Under the pieces are notes generated by a model, which saw only the letters and a program-made list of their open reading frames with translations, ran no database searches and was not told where the DNA came from. 64,000 bases of DNA from Mobula hypostoma (lineage: Eukaryota), in contig NC_086097.1 in NCBI RefSeq assembly GCF_963921235.1, forward strand, positions 123,320,001-123,384,000, in the 5' to 3' direction. Positions 1 through 64,000 of the stretch are shown piece after piece; the stretch's first letter is position 1, and every line of letters begins with the position of its first letter. The position numbers were made by a program, and so were the translations under genes.

Positions 1-628
1 GGCTCTCTCAAACATGAGTAACAGTTAAAACCACGATGCAATCAGGAGCACAGGCAACAATCTCATTGCCGATGCAACATTCATTTAGGTAGGAGCACTG
101 CAGGTGAATTTGAAAGCACCTATCATAGCTTATCTGCGTAATAACCGAGGTACCCAAACACTACACTGAACTTGGGCCCATTTTATTTATGTTTCTAAAC
201 TTACCTTTAGTTGTTTTGGCCCTCACCTTTACAACCTCTCCCGATAGCTGCATCATTTCCATCACAAACCTCTGATACCACAATCTCACAATCAGCTAAC
301 TCAGCAATCTGCCAAGGCCCATGGAGTTCTGACCCTCATTTTCATTATCCCATTCACCGCGCTGCTCTGAGAGACAAGGTAATGTGCCCTAATGTCTACC
401 ACCCAATGGCTCTGACATACACCATCAAGAACTGTTTCAAGCAGCTGGTCATGGCAACATTAAATCAGCTTTCCAGACAACCTCGAGCCACTGCAGTTCA
501 CCTACCACCAGAACAGGTCTATGGCGGATGCCATGTCCCTGGCTCTACACTCATCTCTGGAAAATTTTAACAGTAAAGACACCTAATTCCACTATTATTT
601 ATGGATTACAGCTCCACCTTCAATACTA

Positions 629-962
629 CACTCAGTGGCCACTTATTAGGAACAGGCATGGAAACCGGTGTGATCTTCTGCTGCTGTAGCACATCCACGT
701 CAAGGTCTGACATGTTTAGCATTCAGAGATGCTCTTCTGCACACAACTGTTGTGATGTGTGGTTATTTGATTTACTGTCACCTTCCTGTCAGCTTGTGCC
801 AGTCTGGCCATTCTCCTCTGACCTCTCTCATTAACAAGGTGCTTTCGCCCACAGGACTGATGCCTTTGTTTTTCGCACCATTTTCTGTAAACTCTAGAGG
901 CTGTTGTGCGTGAAAATCCTGGGAGATCAGTTTCTGAGATACTCAAACCAGCCTGTCTGACA
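629..962 (-). mobile_element. Non-autonomous Tc1/mariner-like DNA transposon fragment
   Basis: TA followed by TIR CACTCAGTGGCCACTT at 629; minus-strand remnant SISET(A)DLPGFSRTTASRVYRKW...LVNERGQRRMARLAQADRK resembles a Tc1 transposase N-terminal HTH region; the same family recurs across the window. Confidence 0.8.
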
Positions 963-1644
963 ATTGTGTCCCTTTAATGCCTCTATGGATTTGTTACTGA
1001 AATATCTTGGTAGCTGATTACAAATCATTAAAAGGAAGCCTCCAAATGTACTGTACCAGCTAAACGATGGTCTTAGTTCAGATAGGCAATAAAGGATGAA
1101 AAATCAAAATTTTTAACTAGATTAATGCCTCGTAGTAAATTATAATTGCGGAAAAACTTAAAGATATAAAATCACTATCATTATTAATTAAGTTGGGCTC
1201 GTACCATCTGATATTTGGTGCTGCAAGATAGATAAATAGAAAAACGTAATCTACTGAAAAGCTAACTGAAATACATCCAGACCTGATGATAAAATTTTAT
1301 ATATTAAAATGCATGGATAACTATTACACAAAGATCACATTCAGCTTGCAGTCCATCACCACACAATTCGCAGTGAAAATGCCATTGCTTTTTTTATAAC
1401 TTAAATCTTCTTGCTTCTAGCAAGTGCCAGAGTTCACTATATAACTGTGGGAGAAGAGGCTAATTTATTGCCCCTAAAGCCACATGCTGGGATCACCACA
1501 TACAATTAACTCCTGTCCAATCAGAGCAAATCAGACACAAAATCAAATTTGACGGGCTAATAATATATGTCCATCCAGCTAACACTAACTATCCAACAGT
1601 GCCTGTATTTTTGAGAAGGTTGTGCAGAATCATATGTCATTTAA

Positions 1645-3330
1645 AACTTCAAAGTTCAAAGTTCGAAACAAATTTATTATCAAAGTACATGTATGTCACC
1701 ATTTTCAACCTTTAGGTGTATTTTCTTGCAATATCACAGTAAATACAAGAAACACTATAGAATCAATGAAAGGCCACATCCAACAGGACAAACAACCAAT
1801 AAGCAAAAGAAAACAAACTGCAAATACAAAAATAGAGAAAAATAGGAAATGATATTAACAATAAAATAGGCAATAAATATCAGGAACATGAGATGAAGAG
1901 CCCTTGAAAATGAGTCCACTGGTTGTGGGAACAGTTCATTGATGGGCCAAGTGAAGTTGAGTGAAGTTATCCCTCCTGGTTGAAGAGCCTGATGATTGAG
2001 GGGTAATAACAGTTCCTGAACCTAGTGTTGTGAGTCCTGAGGCTTCTGTATCTTCTTCCTGATGGCAGCAAGGAGCATGGCTGGACGGTAGGGGTTCTTG
2101 ATGATGGATGTTGCTTTCCTGTGATAGCGCTCTGTGTAGATGTGACCGAAGGTGAGGAGAGTGCTACCCATGGTGGAATTATGGGTATCCACTATTTTTT
2201 GAACGATCTTCCATTGAAGGGCATTGGTATTTCCACACCAGGCTGTGATACAACCAGTCAATACACTCTCCACCACAAATCTATAATAGTTTGTCGAAGT
2301 TTTAAATTTCATGCTGAATCTTCGCAAACTCCTAAGGAAGTAGAAATACTGCCGTGCTTTCTTCGAAATGGCACTTATGTGCTGGAGCCAAGACAGATCC
2401 TCTGAAATGACACCACCAAGGAATTTAAAATTGCTGACTCTCTTCACCTCTAATGCCCCACTGAAGACTGGCTCATGGACCTCCTGGTTGCTTCTCCTGA
2501 CATTAATAATCAGCTCCTTGGTCTTGTTGACACTGAGTAGGAGGTTGCTGTTGTGGCACCACTCGGTCAGATTTTCAGTCTCCCTCCTGCATGCTGGTTG
2601 TGGCAATAGGTAAATTGCATTGGGTCCAGGTCCTTGTTGAGACAGGAGTTAATTCTAGCTATAACCAACCTCTCAAAGCACATCACCACCAGAGATATAA
2701 GTGCTACTGGACGATAGTCTTTAAGACAGCTCACCCTGCTCTTCTAGGGCACTGGTATGATTGTTGCCATTTGAAGCAGCTGGAAGCTTCCAACTGTAAC
2801 AACGAGAGATTGAAAATGTCTTTGAACACCTCCACCAGTTGGTTAGCACAGATTTTCAGAGCCTTATCGGGTACTCCATAGGGGCCTGTCACCTTGTGAG
2901 AGTTCACCCTCTTGAAAGATAGCCTGACGTCAGCCTCCGAGACAGAGATCACTGGGTCACTGGGTGCGGCAGGGATCCTCACAGCTGTAGCTTTACCCTC
3001 CCTTTCAAAATAAGTATAAAAGGCAGTAAAGCATCACTGCCATTTATGATGTTATGTTTCACTTTGTAGGAAGTCACGGGCTGCAAACCCTGCCAGAGTT
3101 GACATGCATCCGATTCCGCCTCCAACCTCGTTCAGAATTCTTCCTTAGATCTTCAAATAGCTGTCCGCAAGTCATATCCGGTTTTCTTGTACCCACCTGG
3201 GCTGCCAGACTTGAATGCCACAGATCTAGCCACCAGCAGACTACGAACCTCCTGGTTCATCCACGGCTTTTGGTTTGAGTATGTACAGTAAGTTCTCATT
3301 GGCACACACTCCTCCACACAGGATAAATAA
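1645..3330 (-). mobile_element. Rex1/Babar-like LINE, degraded 3' portion
   Basis: Minus-strand ORF pieces SVSEADVRLSFKRVNSHKVTGPYG..., WCHNSNLLLSVNKTKELII, FKFLG..ISEDLSW, YFLRSLRRF, VESVLTGCITAWCGN; 3' UTR ending in AATAAA followed by a TTTGAAC-type tail. Confidence 0.75.
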
Positions 3331-3844
3331 ACAGATAAACAGGCGAATAAGTAAGTATGCATTGAGTTCATCTGGAAGCAAAGAGTTTTGTCACCCATGT
3401 CGTTTGGCTCCACTTTGTAGGAGGTGAAGGCATGCAAGCCCTGTCACAGCTGTTCAGTGATCCAGTTCTGGTCCAGAATTGCCACTTCACATGTGAGATG
3501 GCTTTCGCACGTGAAATGTATTTTACTTGGTCGCCAGACCTGAATGCCACAGACCTGACCCTTGGCAGAGGCAGATCTAGGGCTTCTGGTTAGAGAAGAT
3601 TCTGAATGATTTTGTGGGGACATACTCTGTGACAACGGAGTATTTGTTCCCAACTTCTGATGATTCCTCAAACACAACCCAATCAACTGACTCAACGCAA
3701 CCACATAGCCGCTCCGCTGCCTCCCATGACAACCTTTTTGTTCTCCTTATCTCTGACAAACTTCTATAGTAGTAAGTATCCTGACTGGTTGCATCAAGGT
3801 CTGCTACAGAAACACCAATGGCCAAGAACAGAAAAACCCCTCAA

Positions 3845-5445
3845 AATCAAAGTTCAAAGTAAATCTATTATCAAAGTACACATATATGACCATAATCTAC
3901 CCTGAGATTCATTTTCCCATGGCCATACTGATTAAATCCATAATAGAAATTCAAGCATAATAGTAGAATCAATGAAAGACTGCCCCAACTGAAGACATTC
4001 AACCGGTTTGCAAAAGACAAAAAAACTCTGCAAACACAAAAAGAAAGAAATAATTAATAAATAGATATATAGATAGATACAAACGTTTGTAGATAGATAG
4101 ATAGATAAAGGAATAAATATCATTGAATATCGAGAGCATGAAATGAAGAGTCCTTGAAAGTGAGTTGATAGGTTGTGGAAACATTTCAATGAAGTTAAGT
4201 GAAGTTATCCACTTTCAAGAGCCTGATAGCTGAGGCTGTTCCTGAACCTGGTGATGTGAGTCATGAGACTCCTGTACTTTCTCCCTGATGGCAGCAGCAA
4301 GAAGAGAGCATGACCTGAGTGATGGAGGCCCCTGATGATGGATGCTGCTTTCTTTTGACAATGCCTTGTGTAGATGTGCTCAGTGGTGGCGAGGGCTTTA
4401 CCCACGATGGACTGGGCTGCATCCACTACTGTAGGATTTTCATTTCAAAGGCATTGGTGTTTCCATATCAGGCTGCGATACAGCCAGTCAATATACTCTC
4501 CACCACATATCAGTAGAAGTCTGTTAAAGTTTTAAATTTCACGCCCAATCTTCGCAACTCCGAAGGAAGTAGAGACGCTGTCATACTTTCTTCATAATTG
4601 CACTTACATGCTGCACCCAGGACAGATCCTCAAAAATGATCACACCTAGGATCTTAAACTTGTTAACCCTCTCCACCTCTGATCCTTTGATGAGGACTGG
4701 CTTATGGGCATTTAGTTTCCTCCTCCTGAAGTCAATAGGAGGACTTGGTCTTGCGTAAGATTGAGTAAGAGGTTGTTATTGTGGCACCACTCACCCAGAT
4801 TTTCAATTTCCCTCCTTTATGCTGATTCATCACCACCTTTGATTTGGCCAACAACAGTGGCGTCATCAGCAAACTTGAATATGGTTTTGGGGTTGTGCTT
4901 AGTCACCCAGTCATGAGGTGGATTCAACCCAGTCCATCACAAGAAAAGCCCTCCCCACTCTTGAGCACATCAACAAGGAACGCTGCCACAAAAAAAATAG
5001 CATTCATCCATCATCAAGGACCCCACTATCCAAGCCATGCTTTCTTCTCACTGCTGCCGTTGGGCAGATGGTACAGGAGGTTCAGGAGCCTTAGGTCCCA
5101 CAACACCAGGTTCAGGGACAGTTATTACCCTTCAATCGTCAGGATCTTGAACCGCCATTGATAACTTCACTCACACGACTCTGAAATGACTCCACAATCT
5201 ATGGACTCACCTTCAAGGACTCGACAACTCACGTTCTCGCTCTTATTTAACTTTTTCTTTCTATTTACACAGTTGTCTTCTTTTGTACACTGGATGTTTG
5301 GCAGTCTTTGGGTATCATTTTTCATTGCTTCTACTGTACTTTTTATGTTCCACTGTGAATGCCTGTACAAAATGAATCTCAGGGTTGTATGTGGTGACAT
5401 ACAAATACAAAATTTGATAATAAATCTACCTTAACTTTGAACAAT
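3845..5445. mobile_element. Two Rex1/Babar-like LINE 3' fragments in opposite orientation (about 3845-4915 minus, 4915-5445 plus)
   Basis: Remnants such as KKAASIIRGLHHSGHALFLLLPSGRKYRSL (minus) and HAFFSLLPLGRWYR..TRFRDSYYPS (plus); same 3' UTR as the 1645 copy; (TAGA)n tract near 4060-4107. Confidence 0.7.
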
Positions 5446-5699
5446 TCATTGCTCAAGGATCTCAATTTCAAAGACTGAATATTAAGGCAAACTAGACTAA
5501 GTGAAGTGAAGATGGCAGCAACTTGTCAAAGAACTAAAGGTGCTGCCATCTCCACTGCTTCCTGGCACTTCCAGAGTATTGATCCTGATGCTTTTGTTAT
5601 CTAAAGGTTCTTAAGAAGTCCAGAATGAGGCATAAAACGTTGCTTCTGGCCATTTTATTAAAGGTTACAAGAGCGGAAAATGAACAAGAGAGAGCTGAC

Positions 5700-7105
5700 A
5701 GAATTCTTCGAGGAAGTAACATTCAGGATAGACAAAGGAGATTCAGTGGATGTTGTTTACTGGGATTTTCAGGCCTTTGACAAGGTGCTGCATGTGAGGA
5801 TGATTAACAAGATAAGAGCCCATGGTATTACAAGGAAGATACTAGCGTGAACAGAATATTGGCTGACTGGCAGGAGGCAAGGAGTGGGAATAATGGGGGC
5901 CTTTTCTTCTTGGCTGCCCGTGACTAGTCGTGTGCCGCAGAGGGTGGTGTTGTGTGTCCTTTCACGTTGTGTGTCAATGAGTTGGATGAAGGAATTGATG
6001 GCTTTGTGGCCAAGTTTGCAGACAATACAAAGATTGGTGGAGGGGCAAGTAGTGTTGAGGAAGCAGAGAGTCTGCAGGACTTAAATAGATTGGGAGAATG
6101 GGCAAAGGAGTGTCAGAGGGAATATAGTTTAGGGAAATTTATGGTTATGCACTTTGGCAGAAGGAATAAAGGCATAGACTATTTTCTAAACTGGGAGAAA
6201 ATTTATAAATCAGAGGTGCAAAGGGATCTGGGAGTCCTTATGTAGGATTCCCTAAAAGTTAACTTTCTGGTTATGTTGGTTTGCAAGGAAGGTAAATGCA
6301 ATATTAGCATTCATTTCCAGAGAACTGGAATATAAGAGCAAGGATGTGATAATGATGATTTATAAGGCATTGGTCAGACTGCACTTCAGAGTATGATGAA
6401 CAGTTTTGTGTCCCTGTATCAGTCTTTGCCATTCTTTTGGATTCATCAGCTGCATGGAGAGGGGCAGCCTGTTGCATGGGCAGCAGCTTGCTCTCCGTAT
6501 CATACTGCCCTGCTTGCCTATCATATTGAGAGCTAGGATGCAACATCCTTAGTCAACCTCAACCAATGAAGAGCCTCCTGTGCGTCCCTTATTTAAGAAA
6601 AGAGGTGGTGGTATTGGAGTAGGTCCAGAGAAGGCTCATGAGAATGATTCCAGGAATGAAATGGTTAACATATGAGGACTGTTTGATGGCTGTGGGCCTG
6701 TACCTACTGGAATTATAAGAATGAGAGAGGATCTCGTTGAAACCTATCAGATATTGAAAGGCCAAGACAGATTGGATGTGAAGAGGATATTTCCTATAGT
6801 GGATGAGTCTAGGACCAGAGGGCAAACCTCAGAAGAGCAGGACATCCATTTAGAACAGAGTTGGGAGGAATTCCTCTAGCCAGAGGTTGGTGAATCTGTG
6901 GAATCTATTGCCGTGGACAGCTGTAGGGGCCGTGTCATTAAGTATATTTTAAGCAGAGGTTGATAGGTTCTTGGCTAGTCAGGGTGTCAATGGTTACACG
7001 GAGAAGGCAGGAGAATGGAGTTGAAAGGGATAATAAATCAGACATGATGGGATGGTGAAGACAAATGGCCTAATTCCGCTCTTATATCTTAGGGACTTAT
7101 GATCT
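5700..7105 (+). mobile_element. CR1 LINE, 5'-truncated and degraded (RT region to 3' UTR)
   Basis: VNELDEGIDGFVAKFADNTKIGG and QRDLGVL match the CR1 RT at 60552-62336; interrupted by a short insert at about 6416-6579. Confidence 0.85.
6416..6579 (+). mobile_element. Short non-autonomous retroelement inserted in CR1 (related to 19915-20088)
   Basis: Interrupts the CR1 frame; flanked by near-identical TGTGTCCCT / TGCGTCCCT; shares the core GGAGAGGGG..CCTG..GCATGG.CAGC with the 19915 element. Confidence 0.5.
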
Positions 7106-8461
7106 TAACAAAGAAAAGACAAAGGAAAAAGCAGTGGTGATCATCTCATATTCATACTCAGACTGGAGATAACAAAAATTCCAGTGTTTACAATTAACCT
7201 ACAAAATAGTTCTGATGAAGGGACTCGACTTGTCTTCCTAGATGCTGCCTGACCTGCTGAGTTCCTCCAGCAATTGAGTGTTATTCAGTATTTAAAGCAT
7301 GTGCACAATCTCTTCTGCATATAATCTATAAAACAGCAAGATTCGTGTAGCGTGACACCTGCTACTGAAAAACTAATACATTTCTAGAAAAATACAGGAG
7401 CAACTGTACTGTAATTACTGGAAAACTCACTGAACAATCACCTGCATGCAAGTGATTATATAAAAATAGAAGCAAGCGTAGTTAAACTACAAGAAAATTA
7501 ACAATTTTACAACCCAATCCAACAGGGGCTGTTTTACAAAAGTAGAAATCCAGCATTTTGATGATCTCAAACATGTCATCGAGGTCAGTGAGAGTATCTT
7601 CAAAATTCTATGCCACCAACTCCACCACCTGACTCAGCAACCGTTCAATTCATCCTAATCTACCCCCCCTCCCTCAGCTATCATCAATCTGTTCCAACAA
7701 TGGATAGTCAAAACCACCTAAAGCATCAGCAGCACCAGCCTACCTGCCATTCTGGACATAATTACATAAAGATGCTGGGGGAAAAAAGGCCAGTAACATC
7801 ATGAAGGATCCCACACACCCTGCTCACGGACTGCTTGTCCCACTCCCATCAGGGAGGAGGCTACACAGCATTCATGCCAGGATCACTGGACTCAAAAATA
7901 GTTACTTTCCCCAAGCAGTTGATCAACATCTCCACCCATCCACCTTCCACTACCACTACAAATACATCAGCTAGAGTTACTTTATGTACAATCGGTCGTG
8001 TATAGAAAAGTTACTTGTCCAAACTGTCTTTTATTGGATAGCTTTTATATTTGTATTTATCGTGATTTTTTTTTTTGCTTTTTGTGTTCTTTATGTTTAT
8101 TGTGTATGTTTATGTGGCATCGGGTCCAGTGTAACCAATCACTTTGTTCTCCTTTACACTCCTGAACTGAAGAATCACAATCTTGAATTGTGATCTGAAA
8201 CCACTGACAGTGACGGTGTCCTCTGAACAGCCGTGCTCCTTCTCACATATTGTTTCACCCACGGCTCACCCTCTCTTTGGATTTGTAATGTGCAAGAGAT
8301 GGGCAGGAGGGCCACTCATTCCCTGCACCCTTTACCCTTCGCTTCACCACAGATTATGCCTCATGCCTTCCTCCTATCAAATATGCAGTAACTGCAACGG
8401 ACCCGCAGTGAGATCGGCAAGAAGTCAGCCAAACGAACATGGTGGGATTAATTTCTTCAGG

Positions 8462-8703
8462 TGGCAATTGGTAGTGTAGCGGTTAGCGTAACACTGTGAC
8501 AGAGCCAGCCAACCAGGTTCAAAACCCACCGCTGTCTGTTTAGGATTTTGTACATTCTCCTCGTGACTACATGGGTTTCCTCCAGGTGCTCCGGTTTCCT
8601 CCCGTAATCCAAGGACATATGGGTTAGCAGGTAATTGGACACGTGGGTGTAATTGGGCGGCACCGGCTCACTGGACGGGCGTGTTACCGTGCAGTATTGC
8701 TAA
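8462..8703 (+). mobile_element. tRNA-derived V-domain SINE
   Basis: A-box-like TAGTGTAGCGG, B-box-like GGTTCAAAACC, V-domain-like core GGGTTTCCTCCAGGTGCTCCGGTTTCCTCCC. Confidence 0.75.
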
Positions 8704-8954
8704 GTGAGAAAGAAAGCTCAGGTGATAACAGTTCACTTCAGACAAGTGTCAGCCCTTCCAGAGTGAGACTGCTTGAGTTCTGCTGCAGAGGACTTTGATG
8801 AAACTAATGTGGCGGACTACAGAACAAGGTCGATGACAGACATGTGGAATGCCTGGTGCATTGGCTTGCCCACCAAAATGCCAACAGCATGTGGTCCAGC
8901 GCCAATCTCAAACAAGGATTTGTGCATAGCTTGGAATTGCACTTATATATATTC

Positions 8955-10250
8955 CTGTACACCTGCTGTTCAATGCAAATATATAATCATCAAATCATGT
9001 GGCAGCAACTCCACTTATCATGCAGACGTGGTCAAGAAGTTCACTTGCTGTTGAGACCAAACATTAGAATACAGGAAGAAATGCGATCTAAGTGACTTTG
9101 ACCATGGAATGATTGCTGGTGCCAAACAGGCTGGTTTGAGCATCTCAGAAACTGCTAATCTCCTGGGATTTTCATGCACAACAGTCTCTAGAGTTTACTG
9201 AGAACGGTGCATAAAACAAATAAAAAATCTAGTGGGCAGCAGTTCTGTAGGTGAAAGAACCTCGTGAATGAAAGAGGTCAGAGGAGAATGGCCAGATTGA
9301 TTCAAGCAGACAGGAAAGCAACAGAATTGGAATCAGAATCCGAATCAGATTTAATACCATCGGCATATGTCGTGAAATCTGTTAACCTTATGGCAGCAGT
9401 ACAATGAAATACAGGATAAATAAATATAAAAACTGAATGACAGTAAGAATACTTATGTCTATTAAATAGTTAAAATATGTGGTGCAAAAAAAAAGCAGAA
9501 ATAAAAAGTAGTGAGGTAGTGTTCATGGGTTCAAAGTCCATTTAGAAATCGGGTGGCAGAGGGGAAGAAGCTGATTCTGAATCGCTGAGTGTGTGCCTTC
9601 AGGCTTCTGTACCTCCTTCCCAATGGTAACAGTGTGAAGAGGGCATGCCCTGGGTGGTGGGGGTCCTGAATGATGTAGGCCGCCTTCCTAAGGCACCGCT
9701 CCTTGAAGATGTCTTGGATATAACGGAGGCTAGTACCCATGATGGAGCTGACTAATTTTACAAGTTTCTGCAATTTACTTGGAGCTTGTAATAACAGTGA
9801 CTCAAATAACCACACATTGTAACAATGGCTTGCAGAAGAGCATCTTTGAACGCACAACACATTAAACGTTGAAGTGGATGGGCAGCAGGAAGACCACACC
9901 AGCTTCCACGCCTGTCAGCGGAGAACAGGAAACTGAGGCTGGAGCTCAGCAAAACTGAACAGTTGAGGATTGGGAAAACATCGCCTGGTCTAACGAATCT
10001 CGATTTCAGTTGCAACATGCAGGGTCAGAACTTGGATCTATTGTGCCTTGTATCAACTGTTCAGACTGGTGGTGGTGGTAGTGCAGTATTAGTGCGGGGA
10101 ATGCTTTCTTGGCACACATTAGGCCCCTTAATGTCAACTGAGCATCATTTAAATGCCACAGCCTGCCTGAGTATTGTTGCTGAGTCTGTACGTCCCTTTA
10201 TGGCCTCAGTCTACCAATCTCCTAATGACAACTTCTAGCAGAATAACAGA
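8955..10250 (+). mobile_element. Tc1-like transposon remnant with part of the catalytic domain, split by a Rex-like LINE 3' end (about 9326-9790, minus)
   Basis: HTH-coding segment to 9325 resumes at about 9790; downstream remnants WSNESRF and GGG..VRGMLSWHTLGPL..LNATACLSIV are Tc1 DDE-domain motifs. Confidence 0.75.
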
Positions 10251-11589
10251 TCCACAGCAAATATGCGATACTGTTAGCCAATGTGGACCAGAAAGGATAA
10301 GGAAAGCTTCCAGCGGATCTTTCATGATGGATACCACCTTTCTGAGGCATCGCCTTTTGAAGATGTCCTTGATGCTGCGAAGGCTAGTGCCCATGATGGA
10401 GCTGGCCAAGTTTGTAAATTTCTACAGGTTTTCCGATCCTGTGCAGTGGCCCCTCTATACCAGACAGTGATGCAACAAGCTAGAATGCTACCTATCGTAA
10501 CAGCTGTGGATATTTGCTAGAGTCTTTATTGACATACCGAACATCCTCAAACTCCTAATAAAACATAGCCGCGGGCAGGGCTCCTTCATAATTGCATCGA
10601 TATGTTGGGCCCACTCATTCCACTGCCAACTCCTCGATGAGGACTGGTGTGGTGTGTGTTTCCTCAAATTTATTATTGATTATTATTAAGCTCAAATTCA
10701 GCATCAATTCCTTGGTCTCACTAACGCTAAGGGCAAGGTTGTTGGTGCAACCAGCCGATCTATCTCACTCCTATACGCCTCCTCCTCATCACCATCTGAT
10801 ACTCTGCTGACAGCAATTGTGTCATCGGCGCAGTTATAGATGGCACTTGCACTGTGCCTAGCCACACAGACAGAGTAAAGTAGTATGTTAATGTTTTCCA
10901 ACATGAGAGTCGCAGCGAACTCAATCAGCACCTCTGCAAAGCCAATAACAAAGCAGCATCAAACACCAGGATTTCAGCTTTCATTCCAGCATGTGAATAT
11001 TTGAATGTCGCACTAGGACTTAGACTTGTAATATCAAACATCAAGGCTACACACGGTATGCTCAAGGGAGCCTGCAAAGGGCACAGAGTAGTCCAGCAAT
11101 CAATCCTCCAGGGGAGGCCTTGGGAGAGTGCCAGTCGCTTTGCCAGCCAAGCAACTGGTGCCCTCTCTCACGAGTATTCCAACGGCTGGCACGCTGGCGC
11201 TCGCCATGCAGCAGCCTGTCAGACAGCCAGCACAGACTGCCACCACATATGCCATGGATGCAGAACCTGGTCCTGAGCCAGAACTGCTTCATGGTGAAAT
11301 ATGCTAGCTGTCAGAGCTCCCAACCTTCTGGAGTGTTTCTGAATGCCTCTAATATTCAGAAACATACATAAACAATTCAAAATAAAACAGGGAATGCCAC
11401 ACACAAAATGCTGGAAGAACTCAGGAGGTCTGATAGCATCTGTGGAAAGGAATACACAGTCGATGTTTTGGGCGGAGACTCTTCATCAGGACAAAAATAA
11501 GATAAGAAATTAATTTTTAAAACATCTAAAATAATGCAAACCGGTATAGCAAACAAAACCACTTTTTTAAAAAAATCCTATACCTCACC

Positions 11590-11985
11590 TCACTCACTGG
11601 AGTTTACAAGAATGCGGGAAGAGCTCATCAAAACCTATCGCAGATTGAAAGGCCTAGATAGAGCGGATGTGGTGTGGATGTTTGGTCTCAGGAGGGAATC
11701 TAGGACCAAAGGCACAGCCCCAGAATACAAGGACGTCCCTTTAGAACAGTGATGAGGAGGAATTTCTTTCATGAGAGGCTGGTGAATCTGCGGAATTCAT
11801 TGCGAAGCATGCTGTGGAGTTTTGATAGGTTGATAGGTTCTTGATCAGCAATGGCATCAAAGGTTACAGGGAAAAGGCAGGAGAATGGGATTGAAAGGGA
11901 TTTAAAAAAAATCAGTTGTGATCGAATGGTGGAACATTCGATGGGCTAAATGGTCTAATTCTTCTTCTATGTGTTATAGTCAAAC
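11590..11985 (+). mobile_element. CR1 3' fragment
   Basis: SLEFTRMREELIKTYRRLKGLDR followed by CR1 3' UTR. Confidence 0.75.
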
Positions 11986-12324
11986 ACAAAAATAGTAAAT
12001 CATTATTATTTTAGATCTATAGAATGTGCAAATAACTATTCTGTGGAAGAAACAAACCACATACTTTTCAGGCTCACGAGGTTATTCAGCAATAAATACA
12101 TCCCAGTATGTCATTAAAAATGAAGTTATTCTTCATTTAAGCAGGCATCACATTTTCATTTATTTCACAGAGAGCATAACTAAAAAAACATTGGTCTCAT
12201 CAATTAATTGATTCCATATTGACTGTCTCAATAAAGGTTGGAAGAGCAGACCTTGTGGAAGAAAACTTCAAATGCTTAAGTGTGTAAGGTCATAAAACGG
12301 TAAGACAAAGGAGCAGACAACCTT

Positions 12325-12908
12325 CTACACATTCACAGTCGAGAGCATGCTAACAAGCTGCATCTCTGCATGGTACAGAAACGTGCACTGTAGCAGACAG
12401 GAAGGCTTTACAACAGGCAGTCAAAACTGTCCGATGCCTCAGTGGTACCAACCTACTGCCATCAAGTACATTAACAAAGAAAGGTGCCGGACAAAGACCA
12501 GCAGTATCGTGAAGGATCCCACCCACCCTGCTGACGGACTGTTTTTCCCACTCCCATCAGGGAGGAGGCTACGTAGCATCCAGACTCAAACACTGTTACT
12601 TTCTCCAAGGAGTAAGGCTGATCAACACCTCCACCCACAAACCCACTCTACCACAACCCCCACCACCACTACTTTATTATCTCCTGTCACAGACACCTTA
12701 TGTACAGACACGCCTGTGCCTAGCATCACTTATGGACATATAATCAATCTATGTATATAAGCTCTTATGTATTTATATTTATTGGGCTTTTTAATTATTC
12801 TACTCTTTATCTTAGTCTGTTTTTATATGCTGCATCAAGCTCCAGAGTAACAACTCTTTTGTTCTCCTTTAGACTTATGTACTAGAGTTGACATTAAACA
12901 ATCTTGAA
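12325..12908 (+). mobile_element. Rex1/Babar-like LINE 3' fragment
   Basis: ORF 12347-12760 with SIVKDPTHPADGLFFPLPSGRRLRSI; a sibling copy lies at about 7735-8190. Confidence 0.7.
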
Positions 12909-13519
12909 ATAATAATAATAAATAAATAAATAAATAAATAAATAATACTGAGAATATGAGTTGGAGAGTCTTTGAAAGTGATTCTGGAGTATCAATGCAG
13001 GCCTGTAACAAAACAGAAGCAAACCTTTATCTAGTACAGCTGAAACATTTGGGACAGTTTCCTGGAACAACAGACCATGAATTCATCTAGGGAACAGTTT
13101 GATAATTTTCTCGTTTACTGACTCAGGCTAAGTAAGTAATCCCATAAAGGGTGGGGGGAGTCAACTGCATTAATCTATCATTGAACTTGAGTTTAATACA
13201 ATCCAGGTTGAAAGCTACAGTCTTGAACTCAAGTACTTAGAGTACCTCAAAAATTACTTACATCATTAGATATAGCATTTCAATGAGGAAAAAAAGTCTA
13301 CTGGAATGGTTATTCATCATTAACTACTGAAATTGAGAGTGCTTAATGCATAATGCATCTGAATTTTCAAAAGATATATGATAAGGCTTCATCTAAAAAC
13401 TTGTTTAGGAACAAGACTCCTAGGATGGAGAGGTGATATATTTCATCAATAGATCAATAGATTTCTGTACACTGTGAGATTCAAGGGGTTATGGAGAAAG
13501 GCCAGGAACATGATAAGAA

Positions 13520-14065
13520 ATACACTATGTTGGAAGAACTCGGTAGGTCAGGCAGCGTCTATGAGGGCAAATAAACAGGGCAAGACCCTTCATCAGGATT
13601 GAGAAGGAAGGGGGCAGTAGCCAGAATAAGAAGGTGGGCTGAGGTGGAGGGAGACTATAAAGTAGCAAATGAAAGAGAAGGGTGGGGGGCCGGCTGGTGG
13701 TGCAATGACATCAGCGCCGGACTCTGGAACGAAGGTTCCGGGGTTCAAACCCAGTCGGGTCCGCTCCTGGGTATACTTTCCATCCATGCGGGGTTGAGTG
13801 TCGAGATCGCAACTCGACCTCGTAAAATAAAGGGAAAGATACTGCGAAATGTCTGTGTGAGGAATGGCGGGCCACACAGTCTCCCTCTCTCTCCACGCCT
13901 TGTAAAGGCATGAAAAAAGACATCATCACGCCAACATCGCACACGCACGCACGCACGCAAATGCACACACCAAAAAAAAAGAAAGAAAGAGAAGGGTGGG
14001 GGAGGAAGGTGAGTGACAGGGGGAGGAGGGGATGATACAAGAAGCTGAAGGGTGATAGGTCGAAG
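13520..14065 (-). mobile_element. Old Penelope-type pLTR fragment with degenerate hammerhead, split by a SINE
   Basis: GACCCTTCATCAGG plus the purine-rich pLTR body seen in the 44040 element; continues after the SINE TSD. Confidence 0.6.
13689..13984 (+). mobile_element. tRNA-headed SINE with RTE-like body and 18-bp TSD
   Basis: TSD GAAAGAGAAGGGTGGGGG at 13671-13688 and 13985-14002; A-box TGGTGCAATGA, B-box GGTTCAAACCC; (GCAC)n and A-rich tail. Confidence 0.85.
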
Positions 14066-14489
14066 TTCAAGTTTATTGTCATTTAACTGCACACATATAT
14101 ACTGCCAAACGAAACCACTTTAAACATTCAGGACATAGATAAAGGAATGAAGAAGGATTCAAACAGGAGAAGACAGTGGACCAAGGAATAAGGAGAAGGA
14201 GAAAGGCACCAGAGGGAAGTGATGAGCAGGCTTTCAGGATGGGAAAGGAGAAAAGAAAGGTGAGAGGGCAACCAGAATGGGGAATGGAAAAAGAGAAGAG
14301 CAAGGAATGGAAAAAGAGAGAAGAAGGAGGAAAGGGTTGGAATGATCTTGGAGTAGAGTAAAGGTTCTGCACAACTTTGTGGGATGAAGGCCCTCTACTG
14401 TGCTGTAGTGTTCTATGTGAACTGAGCAAAGGTCTTAATGATGGAGCAGGTTCCAGAAACCACATGACCTAGGTCTGTATTTATCCTTT

Positions 14490-14986
14490 TGTCAGAACCT
14501 ACAGAATCTGCCAATCATGTGGCAGCAACTTAATGCACAAAAGCATACAGACATGGTCAAAGGATTCAGTTGTTTTTCAGTCCATGCATTAACATTGGGA
14601 AGAAATGTGGTCTAAGTGACTTTGACTGTGGAATGTTTGCTAGGGCCAGACAGAATGGTTTAAGTATCTCAGAAACTGCCAATCTCCTGGGAATTTCATG
14701 CACAACAGTCTCTAGAGTTTACAGAAAATGGTATGAAAATCAAAAAGCATCCAGTGAGTGCCTTGTTGATGAGAGAGGTCAGAGGACAATGGCCAGACTG
14801 GTTCAAGCTGACAGGAAGGTGACTCAAATAATCACGCATTACAACAGTGATGTGCAAAAGAGCATCTCTGAATGCGCAACACATTAAACCTTGAAGTGGA
14901 TGGGCTGCAGCAGCAGAAGACCACAAACATACACTAAGTGGCTACTTTATTAGGTACAGGAGGTAACTAATAGAGTCCACTGAGTG
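14490..14986 (+). mobile_element. Non-autonomous Tc1-like element ending in a double-TIR mini-hairpin
   Basis: ORF 14570-14887 KKCGLSDFDCGM..GLSISETANLLGISCTTVSRVYRKW; two opposed TIR copies at 14932-14986. Confidence 0.8.
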
Positions 14987-15359
14987 CATAGTTCAATCAA
15001 TCTTTTCCAAATCCACACACAGGAAGATTTACTATTGGAGTTTGTTCTTGGTTAAGATTTCTTGCATTATGCACTTTTTCCTCATCCACACCTTCACAAC
15101 ATCCTGGATGACTTTGAATACGTGTTCTTCTTTGTGGCTTATCCACCTCTAAGTTTTAGAGGATCCAGCTGATATGAATGCTGAGGTCTATGTCTTCTTC
15201 TTAAGGTATTACAAACCCATCAACTTACCTTCATCAAGCTCCACCAGATAGATGTATCTCCACAGACTGATTGCAAGCATGGTGCACTTCACTCCAAAGG
15301 AAAAATTATTTTCAATCACAAATTCTCTTCTGATCATTCAAAGTTTATGATTAAGATTC

Positions 15360-16119
15360 TAGATTGCTCAAGATTCAAGTTTATTGGTCATCATGTAAAT
15401 CGAACCATACAGTGAAATATGCTATCTGCATTAACAACTACCACACCCGAGGGTACGCCGGGAGCGACCAACAAGTGTCACCACACATTCTGGCCCCAAC
15501 ATAACAGAGCCACAATGCTCAGCACAATAACACTAGATACAAGAAGCAACAAAATAACAGCAGCAAAAACAAGCCCCATTCCCAGCACCTCCCCCCCCCC
15601 ACCACCCCAGCACAGACACAGTCTAGCCCCTAGCCTCCAGTGGATATGGACTTGAGCCTGCAGACACCAAACTTCAGCTCTACAGTGGCCTCGAAGAGAT
15701 TCACAGACTGCGGTATCACCAATTCACAAACCCAGGGGTTTGCGTACTTCCTGTCTGCACGGAAGTCTGACTGTAGAACCCGCCAACAACTCACTGACCT
15801 GGCATTGTCCACGTCTACTATCATAGGTGTCCGATGTCTCTGAACAAGAAGTGGAGACAGACTCCAACCTGACCTGTTCCTAACCTGACACCTAACTCTC
15901 CTCTTGGTCCCAAACCATCATTACAAACCTAAAAAAAAATAAAACTAAACAATAAAGAAAACAACAGACTTGCTAAAGGGTTTCAGCCCGAAATGTCGAC
16001 TTTACTCTTTTCCTAGATGCTGCCTGGTCTGCTGAGTTACTCCATCATTTTGTGTGTGTTGCTTCCAAACTAAATCTGAGTTGTGACTCAATGGAGATCA
16101 CAGCTTGGCACTATCTTGG
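15360..16119 (-). mobile_element. Non-coding non-autonomous retroelement (family also at 40780-41588), carrying a Penelope pLTR fragment at about 15962-16063
   Basis: Collinear similarity with 40780-41588; 5' end CAAGATRGYGCCA on minus strand; 3' end AATAAAC followed by TTGAA-type repeats. Confidence 0.6.
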
Positions 16120-16711
16120 ACTAATATGCATTCCTTTTCCTCTCTACTATACTCAAAGGATGTTCTTCAGATGCTACTTGATAATCTTCTGAAGTGATCT
16201 TCAAAATGAAAAACTCCCTTACTATTCTACCTTGGATTATTCCCGATTTCAATTTTTTTTTCATTTCCTGTTCACAGTGCACTTCCCTGCCGCGTAGAAG
16301 CATTTTCCTCAGTGAAGATCACAATAACAAGTTTTCAACAAGTTTGTTATCAGCAACCTCCACAATCAGATTGAAAATCAATGTCAATAAAAATTAAGAT
16401 TACACTAACTGGGAGATACATTTGCTTTCCAATTTACAATATCTTCAGCTATCCCATAGGTACAATATCCAATCAGCTCTTTGACCTCCTACCGTCAGAC
16501 AAAGGTACCACAGTAGAAGAAAAAGGACTGGTAGGCTGGTTAACAGCTTCTTCCCTCAGGCTGTGAAACTCTGAACACGCTGCTACCACACAGTACACAC
16601 TATTTGACAGTAGCATTATCCTGTTGTATATTTACTTCATGTAACTTGAACATCTACAAAATATTTTTTCATTATTGTATTAACATTATTTTATGTGCTG
16701 TATGTGAAATA

Positions 16712-17714
16712 CAACACTGTGCAAAAGTCTTCGGCGTATCTATACAGCCAGGGTGCCCAAGACTTTTGCACAGTACTATAGTAATTTTATGTATTGCACT
16801 GTACTACTGCCGCAAAAAAAAACAAATTTCATGACATACAGTAAAAACAGAATACTGCAGCACTACATTGATCCTATCCTGACTTATGGAAGTGAATGCT
16901 GGACCATTTCCCCAGCAATGGAAAAGAGACTAGAAGCAGCTGAATTATGGTTCTACAGGAGAATGTTAAAAATATCATGGACCACCCACACATCAAATGA
17001 AGACGTTCTCAGAAGAGCCCAAGCAGTTCGATCACTCATACCAACAATAAGAGAAAGACAACTCAGATTCCTAGGACACATCATGCGGAGAGATGAACTG
17101 GAAAAACTCATACTCTCCAGAAGGATTGAGGGGAGTAAACCTAGAGGAAGACCTCGGCTTATGTACATCAAAAGCATAGCCAGGTGGCTACACATCGAGG
17201 AAATGGAAGTCATCCAAAAAACGAGGGATCGATCTATATGGAAAACCATGGTCACCAAAGTCCGCATCGGATATGGTACCTAGACAGACAGACAGTAGGT
17301 GAGTGATGATCAACCTGTTTCTGACTTGGGTCTCTACTATGGACTGAGAGTGGGAAGACAGCAGGGAGAGGGGAATCATAGATGGGAAAAGGGGAAGAGC
17401 GCAGGGAGGGAGCAGGGAGCACCAGTGAGACATTCCCTAATGATCAATAAACCAATTGTTTGGAATCAAGTGGCCTTGCTTGGTGTCTCAGGGCTGGGTG
17501 TGCCTGCACTCACCTCATCTCTGGAACTCCTTCTCTGCCACCTGCGCCACACCCCTCCCTCGGTGCTCCATCCTCAACATTCCCAATATCCTCTGCTTCC
17601 CCCACCAGATTTAAAAATTCAATCTCCACTCTATGTTGACAAATACAGACAGCCCTGTGCAAAAGTCTTGGGTACCCTAACTATGTATATGTGCCTAAGA
17701 CTTTTGCAGTGCTG
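16712..17714. mobile_element. Composite DNA transposon: two inverted ~65-bp mini-MITEs flanking captured sequence
   Basis: Hairpins CTGTGCAAAAGTCTT...AAGACTTTTGCA at 16712-16778 and 17650-17714; outer TA dinucleotides; the host repeat continues across the whole block. Confidence 0.65.
16838..17294 (+). mobile_element. RTE-clade LINE 3' fragment
   Basis: PILTYGSECWT..RLEAAELWFYRRMLKISW..RQLRFLGHIMR..EGSKPRGRPR, stop at 17283, then (AGAC)n tail. Confidence 0.85.
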
Positions 17715-18882
17715 TATGTACTGTGTTTTGCACCCTGGTCCCAGAGGAACCTTGTTTCATTTATCTGTATACACGTGTATGGTCGATGACAAAAAACTTC
17801 AATTGACTTGATGCTCAATGCCCTTTCCAATCACAAACCTGTGACACTTCTTTCAAGCGATTATGGATTTGTATTCCCAGATCCCTTTGATCTACCACAC
17901 ACCTCAGTACCATTCATTATGTATATGCACTCTGGTTTATCCTCCCAAAGTGCAACCCCTCACACCTGTCTGCATTAAATCCCACCTGCCACTTTTTAGC
18001 TGGTCCAGACCCCGCTGCAAGTGTTGATACCCTTCCCCACTGTCCACTATTCCCTCAGCCTTGGTGTCATCCACAAACCTGCTGATCCAGTTCGCCACAT
18101 TATCATCCAAATAATTATGTGGCAAACTGGATCTGCAAGCTTTTCACCTTTCACCCTTAACCCATTACCTCTGGTTGATCTAAATTCAGTATTTGCGGTA
18201 CCTAATTTCAAAAGAGTGAAGGGACATCTCATTGAAGCATATTGAATATTGAAAGGCCTAGACGTTTTTCCATGGACGCAGTTCCTATGTTTACAGTCTT
18301 ATAAACAACAAAAGACCATTAACGACACACCATTAGTCACAGGCTGGACCGTCAGTATTCTGGAATGCTTTCAATCCAGGAAGGACTTCAAGAATGGACT
18401 ATGGAGAGGAGAAATACAGGGAGTGGAGAGCCCCATGCTGGGAAAACCTCTTTGTCGTTCCACCACAGAGCAATGTGGATTAAACCTTCCTGCTGCACTT
18501 GAGATTTTCATACAGTCGGTAGAGAGCACAGACGTGACAGTTTGTCAGGAAATCAGGTTGCACACAGGATAAACTCTCCTGAGTCAGTGGAAGCCATTTT
18601 AGTTAATGGGAGAACTTATGCAACACAAACCTGGATGCACTGTCACAGGAGGTTCAATGACACAGTGAAGGTCAATATGTACATCGTCAAATGCCACAGA
18701 CATCCAACTGTCTGCTAAAGGCACCACACTCCCCCGTCACCCACCTATCAGTAAGCTGGATCAATCAGAATACATGTAAATGCCCCACGACACTGCGGAA
18801 GCCCACCAACCACCAGAAACAACGGCTGATATTACTCTCAAGTCAACATCTCAATAATAAGCAAATGCTCTGACAGGCCGGT

Positions 18883-19800
18883 CAAGGACTACATCTGCAG
18901 CATGCTACCACCCAAACTGGACCCCCTACGATTTGCCTACCAACATAACCGATCGACAGACAGCGCAACAGCCACTGTTTTACATACCGTCCTTACACAT
19001 CTGGAGAAGAAGGATGCTTATGTGAGAATGCTGTACTTGGTCTACAGTTCAGCATTCAACACCATAATTCCATCCAGGCTCGACAGGAAGCTCAGAAACC
19101 TCAGCTTTGACCCTGCCTTGTGCAGCTGGATCCTGACCCCTATTGACATCAATGGATCGCGGGTTGAGAGAGGGCAAACAGCTGTAAGTTCCTCAGCATC
19201 CACATCACCAAGGTCTTCACATGGTCTGTGCACACCAGCTGTGTGGTGAAAAAGGCGCAACAGTGCTTCTTTCACCTCAGACAGTTGAAGAAGTTTGGTA
19301 TGGGCCCCCAAACCCTAAGGGCTTTCTACAGCAGCACAATTGAGAGCATCCTGACTGGCTGCATCACTGCCTGGTATGGGAACTGTACCTCCCTTAATCG
19401 CAGGACACTACGGAGAGTGGTCTGGACAGCCTAGCACATCTGTAGTTGTGAACTTCCCATGATTCAAGACATTTACAAAGACAGGTGTGAAAAAAGGGCC
19501 CGAAGGATCATTGGGGACTCGAGTCACCCCAACCACAAACTGTTCCAGCTGCTACCATCCGGGAAACAGTACCAGAGCATTAAAGCCAGGACCAACAGGC
19601 TCTGGGACAGCTTCTTCCACCAGGCCATCAGACTGATTAACTCACGCTGATTTGAGTATATTTCTATGTAACATTGACTGTTCTATTTGTTATAAATAAT
19701 TGTAAATTACTATGATTGCACATTGCACATTTGAGAGGTAACGTAAAGATTTTTACTCTTCATGTATGTGAAGGATGTAAGAAATAAATTCAATTCAAAA
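18883..19800 (+). mobile_element. Rex1/Babar-like LINE, 5'-truncated with internal deletion
   Basis: LDPLRFAYQHNRSTD..YVRMLYLVYSSAFNTIIP jumps directly to TPIDING; C-terminal HPNHKLFQLLPSGKQYQSI; AATAAA TTCAATTCAA tail. Confidence 0.8.
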
Positions 19801-19914
19801 TCACTCTCACTCTGTCAAACCTTCCCTCAGGATCCATGCAAGTTGTTTTTTGCTGAGGCTTGCCACTTATAGCACTTTTCTATACACTGTTACAACAGAA
19901 TATTTTAATATTCT

Positions 19915-20088
19915 TAGAGGTACAGCAATGCCTTTCCCTTGGACAACATCGGTGGCGCGGAGAGGGGAGACCTGCAGCATGGTCAGCTGCTGGTCTTCCA
20001 TACAACCTTGCCCAGGCCTGCGCCCTGGAAACCTTCCAAGGCACAAATCCATGGGCTCATGAGACTAACGGATGCCTGCTATTATTAT
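19915..20088 (+). mobile_element. Short non-autonomous retroelement with (TAT)n tail
   Basis: GC-rich block of about 175 bp ending in CTATTATTATTA; shares a core with the 6416 insert. Confidence 0.5.
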
Positions 20089-20330
20089 TACAGCATGGGA
20101 ACAGGCCTTCCTAGCCCAAGAAGCCTGCGCCACCCAATTACACTCAAGTGGTGTTTTAACCTACTAACCGGTACATCTTTGTAAAGTGGAAGGAAACCAG
20201 AGCACCTGGAAGAACCCCACACAGTCACAGACAGGACAGAACGTACAACTTATTAATGACAGTGGCAGGAATCGAACCCCAATCTTACAGCTGGCGCCGT
20301 AAAACGATTGTGCTACCAAGCCGCCCCCAT
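20089..20330 (-). mobile_element. V-domain tRNA SINE
   Basis: Reverse complement shows B-box GGTTCGATTCC and V-domain-like TTCCAGGTGCTCTGGTTTCCTTCCAC. Confidence 0.7.
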
Positions 20331-20364
20331 CAATGCAAGAAATATTTAGCATTTGACTAGTCAC

Positions 20365-20584
20365 AAACACAAACTTCTGCTACAGATGCTGAAAATCTGT
20401 CAAGTACACACAAAATGCTGGAGGAACTCAGCAGGTCAGGCAGCATCTATGGAGAGGAATGAAGAGTCGATGTTTTGGGCCGAAACCCTTCATCAGATCT
20501 CAGCCTGAAATGTTGACTGTTTATTCCTCTACACAGATGCTGCCTGACCTGTTGAGTTCCTCCAGCAGTTTGTGTGTATTTGAC
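20365..20584. mobile_element. Penelope-derived fold-back mini-element (older subfamily)
   Basis: Left arm GTCAAGTACACACAAAATGCTGGAGGAACTCAGCAGGTCAGGCAGCATCT pairs with right arm AGATGCTGCCTGACCTGTTGAGTTCCTCCAGCAGTTTGTGTGTATTTGAC; arms join within degenerate hammerhead sequence. Confidence 0.75.
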
Positions 20585-20759
20585 AAATACACCTTTTGCA
20601 TTCACAGCTGTATGGACTCCTTGGTGCAGCTCAGGACTCTCCATGGTGCTGACATTCCTGGATTTAGGGACATCTTCCTGGCCACCTCCAAACAAAAGAG
20701 CCGTCTCTTTTGACAGAAATCCTTCTCTATTTCTTTTGCTCCTTATTCATATCACAGAG

Positions 20760-22290
20760 ATGTGAGGACATGATCTTGGGGCCCAGGTCCACAGGTTCTT
20801 CAAAGTTGTCCTAAAAGTTCATAAGGATATTTAAGAAGGTGGATGGCGTGTTGGCCTTCATTAGTCAGGGGTTTGACTTCAAGAGCCGTGAGGTAATGTT
20901 GCAGCTCTATAAATCCCTAGTTAGAACACACTTGGAATATTGTGTTCAGTTCTGGTCACCTCATTATAGGAAGGATGTGGAAGCTTTAGAGAAGGTGTGG
21001 AGGAGATTTACCAGGATGCTGTCTGGATTAGAGAGGGCATGTCTTATGAAGATAGGTTGAGCAAGCTGGGGCTTTTCACTTTGAAGCGAAAGAGATAAGA
21101 GTTGATTTGATAGAGGTGCACAAGATAAGAGGGATGGATCAAGATGGCACCAGCAACCAATGGCAACGTCCTCCAAAGAGTTCGCAAAACTAATTCTTTA
21201 CTCCTTCTTCTTTTAAATATGCTTCTACTGCTAAACTGCATGCAAATGGAGCCTGTAATGTCTAGGCTGATGAAGTGTTTTATGCCCAACTGAGCAATCT
21301 GGCACTATTGCTGTCTCTGGGGGAATTGGGCGAGGTTGAGAGAGAGCGTACGACCTAATGGCAGAGTGCGAACCCATGATCAGTTCCACCACTCACCGAT
21401 CTCGCCAAGAAAAGCATCAAGCAAGATTGAAATCGACAAGGATGAGAGCAGAAAGCAAGCAGGTGACCAGTACCATCTGTCTGCATTTGACAGGTCTCCA
21501 TCTATCTCTCACTCATTGCCGCCAGAGGAAGGTGTAGGAGTCCAGGATCTTGGGCAAGGTTTTATTAATGCGGCTTGCGGTTATGGACTTGTTTTTAGAG
21601 GACTCTGCGGTTCATATTACATAAGTTTCTGGCTCCTGGTTACTCTTTTTTTATTGTTAATTTGCACAATCTTGATTGGGACACTTCTGCGTGGAAACAG
21701 TCTGGGAATTTGCCGTTTCAAACACTGCTGTTTAATGTTTAACATTCTGTGTGATATTTGCTCATACATTGCCGTTTGCGTGATTTGTTCTTTTTTTTTT
21801 GCCCATTGGACGTTTGATGTTTTCTTTGAATGGGTTCCATGGTGTTTCTCTGTTTCTTGGCTGCCCTGGGGGGGCGGAATGAATGAATGTCAGAGTTGTA
21901 TTCTGTATACATACCTTGATAATACATGACCTTAAATCTATAAATCTTTGATAAAATGGATGACCAGAGACTTTTTCCCCAGGGTGGAAATGTCTAATAC
22001 CAAGGGGCATCATTCTAAAGTGATTGGAGTAAATTATAGGGGGGGGATGTTAGAGCTAAGTTTTTTTCACACAGGGAGTGGTGAGTGTTTGGAACGTGCT
22101 GCCAGGGGTGATGGTAGAGGCAGATACAATAGGGACATTTAAGAAAAGTTTTGATGGGCTCGTGTAGGAGAGTTATGTAGGAGGTAAAGGTTAGATTGAT
22201 CTTGGAGTCGGTTAAAAGTTCAGCACGACATTCTGAGCCAAAGGGCCTGCACGGAGCTGTAATGTTCTAATTTCTATGTTCTATGTTAAC
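20760..22290 (+). mobile_element. CR1 3' fragment split by a non-coding retroelement (about 21140-21950)
   Basis: MLQLYKSLVRTHLEYCVQFWSPHYRKD; the CR1 resumes near 21955 and ends in TTCTATG repeats; the insert starts CAAGATGGCACC. Confidence 0.75.
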
Positions 22291-22699
22291 TGATCTGATA
22301 AACACAGAACCACTTCCGATTTTGTAGAAGTTCCTTCTGGTTAATGTTGAGGGACAACCAGTAGAAAACTCCAGGTGATGACTGTGATTCCAGTCTGGAT
22401 CAATTTGCATAGGTATGTTTCACAATGCCATATGTACAGCATTCATGTAGTGGTTGTAGGAGAAACATTTGCATCTTTAAGTGTCTCTTATTGTACTCAA
22501 GTGCACTGTGGCCCTTCAGAGTTACAGAAATCTGTTTCTTCTGCGAGTCCATAGCTTCATTGTTGTGATTCACAACAATGAGATTGAAACTCTCAACAGA
22601 AATAAATTTTGGGCATTCGAAAACTACTAACATCAGTTGGGTCAGCTGAACACCAGAGCAGTGCTGGATACATGATATTCTCAAATGAGAAGAACCTTA

Positions 22700-23118
22700 T
22701 TAACACCGGTATCAACGGGTGGTGGGGTAGAGATAACATCTCTTCTGAAAGAGGTGTAAGGTGTTCCTTCCCTCTGCTGGACTGCAGGACTCCCTTGGGC
22801 AAAGTGTAGCACCTGCTTAGCCCCACACCCATCCCCCCGCCGCCCGATCTGAGTCACGTGAAGCCATGGGAGCTGGTGATAAATGGTCGGATAAGCAGCT
22901 GGTGCTTATCACAAGTCCTGCTTATGCAACCACTGACGCCAGGCAGACAGTCCCTGGAGTACTGCTGATGGCTGGGGTCACCCGTCTTGTAAAGACACTG
23001 CCCAGAAGAAGGCAATGGCAAAACACTTCTGTCAAAAAATTTGCCAAAGATAATCATGGGCTTGGAAAGATCCTGATCGCCTACGTCATACAACACAGCA
23101 CATAAAGATGATGATGAT
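22700..23118 (+). mobile_element. RTE-dependent non-autonomous element/SINE with (GAT)n tail
   Basis: Contains GAAGGCAATGGCAAAACACT (BovB/RTE-like motif); 3' end encodes ILIAYVIQHST* resembling RTE C-termini in this window; tail GATGATGATGAT. Confidence 0.65.
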
Positions 23119-23699
23119 TTATGCACAGAGCAGCATGCCCAAATTGGTTAATACCATGCTAATGCAATTTTTTTAACCACAGTTTGCATAGCTTTTGTAG
23201 AAACTAGTTTTTAAGTAACTTACACTGTATTGTTATGTTGTATTTTCTGTTAGTACTATGCTAATGTAGTGTTCATCTGTAATCTAATCCTTTAGGACAC
23301 CGAGCAGATGAATTTCTAGGTCTAGGAGTACATGTCTCAATAAAGTAGCAAGAACATTCACAGTTTTTGCAAAGTCGCAAAAGTCATCTCAACCCTTTGG
23401 CAGTCTTTATGAAGGCTCAGGAATGATTTAACTTAACAGCAGGCTTCTCTAAGCAGCCAAAACAATTTTAATGTTGAATCTCATTACTTCTTCTCCCCAA
23501 AAATGATATGCAGGAGGGGGGAGGAATAAGGACCCGAAGGACACGAAGAGAACTTTAACTCAGGCTCATGCGGTAAAGTCAATTCCGCTTTCCTGCCAGA
23601 CTGAAGCACATCAGAAGAAAACCTGGACTTGACAAGGACTAGGAAGGCAACAATTTACATTCCCCTGAAAGAACCAGGAGATGATGAAGCTTTAAACCC

Positions 23700-24895
23700 A
23701 TAAGACATAGGAGGAGAATTAGGCCATTCAGCCCGTCAAGTCTGCCTCTCCATTCAGTCATGGCTAAACTCCATTCTCCTGCCTACTCGCCACAACCTTT
23801 GACACCTGTGGTGATCAATAACCTATCAACCTCTGGTCTAAATGTACCCAATGACTTGGCCTCCACAGCCGTCTGCAGCAATGAATCCCAGAGATCCACC
23901 TCCCACTGGGTCAAGAAATTCTTCCTCATCTCTGTTCTAAAGGAATGTTCTTCTATTCTGAGGCTGTGCCCTCTGGTGCTAGACTCTCCCATTTTTGGAA
24001 ACATCCTTTTCTTTCCACCCTACCTAGGCCTTTCAATATTCAATAGGTTTCAAAAACGTCCCCTCTTATTCTTCTAAACTCCAGCGAGTGCAGGCCCAGA
24101 CCCATTACCTACTTACTGCCCGTTACACCTGCTGCCATTTGTTTATGACACCAGAGAAGGTACTGCATCACTGTCTGTCCTTGGACATTTTATCACACAC
24201 AGATGTAGAAAGATTCTTCATTGTTATTTCCGTAACAGTCATGTTTGACCAGTCAGGGTTGTTAGCCTTGAGCAGAACCCCCATTCTTGGAAAACAAGTG
24301 GACCACCTTTAACCTGGCCTCTACTTTCTGACCTGTTTGGCAGGGGTGACCCTACCAAGAGCTGAAGCACCAAGTCCAGACTCCAGCCAACCTAGTTCTC
24401 CAGGTCATTGAGACACACATGCCTGCAAACCACAACATAATTTCGATAGGATCCCCTCTCACTCTTCTAAACTCCAGTGCGTACAGGCCCAGAGCCATCA
24501 AGAACTCCTCAAATGTTAACCGTTCATTCCTCTGGACTTTCTCCAATTCCAACACAACCTTTCTTACATAAGGGGCTCAAAACTGCTCACAATATTCCAA
24601 GTGTGATCTGACCAATTGCCTTACAAAGCCTCAGCATCATCACGTCCTTGCTTTTATATTCTTCTTCTCTCAAAATGAATGCTAACATTGCACTTGTTTT
24701 CCTTACTACCAACTCAACCTCAAGTTAACCTTTAGGGAATCCTGCACGAAGACTCCCAAGTTCCTTTGCATATCCAGTTACTGAATTTGCTCCCCACTTA
24801 GAAAATAGTCCATACCTTTATTCCTTCTACCAAAGTGCATGTCCACATACTTCCCTGCACTTCTTTGCCCATTCTCCCAATCTGTCCAAGTCCTT
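23700..24895 (-). mobile_element. CR1 3' fragment split by an RTE-derived non-autonomous insert (about 24103-24440)
   Basis: MGESSTRGHSLRIEEHSFRTEMRKNF and LGLYALEFRRVRGD; the insert is flanked by a diverged repeat of CR1 sequence. Confidence 0.75.
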
Positions 24896-24959
24896 AGTGC
24901 TTTTCTGGGCCTTATAAGAATGTGTAGATAATTTTTCCTTAAAGCTACCTCTTCTGCTC

Positions 24960-25415
24960 CCAGTTAACTTCCTCACATTGAGTTCCATATGATACAAACC
25001 AGCGCACTCACTTAATCTATCAATATGTCTCGATGCAGCTTGTTGAGGTTACTTACCAAGCCAGCCCAACTTAACATTATCAGAATATTTAAAGATACGA
25101 CCCGCTATTCTATTAAAGTCATGGATAAGTATACTGAAAATATACGTTTCACTTTTCAATCACTGAGGACGCAAGTAGTATCGACCATTATTGTAATTCC
25201 TGTCTCCAGTTTCATAACTAATCCCCTAAAAACAAATGGCTGTGTCCAATTACCTGCTCTTTCATTTTTGCTTGGTTTCTTGAAGTCTATTTAACTAACT
25301 TGGACAAGATGTACTCATGAAAAATCTATATTGGCTGTTAGTTCATATTTTTTGATGCGCTTAGTTATTCTCTCCCTCATGACAAATTTAGTAACTTCCC
25401 AGACAGATGCTAGAC
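24960..25415 (-). pseudogene. Very ancient CR1 RT remnant
   Basis: Minus strand reads FSILIHDFNRIAGRIFKYSDNVKLG (cf. FTIYINDLDEGIKCSISKFADDTKLG) and IDRLSECAGLYHMELNVRK (cf. LDRLGEWANSWQMQFNVDK). Confidence 0.6.
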
Positions 25416-26706
25416 TAATTGACTTATAAGACCATAAGCCCATCGGACTTAGCAGCAGTTGCCCACCAAGTTTACTCCACCATTCGATCATGGCTGATCT
25501 ATTTTCCCTCTCAACCCAATTCTCCTGCCTTCTCCCTTTAAGCTTTGCCATCCTTACTAATCAAGAACCTGTCAGCCTCTGCTTTAAGTATACCCATCCA
25601 GAAGTACATGGCACCAGCAAACAAGGCAACATCGTCTAGACAGGTCACGAAGCAACTCCTTTCACTCCTTTTACATCTTTGTTTTATTCCAGATGTGGTT
25701 CTGCTACTGTTACAGCCTGTTATCTACATTCTGGTGGCGTGATTTCACAGGTGAATTGCACAGATTCACTACCCTCTGGCTAACGACATTCCTCCTCATC
25801 TCCGTTCTAAAGGGCCATCTCTCTGTTCTGAGGTTCTAGACTCCCCTGCTATAGGGAACATCCACTCCACGTCCACTCTATCTAGCCCTTTCAATATTCA
25901 ATGGATTTCAATGAAGTACCTCCTCATTCTACTAACCTTTAGTGAGTAAAGGCCCAGAAGCATCAAACACTCCTCATACATTAATTTAAATAGGTTAAAA
26001 TCTCTGATTTACCCATACCATGCTTCTTAAGTAATAGTGTCAAACTCACAATATTCTAAATTAAAGTATGAATTAATTGAATCAAGAGGATTCTGAAGAG
26101 TCATAATTAAATAATTTGCCATCTTATCCCCTTTTTAAGCTCCTTGTTTGCTCAGTATCATTTATTATTTATTACTATTAATATTATTATTATTGTTTTT
26201 TTTTGTATTTGCACAGTTTGCCTTCTGATACACATTGTTTGTTCATCAGTCTTTGCTTTTCATTTGGTTTTCATTGATTCTGTTGTATTTCTTTGTTCTA
26301 AGAATGCCTGCAAAGAAAATCCCAGAGTAATACATGGTGACATATATGTACTTGGATAATAAATCCCCTGGAACGTTAACCTTTGTACTGTAAAAACCTT
26401 GCTATTAGAGCCCCCAATTCCAAGACAGGGGAGGAGAGGGTACTGTTCCTATAAGTCATCTTTGTTGGAGCAATACTGACCAGCACCAATAACCAGTGAA
26501 TTGGTGCAAATTACAGAGTTCTGACAATAGCACACATTATTGAATTTAGCTGTGCATCCATGTACTTGGACTGAGTGCGAGCAGACAGAGAGGAACACAA
26601 TACCCAGCTACTGAAAAGATCACATCATGAGTAACCCTATGTTTGATTCCCAGCTTATTTGGGCAAGATTTTATACCACCGTTGCTTAATAATCAAAGCT
26701 ATAAAC

Positions 26707-26768
26707 CAGGGGTGGCCAACCTTTTACGTTCCATGCGTCAATTTTTTCACACACGAGTTCAGATGCGA
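26707..26768. mobile_element. hAT-like terminal fragment
   Basis: CAGGGGTGGCCAACCTTT resembles hAT-Charlie-type TIRs; no partner end found. Confidence 0.35.
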
Positions 26769-26779
26769 TTTATAGTATA

Positions 26780-27289
26780 AACCCAGTGGCCACTTTATTA
26801 GGTACCTCCTCTCTGGTCATCTGCTGCTGCAGCCCATCCACTTCAAGGTTCGACAAGCTGTGAGTTCAGAGATGCTCCTCGGTACACCGCTGTTGTAATG
26901 CATCATTATTTGAGTTACTGTCACTTTCCTGTCAGCTTGAACCAGCCTGGCAATTCTCCTCTGACCTCTCTCATTAACATGGTGTTTTCGTCCACAGAAC
27001 TGCTGTTCAATGTTTTTCGCACCATTCTCTGTAAAGTCTAGAGACTATTGTGCATGAAAAGTCCTAGGAGTTCAGCAGTTTCTGAGATACTCAGACCGCC
27101 CTGTTTGTGACCACCAATCATGCCATGGTTAAAGTCACAGATGACATTTCTTCCCCATTCTGATATTTGATCTGAACAGCAACTGGACCTCTTGACCATG
27201 TCTGCATGCTTTGAGTTGCTGCCACATGATCAGTGGATTAGATATTTGTATTAACGAGCAGCTGTGCCTGATAAAGTGGCCACTGTGTG
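26780..27289 (-). mobile_element. Complete non-autonomous Tc1-like element
   Basis: TIRs CAGTGGCCACTTTAT / ATAAAGTGGCCACTG with TA on both sides (26778-26779, 27290-27291). Confidence 0.85.
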
Positions 27290-30116
27290 TATTTTCATAT
27301 ACGATTATAAAAAGTCAAAGTACAGTTAAGTATCATACTGAGGTTCAGTGAGAATTAGATCATGCTGTTACTCTTCCAAATGATGAGACCAGGAATAGCA
27401 TAAACACAAAGTTTCTGAAGATGCTGGAAATCCAAAGCAACACACACAAGATGTTGGAGGAACACAGCTGCTCAGGCAGCACCTACAGAGAGGAATAAAA
27501 GGTCGATGTTTCGCGCCCAAGACCCTTCGTCATGACTGAAAAGGAAGGGGCAAGAAGCCAGAATAAGGTGGTGGGACCGGGGGAAGAAGTACATGCTGGC
27601 AGCTGCACTTTGCAGTTTTGAGGTGAACGGACTTGGTTAGATTTAAGTGCAGCCTCTACACATGCTGCTATTAACTGGTCTGACTCTGACCACTTTGCTC
27701 CTGGCAGGGATGTAGAAATACATAAGACGAAAATGTCATCACAAAGGCAACAGAGTCCCCTGGGTTGCTGATGGAGTAATAACCACGGAAATCATTGCCT
27801 GATGTAAGCTGTGTGCTTTAGTGTTGACAAATGTTATTCCCAAAAATACGCCAGCTGCTTCTACACCATTCTCTGGGGCAAAAACAAACTACACTGACTT
27901 AACCGTGCATGAAAATTTCATGCAAGATTCACCATCACCATTACAATTTTTTTTCCCTTTTATTCGATATATGTTAAATTCTAAGAAGCAATTTATGTTA
28001 AAATGCTTTTTAGAAATTAACAATCTTTTTTAAAAAATCATCCTCACAAGCATGAATTGAAAAAATCAGTCTTTATTAACATAAGTTTTTAAAAATTTAA
28101 CCCCCCACTGAGAGTAATGCTGCTAGAAGGCATTGCAATCTACCTTTGCACAGTGGTTGCTTCTTTGTCAGTCTTTGTTCATGTGTAATTTTTTGTAAAC
28201 TATATAGCATTTCTTTATTTTTCTGTAAATGCCTTCAAGAAAATGAATCTCAAGGTAGTATTATGGTAGCATATTACCATTTTATTTTGGTTTTGTTACC
28301 GTTTTTACTTCCCAGTTTGCTGCATCGTGGCCTGGTATGGAAACACCAATGCCTAAGGAATAATAAAGTCTCTAGAAAGTGGTGGTGCAGCCCAGTCCAT
28401 CAGAGGCAAAGCCCTCCCATCATGGAGCATACTTACAGGGAAAACTGCCACAAGGAAGTCAGCATCCATCATCGAGACACCCAACATCCAGACCATGCTC
28501 TCTTCTTGTTATTACTATAGGGCAAGAGGTCCAGGAGCCTTAGGTCCCAACCACCATCGGGTTCAGGAACAGCTATTACCTACAACCATCAGGTTCCTGA
28601 ACGAGTGTGGATAACTTCATCCTCAAAGCTGAACTGACTCCATGACCTATAGACTCACTTTCAAAAACTCTACAACTCATCTTTTCAATATTATTTACTT
28701 ACCCATTTTTTTTATTATTTGCATGATTTTATATAAATATGCAACTGCATGTCTTTTGCTATTGTAATTATGTATGGCATATGTGCTACGTGCTGTGTGA
28801 CTAATGGTACAGTGTTTTGCACCTCGGCCCCGGAGGAGTCCATGGGTATAGGTGAATGGCAATTCAACTTGAACTTGAGTTGCCTTCTTTTACACATTGG
28901 CTGTTTGCCAGTCTTTTCACTTACAGCTTTTCAGGAATTCTATTGTATTTCTTTGTTTCCCTGTCAATGCCTGAAAGAAAATTAATCTCAAGGTAGCATA
29001 TGGTGATGTATACATACTTCCATAATAAATTTATTTTGAACTTTGATGTACATAATTCAGCTAAAACTACAAAGGAGTGAAAAATGACCCTCTTCTGTTC
29101 TCTGGAAGAGAGGCCATTACCCTGCCATTATGCCTCCTTTCTCAGATTATACAATATTTAACCTTCTCTAATGCACTCCAATTTAACAATTCTTCCCAGT
29201 TCAAAGTGAAGTTATCAAAGCACTTATACAGTATGTCACCATATACTGCTCTGAGATTCATTTTCTTGCAGGCATTCATAGTAGAACAAAAAAAAACAAC
29301 GGAATCAGTGAGAAATGACACACAGAGACTTATATGCAACCAATGTGCAAAAGAAGACAGCCTGGAATACAAAAACAAAACAAATAATAATAGTAATTAA
29401 TAAATAAGTAAATAAGTAATATTGCCAATTTGAGTCCTTGAAAGTGAGCCCATGGGTTGTGTTCAGTGATCAGTTCAGGGTTGGGATGAGTGAAGTTATC
29501 CACGCTGGTTCAGGAGCCTGATGATTGAAGGGTAATAACTGTTCACGAACCTTTGCAGTGCAGAGTAATCAAATCAGGCATCAATTTTTGTAGTCACATA
29601 GTACGATTGCTTTTTTTTACTCAAGTAATTTGTATTAATGGTCAGAAAATAGTACAGGCTCAGTTAAAGATATACAGTTCTCCCACTCTTTTGTTCTTCT
29701 GTACAGTGCCAACATCACCTTTATGTCCACACTATACAAGGAGCATCTGTCAAACAGACCCTGGGCATGGCTTTTACACAGCTGTGATGGCAACCTCTGA
29801 AAAATTGCATTAGTGTTTTATTGCTGTTTATGCCGAATGTCCGTAGCTGGAGGTACAGCAACAAAGTCTGAAGAGAAGAGATTTCAATTACTTCCAAAGT
29901 CATTACATCTAAGACAGTCCGATCAACACCTCACAGTCACGACTGCCAAAGCCAGGCTGAGATTAAGGTGTGAGATCATAAATTTATATAGAAATGTCAC
30001 ATTTTGGTCATTTGTCAGCAAAATGCAGATTCGTTAATTCATATTAAATGCAATATTGTGGATAAATCAGCTGCATTTTTGGAATGCACTGGTCAGATAA
30101 AGTAATAATGTGTCTG

Positions 30117-30150
30117 TACTGCCCTCTGCAGGTCATACATTAACATTGCA
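30117..30150 (-). promoter_or_regulatory. Candidate CTCF site (core plus upstream motif)
   Basis: Minus strand TGCAATGTT-AATGTA-TGACCTGCAGAGGGCAGTA versus core consensus TGGCCACCAGGGGGCGCTA; lies in non-repeat DNA. Confidence 0.55.
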
Positions 30151-30481
30151 CCAACTAATTTAAACACAAGGAATGAGCTATTTATAATGTATATAATACA
30201 CATTAACCCTATTTTCCAAATTTTATAATGGTTAAAACACAGGTGTAGTGCTTACAGGATATCTATACAGAAACTCATTGAAACATTGTGTCTTCGAAGA
30301 ATTTAGTGAAAAAAGATGCACCACATATAATAGACAATTAGCAATATTGACTTTACTGTCATTCAAGCAGTATTGAAATTGAAATTGTATGTGGCTATTT
30401 GTGAAAAGGAGGAAATTTAAGCTCATCAGTTGAAGACAGTCACCAAGAAATCAAAGGGTAAATCCAAAACAATTTCTTTTA

Positions 30482-31080
30482 CATAGAAACATAGAAAACC
30501 TACAGTACAATACAGGCCCTTCAGCCCACAATGCTGTGCCGAACATGTACTTACTTTGGAAATTACCTAGGGTTTCCCATAGCCCCCTATTTTTCTAAGC
30601 TCCAGGTACCTATCCAAGAGTTTCTTAAAAGACCCTATTGTATCTGCCTCCACCACTGTCGCCGGCAGCCCATGCTACGCCCTCACCACCCTCTGCGTAA
30701 AAAACTTACCCCTGACAATCTCATTGTACCTACTTCCAGGTACCTTAAAACTGTGCCCTCTCATGCTAGCCATTTCAGCCCCGGGAAAAAGCCTCTGACT
30801 ATCCACACAATCAATGCCTCTCATCATCTTGTACACCTCTATCAGGTCACCTCTCATCCTCTGTCGCTCCAAGGAGAAAAGGCCAAGTTCACTCAACCGA
30901 TTCTCGTAAGGCATGCTCGCCAGTCCAGGCAACATCCTTGTAAATCTCCTCTGCACCCTTTCCATAATTTCCTCATCCATCCCGTAGTGAGGTGACCAAA
31001 ACTGAGCACAGTACTCCAAGTGGGGTCTGTCCAGGGTCCTATACAGCTGTAACGTTACCTCTCAGCTTTTGAACTCAAAG
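30482..31080 (-). mobile_element. CR1 3' fragment
   Basis: EYCAQFWSPHY..ERVQRRFTRMLPGL..SLERQRMRGDLIEVYK; TTTCTATG tail; a similar copy lies at about 63545-63897. Confidence 0.85.
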
Positions 31081-31235
31081 AGAAAACTGGAAAAGTATTT
31101 TGAAAGACCAGAACAGAAGACTGTGTTGTGACAGGCATATGAGTGACATTGGGAGTAATCACAGAAGATCACTGACAAGAGAAATACACACAAAAAGCTG
31201 GAGGAACTCAGCAGATCAGGCAGCATCGTGCTAAG

Positions 31236-31730
31236 TGTCACACCGCACCTTCGGACCCAAGCGCAACTGCACATGGAGGCTTGGAAGGGTTAAATAAAAC
31301 AACTAATTTTATTGACAAAAGAGATAAAACAAAATAGTAGAACTTGGGAATTCTTGGATAAATCGGAATAACTCGGCCAGAACTTCACTAGCAAGGATCA
31401 GTACCATTGAGCCCCCCAGGGGGTTAGCACCGCCCCTTTAGATACACTCCAGGACACAAGGAAATTCGTGGCCAGCTAATTACAACCCCAGGCTCTTGAC
31501 AAGCTTACAAGTAACCATTCAGATAAGAGACAAATATCCAACGATACTTAGACACCTGCAAAGTCTCAGAGAGAATTAATTGGAATTATCCAATTATCAT
31601 TCACTAACATGTAAACCTGAGAAGACCTAACTATAACACATAACAAAACCCAAATTGCAACAATGCAATATAATTAATAAAACACACAGAATACAAAAAA
31701 AAATGCCAATAGCAGAATACTCTACCAACA
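31236..31730 (-). mobile_element. Possible solo LTR
   Basis: About 495-bp non-coding block with TG...CA ends that truncates a pLTR fragment; minus-strand AATAAA near 31310 and a TATA-like motif near 31440; no convincing TSD. Confidence 0.35.
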
Positions 31731-32949
31731 ACCTGAGATTGCGAAGATAAGACTGGAGACCATAAGATATAGGAGCAGAATTAGACCTCTTGATCCATCG
31801 AGTCTGCTCTGTTATTTGATCTTGGCTGACTTATTATCCCTCTCAACCTCATTCTCCAGCCTTCCCCTTGAACCTTTGATGTCCTTACTCATCAAAAGCC
31901 TATCAACCTCCACTTTAAATATACTTAATGACTTGGCCTCCGCAGATACAACATCATCTGGCTGAAGGGACTCCTTCTCGTCACTGTTCTACAGGGAAGT
32001 CCTTCTATTCCAAGACTCTGGTCCGAGATTCCTCCACGATAGGAAACATCCTCTCCATATCTACTCTATCTAGGCTTTTCAATATTTGAGAGCATTCAAT
32101 GAGACTCACACTCATTCGTCTAAACTCCAGCTAGTACAGGCCCAGGTGAAATATCTACCTTCAGACTGTTCAGCTCCTCAAGCACCTTCACCTCAGTAAT
32201 AGCAATTACAATCACTTCTGCTCCATGACGCTTGCAAATTTCTGGCACACTGTTGGTGTGTTCCACAATGAAGACCGACGCAAAATACTTATTAACTTCA
32301 TCTTCCATTTCTTTATCGCCAATTACCATTTCTTCAAGGTTCATGGTATATTTATTTGCAAAGAATGTGTAAATTATACAACTTTGAGATTTTTCTGCTT
32401 ACAGGTAGCCACAAAGCAAGAAACCCAAAAGAATCCAACTAAAGAAAGAAATAAAAAGACCAACATCTGATGTGCAAGAGAAAGGGGGAAAAATTCCAAA
32501 CATGAAAACATTTGAAGTCAACAACAACATTCCAAACCAAATTGAGTCCTTAGATCCGAACCCTGGAGCAGCCCAGAGTAGGCCCAAAGCCTCCCTTATT
32601 AGTTTATCGTATTAGTGGGCATGAAGCACAGCAGCCAGGGCAGTCTGCATAGCCACAGCACCATGGAGAGTGAAGAGATCATCACAGAGACCGAGCAAAA
32701 GCAGTTTTCACCTCAGATCCCAACACCATGTCTTTTCAGTCAACTGGCCTGGTGCTTAAATTGACCAAACAACGGAACAGCGAAAGGCTCTGCTATCATT
32801 TCCGCAATACAGTATCCACTCTCATCACCCTTTTACTCTTAATGTATCCGAAAAATCTCCTGGTATCCTTCTTTTTATTCTTGGTGCAAAAGACAGGAAA
32901 ACGTCCAGTGAGAGGCAGTTCTGTGGGCAAAAATGCCTTGTTAACTAAA

Positions 32950-35104
32950 GAGCAATCCCTTGACTACTCACAATTAAAGAAGAAAACTTAAGACAAATAT
33001 TTACAATTGAAGTAAGGAATAGATCTCAAAGTCTAGAAATAGAATCTGTTGAAGATGATAGCAATCACGTAGAAATGAAGTTTAACTCTCTGAAGGATGC
33101 CTTGGTAGAATCAGCAAAGTCAGTGATTCCTAAAAAAGAAAAAAGCACAAAGAATAAATGTTTGACAGATGAAATCAAAAATCTAATGGAAGAAAGGAGA
33201 CGGAAGAAAGCAAATCCGATGGAATATAAGTCCTTAGATAAAAAAGTTAAAAGCTTAAGTCAAAAAGCCAAAGAAGAATGTTTAAATCAGGAATGTGAGC
33301 AACTAGAAAGAATACCTATTATTGATCCAAAAAGGATGCATCAACAAATCAAGAATATCACTGCTGAAGAACAGGTGGATGTATGAAAAAACGGTACTAT
33401 TATCGTGGAAAAAGATGTGATTATGAACAGATGGACTGAGTATATTCAGGAATTGTTTGAAGACGATCGAGGCGAAAAAACAGAAATTAAAAAGAACATT
33501 GAAGATTCAAGTATTGTAAAATCTGAAGTTTGTAATGCAATAAATAAGATAAAGAAAGGAAAGGCAGCAGGTCCTGATGAATTAGTAATAGAACGAATTA
33601 TCGCCCTTGAAGATTATGGAATTGAAAAACTTACTGATTTAATCAATGACATTTATGAGACTGGAATAATACTAGAAGAGATGAAAAAAATCAGTATTAT
33701 CACTCTTCCTAACAAACCTGCAGCAATAGAATGTGAATTACATAGGACCATAAGTTTAATGAGTCGTATCACTAAGATACTTCTAAGAATTGTGATGAGA
33801 AGAGCTAAAAGTAAGATACAAGCTGAAATAGGTAAAGAACAATGTGATTTTGTGAAAGACAAAGATACAAGAAACGCGATATTGATGTTAAGAATATTAT
33901 CAGAACAAACTATTCAAGTGCAAAAAGATTTGTTTGTTTGTTTTATTGACTACACAAAAGCATTTGGTAAAGTGAAGCACAATAAATTATTTGAAATATT
34001 ACAGGAAACTCTAGATCTAGACTTGAAAGACCTCCACCTAATCAGAAATCTGTACTGGGAACAAACTGACGCTGTAAGAATAGATGGAGAAGTGAGTCAG
34101 TTTACGAAAATCAAGAGAGGCATTTGACAAGGGTATGCTTTCTCCCCTGATTTGTTTAATGTGTACAGTGAAACAATACTACAAAAAATAAGATACATCT
34201 TGGAAATCAAAGTTGGTGGTGAAAACATCAATAATTTCAGATATGCGGATGACACTGTGTTAATTGCAAGTACAGAGGAAGAACTACAAAACTTAATTGA
34301 TACAGTTGTTGAAGAAAGTGCAAAAATGGGTCTATTTATCAATCACAAAAAGACAGAATGTATGGTCATATGCAAAAAGAAGGAGAATCCTATCCGCAGG
34401 CTGAAAATAAACGGGGAGGACATAAAACAAGTACAGAACTTTTGCTACTTAGGAAGCTGGGTGACATCAGATGGCAGGTGCGACATTGACATCAAAAGAA
34501 GAATAGGGATGGCAAAAGGCACCTTTACGAGAATGAAGAGTATAACGTCAACACTAAACTAGGCATGACAACCCACCTCAGAGTACTGAAATATTACGTT
34601 TATCCAGTTATGTTATATGGATCAGAATGTTAGACAATATCTAGTAACATGAGGAAACAAATTGAAGCAGCAGAGATGTGATTTTTGAGGAGGATGCAAA
34701 GAATATCATGGATGAAACGAACATCTCTCTCTCTCTCTCACTCTCTCCGTCTTGTTTTACGGCGGTTGGCACCCAGCTTATTGGTGCGTTACCGAAACGA
34801 ATATCCAACGAAGATGTCATGAACAGAGCAAGCACAAAAAGAGAAATAACATATGAGATCATGAAAAGGCAACGTAACTTCATTGGACTTGTGATTAGGA
34901 AAGAGGAGTTAGCATGCACGGTAATTATGGGAAAGATTGAAGGGAAGAAAGCAAGAGGAAGGCAAAGACAAATAATAATGGAAACAGCAGCCAGAGAACT
35001 GGAAATGAATACCAATGAATTGATCCACTTGACCCAAAACAGGAGTGTGTGGGCCATGGCAGTCAAAGCTCAAACTGGGCACGGCACCTGATAATGATGA
35101 TGAT
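32950..35104 (+). mobile_element. RTE-clade LINE, 5'-truncated, inserted in a Tc1-like element
   Basis: ORFs 33075-33386, 33405-34127, 34152-34562, 34678-35091 with GKAAGPD, RTISLMS, CFIDYTKAF, NFRYADD, FCYLGS; (GAT)n tail; Tc1 sequence on both sides (32895-32945, 35105-35300). Confidence 0.9.
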
Positions 35105-35581
35105 CAACCAGAGAGATCAGAGGAGAATGGCCAGACTGGTTCAAGCTGACAGGAAGCCAGTAGTAACACAAGTAACCGCATTACCTCAGTGGCATGCAGA
35201 ACAGCATCTCTGAATGCACAACACTTGAACATTGAAATGGATGGGCTACAGCAGCAGAAGACTATTCCTGTACCTAATACAGGCACCACTAAGTGTATAT
35301 GCTTGGGGAGTGCTTGGCTCTCAGATCCAAAGGAGGAAGGGATATTAGGTCTCCAGCATTTTCACAGACCTCCAAGATTCCCAGTTTCCCCTTCTGATGG
35401 AATTTGTGCATCATTGATCAGTTTTGGTGTTGAAATTGTAAGGTAATGGAGTTCCGGTGACGTCATCGTTCAGAATGGCAGTTTAAATCAACAGCTCCTC
35501 CAAAAAAACGCATATTTTGCCCCGTTAATCCATCAAGTATAAGATCTTCCGAAAATATCTGAATTGATAAGGGGGGCAAGA

Positions 35582-36549
35582 ATGGGGAAAAAGAATGGAG
35601 ATTTAAAAAAAGCATCATTGCGGAGCCTGTGGAAGAGAGAGGTGTGGCGCGCAGCTCTCCTATACGTGCGTGTGGCGGCGAGGCTGACGTGGGGCCTCAT
35701 GCAGGCGAAGCGGCAAATATGATAAGGATTCTGGAAGATATAAGGAAAGTCCAAAAGTCCAAAAAGATATAAAGCAGTAACTCAATGATATAAAGTCAGA
35801 GCTTGCCAACGTCAAACAGAAAATAGTGGTGGCAGAGTTGAATTGAGAAGGTGGAAAACTGCTTGCAAAACATGGAACAGATATTAAGTAAGATGATAAA
35901 AATATTAAATCAACAGGAAAGTAAATTGCTTCACCAGGAGGGAAGATCGCGACGGAAAAATATCAGGATTTATAATGCTCCCGAAGAGGCGGAGGGATTG
36001 TCGATGATGGACTTTGTAGAGAGGGCACAGCGAGCAGCGGCCTCCCGGAGACAGACAAAGTAAACTGCGCTCAATAGTACTTAAATTCCTTCGATTCAAG
36101 AGTAAGGCGGAGATTCTACGAAGGGCCTGGGGTAAGAAGAGGGTTTTATGGAACGGTAAGTTAATATACTTCAATCATGATTCCACCGCGCCCCCCCCCC
36201 ACCGGCGGTACTACAGAAACGGAAGGAATATTCCGAAGCGAAACCAATATTAAAGCAAGAAAAGATTAAATTCCAAACCCCGTACCCTGCTAAACTGAGG
36301 GTATTTTACTGAGAAGGGATGCGACTGTACCAGACGGTGGAGGAGGCGACTACAGACATGAAGAACAGAGGACTGCCCATTAGCGTGGTCAAACCAGGGG
36401 AAAGTCTGGCTGAGCAGTTATCCTGAACTGCTTGGGAAATAGTAAGAGAGCCTAGAAAGCAGGGGACAGGAGCAGGACAACAGAAGGATATTATGAAGAG
36501 ACTGTCAGTTCTCCAAGGGCAGCCCTCACCTCCTCCAGAAGAGCCTTAA
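35582..36549 (+). pseudogene. L1 ORF1p remnant
   Basis: MGKKNG start, coiled-coil, EGRSRRKNIRIYNAPE (L1 ORF1 RRxN motif), FQTPYPAKLR; several stops and frameshifts. Confidence 0.8.
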
Positions 36550-36999
36550 GGTTTGGCTAACTTTAAAAGTGCTGATAAACTAAACGTTAGCAAAAATAAA
36601 CAGTGATATACCTATCTCGAGAAATACGTGTTATAATATGGATTTTATATTACTCAATTTTTTTAAATTCATTTATTCATTCCTTTTCCCCCACCTAAAT
36701 GAGAATATTTACATAGGAGGAATGCACAGGGAAATCATTTCTGTGTAATGGACATAGTTTTTTTTACTTACTTTTATAGGTACTGCAACGGGGGCCCTCA
36801 ACCTACAAGTAGGAGGGGCTATCCCCCACAGCTAGACTTTTCTTCTAGCCCAACCCAGGGTCATCTAGAGACCCCAGCCTTGGAATCACACCTTCGTTAC
36901 CTTTTTTTTATTATTCGCATTTCTTGCCTCTTATTTGTTCAGGGAGTAGATTGTTACATATTCTGTAAATTTCAATGATATACTAACAGATAAATACAC

Positions 37000-39900
37000 A
37001 TGCCTAAGGACAAAGTAAAATTCAATTCTTTTAATGTCAATGGGCTGTTGAATCCAGTCACGCGCAGTAAAATTCTATCAAAAATGAAAAAGAACAAGAT
37101 CATGTAGTATATTTACAGGAAACTCACAAGTGATAATGAGCATGGAAAATTAAAAAGAATGGGCTTCACTAATTTGTTTTTCTCCTCATATAAATCAGGA
37201 CATAGAAGAGGAGTTGCTATTCTTAATCGCAAGTAAACCAAATTTTGAAAAAGTATTCGAAATGGGAGATAAGGAGGGCAGATATATTCTGCTAAGGGGG
37301 AATATAGATGGAAATCCAGTTACTTTATTGAATATATACGCACCCCCAGGAAGTGATATTAGCTTCTTCCAGAAAATTACTAAAATTATGGTAACGGAAA
37401 CAGAAGGTCTCTTGATACGTGGGGGAGACTTAAATTTACAATTACAACTAAAGTTAGACTCTTCCAATAGAAAAACTTATGAAACAAAGTCTTTACATAA
37501 GAAAGTTAACACTCTTTCTGAGGATGTTGGTCTAATTGATATATGGAGGGACCTTTTCCCCGACAGAAGGGATTACACTCATTATTCTGCAACCCGCCCC
37601 CCCATTCCATAGAGACAAGAATAGACTATTTCATAACATTTGGAAAAGATAGAGACACAATAATCACCTGTGGAATTGGGACAATAGATGTACCTATATA
37701 TTTATACCTACCTATATATTTATCTGACCTACAACTAAAGAATACTACAGTATTTGGAAACTAAATTCAAGTCTACTCATGATCCCTATTTTAAGGAACA
37801 AATTAAAAAAGAAACTGGTCTTTACTTAGAGTTCAATGATAATGGAGAGGTTTCACCTCCCATTCTATGGGATACTCTGAAGGCTGTCTTAAGAGGGAAA
37901 ATTATAGCGATATCTTCATATACGAAAAAAATAAGGAATAGAACATCAGAGGAATTACAAAATAAGCTGAAGGAACCAGAAAAAAAAACACAAATTGAGT
38001 TTGGCACAGGATACACTAGAGGAAATTCTAAAAATTAGGAATGAAATTAATAGTTTGGCTACACAAGAAATTAGAAAAAATTTAATATTTCTGAAACAGA
38101 GACACTATGAAAGTGGATCTAAATCTATGAAAATACTGGCGTGGAAACTGAAAAAAAAGATAGCAGAAAATACAATTCATAGAATAAGGGATCTAAGAAC
38201 AAAAGTGATAAAAAATAAGCTAAGTGAAATTCAAGAAGCTTTTGAAATGTTTTACAAAACTCTATATTCCAAAATTAAAGGGGGGAAGCATAACCCAAAT
38301 TGACATCTTCCTGAATTCTTTAGAGTTACTCACTTTAAGCAAAGGACAAAATAGAACAATGACTGCTGACATAATTGAAGCTGAACTAAAAACTGCAATT
38401 AGTAGGCTTAAATTAAGCAAGTCACCAGGATCAGATGGATATACGGCAGAGTGGAATAAACAGTTTAGAAGTGAGTTAATTCCTGTTTTACTCCCCACAC
38501 CGAACTGGACCCTAAGAAAGGGGCAAATGCCACCCAGCTGGAAGGAGGCGATAATCTCAGTATACCGAAAGAAGGCAAAGATAAAATGGAATGTGGGTCA
38601 TTTAGATCAATATCTGTTGTTAATGTAGATTATAGAATATTAACCTCCATCAGGGCCAAACGATTAGAAGAGTTTCTACCCGCACTGATACATAATGATC
38701 AGACAGGTTTTATACAACAACACCAAACACAAGACAATATACCAAAAACACTTCACATTATGGATCATATTAAAAAATGAAATTGAAGCAATAGTGATAA
38801 GCATGGATGCTCAAAAGGCATTTGATTCGCTTAACTGGAATTTTCTTTCCAGAGTTTTACATAGATTTGGTCTTCATGATGCAATTATTAAAACTCTACA
38901 GGCACTATACGACAATCTTATTGCCAGGATTAAAATCAATGGATATTTTGGCATCATTATGCCAAAAGATTTGGCAAAATTATCAGAATGCAATTATCAG
39001 CCTATATATATAAAAAAATTAAGGAAGATATAACAAGATGGAACCTAATTCTTTTTCTTGGTCTCAGTTCAAGGATTGAATCTATTAAAATGAATATACT
39101 GCCCAGACTACTATATCTCTTTCAGACCCTACCAATAGAGATTAACCAAAATCAATTCAATGAATGGAACAAGATGCTATCAAGATATATATGGCAAGGT
39201 AAAAGGCCTAGGGTTCATCTCAAAACTTTACAATTAGCCAAAGAAAAGGGGGGATGGGGCCTACCTTCTCTTAGAGATTATTGTTTTTCAGCACAGTTGA
39301 GAGCTGTGATATGCTGGTGCAACCCATCATATGATGCTCAATGGAAAAACATTGAGGAGAGGATACTTTCCATCCCCATACAGGCAATTTTGGCTGATAA
39401 CAACGTACAAAGTTACATAAATAATACCGACAACCCCTGGGTGAAATGGACTCTTAAAATATGGAAAACTATTATAAAAGAACATAAACTAGAGAAAGAC
39501 ATTGCAATTCTTAAATGGTGTGCATATGACTCGGATTTTACACCGAATAAACTGGATGCTAGATTTAAGGACTGGACAGCTAAAGGAATAACAGCTATTT
39601 GCAATATAATGAAAGAAGGAACACTGTTCAGTTTTGAAACGCTCAAACAGAAACACATTAGAAAAACAAGACTTTTACTGGCATTTACAGACGCGACAGT
39701 ATGTTAATAGGACAGTTAAAAATGTAACCAAGGCAAGTACATGTCTGATAGAGCTATTTAGAAAAGCATATAATTCAGACAATGGAAGTAGAATAACCTC
39801 AAGCGTTTATAAGGGTTTGTCAAATCTTAAGACACATTCGACTTCATACATTAAAACAAAATGGGAGAAGGAAGGAGGGATAATAGTATCTGAGGAAGAC

Positions 39901-40427
39901 TGGACAATAATATAGAGGTATCAATGGGAGTGTACCAGTTCACAGAAACAGAGGGAGTTCGGATGGAAAAACTTGATAAGATATTTTATTACACCCTCTC
40001 AGAAATCCCACTATAATAGTAACTCCCCCGCTTGCTGGAGTAATTGTGGAAATCAAAATGCAAACCATTATCATATTTTCTGGGAATGCCCCATTTTCAA
40101 AGACTATTGGAGTGGGATACATAATGCCCCACAAGACATCTTTAAATCTTTATATATTTTGGGTATATACCTCAAGAATGGTTGAAAAGAGATAAATATT
40201 TAATGAATGTACTGCTGGTGGCAGGTAAAAAGACTCTTACCAGGAAATGGTTATCACAGGAGAGCTCAACTTTAAATGTATGGATGGAAATTACAATGGA
40301 CATTTACAAAATGGAGAAGATAACAGCATCTGTTAATCATAAGTTGGAACAATTTTATCCATACTGGAAAAAATGGTTTAACTACATAACACCTCATAGG
40401 ACTGATTTTATTCTCACAAGTCAATGA
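37000..40427 (+). pseudogene. L1 ORF2p remnant (APE endonuclease, RT, CCHC)
   Basis: SFNVNGL, YLQETH, LNIYAP, GGDLN, RIDYF, KSPGSDG, DAQKAFD, C-terminal CWSNC...HIFWEC; frameshifted and missing the YADD region. Confidence 0.88.
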
Positions 40428-40779
40428 ACATGTTGTAAAAAAAAACACTCCCTACTCTGTACATAGTTTTCTTCTTTCGATTGTTCTTTCTTTCCTCTCC
40501 TTTCTATAAGTGTATACCTCAGATAAATATTATGTGGAGATTTGTGACAAATATGATTATATGATATATATGCACAGTATCTGAAATACATCTTATGGAA
40601 ATGTTTGATGATGAAATTCAATAAAAAATAAATTTCAAAAAAAAAAGAAATTGTAAGGTAATGGTGAGTATCAGGCTGATCAAATACATCCCACTTCAGC
40701 CTTCCCTGGAAGTGCTAACTGGATGGAGGAAAACGAGCTGGCATCAGAGTTTGTGGCTGATGTCCAGAGGATATGAAGT

Positions 40780-41588
40780 TCAAAGTTCAAGATTTGAGTT
40801 TATTTGTCACATGTACATGAAAACGTACAGTGAAATGTGTCATTTGTGTTAACAACCAACACACCCAGTGCCAACATTGCCTGCCCACAATGCTCGGCAG
40901 AACATCTCAGAACACCACAAAACAGAACATAACGACGAAATAACAGCAGCAAATCAAGGCCTGCTCCTCTTTCCGACCCACGCACCTACTGTACACAGTC
41001 CTCTAACCCCCAGGACAGGCCCAGAGGATGTGCTGGAGGCAGTCCGCAAGTGTCGCCACACATTCTGGTGCCAACAGAGCACGCCCGCAATGCTCGGCAG
41101 AACATCACAGAACACAAGTACAATACAACAACAGCAAAACAAGCCCCATTTTTCCCAACCCCCACCCCCACCCCCCAACTACACACACGGGCACTAACCC
41201 CAAAAAAGGCTGTCTTCTTAACAGGCTTCAAGACAGGTTGACCCTCGGATCTAGGGTGGGGGGGGGGTCCAACCAGCCTTCATCTAGGCTGTTCTGCCAG
41301 TCTGACATCCTGGCCCACAGATGCCCCACGTCCACGTCGCTGGCCTTTGAACACAGAGTGAAGACTTCAGACCAGCCTGCCCTCTAATTCCACCACATCC
41401 CCGCCCCACACCCTAACCTGACTCCAATCACTCACCACATCCCTGCCCTACACCCTAACCTGACTCCAATCTCCCACCTCTGTTCCTAAAACCATCCCCA
41501 TTAACCCAAAGAACACTAAAAAAAATCTAAAAGGGAAATGAGACCACAGTGAACTGGGAACGGAGGTCACAGCTTGGCGCCATCTTGA
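40780..41588 (-). mobile_element. Non-coding non-autonomous retroelement with internal duplications
   Basis: 5' CAAGATGGCGCCA on minus strand; internal repeat about 40866-41000 versus 41066-41200; 42-bp tandem at 41391/41433. Confidence 0.6.
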
Positions 41589-41737
41589 AAGAAAACAAGC
41601 CAGAGGGCCTGAGAGGAACAAGCATGCAAAAAAACCCTAAAAAATTAACATCATCTCCTAATCATAGGGGTCTGTTGGATTTTCAATTAGGGGTGTTCTG
41701 GTTGTGGCTGTCAAGACAAAAAACAGAAAAGTAGCAT

Positions 41738-42530
41738 ACACTCAGTGGCCACTTTATTAGGTACCTCTTAATGTGGGGAGGAAGTTTCCGACAGTTGGTG
41801 AGTCTCAGACCGGAGGGCACAGCCTCAGAATAGAGGGACGTCTATTTAAAACAGAGATGAGGAGGGATTTCTTCAGCCAGAGGGTAGTGAATCTGTGGAA
41901 TTCATTGCCACAGGCAGTGGGGAGGTCAAGTTACTAAGTATATTTAAAATGGAGGTTGATAGGTTCTTGATTAGTCAAGACATCAAAGGTTATGGGGAGA
42001 AAGCTGGAGAATGGGGTTGAGGGGGATAATGAATCACTCATGGTGGAATGGTGGTGCGGAGTCAATGGGCTGTATGGCCTAATTCTGCTTCTATGTCTTA
42101 TGGTCTGCTGTGGCCTCTTTATTAAGTTCGTGGTCTTCTTCTGCAGTAACCCACCCACTTTAAAATTCAATGTGTTGTGTGTTGGGAGATGTTCTTCTGC
42201 ACACCACTGTTGTAACACATGGTTACTTGAGTTACTGTTACCTTCCTGTCAGCTTGAACCAGTCTGGCCATTCTCCTCTGACCTCTCTCTCATCAACAAG
42301 GCATTTTTGTCCACAGAACTGCTACTCAGGGGATGTTTTTTTTTGTTTTTCACACCATTCTCCATAAACTCTAGACACTGCTGCACATGTAAATACCAGG
42401 CAGTCAGCAGTTTCTGAGATATTCTAACCACCTCGTCTGGCACCAGCAATCTTTCCGCAGTCAAAGTCATTTAGACCACAATTTCTCATTCTGATGTTTG
42501 GTCTGAACGACAACTAAATCTCTTCACCAT
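41738..42530. mobile_element. Tc1-like element (minus) split by a CR1 3' fragment (about 41770-42105, plus)
   Basis: TIR CACTCAGTGGCCACTTTATTAGGTAC after TA; Tc1 body resumes near 42110. Confidence 0.7.
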
Positions 42531-42738
42531 CATGGATCAACTTTAATCGCATGTACACTTACAGGTATTAGGAATTCGCTGTGGTGTGTTGGTTTGACAT
42601 ACACTGCAACAAAAAACAATGACATTCAACAATTATGAAGAAACTGTTAACAAATTTCACAGCACATGTGGTGATAATAAACCTGATTCTGATTCTGATT
42701 CTGATTCAGAACAAAGAATTAAAGTCTAGTTCCAAATA

Positions 42739-43216
42739 CTCCTCTGGGGTGCTGCAGACAGTGGAAACATTATTTCAGTATGCTGGTCTGCTCTACCACA
42801 CTCCCTGGATTCTCCAGTATACACGTGCCTGGATTACACATGACACTCACTCTGATCCAGGACACTGACAGGTAGCAGACCACCATTTGCTATCAGGACA
42901 ACTGTCTAGGTGATGAGCACTACCCTGCACAACGTGCAAGATATGATCACACTCGATCTGCACACGTAGGAAGTTGAATTTCAATTTAAACCTCCATGGA
43001 TGCAAAGATCAAGGAGGGTCAACCTTATTCACTGTTTACATGTATTGGGAATTTGCTGTGGTGTGGTGGCAAGACATGCAATAAAAAAAATAAACAATTA
43101 TAAGAATAATTATATTAAAAAACTTAGAGGTTAAAGTACAGATATGGAATCAAAGCGCATAGATACCAATATGTATTTACAATGTAAACAGCATTATAAA
43201 AACTGGTTTAAAGTGT
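42739..43216 (+). repeat. Local direct duplication, copy 1 (copy 2 at 55426-55896)
   Basis: Both begin CTCCTCTGGGGTGCTGCAGACAGTGGAAACATTATTTCAG and stay closely similar to CTGGTTTAAAGTGT. Confidence 0.9.
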
Positions 43217-44137
43217 CTACAGTGCAGTGACTGAGGGAATACACAGAGGTGGTTTGGGGGCGAACAGAATGACTGATTAGCTTAACTGCCTGGGTGAATG
43301 AACTTTTAAGATACTGTAGTGTGATTTTTCTTTTAATACCCTATAACGCTTTCCTGAAGAGTGCTTTTGGAAAAGGCAGTTCTCTGGGTAGGTAGTGTCT
43401 GCAATAATTTTTTCTGCGCATCTCTTTGTCCCGGACACATATAATTCCTACTGCTTAATTTGCCATGGTTTTTGTGTATCAGCAGAGGATGTTGTACTGA
43501 ACCAGAAGGGATAGACGCACCAAGTGTGGGAACCTGACTAGTACACTAATCAGAACAAAGATAAATATAAAGGGTAACGTACTGGCTTTTCTTTCCCTCC
43601 CCTTTGTTCCAACTTCTGCTTCCACAAGGTAGCATTTGTTTCCACAGCTCTCTTGATTGAATAATTAGGCTTAAAATCAAAATCAGAAATCAGGTTTATT
43701 ATCACTGACATATATTGTGAAATTTGTTGGTTTTGTGGCAGCAGTTTGGAGCAATACATAAAAAAATACTCTAAGTTACAATAAGGAAAATATATTTAAG
43801 AGGAACTTGGAACAATTTTCTGCAACCCACAGAATGTCGCCAATGATCACTGGCGCCATCTTGTGTTGAATAAAGAGGATAACTACACTTGCCTGTCATT
43901 GAAATGTTCCCACAACCAATGATCTCACTTTAAAGACTCTTTATCTCATTATCTCTTGCTCTTGTTATTTATTGCTACTTGCTTTTATTTACATTTGCAC
44001 GGTTTGTTCCCTTCTGCACTCAGGTTATCCTTTCATCGAAAACAACAGGAATTCTGCAGATGCTGGAAATTCAAGCAACACACATCAAAGTTGCTGGTGA
44101 ACGCAGCAGGCCAGGCAGCATCTGTAGGAAGAGGTGC

Positions 44138-44173
44138 AGTCGACGTTTCAGGCCGAGACCCTTCGTCAGGACT
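44138..44173 (-). ncRNA. Minimal type I hammerhead ribozyme (inverted pLTR copy)
   Basis: Exact reverse complement of the motif at 45008-45043. Confidence 0.8.
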
Positions 44174-44436
44174 AACTGAAGGAAGAGTGAGTAAGGGATT
44201 TGAAAGTTGGAGGGGGAGGGGGAGATCCAAAATGATAGGAGAAGACCCGGAGGGGGAGGGATAGAGCCAAGAGCTGGACAGGTGATAGGCAAAAGGGGAT
44301 ACGAGAGGATCATGGGACGGGAGGTCCGGGAAGAAAGACGGGGGGGGGGGGACCCAGAGGATGGGCAAGAGGTACATTCAGAGGGACAGAGGGAGAAAAA
44401 GGAGAATGAGAGAAAGAATGTGTGCATAAAAATAAG

Positions 44437-44754
44437 TACTTCACCTGTGAGTCGACTGGGGTGATATACTGCGTCCGGTGCTCCCGATGTGGCCTTTTAT
44501 ATATTGGCGAGACCCAACGCAGACTGGGAGACCGCTTTGCTGAACATCTACGTTCTGTCCGCCAGAGAAAGCAGGATCTCCCAGTGGCCACACATTTTAA
44601 TTCCACATCCCATTCCCATTCTGACATGTCTATCCACGGCCTCCTCTACTGTAAAGATGAAGCCACACTCAGGTTGGAGGAACAACACCTTATATTCCGT
44701 CTGGGTAGCCTCCAACCTGATGGCATGAACATCGACTTCTCTAACTTCCGCTAA
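44437..44754 (+). pseudogene. GIY-YIG endonuclease domain of the Penelope-like element (C-terminal fragment, open frame)
   Basis: FTCESTGVIYCVRCSRCGLLYIGETQRRLGDRFAEH..PVATHF..H..EQHLIFRLGSLQPDGMN; no upstream RT and no native start codon. Confidence 0.9.
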
Positions 44755-45007
44755 GGCTCCACCTCCCCCTCGTACCCCATCTGTTACTTATTTTTATGCA
44801 CACATTCTTTCTCTCACTCTCCTTTTTCTCCCTCTGTCCCTCTGAATATACCTCTTGCCCATCCTCTGGGTCCCCCCCCGCATCTTTCTTCCTGGACCTC
44901 CTGTCCCATGATCCTCTCGTATCCCCTTTTGCCTATCACCTGTCCAGCTCTTGGCTCTATCGCTCCCCCTCCAACTTTCAAATCCCTTACTCACTCTTCC
45001 TTCAGTT

Positions 45008-45043
45008 AGTCCTGACGAAGGGTCTCGGCCTGAAACGTCGACT
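45008..45043 (+). ncRNA. Minimal type I hammerhead ribozyme
   Basis: AGTC-CTGACGA-AGG(GTCTCGG)CCT-GAAA-CGTC-GACT: intact core, stem I AGTC/GACT, stem II AGG/CCT, palindromic ACGT stem III, predicted cleavage after C45039. Confidence 0.8.
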
Positions 45044-45209
45044 GCACCTCTTCCTACAGATGCTGCCTGGCCTGCTGCGTTCACCAGCAACTTTGATGTG
45101 TGTTGCTATCCCTTCATCGATCCTGTTACTATTACCATAGAACCATAGAAACTACATACACAGAAACAGGCCTTTTGGCCCTTCTTGGCTGTGCCGAACC
45201 ACTTTCTGC

Positions 45210-48129
45210 CTAGTCCCACTGACCTGCACACGGACCATATCCCTCCATACACCTCCCATCCATGTATCTGTCCAATTTATTCTTAAATGTTAAAAAAGAA
45301 CCCGCACTTACCACCTCGTCTGGCAGCTCATTCCATACTCCCACCACTCTCTGTGTGAAGCCCCCGCTAATGTTCCCTTTAAACTTTTCCCCCCTCACCC
45401 TTAACCCATGTCCTCTGGTTTTTTTCTCCCCTTGCCTCAGTGGAAAAAGCCTGCTTGCATTCACTCTATCTATACCCATCATAATTTTATATACCTCTAT
45501 CAAATCTCCCCTCATTCTTCTACGCTCCAGGGAATAAAGTCCTAACCTATTCAACCTTTCTCTGTAACTGAGTTTCTCAAGTCCCGGCAACATCCTTGTA
45601 AACCTTCTCTGCAGTCTTTCAAACTTATTTATATCCTTCCTGTAATTTGGTGACCAAAACTGAACACAATACTCCAGATTCGGCCTCACCAATGCCTTAT
45701 ACAACCTCATCATAACATTCCAGCTCTTATACTCAATGCTTCGATTAATAAAGGCCAATGTACCAAAAGCTCTCTTTACGACCCTATCTACCTGTGACGA
45801 CACTTTTAGGGAATTTTGTATCTGTATTCCCAGATCCCTCTGTTCCACTGCACTCCTCAGTGCCTTACCATTAACCCTGTATGTTCTACGTTGGTTTGTC
45901 CTTCCAACGTGCAATACCTCACACTTGTCAGTATTAAACTCCATCTGCCATTTTTCAGCCCATTTTTCCAGCTGGTCCAAGTCCCTCTGCAGGCTCTGAA
46001 AACCTTCCTCACTGTCTACCACACCTCCAATCTTTGTATCATCAGCCAACTTGCTGATCCAATTTACCACATTATCATCCAGATCATTGATATAGATGAC
46101 AAATAACAATGGACCCAGCACTGATCCCTGTGGCACACCACTAGTCACAGGCCTCCACTCAGAAAAGCAATTTTCTACCACCACTCTCTGGCTTCTTCCA
46201 TCGAGCCAATGTCCAATCCAATTTACCACCTCTCCATGTATACCTAGCGACTGAATTTTCCTAACTAACCTCCCATGCGGGACCTTGTCAAAGGCCTTAC
46301 TGAAGTCCATGTAGACAATATCCACTGCCTTCCCTTCATCCACTTTCCTGGTAACCTCCTCGAAAAACTCCAACAGATTGGTCAAACATGACCTACCACG
46401 CACAAAGCCATGTTGACTCTCCCTAATAAGCCCCTGTCTATCCAAATGCTTGTAGATTCTGTCTCTTAGTACTCTCTCCAATAACTTACCTACTACTGAC
46501 GTTACGCTCACCGCCTATAATTTCCCGGATTACTTTTCGATCCTTTTTTAAACAACGGAACAACATGAGCCACTCTCCAATCCTCCGGCACTTCACCCGT
46601 AGACAGCGACATTTTAAATATTTCTGCCAGGGCCCCCGCAATTTCAACACTAGTCTCCTTCAAGGTCCGAGGGAACACTCTGTCAGGTCCCGGGGATTTA
46701 TCCACTTTAATTTTCCTCAAGACAGCAAGCACCTCTTCCTTTCCAATCTGTACAGTTTCCATGGTCTCACTACTTGATTCCTCAAATCCATAGATTTCAT
46801 GCCAGCTTCCTTAGTAAATACAGACGCAAAAAACCTATTTAAGATCTCCCCCATTTCCTTTGGTTCTGCACAAAGCCAACCACTCTGATCTTCAAGAGGA
46901 CCAATATTATCCCTTACAATCCTTTTGCTCTTAATATACTTGTAAAAGCTCTTTGGATTATCCTTCACTTTGACTGCCAAGGCAACCTCATGTCTTCTTT
47001 TTGCCCTCCTGATTTCTTTCTTAAGTATTTTCTTGCACTTCTTATACTTCTCAAGCACCTGATTTACCCCGTTTCCTATACATTTCATACAACTCCCTCT
47101 TCTTCTTTATCAGAGTTGCAATATCCCTTGAGAACCAAGGTTCCTTATTCCTATTCAATTTGCCTTTAATCCCGACAGGAACATACAAACTCTGTACTCT
47201 CAAAATTTCCCCTTTGAAGGCTTCCCACCTACCAATCACATCTTTGCCAGAGAACAACCTGTCCCAATCACACTTTTTAGATCCTTTCTCATTTCTTCAA
47301 ATTTGGCCTTCTTCCAGTTCAGAACCTCAACCCTAGGACCAGATCTATCCTTGTCCATGATCAAATTGAAACTAATGGTGTTATGATCACTGGAACCATT
47401 GTGCTCCGCTACACAGACTTCTGTCACTTGCCCTAATTCGTTTCCTAACAGGAGATCCAATATTGCATCCCCTCTAGTTGGTCCCTCTATATACTGATTT
47501 AGAAAACTTTCCTGAACACATTTTACAAACTCTAAACCATCTAGACCCCTAACAGTATGGGAGTCCCAATCAATGTATGGAAAATTAAAATCCCCTACCA
47601 CCACAACTTTATGTTTCTTGCAGTTGCCTGCTATCTCTCTGCAGATTTGCTCTTCCAAGTCTTGTTGACTATTGGGTGGTCTGTAATACAATCCCACTAA
47701 TGTGGCCATACCTTTCCTGTTTCTCAGCTCCACCCATAAGGACTCAGTAGACAAGCCCTCTAATCTGTCCTGCCTGAGCACTGCTGTAATATTTTCCCTA
47801 ACAAGCAATGCTACTCCCCCACCTTTCATTCCTCTGCCTCGATCACATCTGAAACATCGGAACCCTGGAATATTAAGCTGCCAGTCCTGCCCCTCCTGCA
47901 GCCAAGTTTCACTAATTGCTACAACACCATAATTCCACGTGTCAATCCACGCCCTCAACTCATCCGCCTTTCCCGCAATACTCCTAGCATTGAAATATAT
48001 ACACCTCAGAAGATTTTTACCACCACTCACAACCTTTCTATCAGCGGATTTGCTTAAACTTTCAATATCATTTATTTTCACCCCAGCCACACTGTCAGCT
48101 CTGGCACTCTGGTTCCCATCCCCCTGCAA
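45210..48129 (-). pseudogene. CR1 ORF2 (APE endonuclease plus RT) in five frames
   Basis: YFNARSI, ISETW, VGDFN, SDH, KSPGPD, YMDFSKAFD, GVPQGSVLGP, ISKLADD. Confidence 0.93.
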
Positions 48130-48131
48130 AT

Positions 48132-49084
48132 CTAGTTTAAAGCCTCCCCAATAGCACTAACAAACCTCCCAGAAAGGATATTGGTCCCCCTGTGGTTCAA
48201 GTGTAACCCGTCTCTCTTGTACAGGTCCCACCTGCCCCAGAAGAGGTCCCAATGATCCTGAAATCTGAAACCCTGCCCCCTACACCAGTTCCTCAGCCAC
48301 TTGTTTCTCCTCCAGAGCATCCTATTCCTACCCTCACTGGCACCTAGCACAGGTAGCAATCCTGAGATTACCACCCTTGAGGTCCTGTTTTTCAACTTCC
48401 TACCAAGCTCTCTATACTCACTGTCCAGGACCTCTTCACTCTTCCTTGCTATGTCATTGGTACCGATGTGCACCACAACATCTGGCTGGTCACCCTCCCA
48501 CTTCAGAATGTCATGCAATCGATCAGAGACATCCTTGACCCTGGCATCTGGGAGGCAACAAACCATCCTGGATTCTCTGTCACGACCACAGAACCTTCTA
48601 TCTGCACCTCTAACTATCAAGTCCCCTATCACTACCGCTCTCCTCTTTTCCCCCCTCCCTTCTGCACTGCAGAGCCAGACTCAGTGCCAGAGATCCGGCT
48701 ACTGCAGCTAGTCCCAGATAAGTCATCCCCCCCAACAGTATCCAATGCGTTGTTGAGGGGAATGGCCACAGGGGAACCCTGCTCTGCCTGCTCTTTCCTC
48801 TTCCCTCGCCTGACAGTGACCGAATTTCCTGTCCTCTGCTCCTTTGGCGTAACTACCTCCCTGTAGCTACGATCTATAATCTCCTCATTCTCCCGAATGA
48901 TCCGCAGGTCATCCAGCTCCTGCTCTGGTTCCCTAATGCGGTTTGTCAGGAGCTGCAGCTGGATGCAGTTCTTGCAGGTGTCGTTGTCAGGGACACCGGA
49001 GGGCTCCCTGACTTCCCACATCCTGCAAGAGGAGCATTCCAACATCCTGCCTGGCATTCTCTCTACGCTAGACAATCTGAACAA
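48132..49084 (-). pseudogene. CR1 ORF1 (CxxC zinc finger, coiled coil, SGNH esterase), frameshifted
   Basis: CSSC...CKNC, then IGDLIVRG (GDS motif altered), VVVHIGTND, DGLHLN. Confidence 0.88.
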
Positions 49085-49581
49085 AAAACTTACCAGAACC
49101 TACCCTGGCCTCTGCCTGTTCTCGCCGAAGCCTGTTGAGCCAAAGCCGCCCCACTCTGACTCAGTCCACTCCGACGATGGCCGCTGTATATGGTGGTCTG
49201 CTTTTTAAACCTTGGCGCGCTACGTCACGCGCCTGCGCAGTGCAGACCCTTCTCCCCGAGCAGTTTTTAAAAAAAAACTAGATTTGCTCAGTATGCCCAC
49301 AAGAAAATGAATCTCAGGGTTGTTTACTGTGACATTTATCTACTTTGATATTAAAATTTACTTTGAACTTTGAACTATATATAAAAAAATAAATTAGTAG
49401 CTGCAGAAAGAGAGCAAAAAAAATGTTCATGGCCCATTCAGAAATCTGATGGCAGAGGGAGAAGCTTCTAGATAAATAAACAGAAATAATCCAAAAGTTA
49501 ATAGGATCCGGCAAAACAGAATATCTAATGAGTTAATCTGAGCAAACATTGTTAAATAAGGAAGAACCAATCAGTTAAATA

Positions 49582-49821
49582 ACTCCACCATGAACGATCT
49601 CAAGTTCAGCTGTGAAAGGGGGATGGTTGGACATGGAACTAGCAACCCCACCCCATAAAATACCCAGAGCTACAGAAACTCCAAAGACCTCATCCCTGGC
49701 AGATGAAGAACTTTCACTTCGATGGGCTACACCTGGACTCGAAGGACGGGCCCAGGACAGAGAACTCTGGTGAGCTGCTGTCAGCAGCCTGTGCCCCAAT
49801 CAGAGTGGGGGGTTTAGGAAG
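49582..49821 (+). mobile_element. RTE-derived bipartite non-autonomous element with 13-bp TSD
   Basis: TSD AATCAGTTAAATA at 49569-49581 and 49822-49834; CTAGCAACCCCACCCCATAAAA (RTE 5' UTR-like) joined to GCCCAGGACAGA..TGG (RTE 3' end-like). Confidence 0.75.
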
Positions 49822-51624
49822 AATCAGTTAAATACTAAAGTAAAGTACACGATCAAAGTTCAAAGTACATTTATTATCAAAGTATGCACAGAGTAAACAG
49901 CACTGAGATAGCTTTGATTGCTAAAATAGCTCCAACATGCAGAGCAACATCACTTGTTCTTCTGGAGGCTGGAATTGCCAAAGAATCAGAACAATGTCAA
50001 ATCATGTTTTACTAACTACAGCAACAGATTAGGTAAACCCATCACAACTGGCATAATTTTAAGGTGATGAGGGAGGGGATGTCAGAGATAAGTTATTTAT
50101 ACAAAGAGTGGTGTGTGGAATGCTCTGCTAGGGGCATTTAAGAAACTCTTGGATAGGCACATGGATGAAAGAAAAAATGGAGGGCTATGTGGAAGGAAAA
50201 TGTAGGGAGTAAGTTAACAGGTCATCACAACATTGTGGGCCGAAGGGCCTGTACTGTGCTGTAACGTTTCTTGTTCTAATTTCAAAAAGCACAGACTAAT
50301 GGAATGCTTTTTTACCACAGTTAGCATATACTAGCATTTAAGTAAGTTTGAAAATGTAAATGTTATTGTGGAAGAAGGGTAATTTTAAGAGTGCAGGTGA
50401 CATGTAACAGAGTGAGATTAGACTCGCTGGCTCAAGGGAGAAAACACATAAAAAGATTTGTTTCAGTGAAACTTCAGTTTTTTTTTTGCTCAAATACCAG
50501 AGACTTTTCCAATGCAGCTAAGTAACACTGCTAAATACTCAGAGGACTGCAATTCACATTACAAATTGAAAACAAGGTGGAGGCCCTGTGATAAAAGTTG
50601 TCTTTACCTAAACGGTATACACTCAAATGGAAATACTGTAGCATTAACCTAATCACTTGCAACATTTAGTTCCATTCAAGTTACATTGATTTAGTCATGT
50701 CTTGGGATCGAGGCATTACTGGAAAGGCTTCTATTTAGTGCCCGTCACTGACAGCCCTTGAGAAGAAGGCGGCAGATCACTACCTTGAACATCTAGTAAT
50801 GGGGTGGCACAATAGTGCAGTGGTTAGCCTAAAGCTATCAGAGTGCCGTTAAGCTTACAGGGAGAAGGTAGGAAAATGGAGTTGAGATTGATAATAAATC
50901 ATGATGGAATGGCAAATCAGACTTGACCAGCCAGATGCCCTAATTCTGCACTTATGTATGTGGTCCTTTTTGAAAATGAGACATACTGGGGTAAATTTAC
51001 ATTGCCGAGTAGTTGCCAGTGTGGCCCCCGCACCAGAACGATTTGACTAGAGCCGCAATTGTTTCTGCAACTGAAGACCAATTTTTGTTCTCCGCCTAAA
51101 GAAAGTAAAGCCTCAACATGGTCCCTTCTTCAAAAAAAACTTAGGTGGAATAGAACTTCAAGATCAGTATGGGGACTTTGAGGTATTATTAAGCAACTGT
51201 ATATTTGACTAGAATTCTTGGCTCCAAATGTTGACTGTTTACAGCTCTCCGCAGATGCTGCCTGACTTGCTGAGTTCCTCCAGCATTTTGTGTGCGTTGC
51301 TCTAGATTTCTAGTATCTACAGAATCTCTCGTGTTTATGAACTTCACACTGCCTATTCATTAACAAATCTGTCGAACTGCTTCAGCATGAAGTGATGAAC
51401 CTGCATATTTCAAATGTGGCTGGCACTAGTTAAACATTCAGTGGACTACCTAGCCCTCCTCTCCTTGCTACCATCAGAGAAGAGGTAAAGGAGCCTGAAG
51501 ACACACATTCAAAATTTTAGAAAGAGCTTCTTGCCCTCTGCCATCAGATTTCTGAACACACAATGAACCCATGAATAATCCTACTTCACTATAATTTCTT
51601 GCTTTATTTTTGCTCTATTTATAA

Positions 51625-53435
51625 GACCATAAGACTATAAGACAAAGGAGCAGGAGTCGGCCATTCAGACCATTGAGTCTGCTCCGTCATTTTATCATGA
51701 GCTGATCCATGAGACTTGTTCTGGAGCTGCTCCAGCCTATGGTCAGGCCACACTTAAATCCCCTCCAGTTCGCCTACCAGCCCCGACTAGGAGTTGAGGA
51801 TGCCATCGTCTACCTGCTGAACCGTGTCTACGCCCACCTGGACAAGCCAGCGAGCACTGTGAGGGTCATGTTTTTTGACTTCTCCAGTGCGTTCAATACC
51901 ATCTGCCCTGCTCTGCTGGGGGAGAAGCTGACAGCGATGCAGGTGGATGCTTCCCTGGTATCATGGATTCTTGATTACCTGACTGGCAGACCACAGTACG
52001 TGTGCTTGCAACACTGTGTCCGACAGAGTGATCAGCAGCACTGGGGCTCCACAGGGGACTGTCTTGTCTCCCTTTCTCTTCACCATTTACACCTTGAACT
52101 TCAACTACTGCACAGAGTTTTGTCATCTTCAGAAGTTTTCGGATGACTCTGCCATAGTTGGATGCATCAGCAAGGGAGATGAGGCTGAGTACAGGGCTAC
52201 GGTAGGAAACTTTGTCACATGGTGTGAGCAGAATTATCTGCAGCTTAATGTGAAAAAGACTAAGGAGCTGGTGGTAGACCTGAGGAGAGCTAAGATACCG
52301 GTGACCCCTGTTTCCATCCAGGGGGTCAGTGTGGACATGGTGGAGGACTACAAATACCTGGGGATACGAATTGACAATAAACTGGACTGGTCAAAGAACA
52401 CTGAGGCTGTCTACAAGAAGGGTCAGAGCCGTCTCTATTTCCTGAGGAGACCGAGGTCCTTTAACATCTGCCAGACGATGCTGAGGATGTTCTACGAGTC
52501 TGTGGTGGCCAGTGCTATCATGTTTGCTGTTGTGTGCTAGGGCAACAGGTTGAGGGTAGCAGACACCAACAGAATCAACAAACTCATTTGTAAGGCCAGT
52601 GATGTTGTGGGGATGGAACTGGACTCTCTGACGGTGGTGTCTGAAAAGAGGATGCTGTCTAAGTTGCATGCCATCTTGGTCAATGTCTCCCATCCACTAC
52701 ATAATGTACTGGGTGGACACAGGAGTACATTCAGCCAGAGACTCATTCCACCGAGATGCAGCACAGAGTGTCATAGGAAATCATTCCTGCCTGTGGCCAT
52801 CAAACGTTACAACTCCTCCCTTGGAGGGTCAGACACCCTGAGCCAATAGGCTAGTCCTGGACTTATTTCATAATTTACTGGCATAATTTACATATTACTA
52901 TTTAACTATTTATGGTTCTATTACTATTTATTATTTATGGTGCAACTGTAATGAAAACCAATTTCCCCCGGGATCAATAAAGTATGACTATGACTATGAC
53001 TATTCTCCCATTTAGTCCCACTCCCCCACCTTCTCACCATAACCTTTGATGCCCTAGGTACTCAGATACCTATCAATCTCTACCTTAAATACACCCAATG
53101 ACTTGGCCTCCACTGCCGCCCGTGGCGACAAATTCCATAGATTCACACCCCCTGGCTAAAAATATTTCTTCACATCTCTGTTCTGAATGGGCGCCCTTCA
53201 ATCCTTAAATCATGCCCTCTCATACTAGACTCTCCCATCATGGAAACAACTTTGCCACATGCACTCTGTCCATGCCCTTCAACATTCGAAATGTTTCTAT
53301 GAGGTCCCCCCTCATTCTTCCAAACTCCAAGGAATACAGTCCAAGAGCTGACGAACATTCCTCATATGTTAACCCTCTCATTCCCGGAATCATTCTGGTG
53401 AATCTTCTCTCTACCCTCTCCAACGTCAGCACATC
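51625..53435 (-). mobile_element. CR1 3' fragment split by the Rex-like insertion
   Basis: LERVERRFTRMIPGMRGLTYEE..; its tail lies at 51625-51708 on the other side of the insertion. Confidence 0.8.
51709..53003 (+). mobile_element. Rex1/Babar LINE, young 5'-truncated copy
   Basis: PLQFAYQP, MFFDFSSAFNTI, GAPQGTVLSPFLF, QKFSDD, YKYLG; AATAAA plus (TATGAC)n tail. Confidence 0.9.
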
Positions 53436-53754
53436 AAATATTTAATATATTTACATTTATTATTTTTATTATACTGAAGTATATTATAGTATATTTATTT
53501 AATATACATATATATATATTTCTTATGTTAGATTTCACTTTTAGTGGAGGGGAAGGTTAGATTGATCTTCGAGCAGGTTAAAGGATCAACACAACATTGT
53601 GGGCCAAAAGGCCTGCCCTTTGTTGTAATGTTCTATTTATAGTAGATTGATGTATTGCACCGCACTATCGCCACAAACAGCAAAATTCACAACCTGATCC
53701 TGATTGTGACTCCAAAAGTAAATGTTTATGAATTGTAGTTATCCCCTCAGAACT

Positions 53755-54760
53755 ATTAAATAAGCTTCAAGACGTCAGCCACAATACCTCCTTATGCAAT
53801 TGGATTCTCGATTTCCTGACTTGCAGACCTCAGTCAGTTTGGATTGGCAACAACATCTCCTCCACATCTCCACCGGCAGAGGTGCACCACAGGGCTGTGT
53901 GCTCAGCCCCCTGCTCTACTCGCTTTACACTTATGACTATGTGGCTCAGCCCAGCTCCAATGCCACATTCTAGCTTGCTGGCAACACCACTGGCATAGAC
54001 TGAATCAAAGGTGATGACCAATCTGCATATCGGAGGAAGATTGAAAATATGGTTCAACAGTTAAATAACAACAACCTCTCACTCAATGCCAGCAAGACCA
54101 AGGAGCTGATTATGGACATCAGGAGGAAGAAACCGGGGGTCTATGAGTCAGTCCTCATCGGAGGATCAGACATGGAGAGGGTAACCAACATTAAATTCCT
54201 CAGAGTTATTATATTTCAGAGGACCTGTCCTGGGTTCAGCACATTAAGTACAATTATGAAAAAAGCGCTACTTCCTTAGGTGTTTGCAAAGATTCAGCTG
54301 ACATCTAAAACTTTGAGAAATTTCTATAGATTTTTAGTGGAGAGTATATTGACTGGCTGCATCACAGCCTGTCATGGAAACACGAATGCCTTTGAATGGA
54401 AAATTGTACAGAAAATAGTGGATACGGCCCAGTCCATCACAGGTAAAGCCCTACCCACCATCTGCACAGAGCGGTGTCACAGGAAAGCAGCATCCATCAT
54501 CAGGGATCCCCACCACCCAGGTCACACACTCTGTCTACTGCTGCCGCCAGGAGGAAGGTACAGGAGCCTCAGGACTCACATCACCAGGTTCAGGAACAGT
54601 TATTACTCCTCAACCACCAGGCTCTCGAATCAAAGGAGATAACTTCACTCACCTTCATTTGCCCCATCATTGAATTGCTGCCACAACCTATGTACTCACT
54701 TTCAAGGACTCTTCATCTCATGTTCTGGATATTTATGGCTTAATTATCTATTACTAATGT
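53755..54760 (+). mobile_element. Rex1/Babar-like LINE 3' portion
   Basis: [48 protein letters not shown]. Confidence 0.8.
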
Positions 54761-54799
54761 TTCTTGTGATTTCAGAGTCTCATTCTTGCATGCAGAGGA

Positions 54800-55415
54800 C
54801 TAAGTAGAATATAAAAGCAAGGATGTAATGCTGAGGTTTTATAAGGTATTGGTCAGACTGCACTTGAAGAATTGTGAGCAGTTTTTGACCTCTTATCTAA
54901 GAAAAGATGTGCTGGCATTGGAGAGGGTCCAGAAGAGGTTCACAAGAATGACCCCAGGAATGAAAGAGTTAGCATATGAAGAGCATTTTATAGCTCTGGG
55001 CCTGTAGTTGCTGGAGTTTAGAATAATGAAGGGAGATCTAATTGAAACCCATCGAATATTAAAAGCCCCAGAGAGGGTGTGGAGAGAACATTTCCTATTG
55101 TGGGGGAGTCTAGGACCGGAGGCACAGCCTCAGAATACAAGAACGGTGCTTTAAAATGGAGATGAGGAGGAATTTTAGCTGAAGGGTCGTGAATCTGTGA
55201 AATTCATTGCCACCGACAGCATTGGAGGTCAAGTCATTGGTATATTTAAAGTGGAGGTTAATAGGCTCTTTATTTGTAAGGGAGTCAAAGATCACGGGAG
55301 AAGGCAGAAGAATGGTATTGAGAGGGATAACACATCAGCCATCATGGAATGGCACAGCAGACTCAAAGAGCCAAATGGTCCAGTTCTGCTCCTACGCCTT
55401 ATGATGGTGCGGTCT
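54800..55415 (+). mobile_element. CR1 3' fragment
   Basis: EYKSKDVMLRFYKVLVRLHL..ERVQKRFTRM followed by CR1 3' UTR. Confidence 0.8.
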
Positions 55416-55425
55416 TACAGCTGAG

Positions 55426-55896
55426 CTCCTCTGGGGTGCTGCAGACAGTGGAAACATTATTTCAGTATGCTGGTCTGCTCTACCACACTCCCTGGATTCT
55501 CTGGTATACATGTGCCTGGATTACACATGACACTCTGATCCAGGATACTGACAGGTAGCAGACCACCATTTGCTATCAGGACAACTGACTGGATGACGAG
55601 CACTACCCTGCACGAGGTACAAGATATGATCACACTCGAACTGCACACATAGGAAGTTGAATTTCAAATTAAACCTCCATGGATGCAAAGATCAAGGAGG
55701 ATCAACCTTATTCACTGTTTACATGTATTGGGAATTTGCTGTGGTGTGGTGCCAAGACATGCAATAAAATAAACAACAATTATAAGAATTATATAAAAAA
55801 GCTTGGAGGTTAAAGTACAGATATGGAATTAAATGTGCATAAATACCAGCATGTATTTACAATGTAAACAGCATTATAAAAACCTGGTTTAAAGTG
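55426..55896 (+). repeat. Local direct duplication, copy 2
   Basis: Matches 42739-43216 in the same orientation. Confidence 0.9.
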
Positions 55897-56371
55897 TGGA
55901 CAGTTACCGAGGGAACGGTGGGGGTGGGCAAACTGGAATGGTTGACCAGCTTAACTGTCTGGGTGAAGAAACTTTTGAGATGGCGTGAAGCTTTTGTTTT
56001 AATAGCCCCATAGCACTTTCGAGAAGGGAGATTTTCGAAAAGAGAGTTCGCAGGGTGGGTGTGTCCACAATGATTTTTCTTGCCCGTTTCTTTCTCGTGG
56101 ACACATTTCGAGTCCTGCAGTATTGGTAGACTGCGGCCAGGATATTTTCAGTTGACCCGACAGTTCGCTATAGTTTTTGTATATTGCATTATATCTTCAA
56201 ATTCACTTATGACATTCGTATAATGATATAGATCTAACTGAGGGCATCCTGCACCATGGGGAATGTACAGACCTGGTATACTGCATATTTATTGTACATG
56301 CCTTTGGTGCACGTAGGACAATGGGTTACACTGAGTAATATGGAACGTAGAGAGGGTCTGTGGTCTTTCTG

Positions 56372-57408
56372 AGGCTACGTCCACACTACACCAGATAATT
56401 TTGAAAACGCTGGTTTTGAGTAAAAACGACAGGCATCCACTCTAAGCGTTTTTCAAAATATCTCTGTCCACATTAGACGGATATTTGGGCAAATCTCCTC
56501 CTACTGGGCATGCGCAGGACACACAGAAAACAAGCGAAGAGGAAACTGTATACTTGGTGCACGTTTGTCCAGTTATGGAGTAGAAAAAGTTAAAAGGAAT
56601 TGCTCTTGGCTCTCGCGCAGGAGGACTTAAAAAAAAACAAATACTGGAGCGTATGGAGGCAGCTGACAGGGAGCTCACGGACAATATGACCCGGCTGACG
56701 ACGAACATTGAAAAACTGACTAACTCCGTTGCATTAATAAAGTACCTTGTTAAATGTATAAAACATGCCTGCATCAGTGTTATCTTGTATTTCCATACAA
56801 TGTTACATTAGGCTGTTACACATCTATTGTCAGAGAAGTACTTGCAAGTTCTTTGTTCTTGATCCTCCAAAATATTCTGCATGGAATTTGAACTGGAGGT
56901 GGCGGAGGGTGTTTTCTGTCCTTACCTTCATACAAGCAAGGACAGAAAACAGGGCAAAGTGAGTATACTTATTTATTCAGTAAGCTATGGGTCAAAGTAT
57001 TTGGTGAGTACATTTCTAACTCTTCTGGCTTCAGTCTCGTTGCTGTCTGTTCTGAAATTGTCAGGTTCTGCGAAGCGCAGAATCAAATATCGCTGTGATG
57101 ACTGTACGCTCTAGTATCAACTGTTTGGCGACAGTAAAGTAGTAATAATAATAATAATAATAAAACAATGAAATGCCGTGCTGCCACCATCTGTTCCGGC
57201 ACGTCATGACAGCGGTTTTAAAAAGCTCCGGTTACCCCGTACACACCGCAAAGGATATTAGGTGTTTTCAGATTTATTCATTCTGGAGACCGTTTCTGAA
57301 AATCTCCGTTTTCAGTGGCTGAAAATGCCATTTCAGTGTGGACGGAAGGTCAAAACGAAGAGAAAAAGCTTTGTTTTCAAAATTTTCCGGCGTAGTGTGG
57401 ACGTAGCC
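56372..57408 (+). mobile_element. Non-autonomous PIF/Harbinger-like DNA transposon, copy A
   Basis: TIR GGCTACGTCCACACTAC / GTAGTGTGGACGTAGCC; flanks CTG / CTA; convergent coding remnants inside. Confidence 0.8.
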
Positions 57409-57756
57409 CTATTCAACAGTGAAGGCAAACTGGCATTTGCTGCTTGTATTAATAGCCGTAGCAGAAATCTGTGTAAGGCACAGTTTATGGTCATTGTGGC
57501 CTGAGTGGGTACTAACGAAGCTCTGTGAATGTAATTATGGCCACAGTATGCCACATTTTTCAGTGCAGAGCTTTTACTGACCTGAAGACATCTGAAGTAC
57601 ATCAGCAGATTTTTCTCCTGAAGTCCTTTGTTGGGTAGCACTGCCAGCTCAGGGCTCCCTCTGACCATTCCTACTCCTTCAGCTTCTATCTAGCAAGATA
57701 TCGAATTCTTTCAATATTCCAAAAGCATGATACTGTACCCGATACTTTATAGTAAT

Positions 57757-57964
57757 TTTAACGCAAACAACAGGAATTCTGCAGATGCTGGAAATTCAAG
57801 CAACACACATCAAAGTTGCTGGTGAACGCAGCAGGTCAAGCAGCATCTCTAGGAAGAGGTACAGTCGACGTTTCAGGCCGAGACCCTTCGTCAGGACGTC
57901 GACTGCACCTCTTCCTACAGATGCTGCTTGGCCTGCTGCGTTCACCAGCAACTTTGATGTGTGT
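57757..57964. mobile_element. Penelope-derived fold-back mini-element with intact hammerhead and 14-bp TSD
   Basis: TSD TACTTTATAGTAAT at 57743-57756 and 57965-57978; arms nearly identical to the ends of the 44040 element; hammerhead on minus strand at 57863-57897. Confidence 0.88.
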
Positions 57965-58089
57965 TACTTTATAGTAATGGTGATCTCTTTTCCCACAGAA
58001 ACTGCACTCCCTGAAGGTGTCACCATCAGTTACCAATGGGCAGCACGGTAGTGTAGTAGTTAACACATCACTTCCCCACGCCAGCAATC

Positions 58090-58650
58090 AGATAGTTAAA
58101 TAGATAGATACTTTATTGATCCCAAAGGAAGTTACAGTGTCACAAGGAATACAAGTGCACAGATATAGAGGTTTGAAGAGAAGTAAGAATGAATAAAAAA
58201 TATAAGTTATCTCAAACAGTCTTAACAAGAGGAGGTCATCACTTTCCCAGCTATAGGTGGACTCATTATAGAGCCTAATAGCCGAGGATAAGAATGACCT
58301 CATATAGCGCTCTTTGGAGCAGTGCAGTTGTCTATTACTAAAAGTGCTCCTCTCTTCTGCCAAGGTGGCATGCAGAGGGTGAGAACCACTGTCCAGAATT
58401 GCAATGATTTTCCATAAGGTCCTTTGTTCTACCACAGTCTTCAGTGTGTCCAGTTTGACTCCTAGAACAGATCCAGCCGTTCTAATCAGTTTATTGAACC
58501 TGTTGGCATCATCCATTTTAATGCCATAGAAGATTGTACTGGCGACAACAGACTGGTAGAACATGTGAAGGAGAGGCTTACATACTCCAAAGGACCTCAG
58601 TCTTCTCAGGAAGTAGAGGCAACTCTGGCCCTTCTTGTACACAGCCTCTG
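58090..58650 (-). mobile_element. Rex1/Babar LINE 3' fragment, host of Harbinger copy B
   Basis: EAVYKKGQSCLYFLRRLRSF..HPLH; AATAAA plus (TATC)n tail; frame resumes beyond 62891. Confidence 0.85.
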
Positions 58651-59509
58651 GGTACGTCCACACTACGCTGGATAATTTTGAAAACAAAGCTTTTTCTCTT
58701 CGTTTTGACCTCCCATCCACACTGAGCCGGCGTTTTCAGCCCCCGAAAACGGAGATTTTCAGAAACGGTCTCCAGAGTGAATAAATCTGAAAACGCCAAA
58801 TATCTGTTGTAGTGTGTACGGGGTAACCGGAGAGATTTAAAAACGCTGTCATGACAACACCTCAACAACAACGCTTTTATGCTTCTGCTTGGTACTGCGC
58901 AAGGACTGCCATACGGCTGTTATAACGCGCAGTCGGTGTGAACGGCGTGAGAGTTAAATTGTAAACTGAGCTTTTTTGACTATTTAAAAACGCTGTCATG
59001 ACGTGCCGGAACAGACGGCCGCAGTTTCGCATTTCGTTGTTTTCTTGAATGCAACCCTCCACATAACCTAACAAGACGGCAACGAGACTGAAGCCAGAAG
59101 AGTTAGAAATGTACTCACCAAATACTTTGACCCGTAGCTTACTGAATAAATAAGTATACTCACTTTGCCCTGTTTTCTGTCCTTGCTTGTATGAAGGTGG
59201 TTTACCTATTTATGCAAGTACTTCTCTGACAATAGATGTGTCACAGCCTAATGTAACATTGTATGGAAATACAAGATAACACTGATGCAGACATTTAACA
59301 AGGTGCTTTATTACTGCAACAGAGTTAGTCAGTTTTTCAATGTTCATCGTCAGCCGGGTTATACTGTCCGTGAACTCCCTGTCGGTTGCCTCCATACGCT
59401 CCAGTATTTGTTTTTTTTAGTTTTAAGTCCTCCTGCAAGATCCAAGAACAATTCTTTTTAAGTTTTTCTACTCTGTAACTGGACAAACGCGCACCAAGTA
59501 TATCGTTTT

Positions 59510-62500
59510 GGGCTACTGAGGTGACCTTAAACTAGAATGGGCTACTGAGGTGACTTTAAACTAGAATGGTTGGGGGGTGGGAATCAAATTAAAGAGGCTG
59601 GGCGTGAGGAGGTTAGTTCACAACAGGGGGATGGGAACCAGTGCAGAGAGACAGAGGGGTGTAAAGTGAGGGTAGAAGCAAAAAGTACTAAGGAGAAAAG
59701 TAAAAGTGGCAGGCCGACAAATCCAGGGCAAGCATTAAAAAGGGCCACTTTTCAACATAATTGTATAAGGGCTAAGAGAGTTGTAAAAGAGCGCCTGAAG
59801 GCTTTGTGTGTCAATGCAAGGAGCATTCGTAATAAGGTGGATGAATTGAAAGTGCAGATTGTTATTAATGATTATGATATAGTTGGGATCACAGAGACAT
59901 GGCTCCAGGGTGACCAAGGATGGGAGCTCAACGTTCAGGGATATTCAATATTCAGGAGGGATAGACATGAAGGAAGGGGAGGTGGGGTGGCATTGCTGGT
60001 TAAAGAAGAGATTAACGCAATAGAAAGGAAGGACATAAGCCGGGAAGATGTGGAATCGATATGGGTAGAACTGCGTAACACTAAGGGGCAGAAGACGCTG
60101 GTGAGAGTTGTGTACAGGCCACCTAACAGTAGTAGTGAGGTCGGAGATGGTACTAAACAGGAAATTAGAAATGTGTGCAATAAAGGAACAGCAGTTATAA
60201 TGGGTGACTTCAATCTACATGTAGATTGGGTGAACCAAATTGGTAAAGGTGCTGAGGAAGAGGATTTCTTGGAATGTATGCGGGATGGTTTTTTGAACCA
60301 ACACGTCGAGGAACCAACTAGAGAGCAGGCTATTCTGGACTGGGTTTTGAGCAATGAGGAAGGGTTAATTAGCAATCTTGTCGTGAGAGGCCCCTTGGAT
60401 AAGAGTGACCATAATATGGTGGAATTCTTCATTAGGATGGAGAGTGACATAGTTAATTCAGAAACAAAGGTTCTGAACTTAAAGAGGGGTAACCTTGAAG
60501 GTATGAGACGTTAATTAGCTACGATAGACTGGCAAATGACACTTAAAAGGATTGATGGTGGATATGCAATGGCAAGCATTTAAAGGTTGCATGGATGAAC
60601 TACAACAATTGTTCATCCCAGTTTGGCAAAAGAATAAATCAAGGAAGGTAGTGCACCCGTGGCTGACAAGAGAAATTAGGGATAGTATCAATTCCAAAGA
60701 AGAAGCATACAAATTAGCCAGAGAAAGTGGCTCACCTGAGGACTGGGAGAAATTCAGAGTTCAGCAGAGGAGGACAAAGGGCTTAATTAGGAAGGGGAAA
60801 AACGATTATGAGAGAAAACTGGCAGGGAACATAAAAACTGACTGCAAAAGCTTTCATAGATATGTAAAAAGGAAAAGACTGGTAAAGACAAATGTAGGTC
60901 CCCTACAGACAGAAACAGGTGAATTGATTATGGGGAGCAAGGACATGGCAGACCAATTGAATAATTACTTTGGTTCTGTCTTCACTAAGGAGGACATAAA
61001 TAATCTTCCAGAAATAGTAGGGGACAGAGGGTCCAGTGAGATGGAGGAACTGAGCGAAATACATGTTAGTAGGGAAGTGGTGTTAGGTAAATTGAAGGGA
61101 TTGAAGGCAGATAAATCCCCAAGGTCAGATGGTCTGCATCCTAGAGTGCTTAAGGAAGTAGCCCAAGAAATAGTGGATGCATCAGTGATAATTTTTCAAA
61201 ACTCGTTAGATTCTGGACTAGTTCCTGAGGATTGGAGGGTGGCTAATGTAACCCCACTTTTTAAAAAAGGAGGGAGAGAGAAACCGGGGAATTATAGACC
61301 GGTTAGCCTAACGTCGGTGGTGGGGAAACTGCTGGAGTCAGTTATCAAAGATGTGATAACAGCACATTTGGAAAGCGGTGAAATCATCGGACAAAGTCAG
61401 CGTGGATTTGTGAAAGGAAAATCATGTCTGACGAATCTCATAGAATTTTTTGAGGATGTAACTAGTAGAGTGGATAGGGGAGAACCAGTGGATGTGGTAT
61501 ATTTGGATTTTCAAAAGGCTTTTGACAAGGTCCCACACAGGAGATTAGTGTGCAAACTTAAAGCACACGGTATTGGGGGTAAGGTATTGATGTGGATGGA
61601 GAATTGGTTAGCAGACAGGAAGCAAAGAGTGGGAATAAACGGGACCTTTTCAGAATGGCAGGCAGTGACTAGTGGGGTACCGCAAGGCTCAGTGCTGGGA
61701 CCCCAGTTGTTTACAATATATACTAATGACTTGGATGAGGGAATTAAATGCAGCATCTCCAAGTTTGCGGATGACACGAAGCTGGGTGGCAGTGTTAGCT
61801 GTGAGGAGGATGCTAAGAGGATGCAGAGTGACTTGGATAGGTTGGGTGAGTGGGCAAATTCATGGCAGATGCAATTTAATGTGGATAAATGTGAAGTTAT
61901 CCACTTTGGTGGCAAAAATAGGAAAACAGATTATTATCTGAATGGTGGCCGATTAGGAAAAGGGGAGGTGCAACGAGACCTGGGTGTCATTATACACCAG
62001 TCATTGAAAGTGGGCATGCAGGTACAGCAGGCGGTGAAAAAGGCGAATGGTATGCTGGCATTTATAGCGAATGGTATGCTGGCATTTATAGTGAGAGGAT
62101 TCGAGTACAGGAGCAGGGAGGTACTACTGCAGTTGTACAAGGCCTTGGTGAGACCACACCTGGAGTATTGTGTGCAGTTTTGGTCCCCTAATCTGAGGAA
62201 AGACATCCTTGCCATAGAGGGAGTACAAAGAAGGTTCACCAAATTGATTCCTGGGATGGCAGGACTTTCATATGAAGAAAGACTGGATGAACTGGGCTTG
62301 TACTCGTTGGAATTTAGAAGATTGAGGGGGATCTAATTGAAACGTATAAAATCCTAAAGGGATTGGACAGGCTAGATGCAGGAAGATTGTTCCCGAAGTT
62401 GGGGAAGTCCAGAACAAGGGGTCACAGTTTGAGGATAAAGGGGAAGCCTTTTAGGACCGAGATTAGGAAAAACTTCTTCACACAGAGAGTGGTGAATCTG

Positions 62501-62715
62501 TGGAATTCTCTGCCACAGGAAACAGTTGAGGCCAGTTCATTGGCTATATTTAAGAGGGAGTTAGATATGGCCCTTGTGGCTACGGGGATCAGGGGGTATG
62601 GAGGGAAGGCTGGGGCGGGGTTCTGAGTTGGATGATCAGCCATGATCATAATAAATGGCGGTGCAGGCTCGAAGGGCCGAATGGCCTACTCCTGCACCTA
62701 TTTTCTATGTTTCTA
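59510..62715 (+). mobile_element. CR1 LINE truncated at the ORF1/ORF2 boundary, 6-bp TSD
   Basis: CGTTTT at 59504-59509 and 62716-62721; TTTCTATG tail; nearly complete ORF2. Confidence 0.93.
59570..62626 (+). pseudogene. CR1 ORF2 (APE endonuclease plus RT) with a stop and frameshifts
   Basis: CVNARSI, GITETW, MGDFN, SDH; YLDFQKAFD, GVPQGSVLGP, SKFADD; breaks near 60514-60552 and 62336. Confidence 0.93.
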
Positions 62716-63544
62716 CGTTTTCTCTTCGCTTGTTTTCTGTGTGTCCTGCGCGTGCCCAGTAGGAGGAGATTCGCCCAAATATCCATCTAATGTGGACAGA
62801 GATATTTTGAAAAACGCTTAGTGTGGACACCTGTCGTTTTTACTCGAAACCGGCGTTTTCAAAATTATCCTGCGTAGTGTAGACGTAGCCTCTGTATTGC
62901 CGCCATTCACCGATCAGTATCACGTTATTACCAGTATGTGAAACGTAGCAGAATTAATTGTGGTTCGGTGCCAAGCATAAAACACAGGACAATATCATAA
63001 CAGACAACACAATAGCAACCAACAATTTACAAGACAGTAGTGCAAACAGCCAAGAGCAATTGACAATTAGCAGAATGATGACATGTACAAACGTTAATAA
63101 TCAAACTTAAATAAATATGAACAGACACAATAATTACCAACAGAACAACAAGAACAGGAAAGGCCACTTAACAGATGTTGTGCCGGGAGTCGGATATTAC
63201 AGCTGAGTGAGTTTTGCTGGGATGCTGGATCGCTACAGGGAACAAGCTTCGGAGATGAGGTGTAATCCTGGTGTTGATAGGTCTGTAGCGTCTCCCTGAT
63301 GGCAATTTGGTGAATAGGTGATGCTGGTGTGGGTGGAGTCAGCAGTAACCTTTTCAGCTCTTTTCTTCGCTCTGGCAATAAACAGGTCTTTTAATGTCAG
63401 TAATTGAAAGCCAATGACCTTCTCCGGTGAGTGGACAACTCCCAGCAGTCTGGAGGGGTCAGCGGGAAACCAAATGGTACATTTTCCCTGTCAGCTTCCT
63501 CCAGGTGCTCCAGTTTCCTTCCACATTCCAAGGATATACGGCTA

Positions 63545-63897
63545 ACAGAGAAACACAGAAAACCTACAGCATAACACAGGCCCTTCAGCCCACAATGCTG
63601 GGCCGAACATGTCCTTACTTTAGAAATTACCGGTGGTGTCCCATAGCCCTCTATTTTTCTAAGCTCCATGTACTTATCCAGGAGTCTCTTAAAAGACCCT
63701 ATTGTATCCGCCTCCACCACCGTTGCCGGCAGCCCATTCCACGCACTCACCACTCTGCATAAAAACTTACCCCTGACATCTCCTCTGTACCTACTTCCAA
63801 GCACCTTAAAACTGCGCCCTCTCGTTAGCTATTTCAACCCTGGGAAAAAGCCTCTGACTATCCACGCGATCAATGCCTCTTATCATCTTGTATACCT
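63545..63897 (-). mobile_element. CR1 3' fragment
   Basis: LGSRYRGDVRGKF..RVVSAWNGLP..GSFKRLLDKYM plus tail; interrupts a V-SINE fragment. Confidence 0.8.
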
Positions 63898-64000
63898 AAA
63901 GGCTAGGTTTAGGGTTAGTGAGCTGTGAGCATGCTGTGTTGGCACCAAGAGTGGGGTAGCACTGCGACTTGGCAACACAATCCTCACAGATTTGATTTGA

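Follow-up and report, generated by a model that had tools for sequence, protein, structure and literature searches.

What does a fold-back insertion record when its two arms meet a few bases from the predicted cleavage site of a hammerhead ribozyme? In the 64-kb stretch of DNA analysed here (the window), a 208-bp segment (57757-57964) raises this question, and the possible answers include a cDNA end made by the ribozyme, a MITE-like family that propagates as a hairpin, and an aborted insertion joined by local sequence symmetry. Positions within the element are numbered on its sense strand, with +1 as the base after the predicted cut GUC·GAC (the dot marks the cut or, in palindromes, the centre).

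The segment is flanked by a perfect 14-bp direct repeat, TACTTTATAGTAAT (14 of 14 bases identical). A match of this length is expected about 1e-8 times per given offset, so a chance origin of this target site duplication (TSD) was rejected. The segment folds into a hairpin with arms of 74 nt (95% complementary), a loop of 24 nt and a fold z of -20.6. An element at 44037-45107 that encodes a GIY-YIG domain has a pLTR end to which both arms show 96-97% identity. Together with the 14/14 repeat, this bears out the original prediction of a perfect TSD around a fold-back of two Penelope pLTR ends. A one-sided tail is confined to the left arm (about 57760-57797). At the junction, the dinucleotide AC (57896-57897) is compatible with both arms, and ACGTC corresponds to pLTR positions -5 to -1. 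The right arm contains the cut site (57900/57901) without the catalytic core. From these features, the hairpin is a real, ordinary dead insertion of a Penelope-like element (PLE), and the proposal that it is a minimal abortive integration product remains its best reading.

Features of the hairpin insertion and related copies in the window
Feature	Coordinates	Strand	Description
TSD, left copy	57743..57756	+	14 bp, A or T at 12/14
TTT filler	57757..57759		neither arm matches; basis includes the tail-end consensus
Left arm	57760..57897	-	inverted 5'-truncated pLTR end, -31 to +107
Minimal hammerhead motif	57864..57897	-	predicted cut between 57867 and 57866
Arm junction	57895..57900		centred on palindrome GAC·GTC
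Right arm	57896..57964	+	direct 5'-truncated pLTR end, -5/-3 to +64, tail-less short end
TSD, right copy	57965..57978	+	first 5 bases equal the element's continuation at 4/5
Longer sibling insertion, same young family	44037..45107	+	inverted pLTR, ORF end, direct pLTR
Pyrimidine tract and AG	44172-44200 / 44980-45010	- / +	splice-acceptor-like
Older fold-back, related subfamily	20380..20580		arms from -28 and -17; junction AGA·TCT

The longer sibling identifies the source of the two arms. It consists of an inverted pLTR with tail (44037-44438, ending at +105), the 3' end of a GIY-YIG ORF (44440-44754) and a direct pLTR with its short end at +68, all flanked by a TSD of 12-13 bp with one mismatch. 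Its arms begin at -297 and -601 and meet at the palindrome AAGT·ACTT. Between short repeats, the direct pLTR has also lost 40 bp. Of the ORF, only the last 104 codons were identified in the window; they match Pfam PF01541 (E 1.8e-5; 25.4 bits against a cut-off of 22.6), and the translation (VIYCVRCSRCGLLYIG...EHL...THF) contains a CCHH motif with two cysteines between GIY and YIG, a pattern given as the definition for PLE endonucleases in the accessible part of the literature. With a GIY-YIG parent, the CCHH motif, the inversion, the tail and the TSD all present, the hairpin insertion belongs to the EN+ Penelope-like elements.

A profile search detected 13 arms or solo copies in the 64-kb window and none in three control sequences. 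For the older fold-back, which carries one long and one short end, no TSD was found, nor for nine older arms or copies in the window, so their boundaries are soft. Generally, the window fold-backs share one layout: an inverted 5'-truncated copy is adjacent at the 5' end in all three, and a long end is paired with a short end in all three. The tail, as the difference between these ends, is 43 nt in the hairpin (+107 vs +64) and 37 nt in the 44-kb sibling (+105 vs +68).

In four public runs from four organisms, 52,347 to 175,950 contigs matched an 805-bp stretch of the element, numbers that give no copy number; the Penelope-like family is extremely abundant. Pattern scans found no stretch in viral contigs and none in metagenome contigs, and with a looser pattern, none of the six loci returned (five in viral contigs, one in metagenome contigs) matched the element.

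The prediction that Penelope pLTR ends carry a minimal hammerhead was correct. In the hairpin, the motif comprises the helix I 5' strand GUC (57897-57895), the core CUGACGA, an extra unpaired A after position 9, a helix II of 4 bp, GAAA, the palindromic ACGU and the 3' strand GAC. Since ACGU stands without a loop III, this hammerhead needs a partner. The copy had been described as intact, which holds for the core, where CUGACGA, GAAA and GUC are complete, and fails for the rest. The arm junction removes the outer part of helix I and leaves 3 bp (GUC/GAC, -0.5 kcal/mol), compared with 5 bp in the full pLTR (UAGUC/GACUG, -3.1 kcal/mol). The 10.1-11.1 pair is G-U in place of the canonical G-C; the canonical C (place 44150) makes up about 20-23% of the depth in one pair of runs and 74% in the other pair. 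Moreover, in a predicted minus-strand transcript of the hairpin, the long stem pairs the cut site, the helix I probability is 0.000 and the hammerhead fold would cost 17 kcal/mol. The plus strand has no catalytic core. Judged by this folding, the hairpin copy is not an intact ribozyme. For the full pLTR, the predicted probability of helix I is 0.66-0.86 in a 52-nt context and 0.003 in a 128-nt context, and hammerhead activity there is uncertain. An Rfam search of the window (E up to 1) returned no hammerhead and three unrelated weak matches. As a separate observation, a 35-nt head-to-tail duplication of the hammerhead core (joint 44173 to 44139, -32 to +3) is present in all four runs, in 3, 2, 1 and 1 contigs; it would put two minimal cores in tandem, an arrangement allowing a dimeric ribozyme.

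The central claim was that the ribozyme cut sets the 5' end of the reverse-transcribed RNA. The coordinates behind it are right: the right arm starts at 57896-57898 (-5 to -3), and GACTGC begins at 57901. The claim itself is not supported by the same arm, which retains GTC (-3 to -1) and the shared AC (-5, -4) and thus reads through the cut. A model without cleavage, in which AC is common to the two arms, gives exactly the observed junction; the two simple models with cleavage do not. A start at +1 is found in none of the 13 arms or copies in the window. In the four runs, the best 15 of 479 joints, a set that leaves some joints uncounted, include six fold-back joints, seven deletions, one duplication and one normal continuity of the element. 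The six fold-back joints, three of which are marked 'between: not known', give 12 arm ends at +46, +24, +19, +10, -28, -59, -228, -232 and four places in the ORF; among these, none lies within 5 nt of the cut. Comparison with the GUC site, in window copies and in the best 15 of 479 joints, thus leaves the other junctions scattered.

Between the bins below and above the cut, depth rises and does not fall in all four runs (ratios 1.18-1.71). The tail end gives a loose-end peak of 434 and 435 contigs, one in each of two runs, and the cut site gives none among the best 24 rows (2,788 further rows exist). The missing peak is weak evidence, because the short end (+64 to +68), a real boundary, is likewise absent among these 24 and other rows lie beyond them. 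According to the accessible text of PMC11167929, cleavage is dispensable in vitro, where mutants of the hammerhead still insert normally, and no RNA reads had either of their ends at the hammerhead cut. Naiad PLEs without canonical hammerheads form the same inversions, according to the part of PMC8557442 available.

A role for cleavage can still be constructed if, after the hammerhead had cleaved the template, reverse transcriptase (RT) reached the new template end at +1 and GTC was then rebuilt by a 3-nt snap-back. Given the palindrome GTC·GAC, a snap-back from +1 would leave the same letters as read-through; the right arm does start 3-5 nt from the cut, and a PLE hammerhead cleaves in vitro with protein help in the experiments described in PMC11167929. 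This route takes more steps and has to treat the matching AC as a coincidence, and the scarcity of ends near the cut and the rising depth count against it, as does the weaker G-U pair, present in about 80% of depth in the two closest runs. We consider it very improbable.

Short sequence symmetry offers a simpler account of the join. At the centre of each of the three fold-back junctions in the window is a perfect palindrome of 6-8 bp (GAC·GTC, AAGT·ACTT and AGA·TCT), which random arm pairs give 3.0% of the time, or about 3e-5 for three, a rule drawn post hoc from n=3 junctions, the third of them old and with one uncertain base. If the longer arm at either young junction is continued with its own reverse complement, the result contains five nucleotides that recur where the shorter arm starts (ACGTC in the hairpin, TACTT at 44 kb). 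An arm that ends at -31 has two such 5-nt matches within 669 nt, and position -3 is the closer one. The hammerhead contains GUC twice, in the helix I strand and in the cleavage triplet, and the closeness of the junction to the cut follows from this repetition, for which sequence alone suffices. Most likely, the join beside the cut was caused by short sequence symmetry and not by ribozyme cutting. PMC3846280, as far as its text is available, also reports palindromes at head-to-head junctions of rotifer Penelopes. Counting against the palindrome rule, a recurrent joint between -28 and +19 (44123/44169) has a 3-nt microhomology (CAG) without a palindrome.

We conclude that the hairpin is probably a one-off, dead-on-arrival insertion of an abundant EN+ PLE, in the published layout of an inverted truncated copy plus tail, with copies of only about 70-140 nt. 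Starting from what is observed directly (arm identity, TSD, tail asymmetry, the palindromic junction and read-through of the cut), we infer the following course of events. The element's protein would make a 14-nt staggered cut in AT-rich DNA, and each target strand would prime a cDNA, with two internal start sites in use (about +107 and +64). Synthesis of both cDNAs would end prematurely, within the hammerhead or close to it. The left cDNA, which ends at -31, would then fold back on itself over 3 nt (GTC), and the ACGTC end gained in this way would anneal to positions -5 to -1 of the right cDNA, leading to microhomology joining. In vitro work in PMC11167929 shows, in the part accessible, that two internal RT start sites bound the tail, that both strands are cut and extended and that targets are AT-rich. 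Stalling of RT at the base of the hammerhead was rejected as the cause of the -31 end, by reasoning only: RT would reach the 3' side of the helix first.

The arms also bear on the number of templates. They differ at +6, +18 and +31; at all three the right arm agrees with the 44-kb copies, and the left arm has other common states. The differences at +6 and +18 are among the 40 best-supported variants of the family (33% and 45% of depth in one run), and two such matches would arise by chance with a probability of about 0.002. These base differences point to two pLTR template copies. Both arms share a T at +28, where the 44-kb copies have none, a pattern more easily reconciled with self-copying or later conversion than with two unrelated templates. 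Both templates may have come from a single tandem transcript, one at either end, and this would explain the shared T.

Alternatively, one cDNA could have primed itself to form a perfect palindrome centred at -31, and a later 28-bp deletion between ACGTC repeats would have left the 24-nt loop. Self-priming has been proposed from such palindromes (PMC3846280, in the text accessible), accounts for the T common to both arms and yields the exact hairpin junction, and the same logic yields the 44-kb junction with its 5-nt repeat. Arms made in this way should begin identical, and the three differences would require later gene conversion; we regard this origin as distinctly unlikely.

Could the hairpin nevertheless be a propagating, MITE-like non-autonomous unit mobilised in trans, as was also suggested? 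The family is extremely abundant (175,950 contigs in one run), pLTRs can mobilise passenger DNA in trans according to the portions of the cited literature at hand, and a different fold-back junction, the -28/+19 joint, is seen in seven contigs from three of the four runs. The hairpin's own junction (-31/-3) is shared by neither of the other two fold-backs in the window and is absent among the best 15 of 479 joints, a measure of sharing limited by the collapse of identical copies in contigs. The summed depth of the listed fold-back joints is 8-79, against millions for the family. The ribozyme, as modelled, cannot form on either strand of the hairpin, and the -28/+19 joint may recur through the CAG microhomology or through inheritance. 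Nothing points to amplification of the hairpin, and we find the idea of a propagating family hardly tenable. A DNA-type MITE was rejected as well, the hairpin ends being the RT-start ends of a PLE.

One pattern in the window might still connect the hammerhead with cDNA ends. About five of the 13 copies, including both short fold-backs, start at -27 to -34, a cluster with P < 0.004 under a simple decay model (corrected for bins); three of these are old TSD-less solos with boundaries that move by 10-14 nt depending on the reference or may stem from subfamily divergence, and three of the five were profile seeds. The -28 joint that recurs in three of four runs adds to this cluster. Just before helix I (before about -30), the young and the older subfamily both have a pyrimidine tract followed by AG (-32/-31), and in Drosophila Penelope the intron extends as far as the 5' end of helix I (PMC4209133, in the part available).

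It is conceivable, and on balance unlikely, that the hammerhead region sets where the family's cDNAs end in vivo, either by masked cleavage or by a processed end or RT stop at -28 to -32. Of these two variants, the processed end or RT stop is better supported than cleavage masked by snap-back. The chief complication for this reading is the divergence of subfamilies immediately upstream of the motif. The fall in depth upstream of the motif (0.38-0.57) and a loose-end peak at -32 (two runs) were rejected as proof of truncation because the consensus matches the upstream sequence of the older subfamily. If the reading is true, this large family would be a genome-wide record of ribozyme-linked processing and PLE inversion joining.

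The surroundings of the insertion are rich in other repeats. A patchy inverted repeat of about 850 bp lies around the hairpin (56551-57408 and 58650-59500, with blocks of 84-98%), which we take to resemble a DNA-transposon-like repeat, present as two opposed copies or as long arms. Sequences related to the end of the inverted repeat lie at 56371-56546 and 62717-62892. Inside its left block is a perfect 14-bp inverted repeat with a 14-nt spacer (56910-56951), and the right block has only one 14-bp arm (59171-59184). Broken large ORFs are located at 32964-35091, 37154-39707, 45210-48680, 51706-52540 and 59549-62336, and their translations, judged by eye, resemble the reverse transcriptase and endonuclease domains of LINEs. 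The same inspection of ORF translations in the window revealed no host gene.

By itself, the hairpin matters little, as a tidy minimal example of a layout known for PLEs. Its use is as a test case for how PLEs make head-to-head inversions and for whether PLE hammerheads cut in vivo, and the family is abundant enough for junction mapping in one assembly to address both questions. Joints centred on palindromes would favour joining by snap-back and microhomology; a peak of ends at +1 would count as evidence for cleavage in vivo.

Among known systems, non-LTR retrozymes (PMC7229834; bioRxiv 10.64898/2026.07.22.740005) are alike in being short, non-coding, hammerhead-bearing and PLE-related. As described in the accessible parts of these sources, they form head-to-tail tandems with a hammerhead per unit and a circular RNA, whereas the hairpin is head-to-head with one crippled motif. 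Identity with a retrozyme was rejected, as there is no tandem and the head-to-head arms hold one core only. No cleavage-defined PLE hairpin family was found described in the literature searched, which lay outside subscription papers and Repbase.

The minimal hammerheads of metazoan PLEs (PMC4209133) agree with the motif here in the core, the unpaired base after position 9, the palindromic 15.2-16.2 and the lack of loop III, and opposite-strand pairs of them 100-700 bp apart have already been noted in that work, as far as its text is available. In contrast to G10.1-C11.1 in that description, the subfamily here has G-U, with a helix II of 4 bp and, in the hairpin, a helix I of 3 bp; the known helix I has 4-5 bp and is able to form, and in our folding that of the hairpin copy does not form. 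Poseidon of Anolis (PAc; PMC11167929) shares the two RT start sites around the tail, the hammerhead just upstream, an AT-rich target, cutting and extension of both strands, and dispensable cleavage. It differs in that the accessible text is in vitro mechanism work without inversion joints.

The closest match is with the complex insertions of EN+ PLEs (PMC8557442; PMC3846280), for which the available text describes an inverted 5'-truncated copy and a one-sided tail of 30-40 bp. In those portions, the position of the junction is not tied to the internal symmetry of the hammerhead. The likeness extends to head-to-head pLTR ends, the one-sided tail, a TSD of variable length, the junction palindrome and a parent with a C-terminal GIY-YIG and CCHH motif; the difference lies in copies cut to about 70-140 nt without ORF sequence, which leave a bare hairpin.
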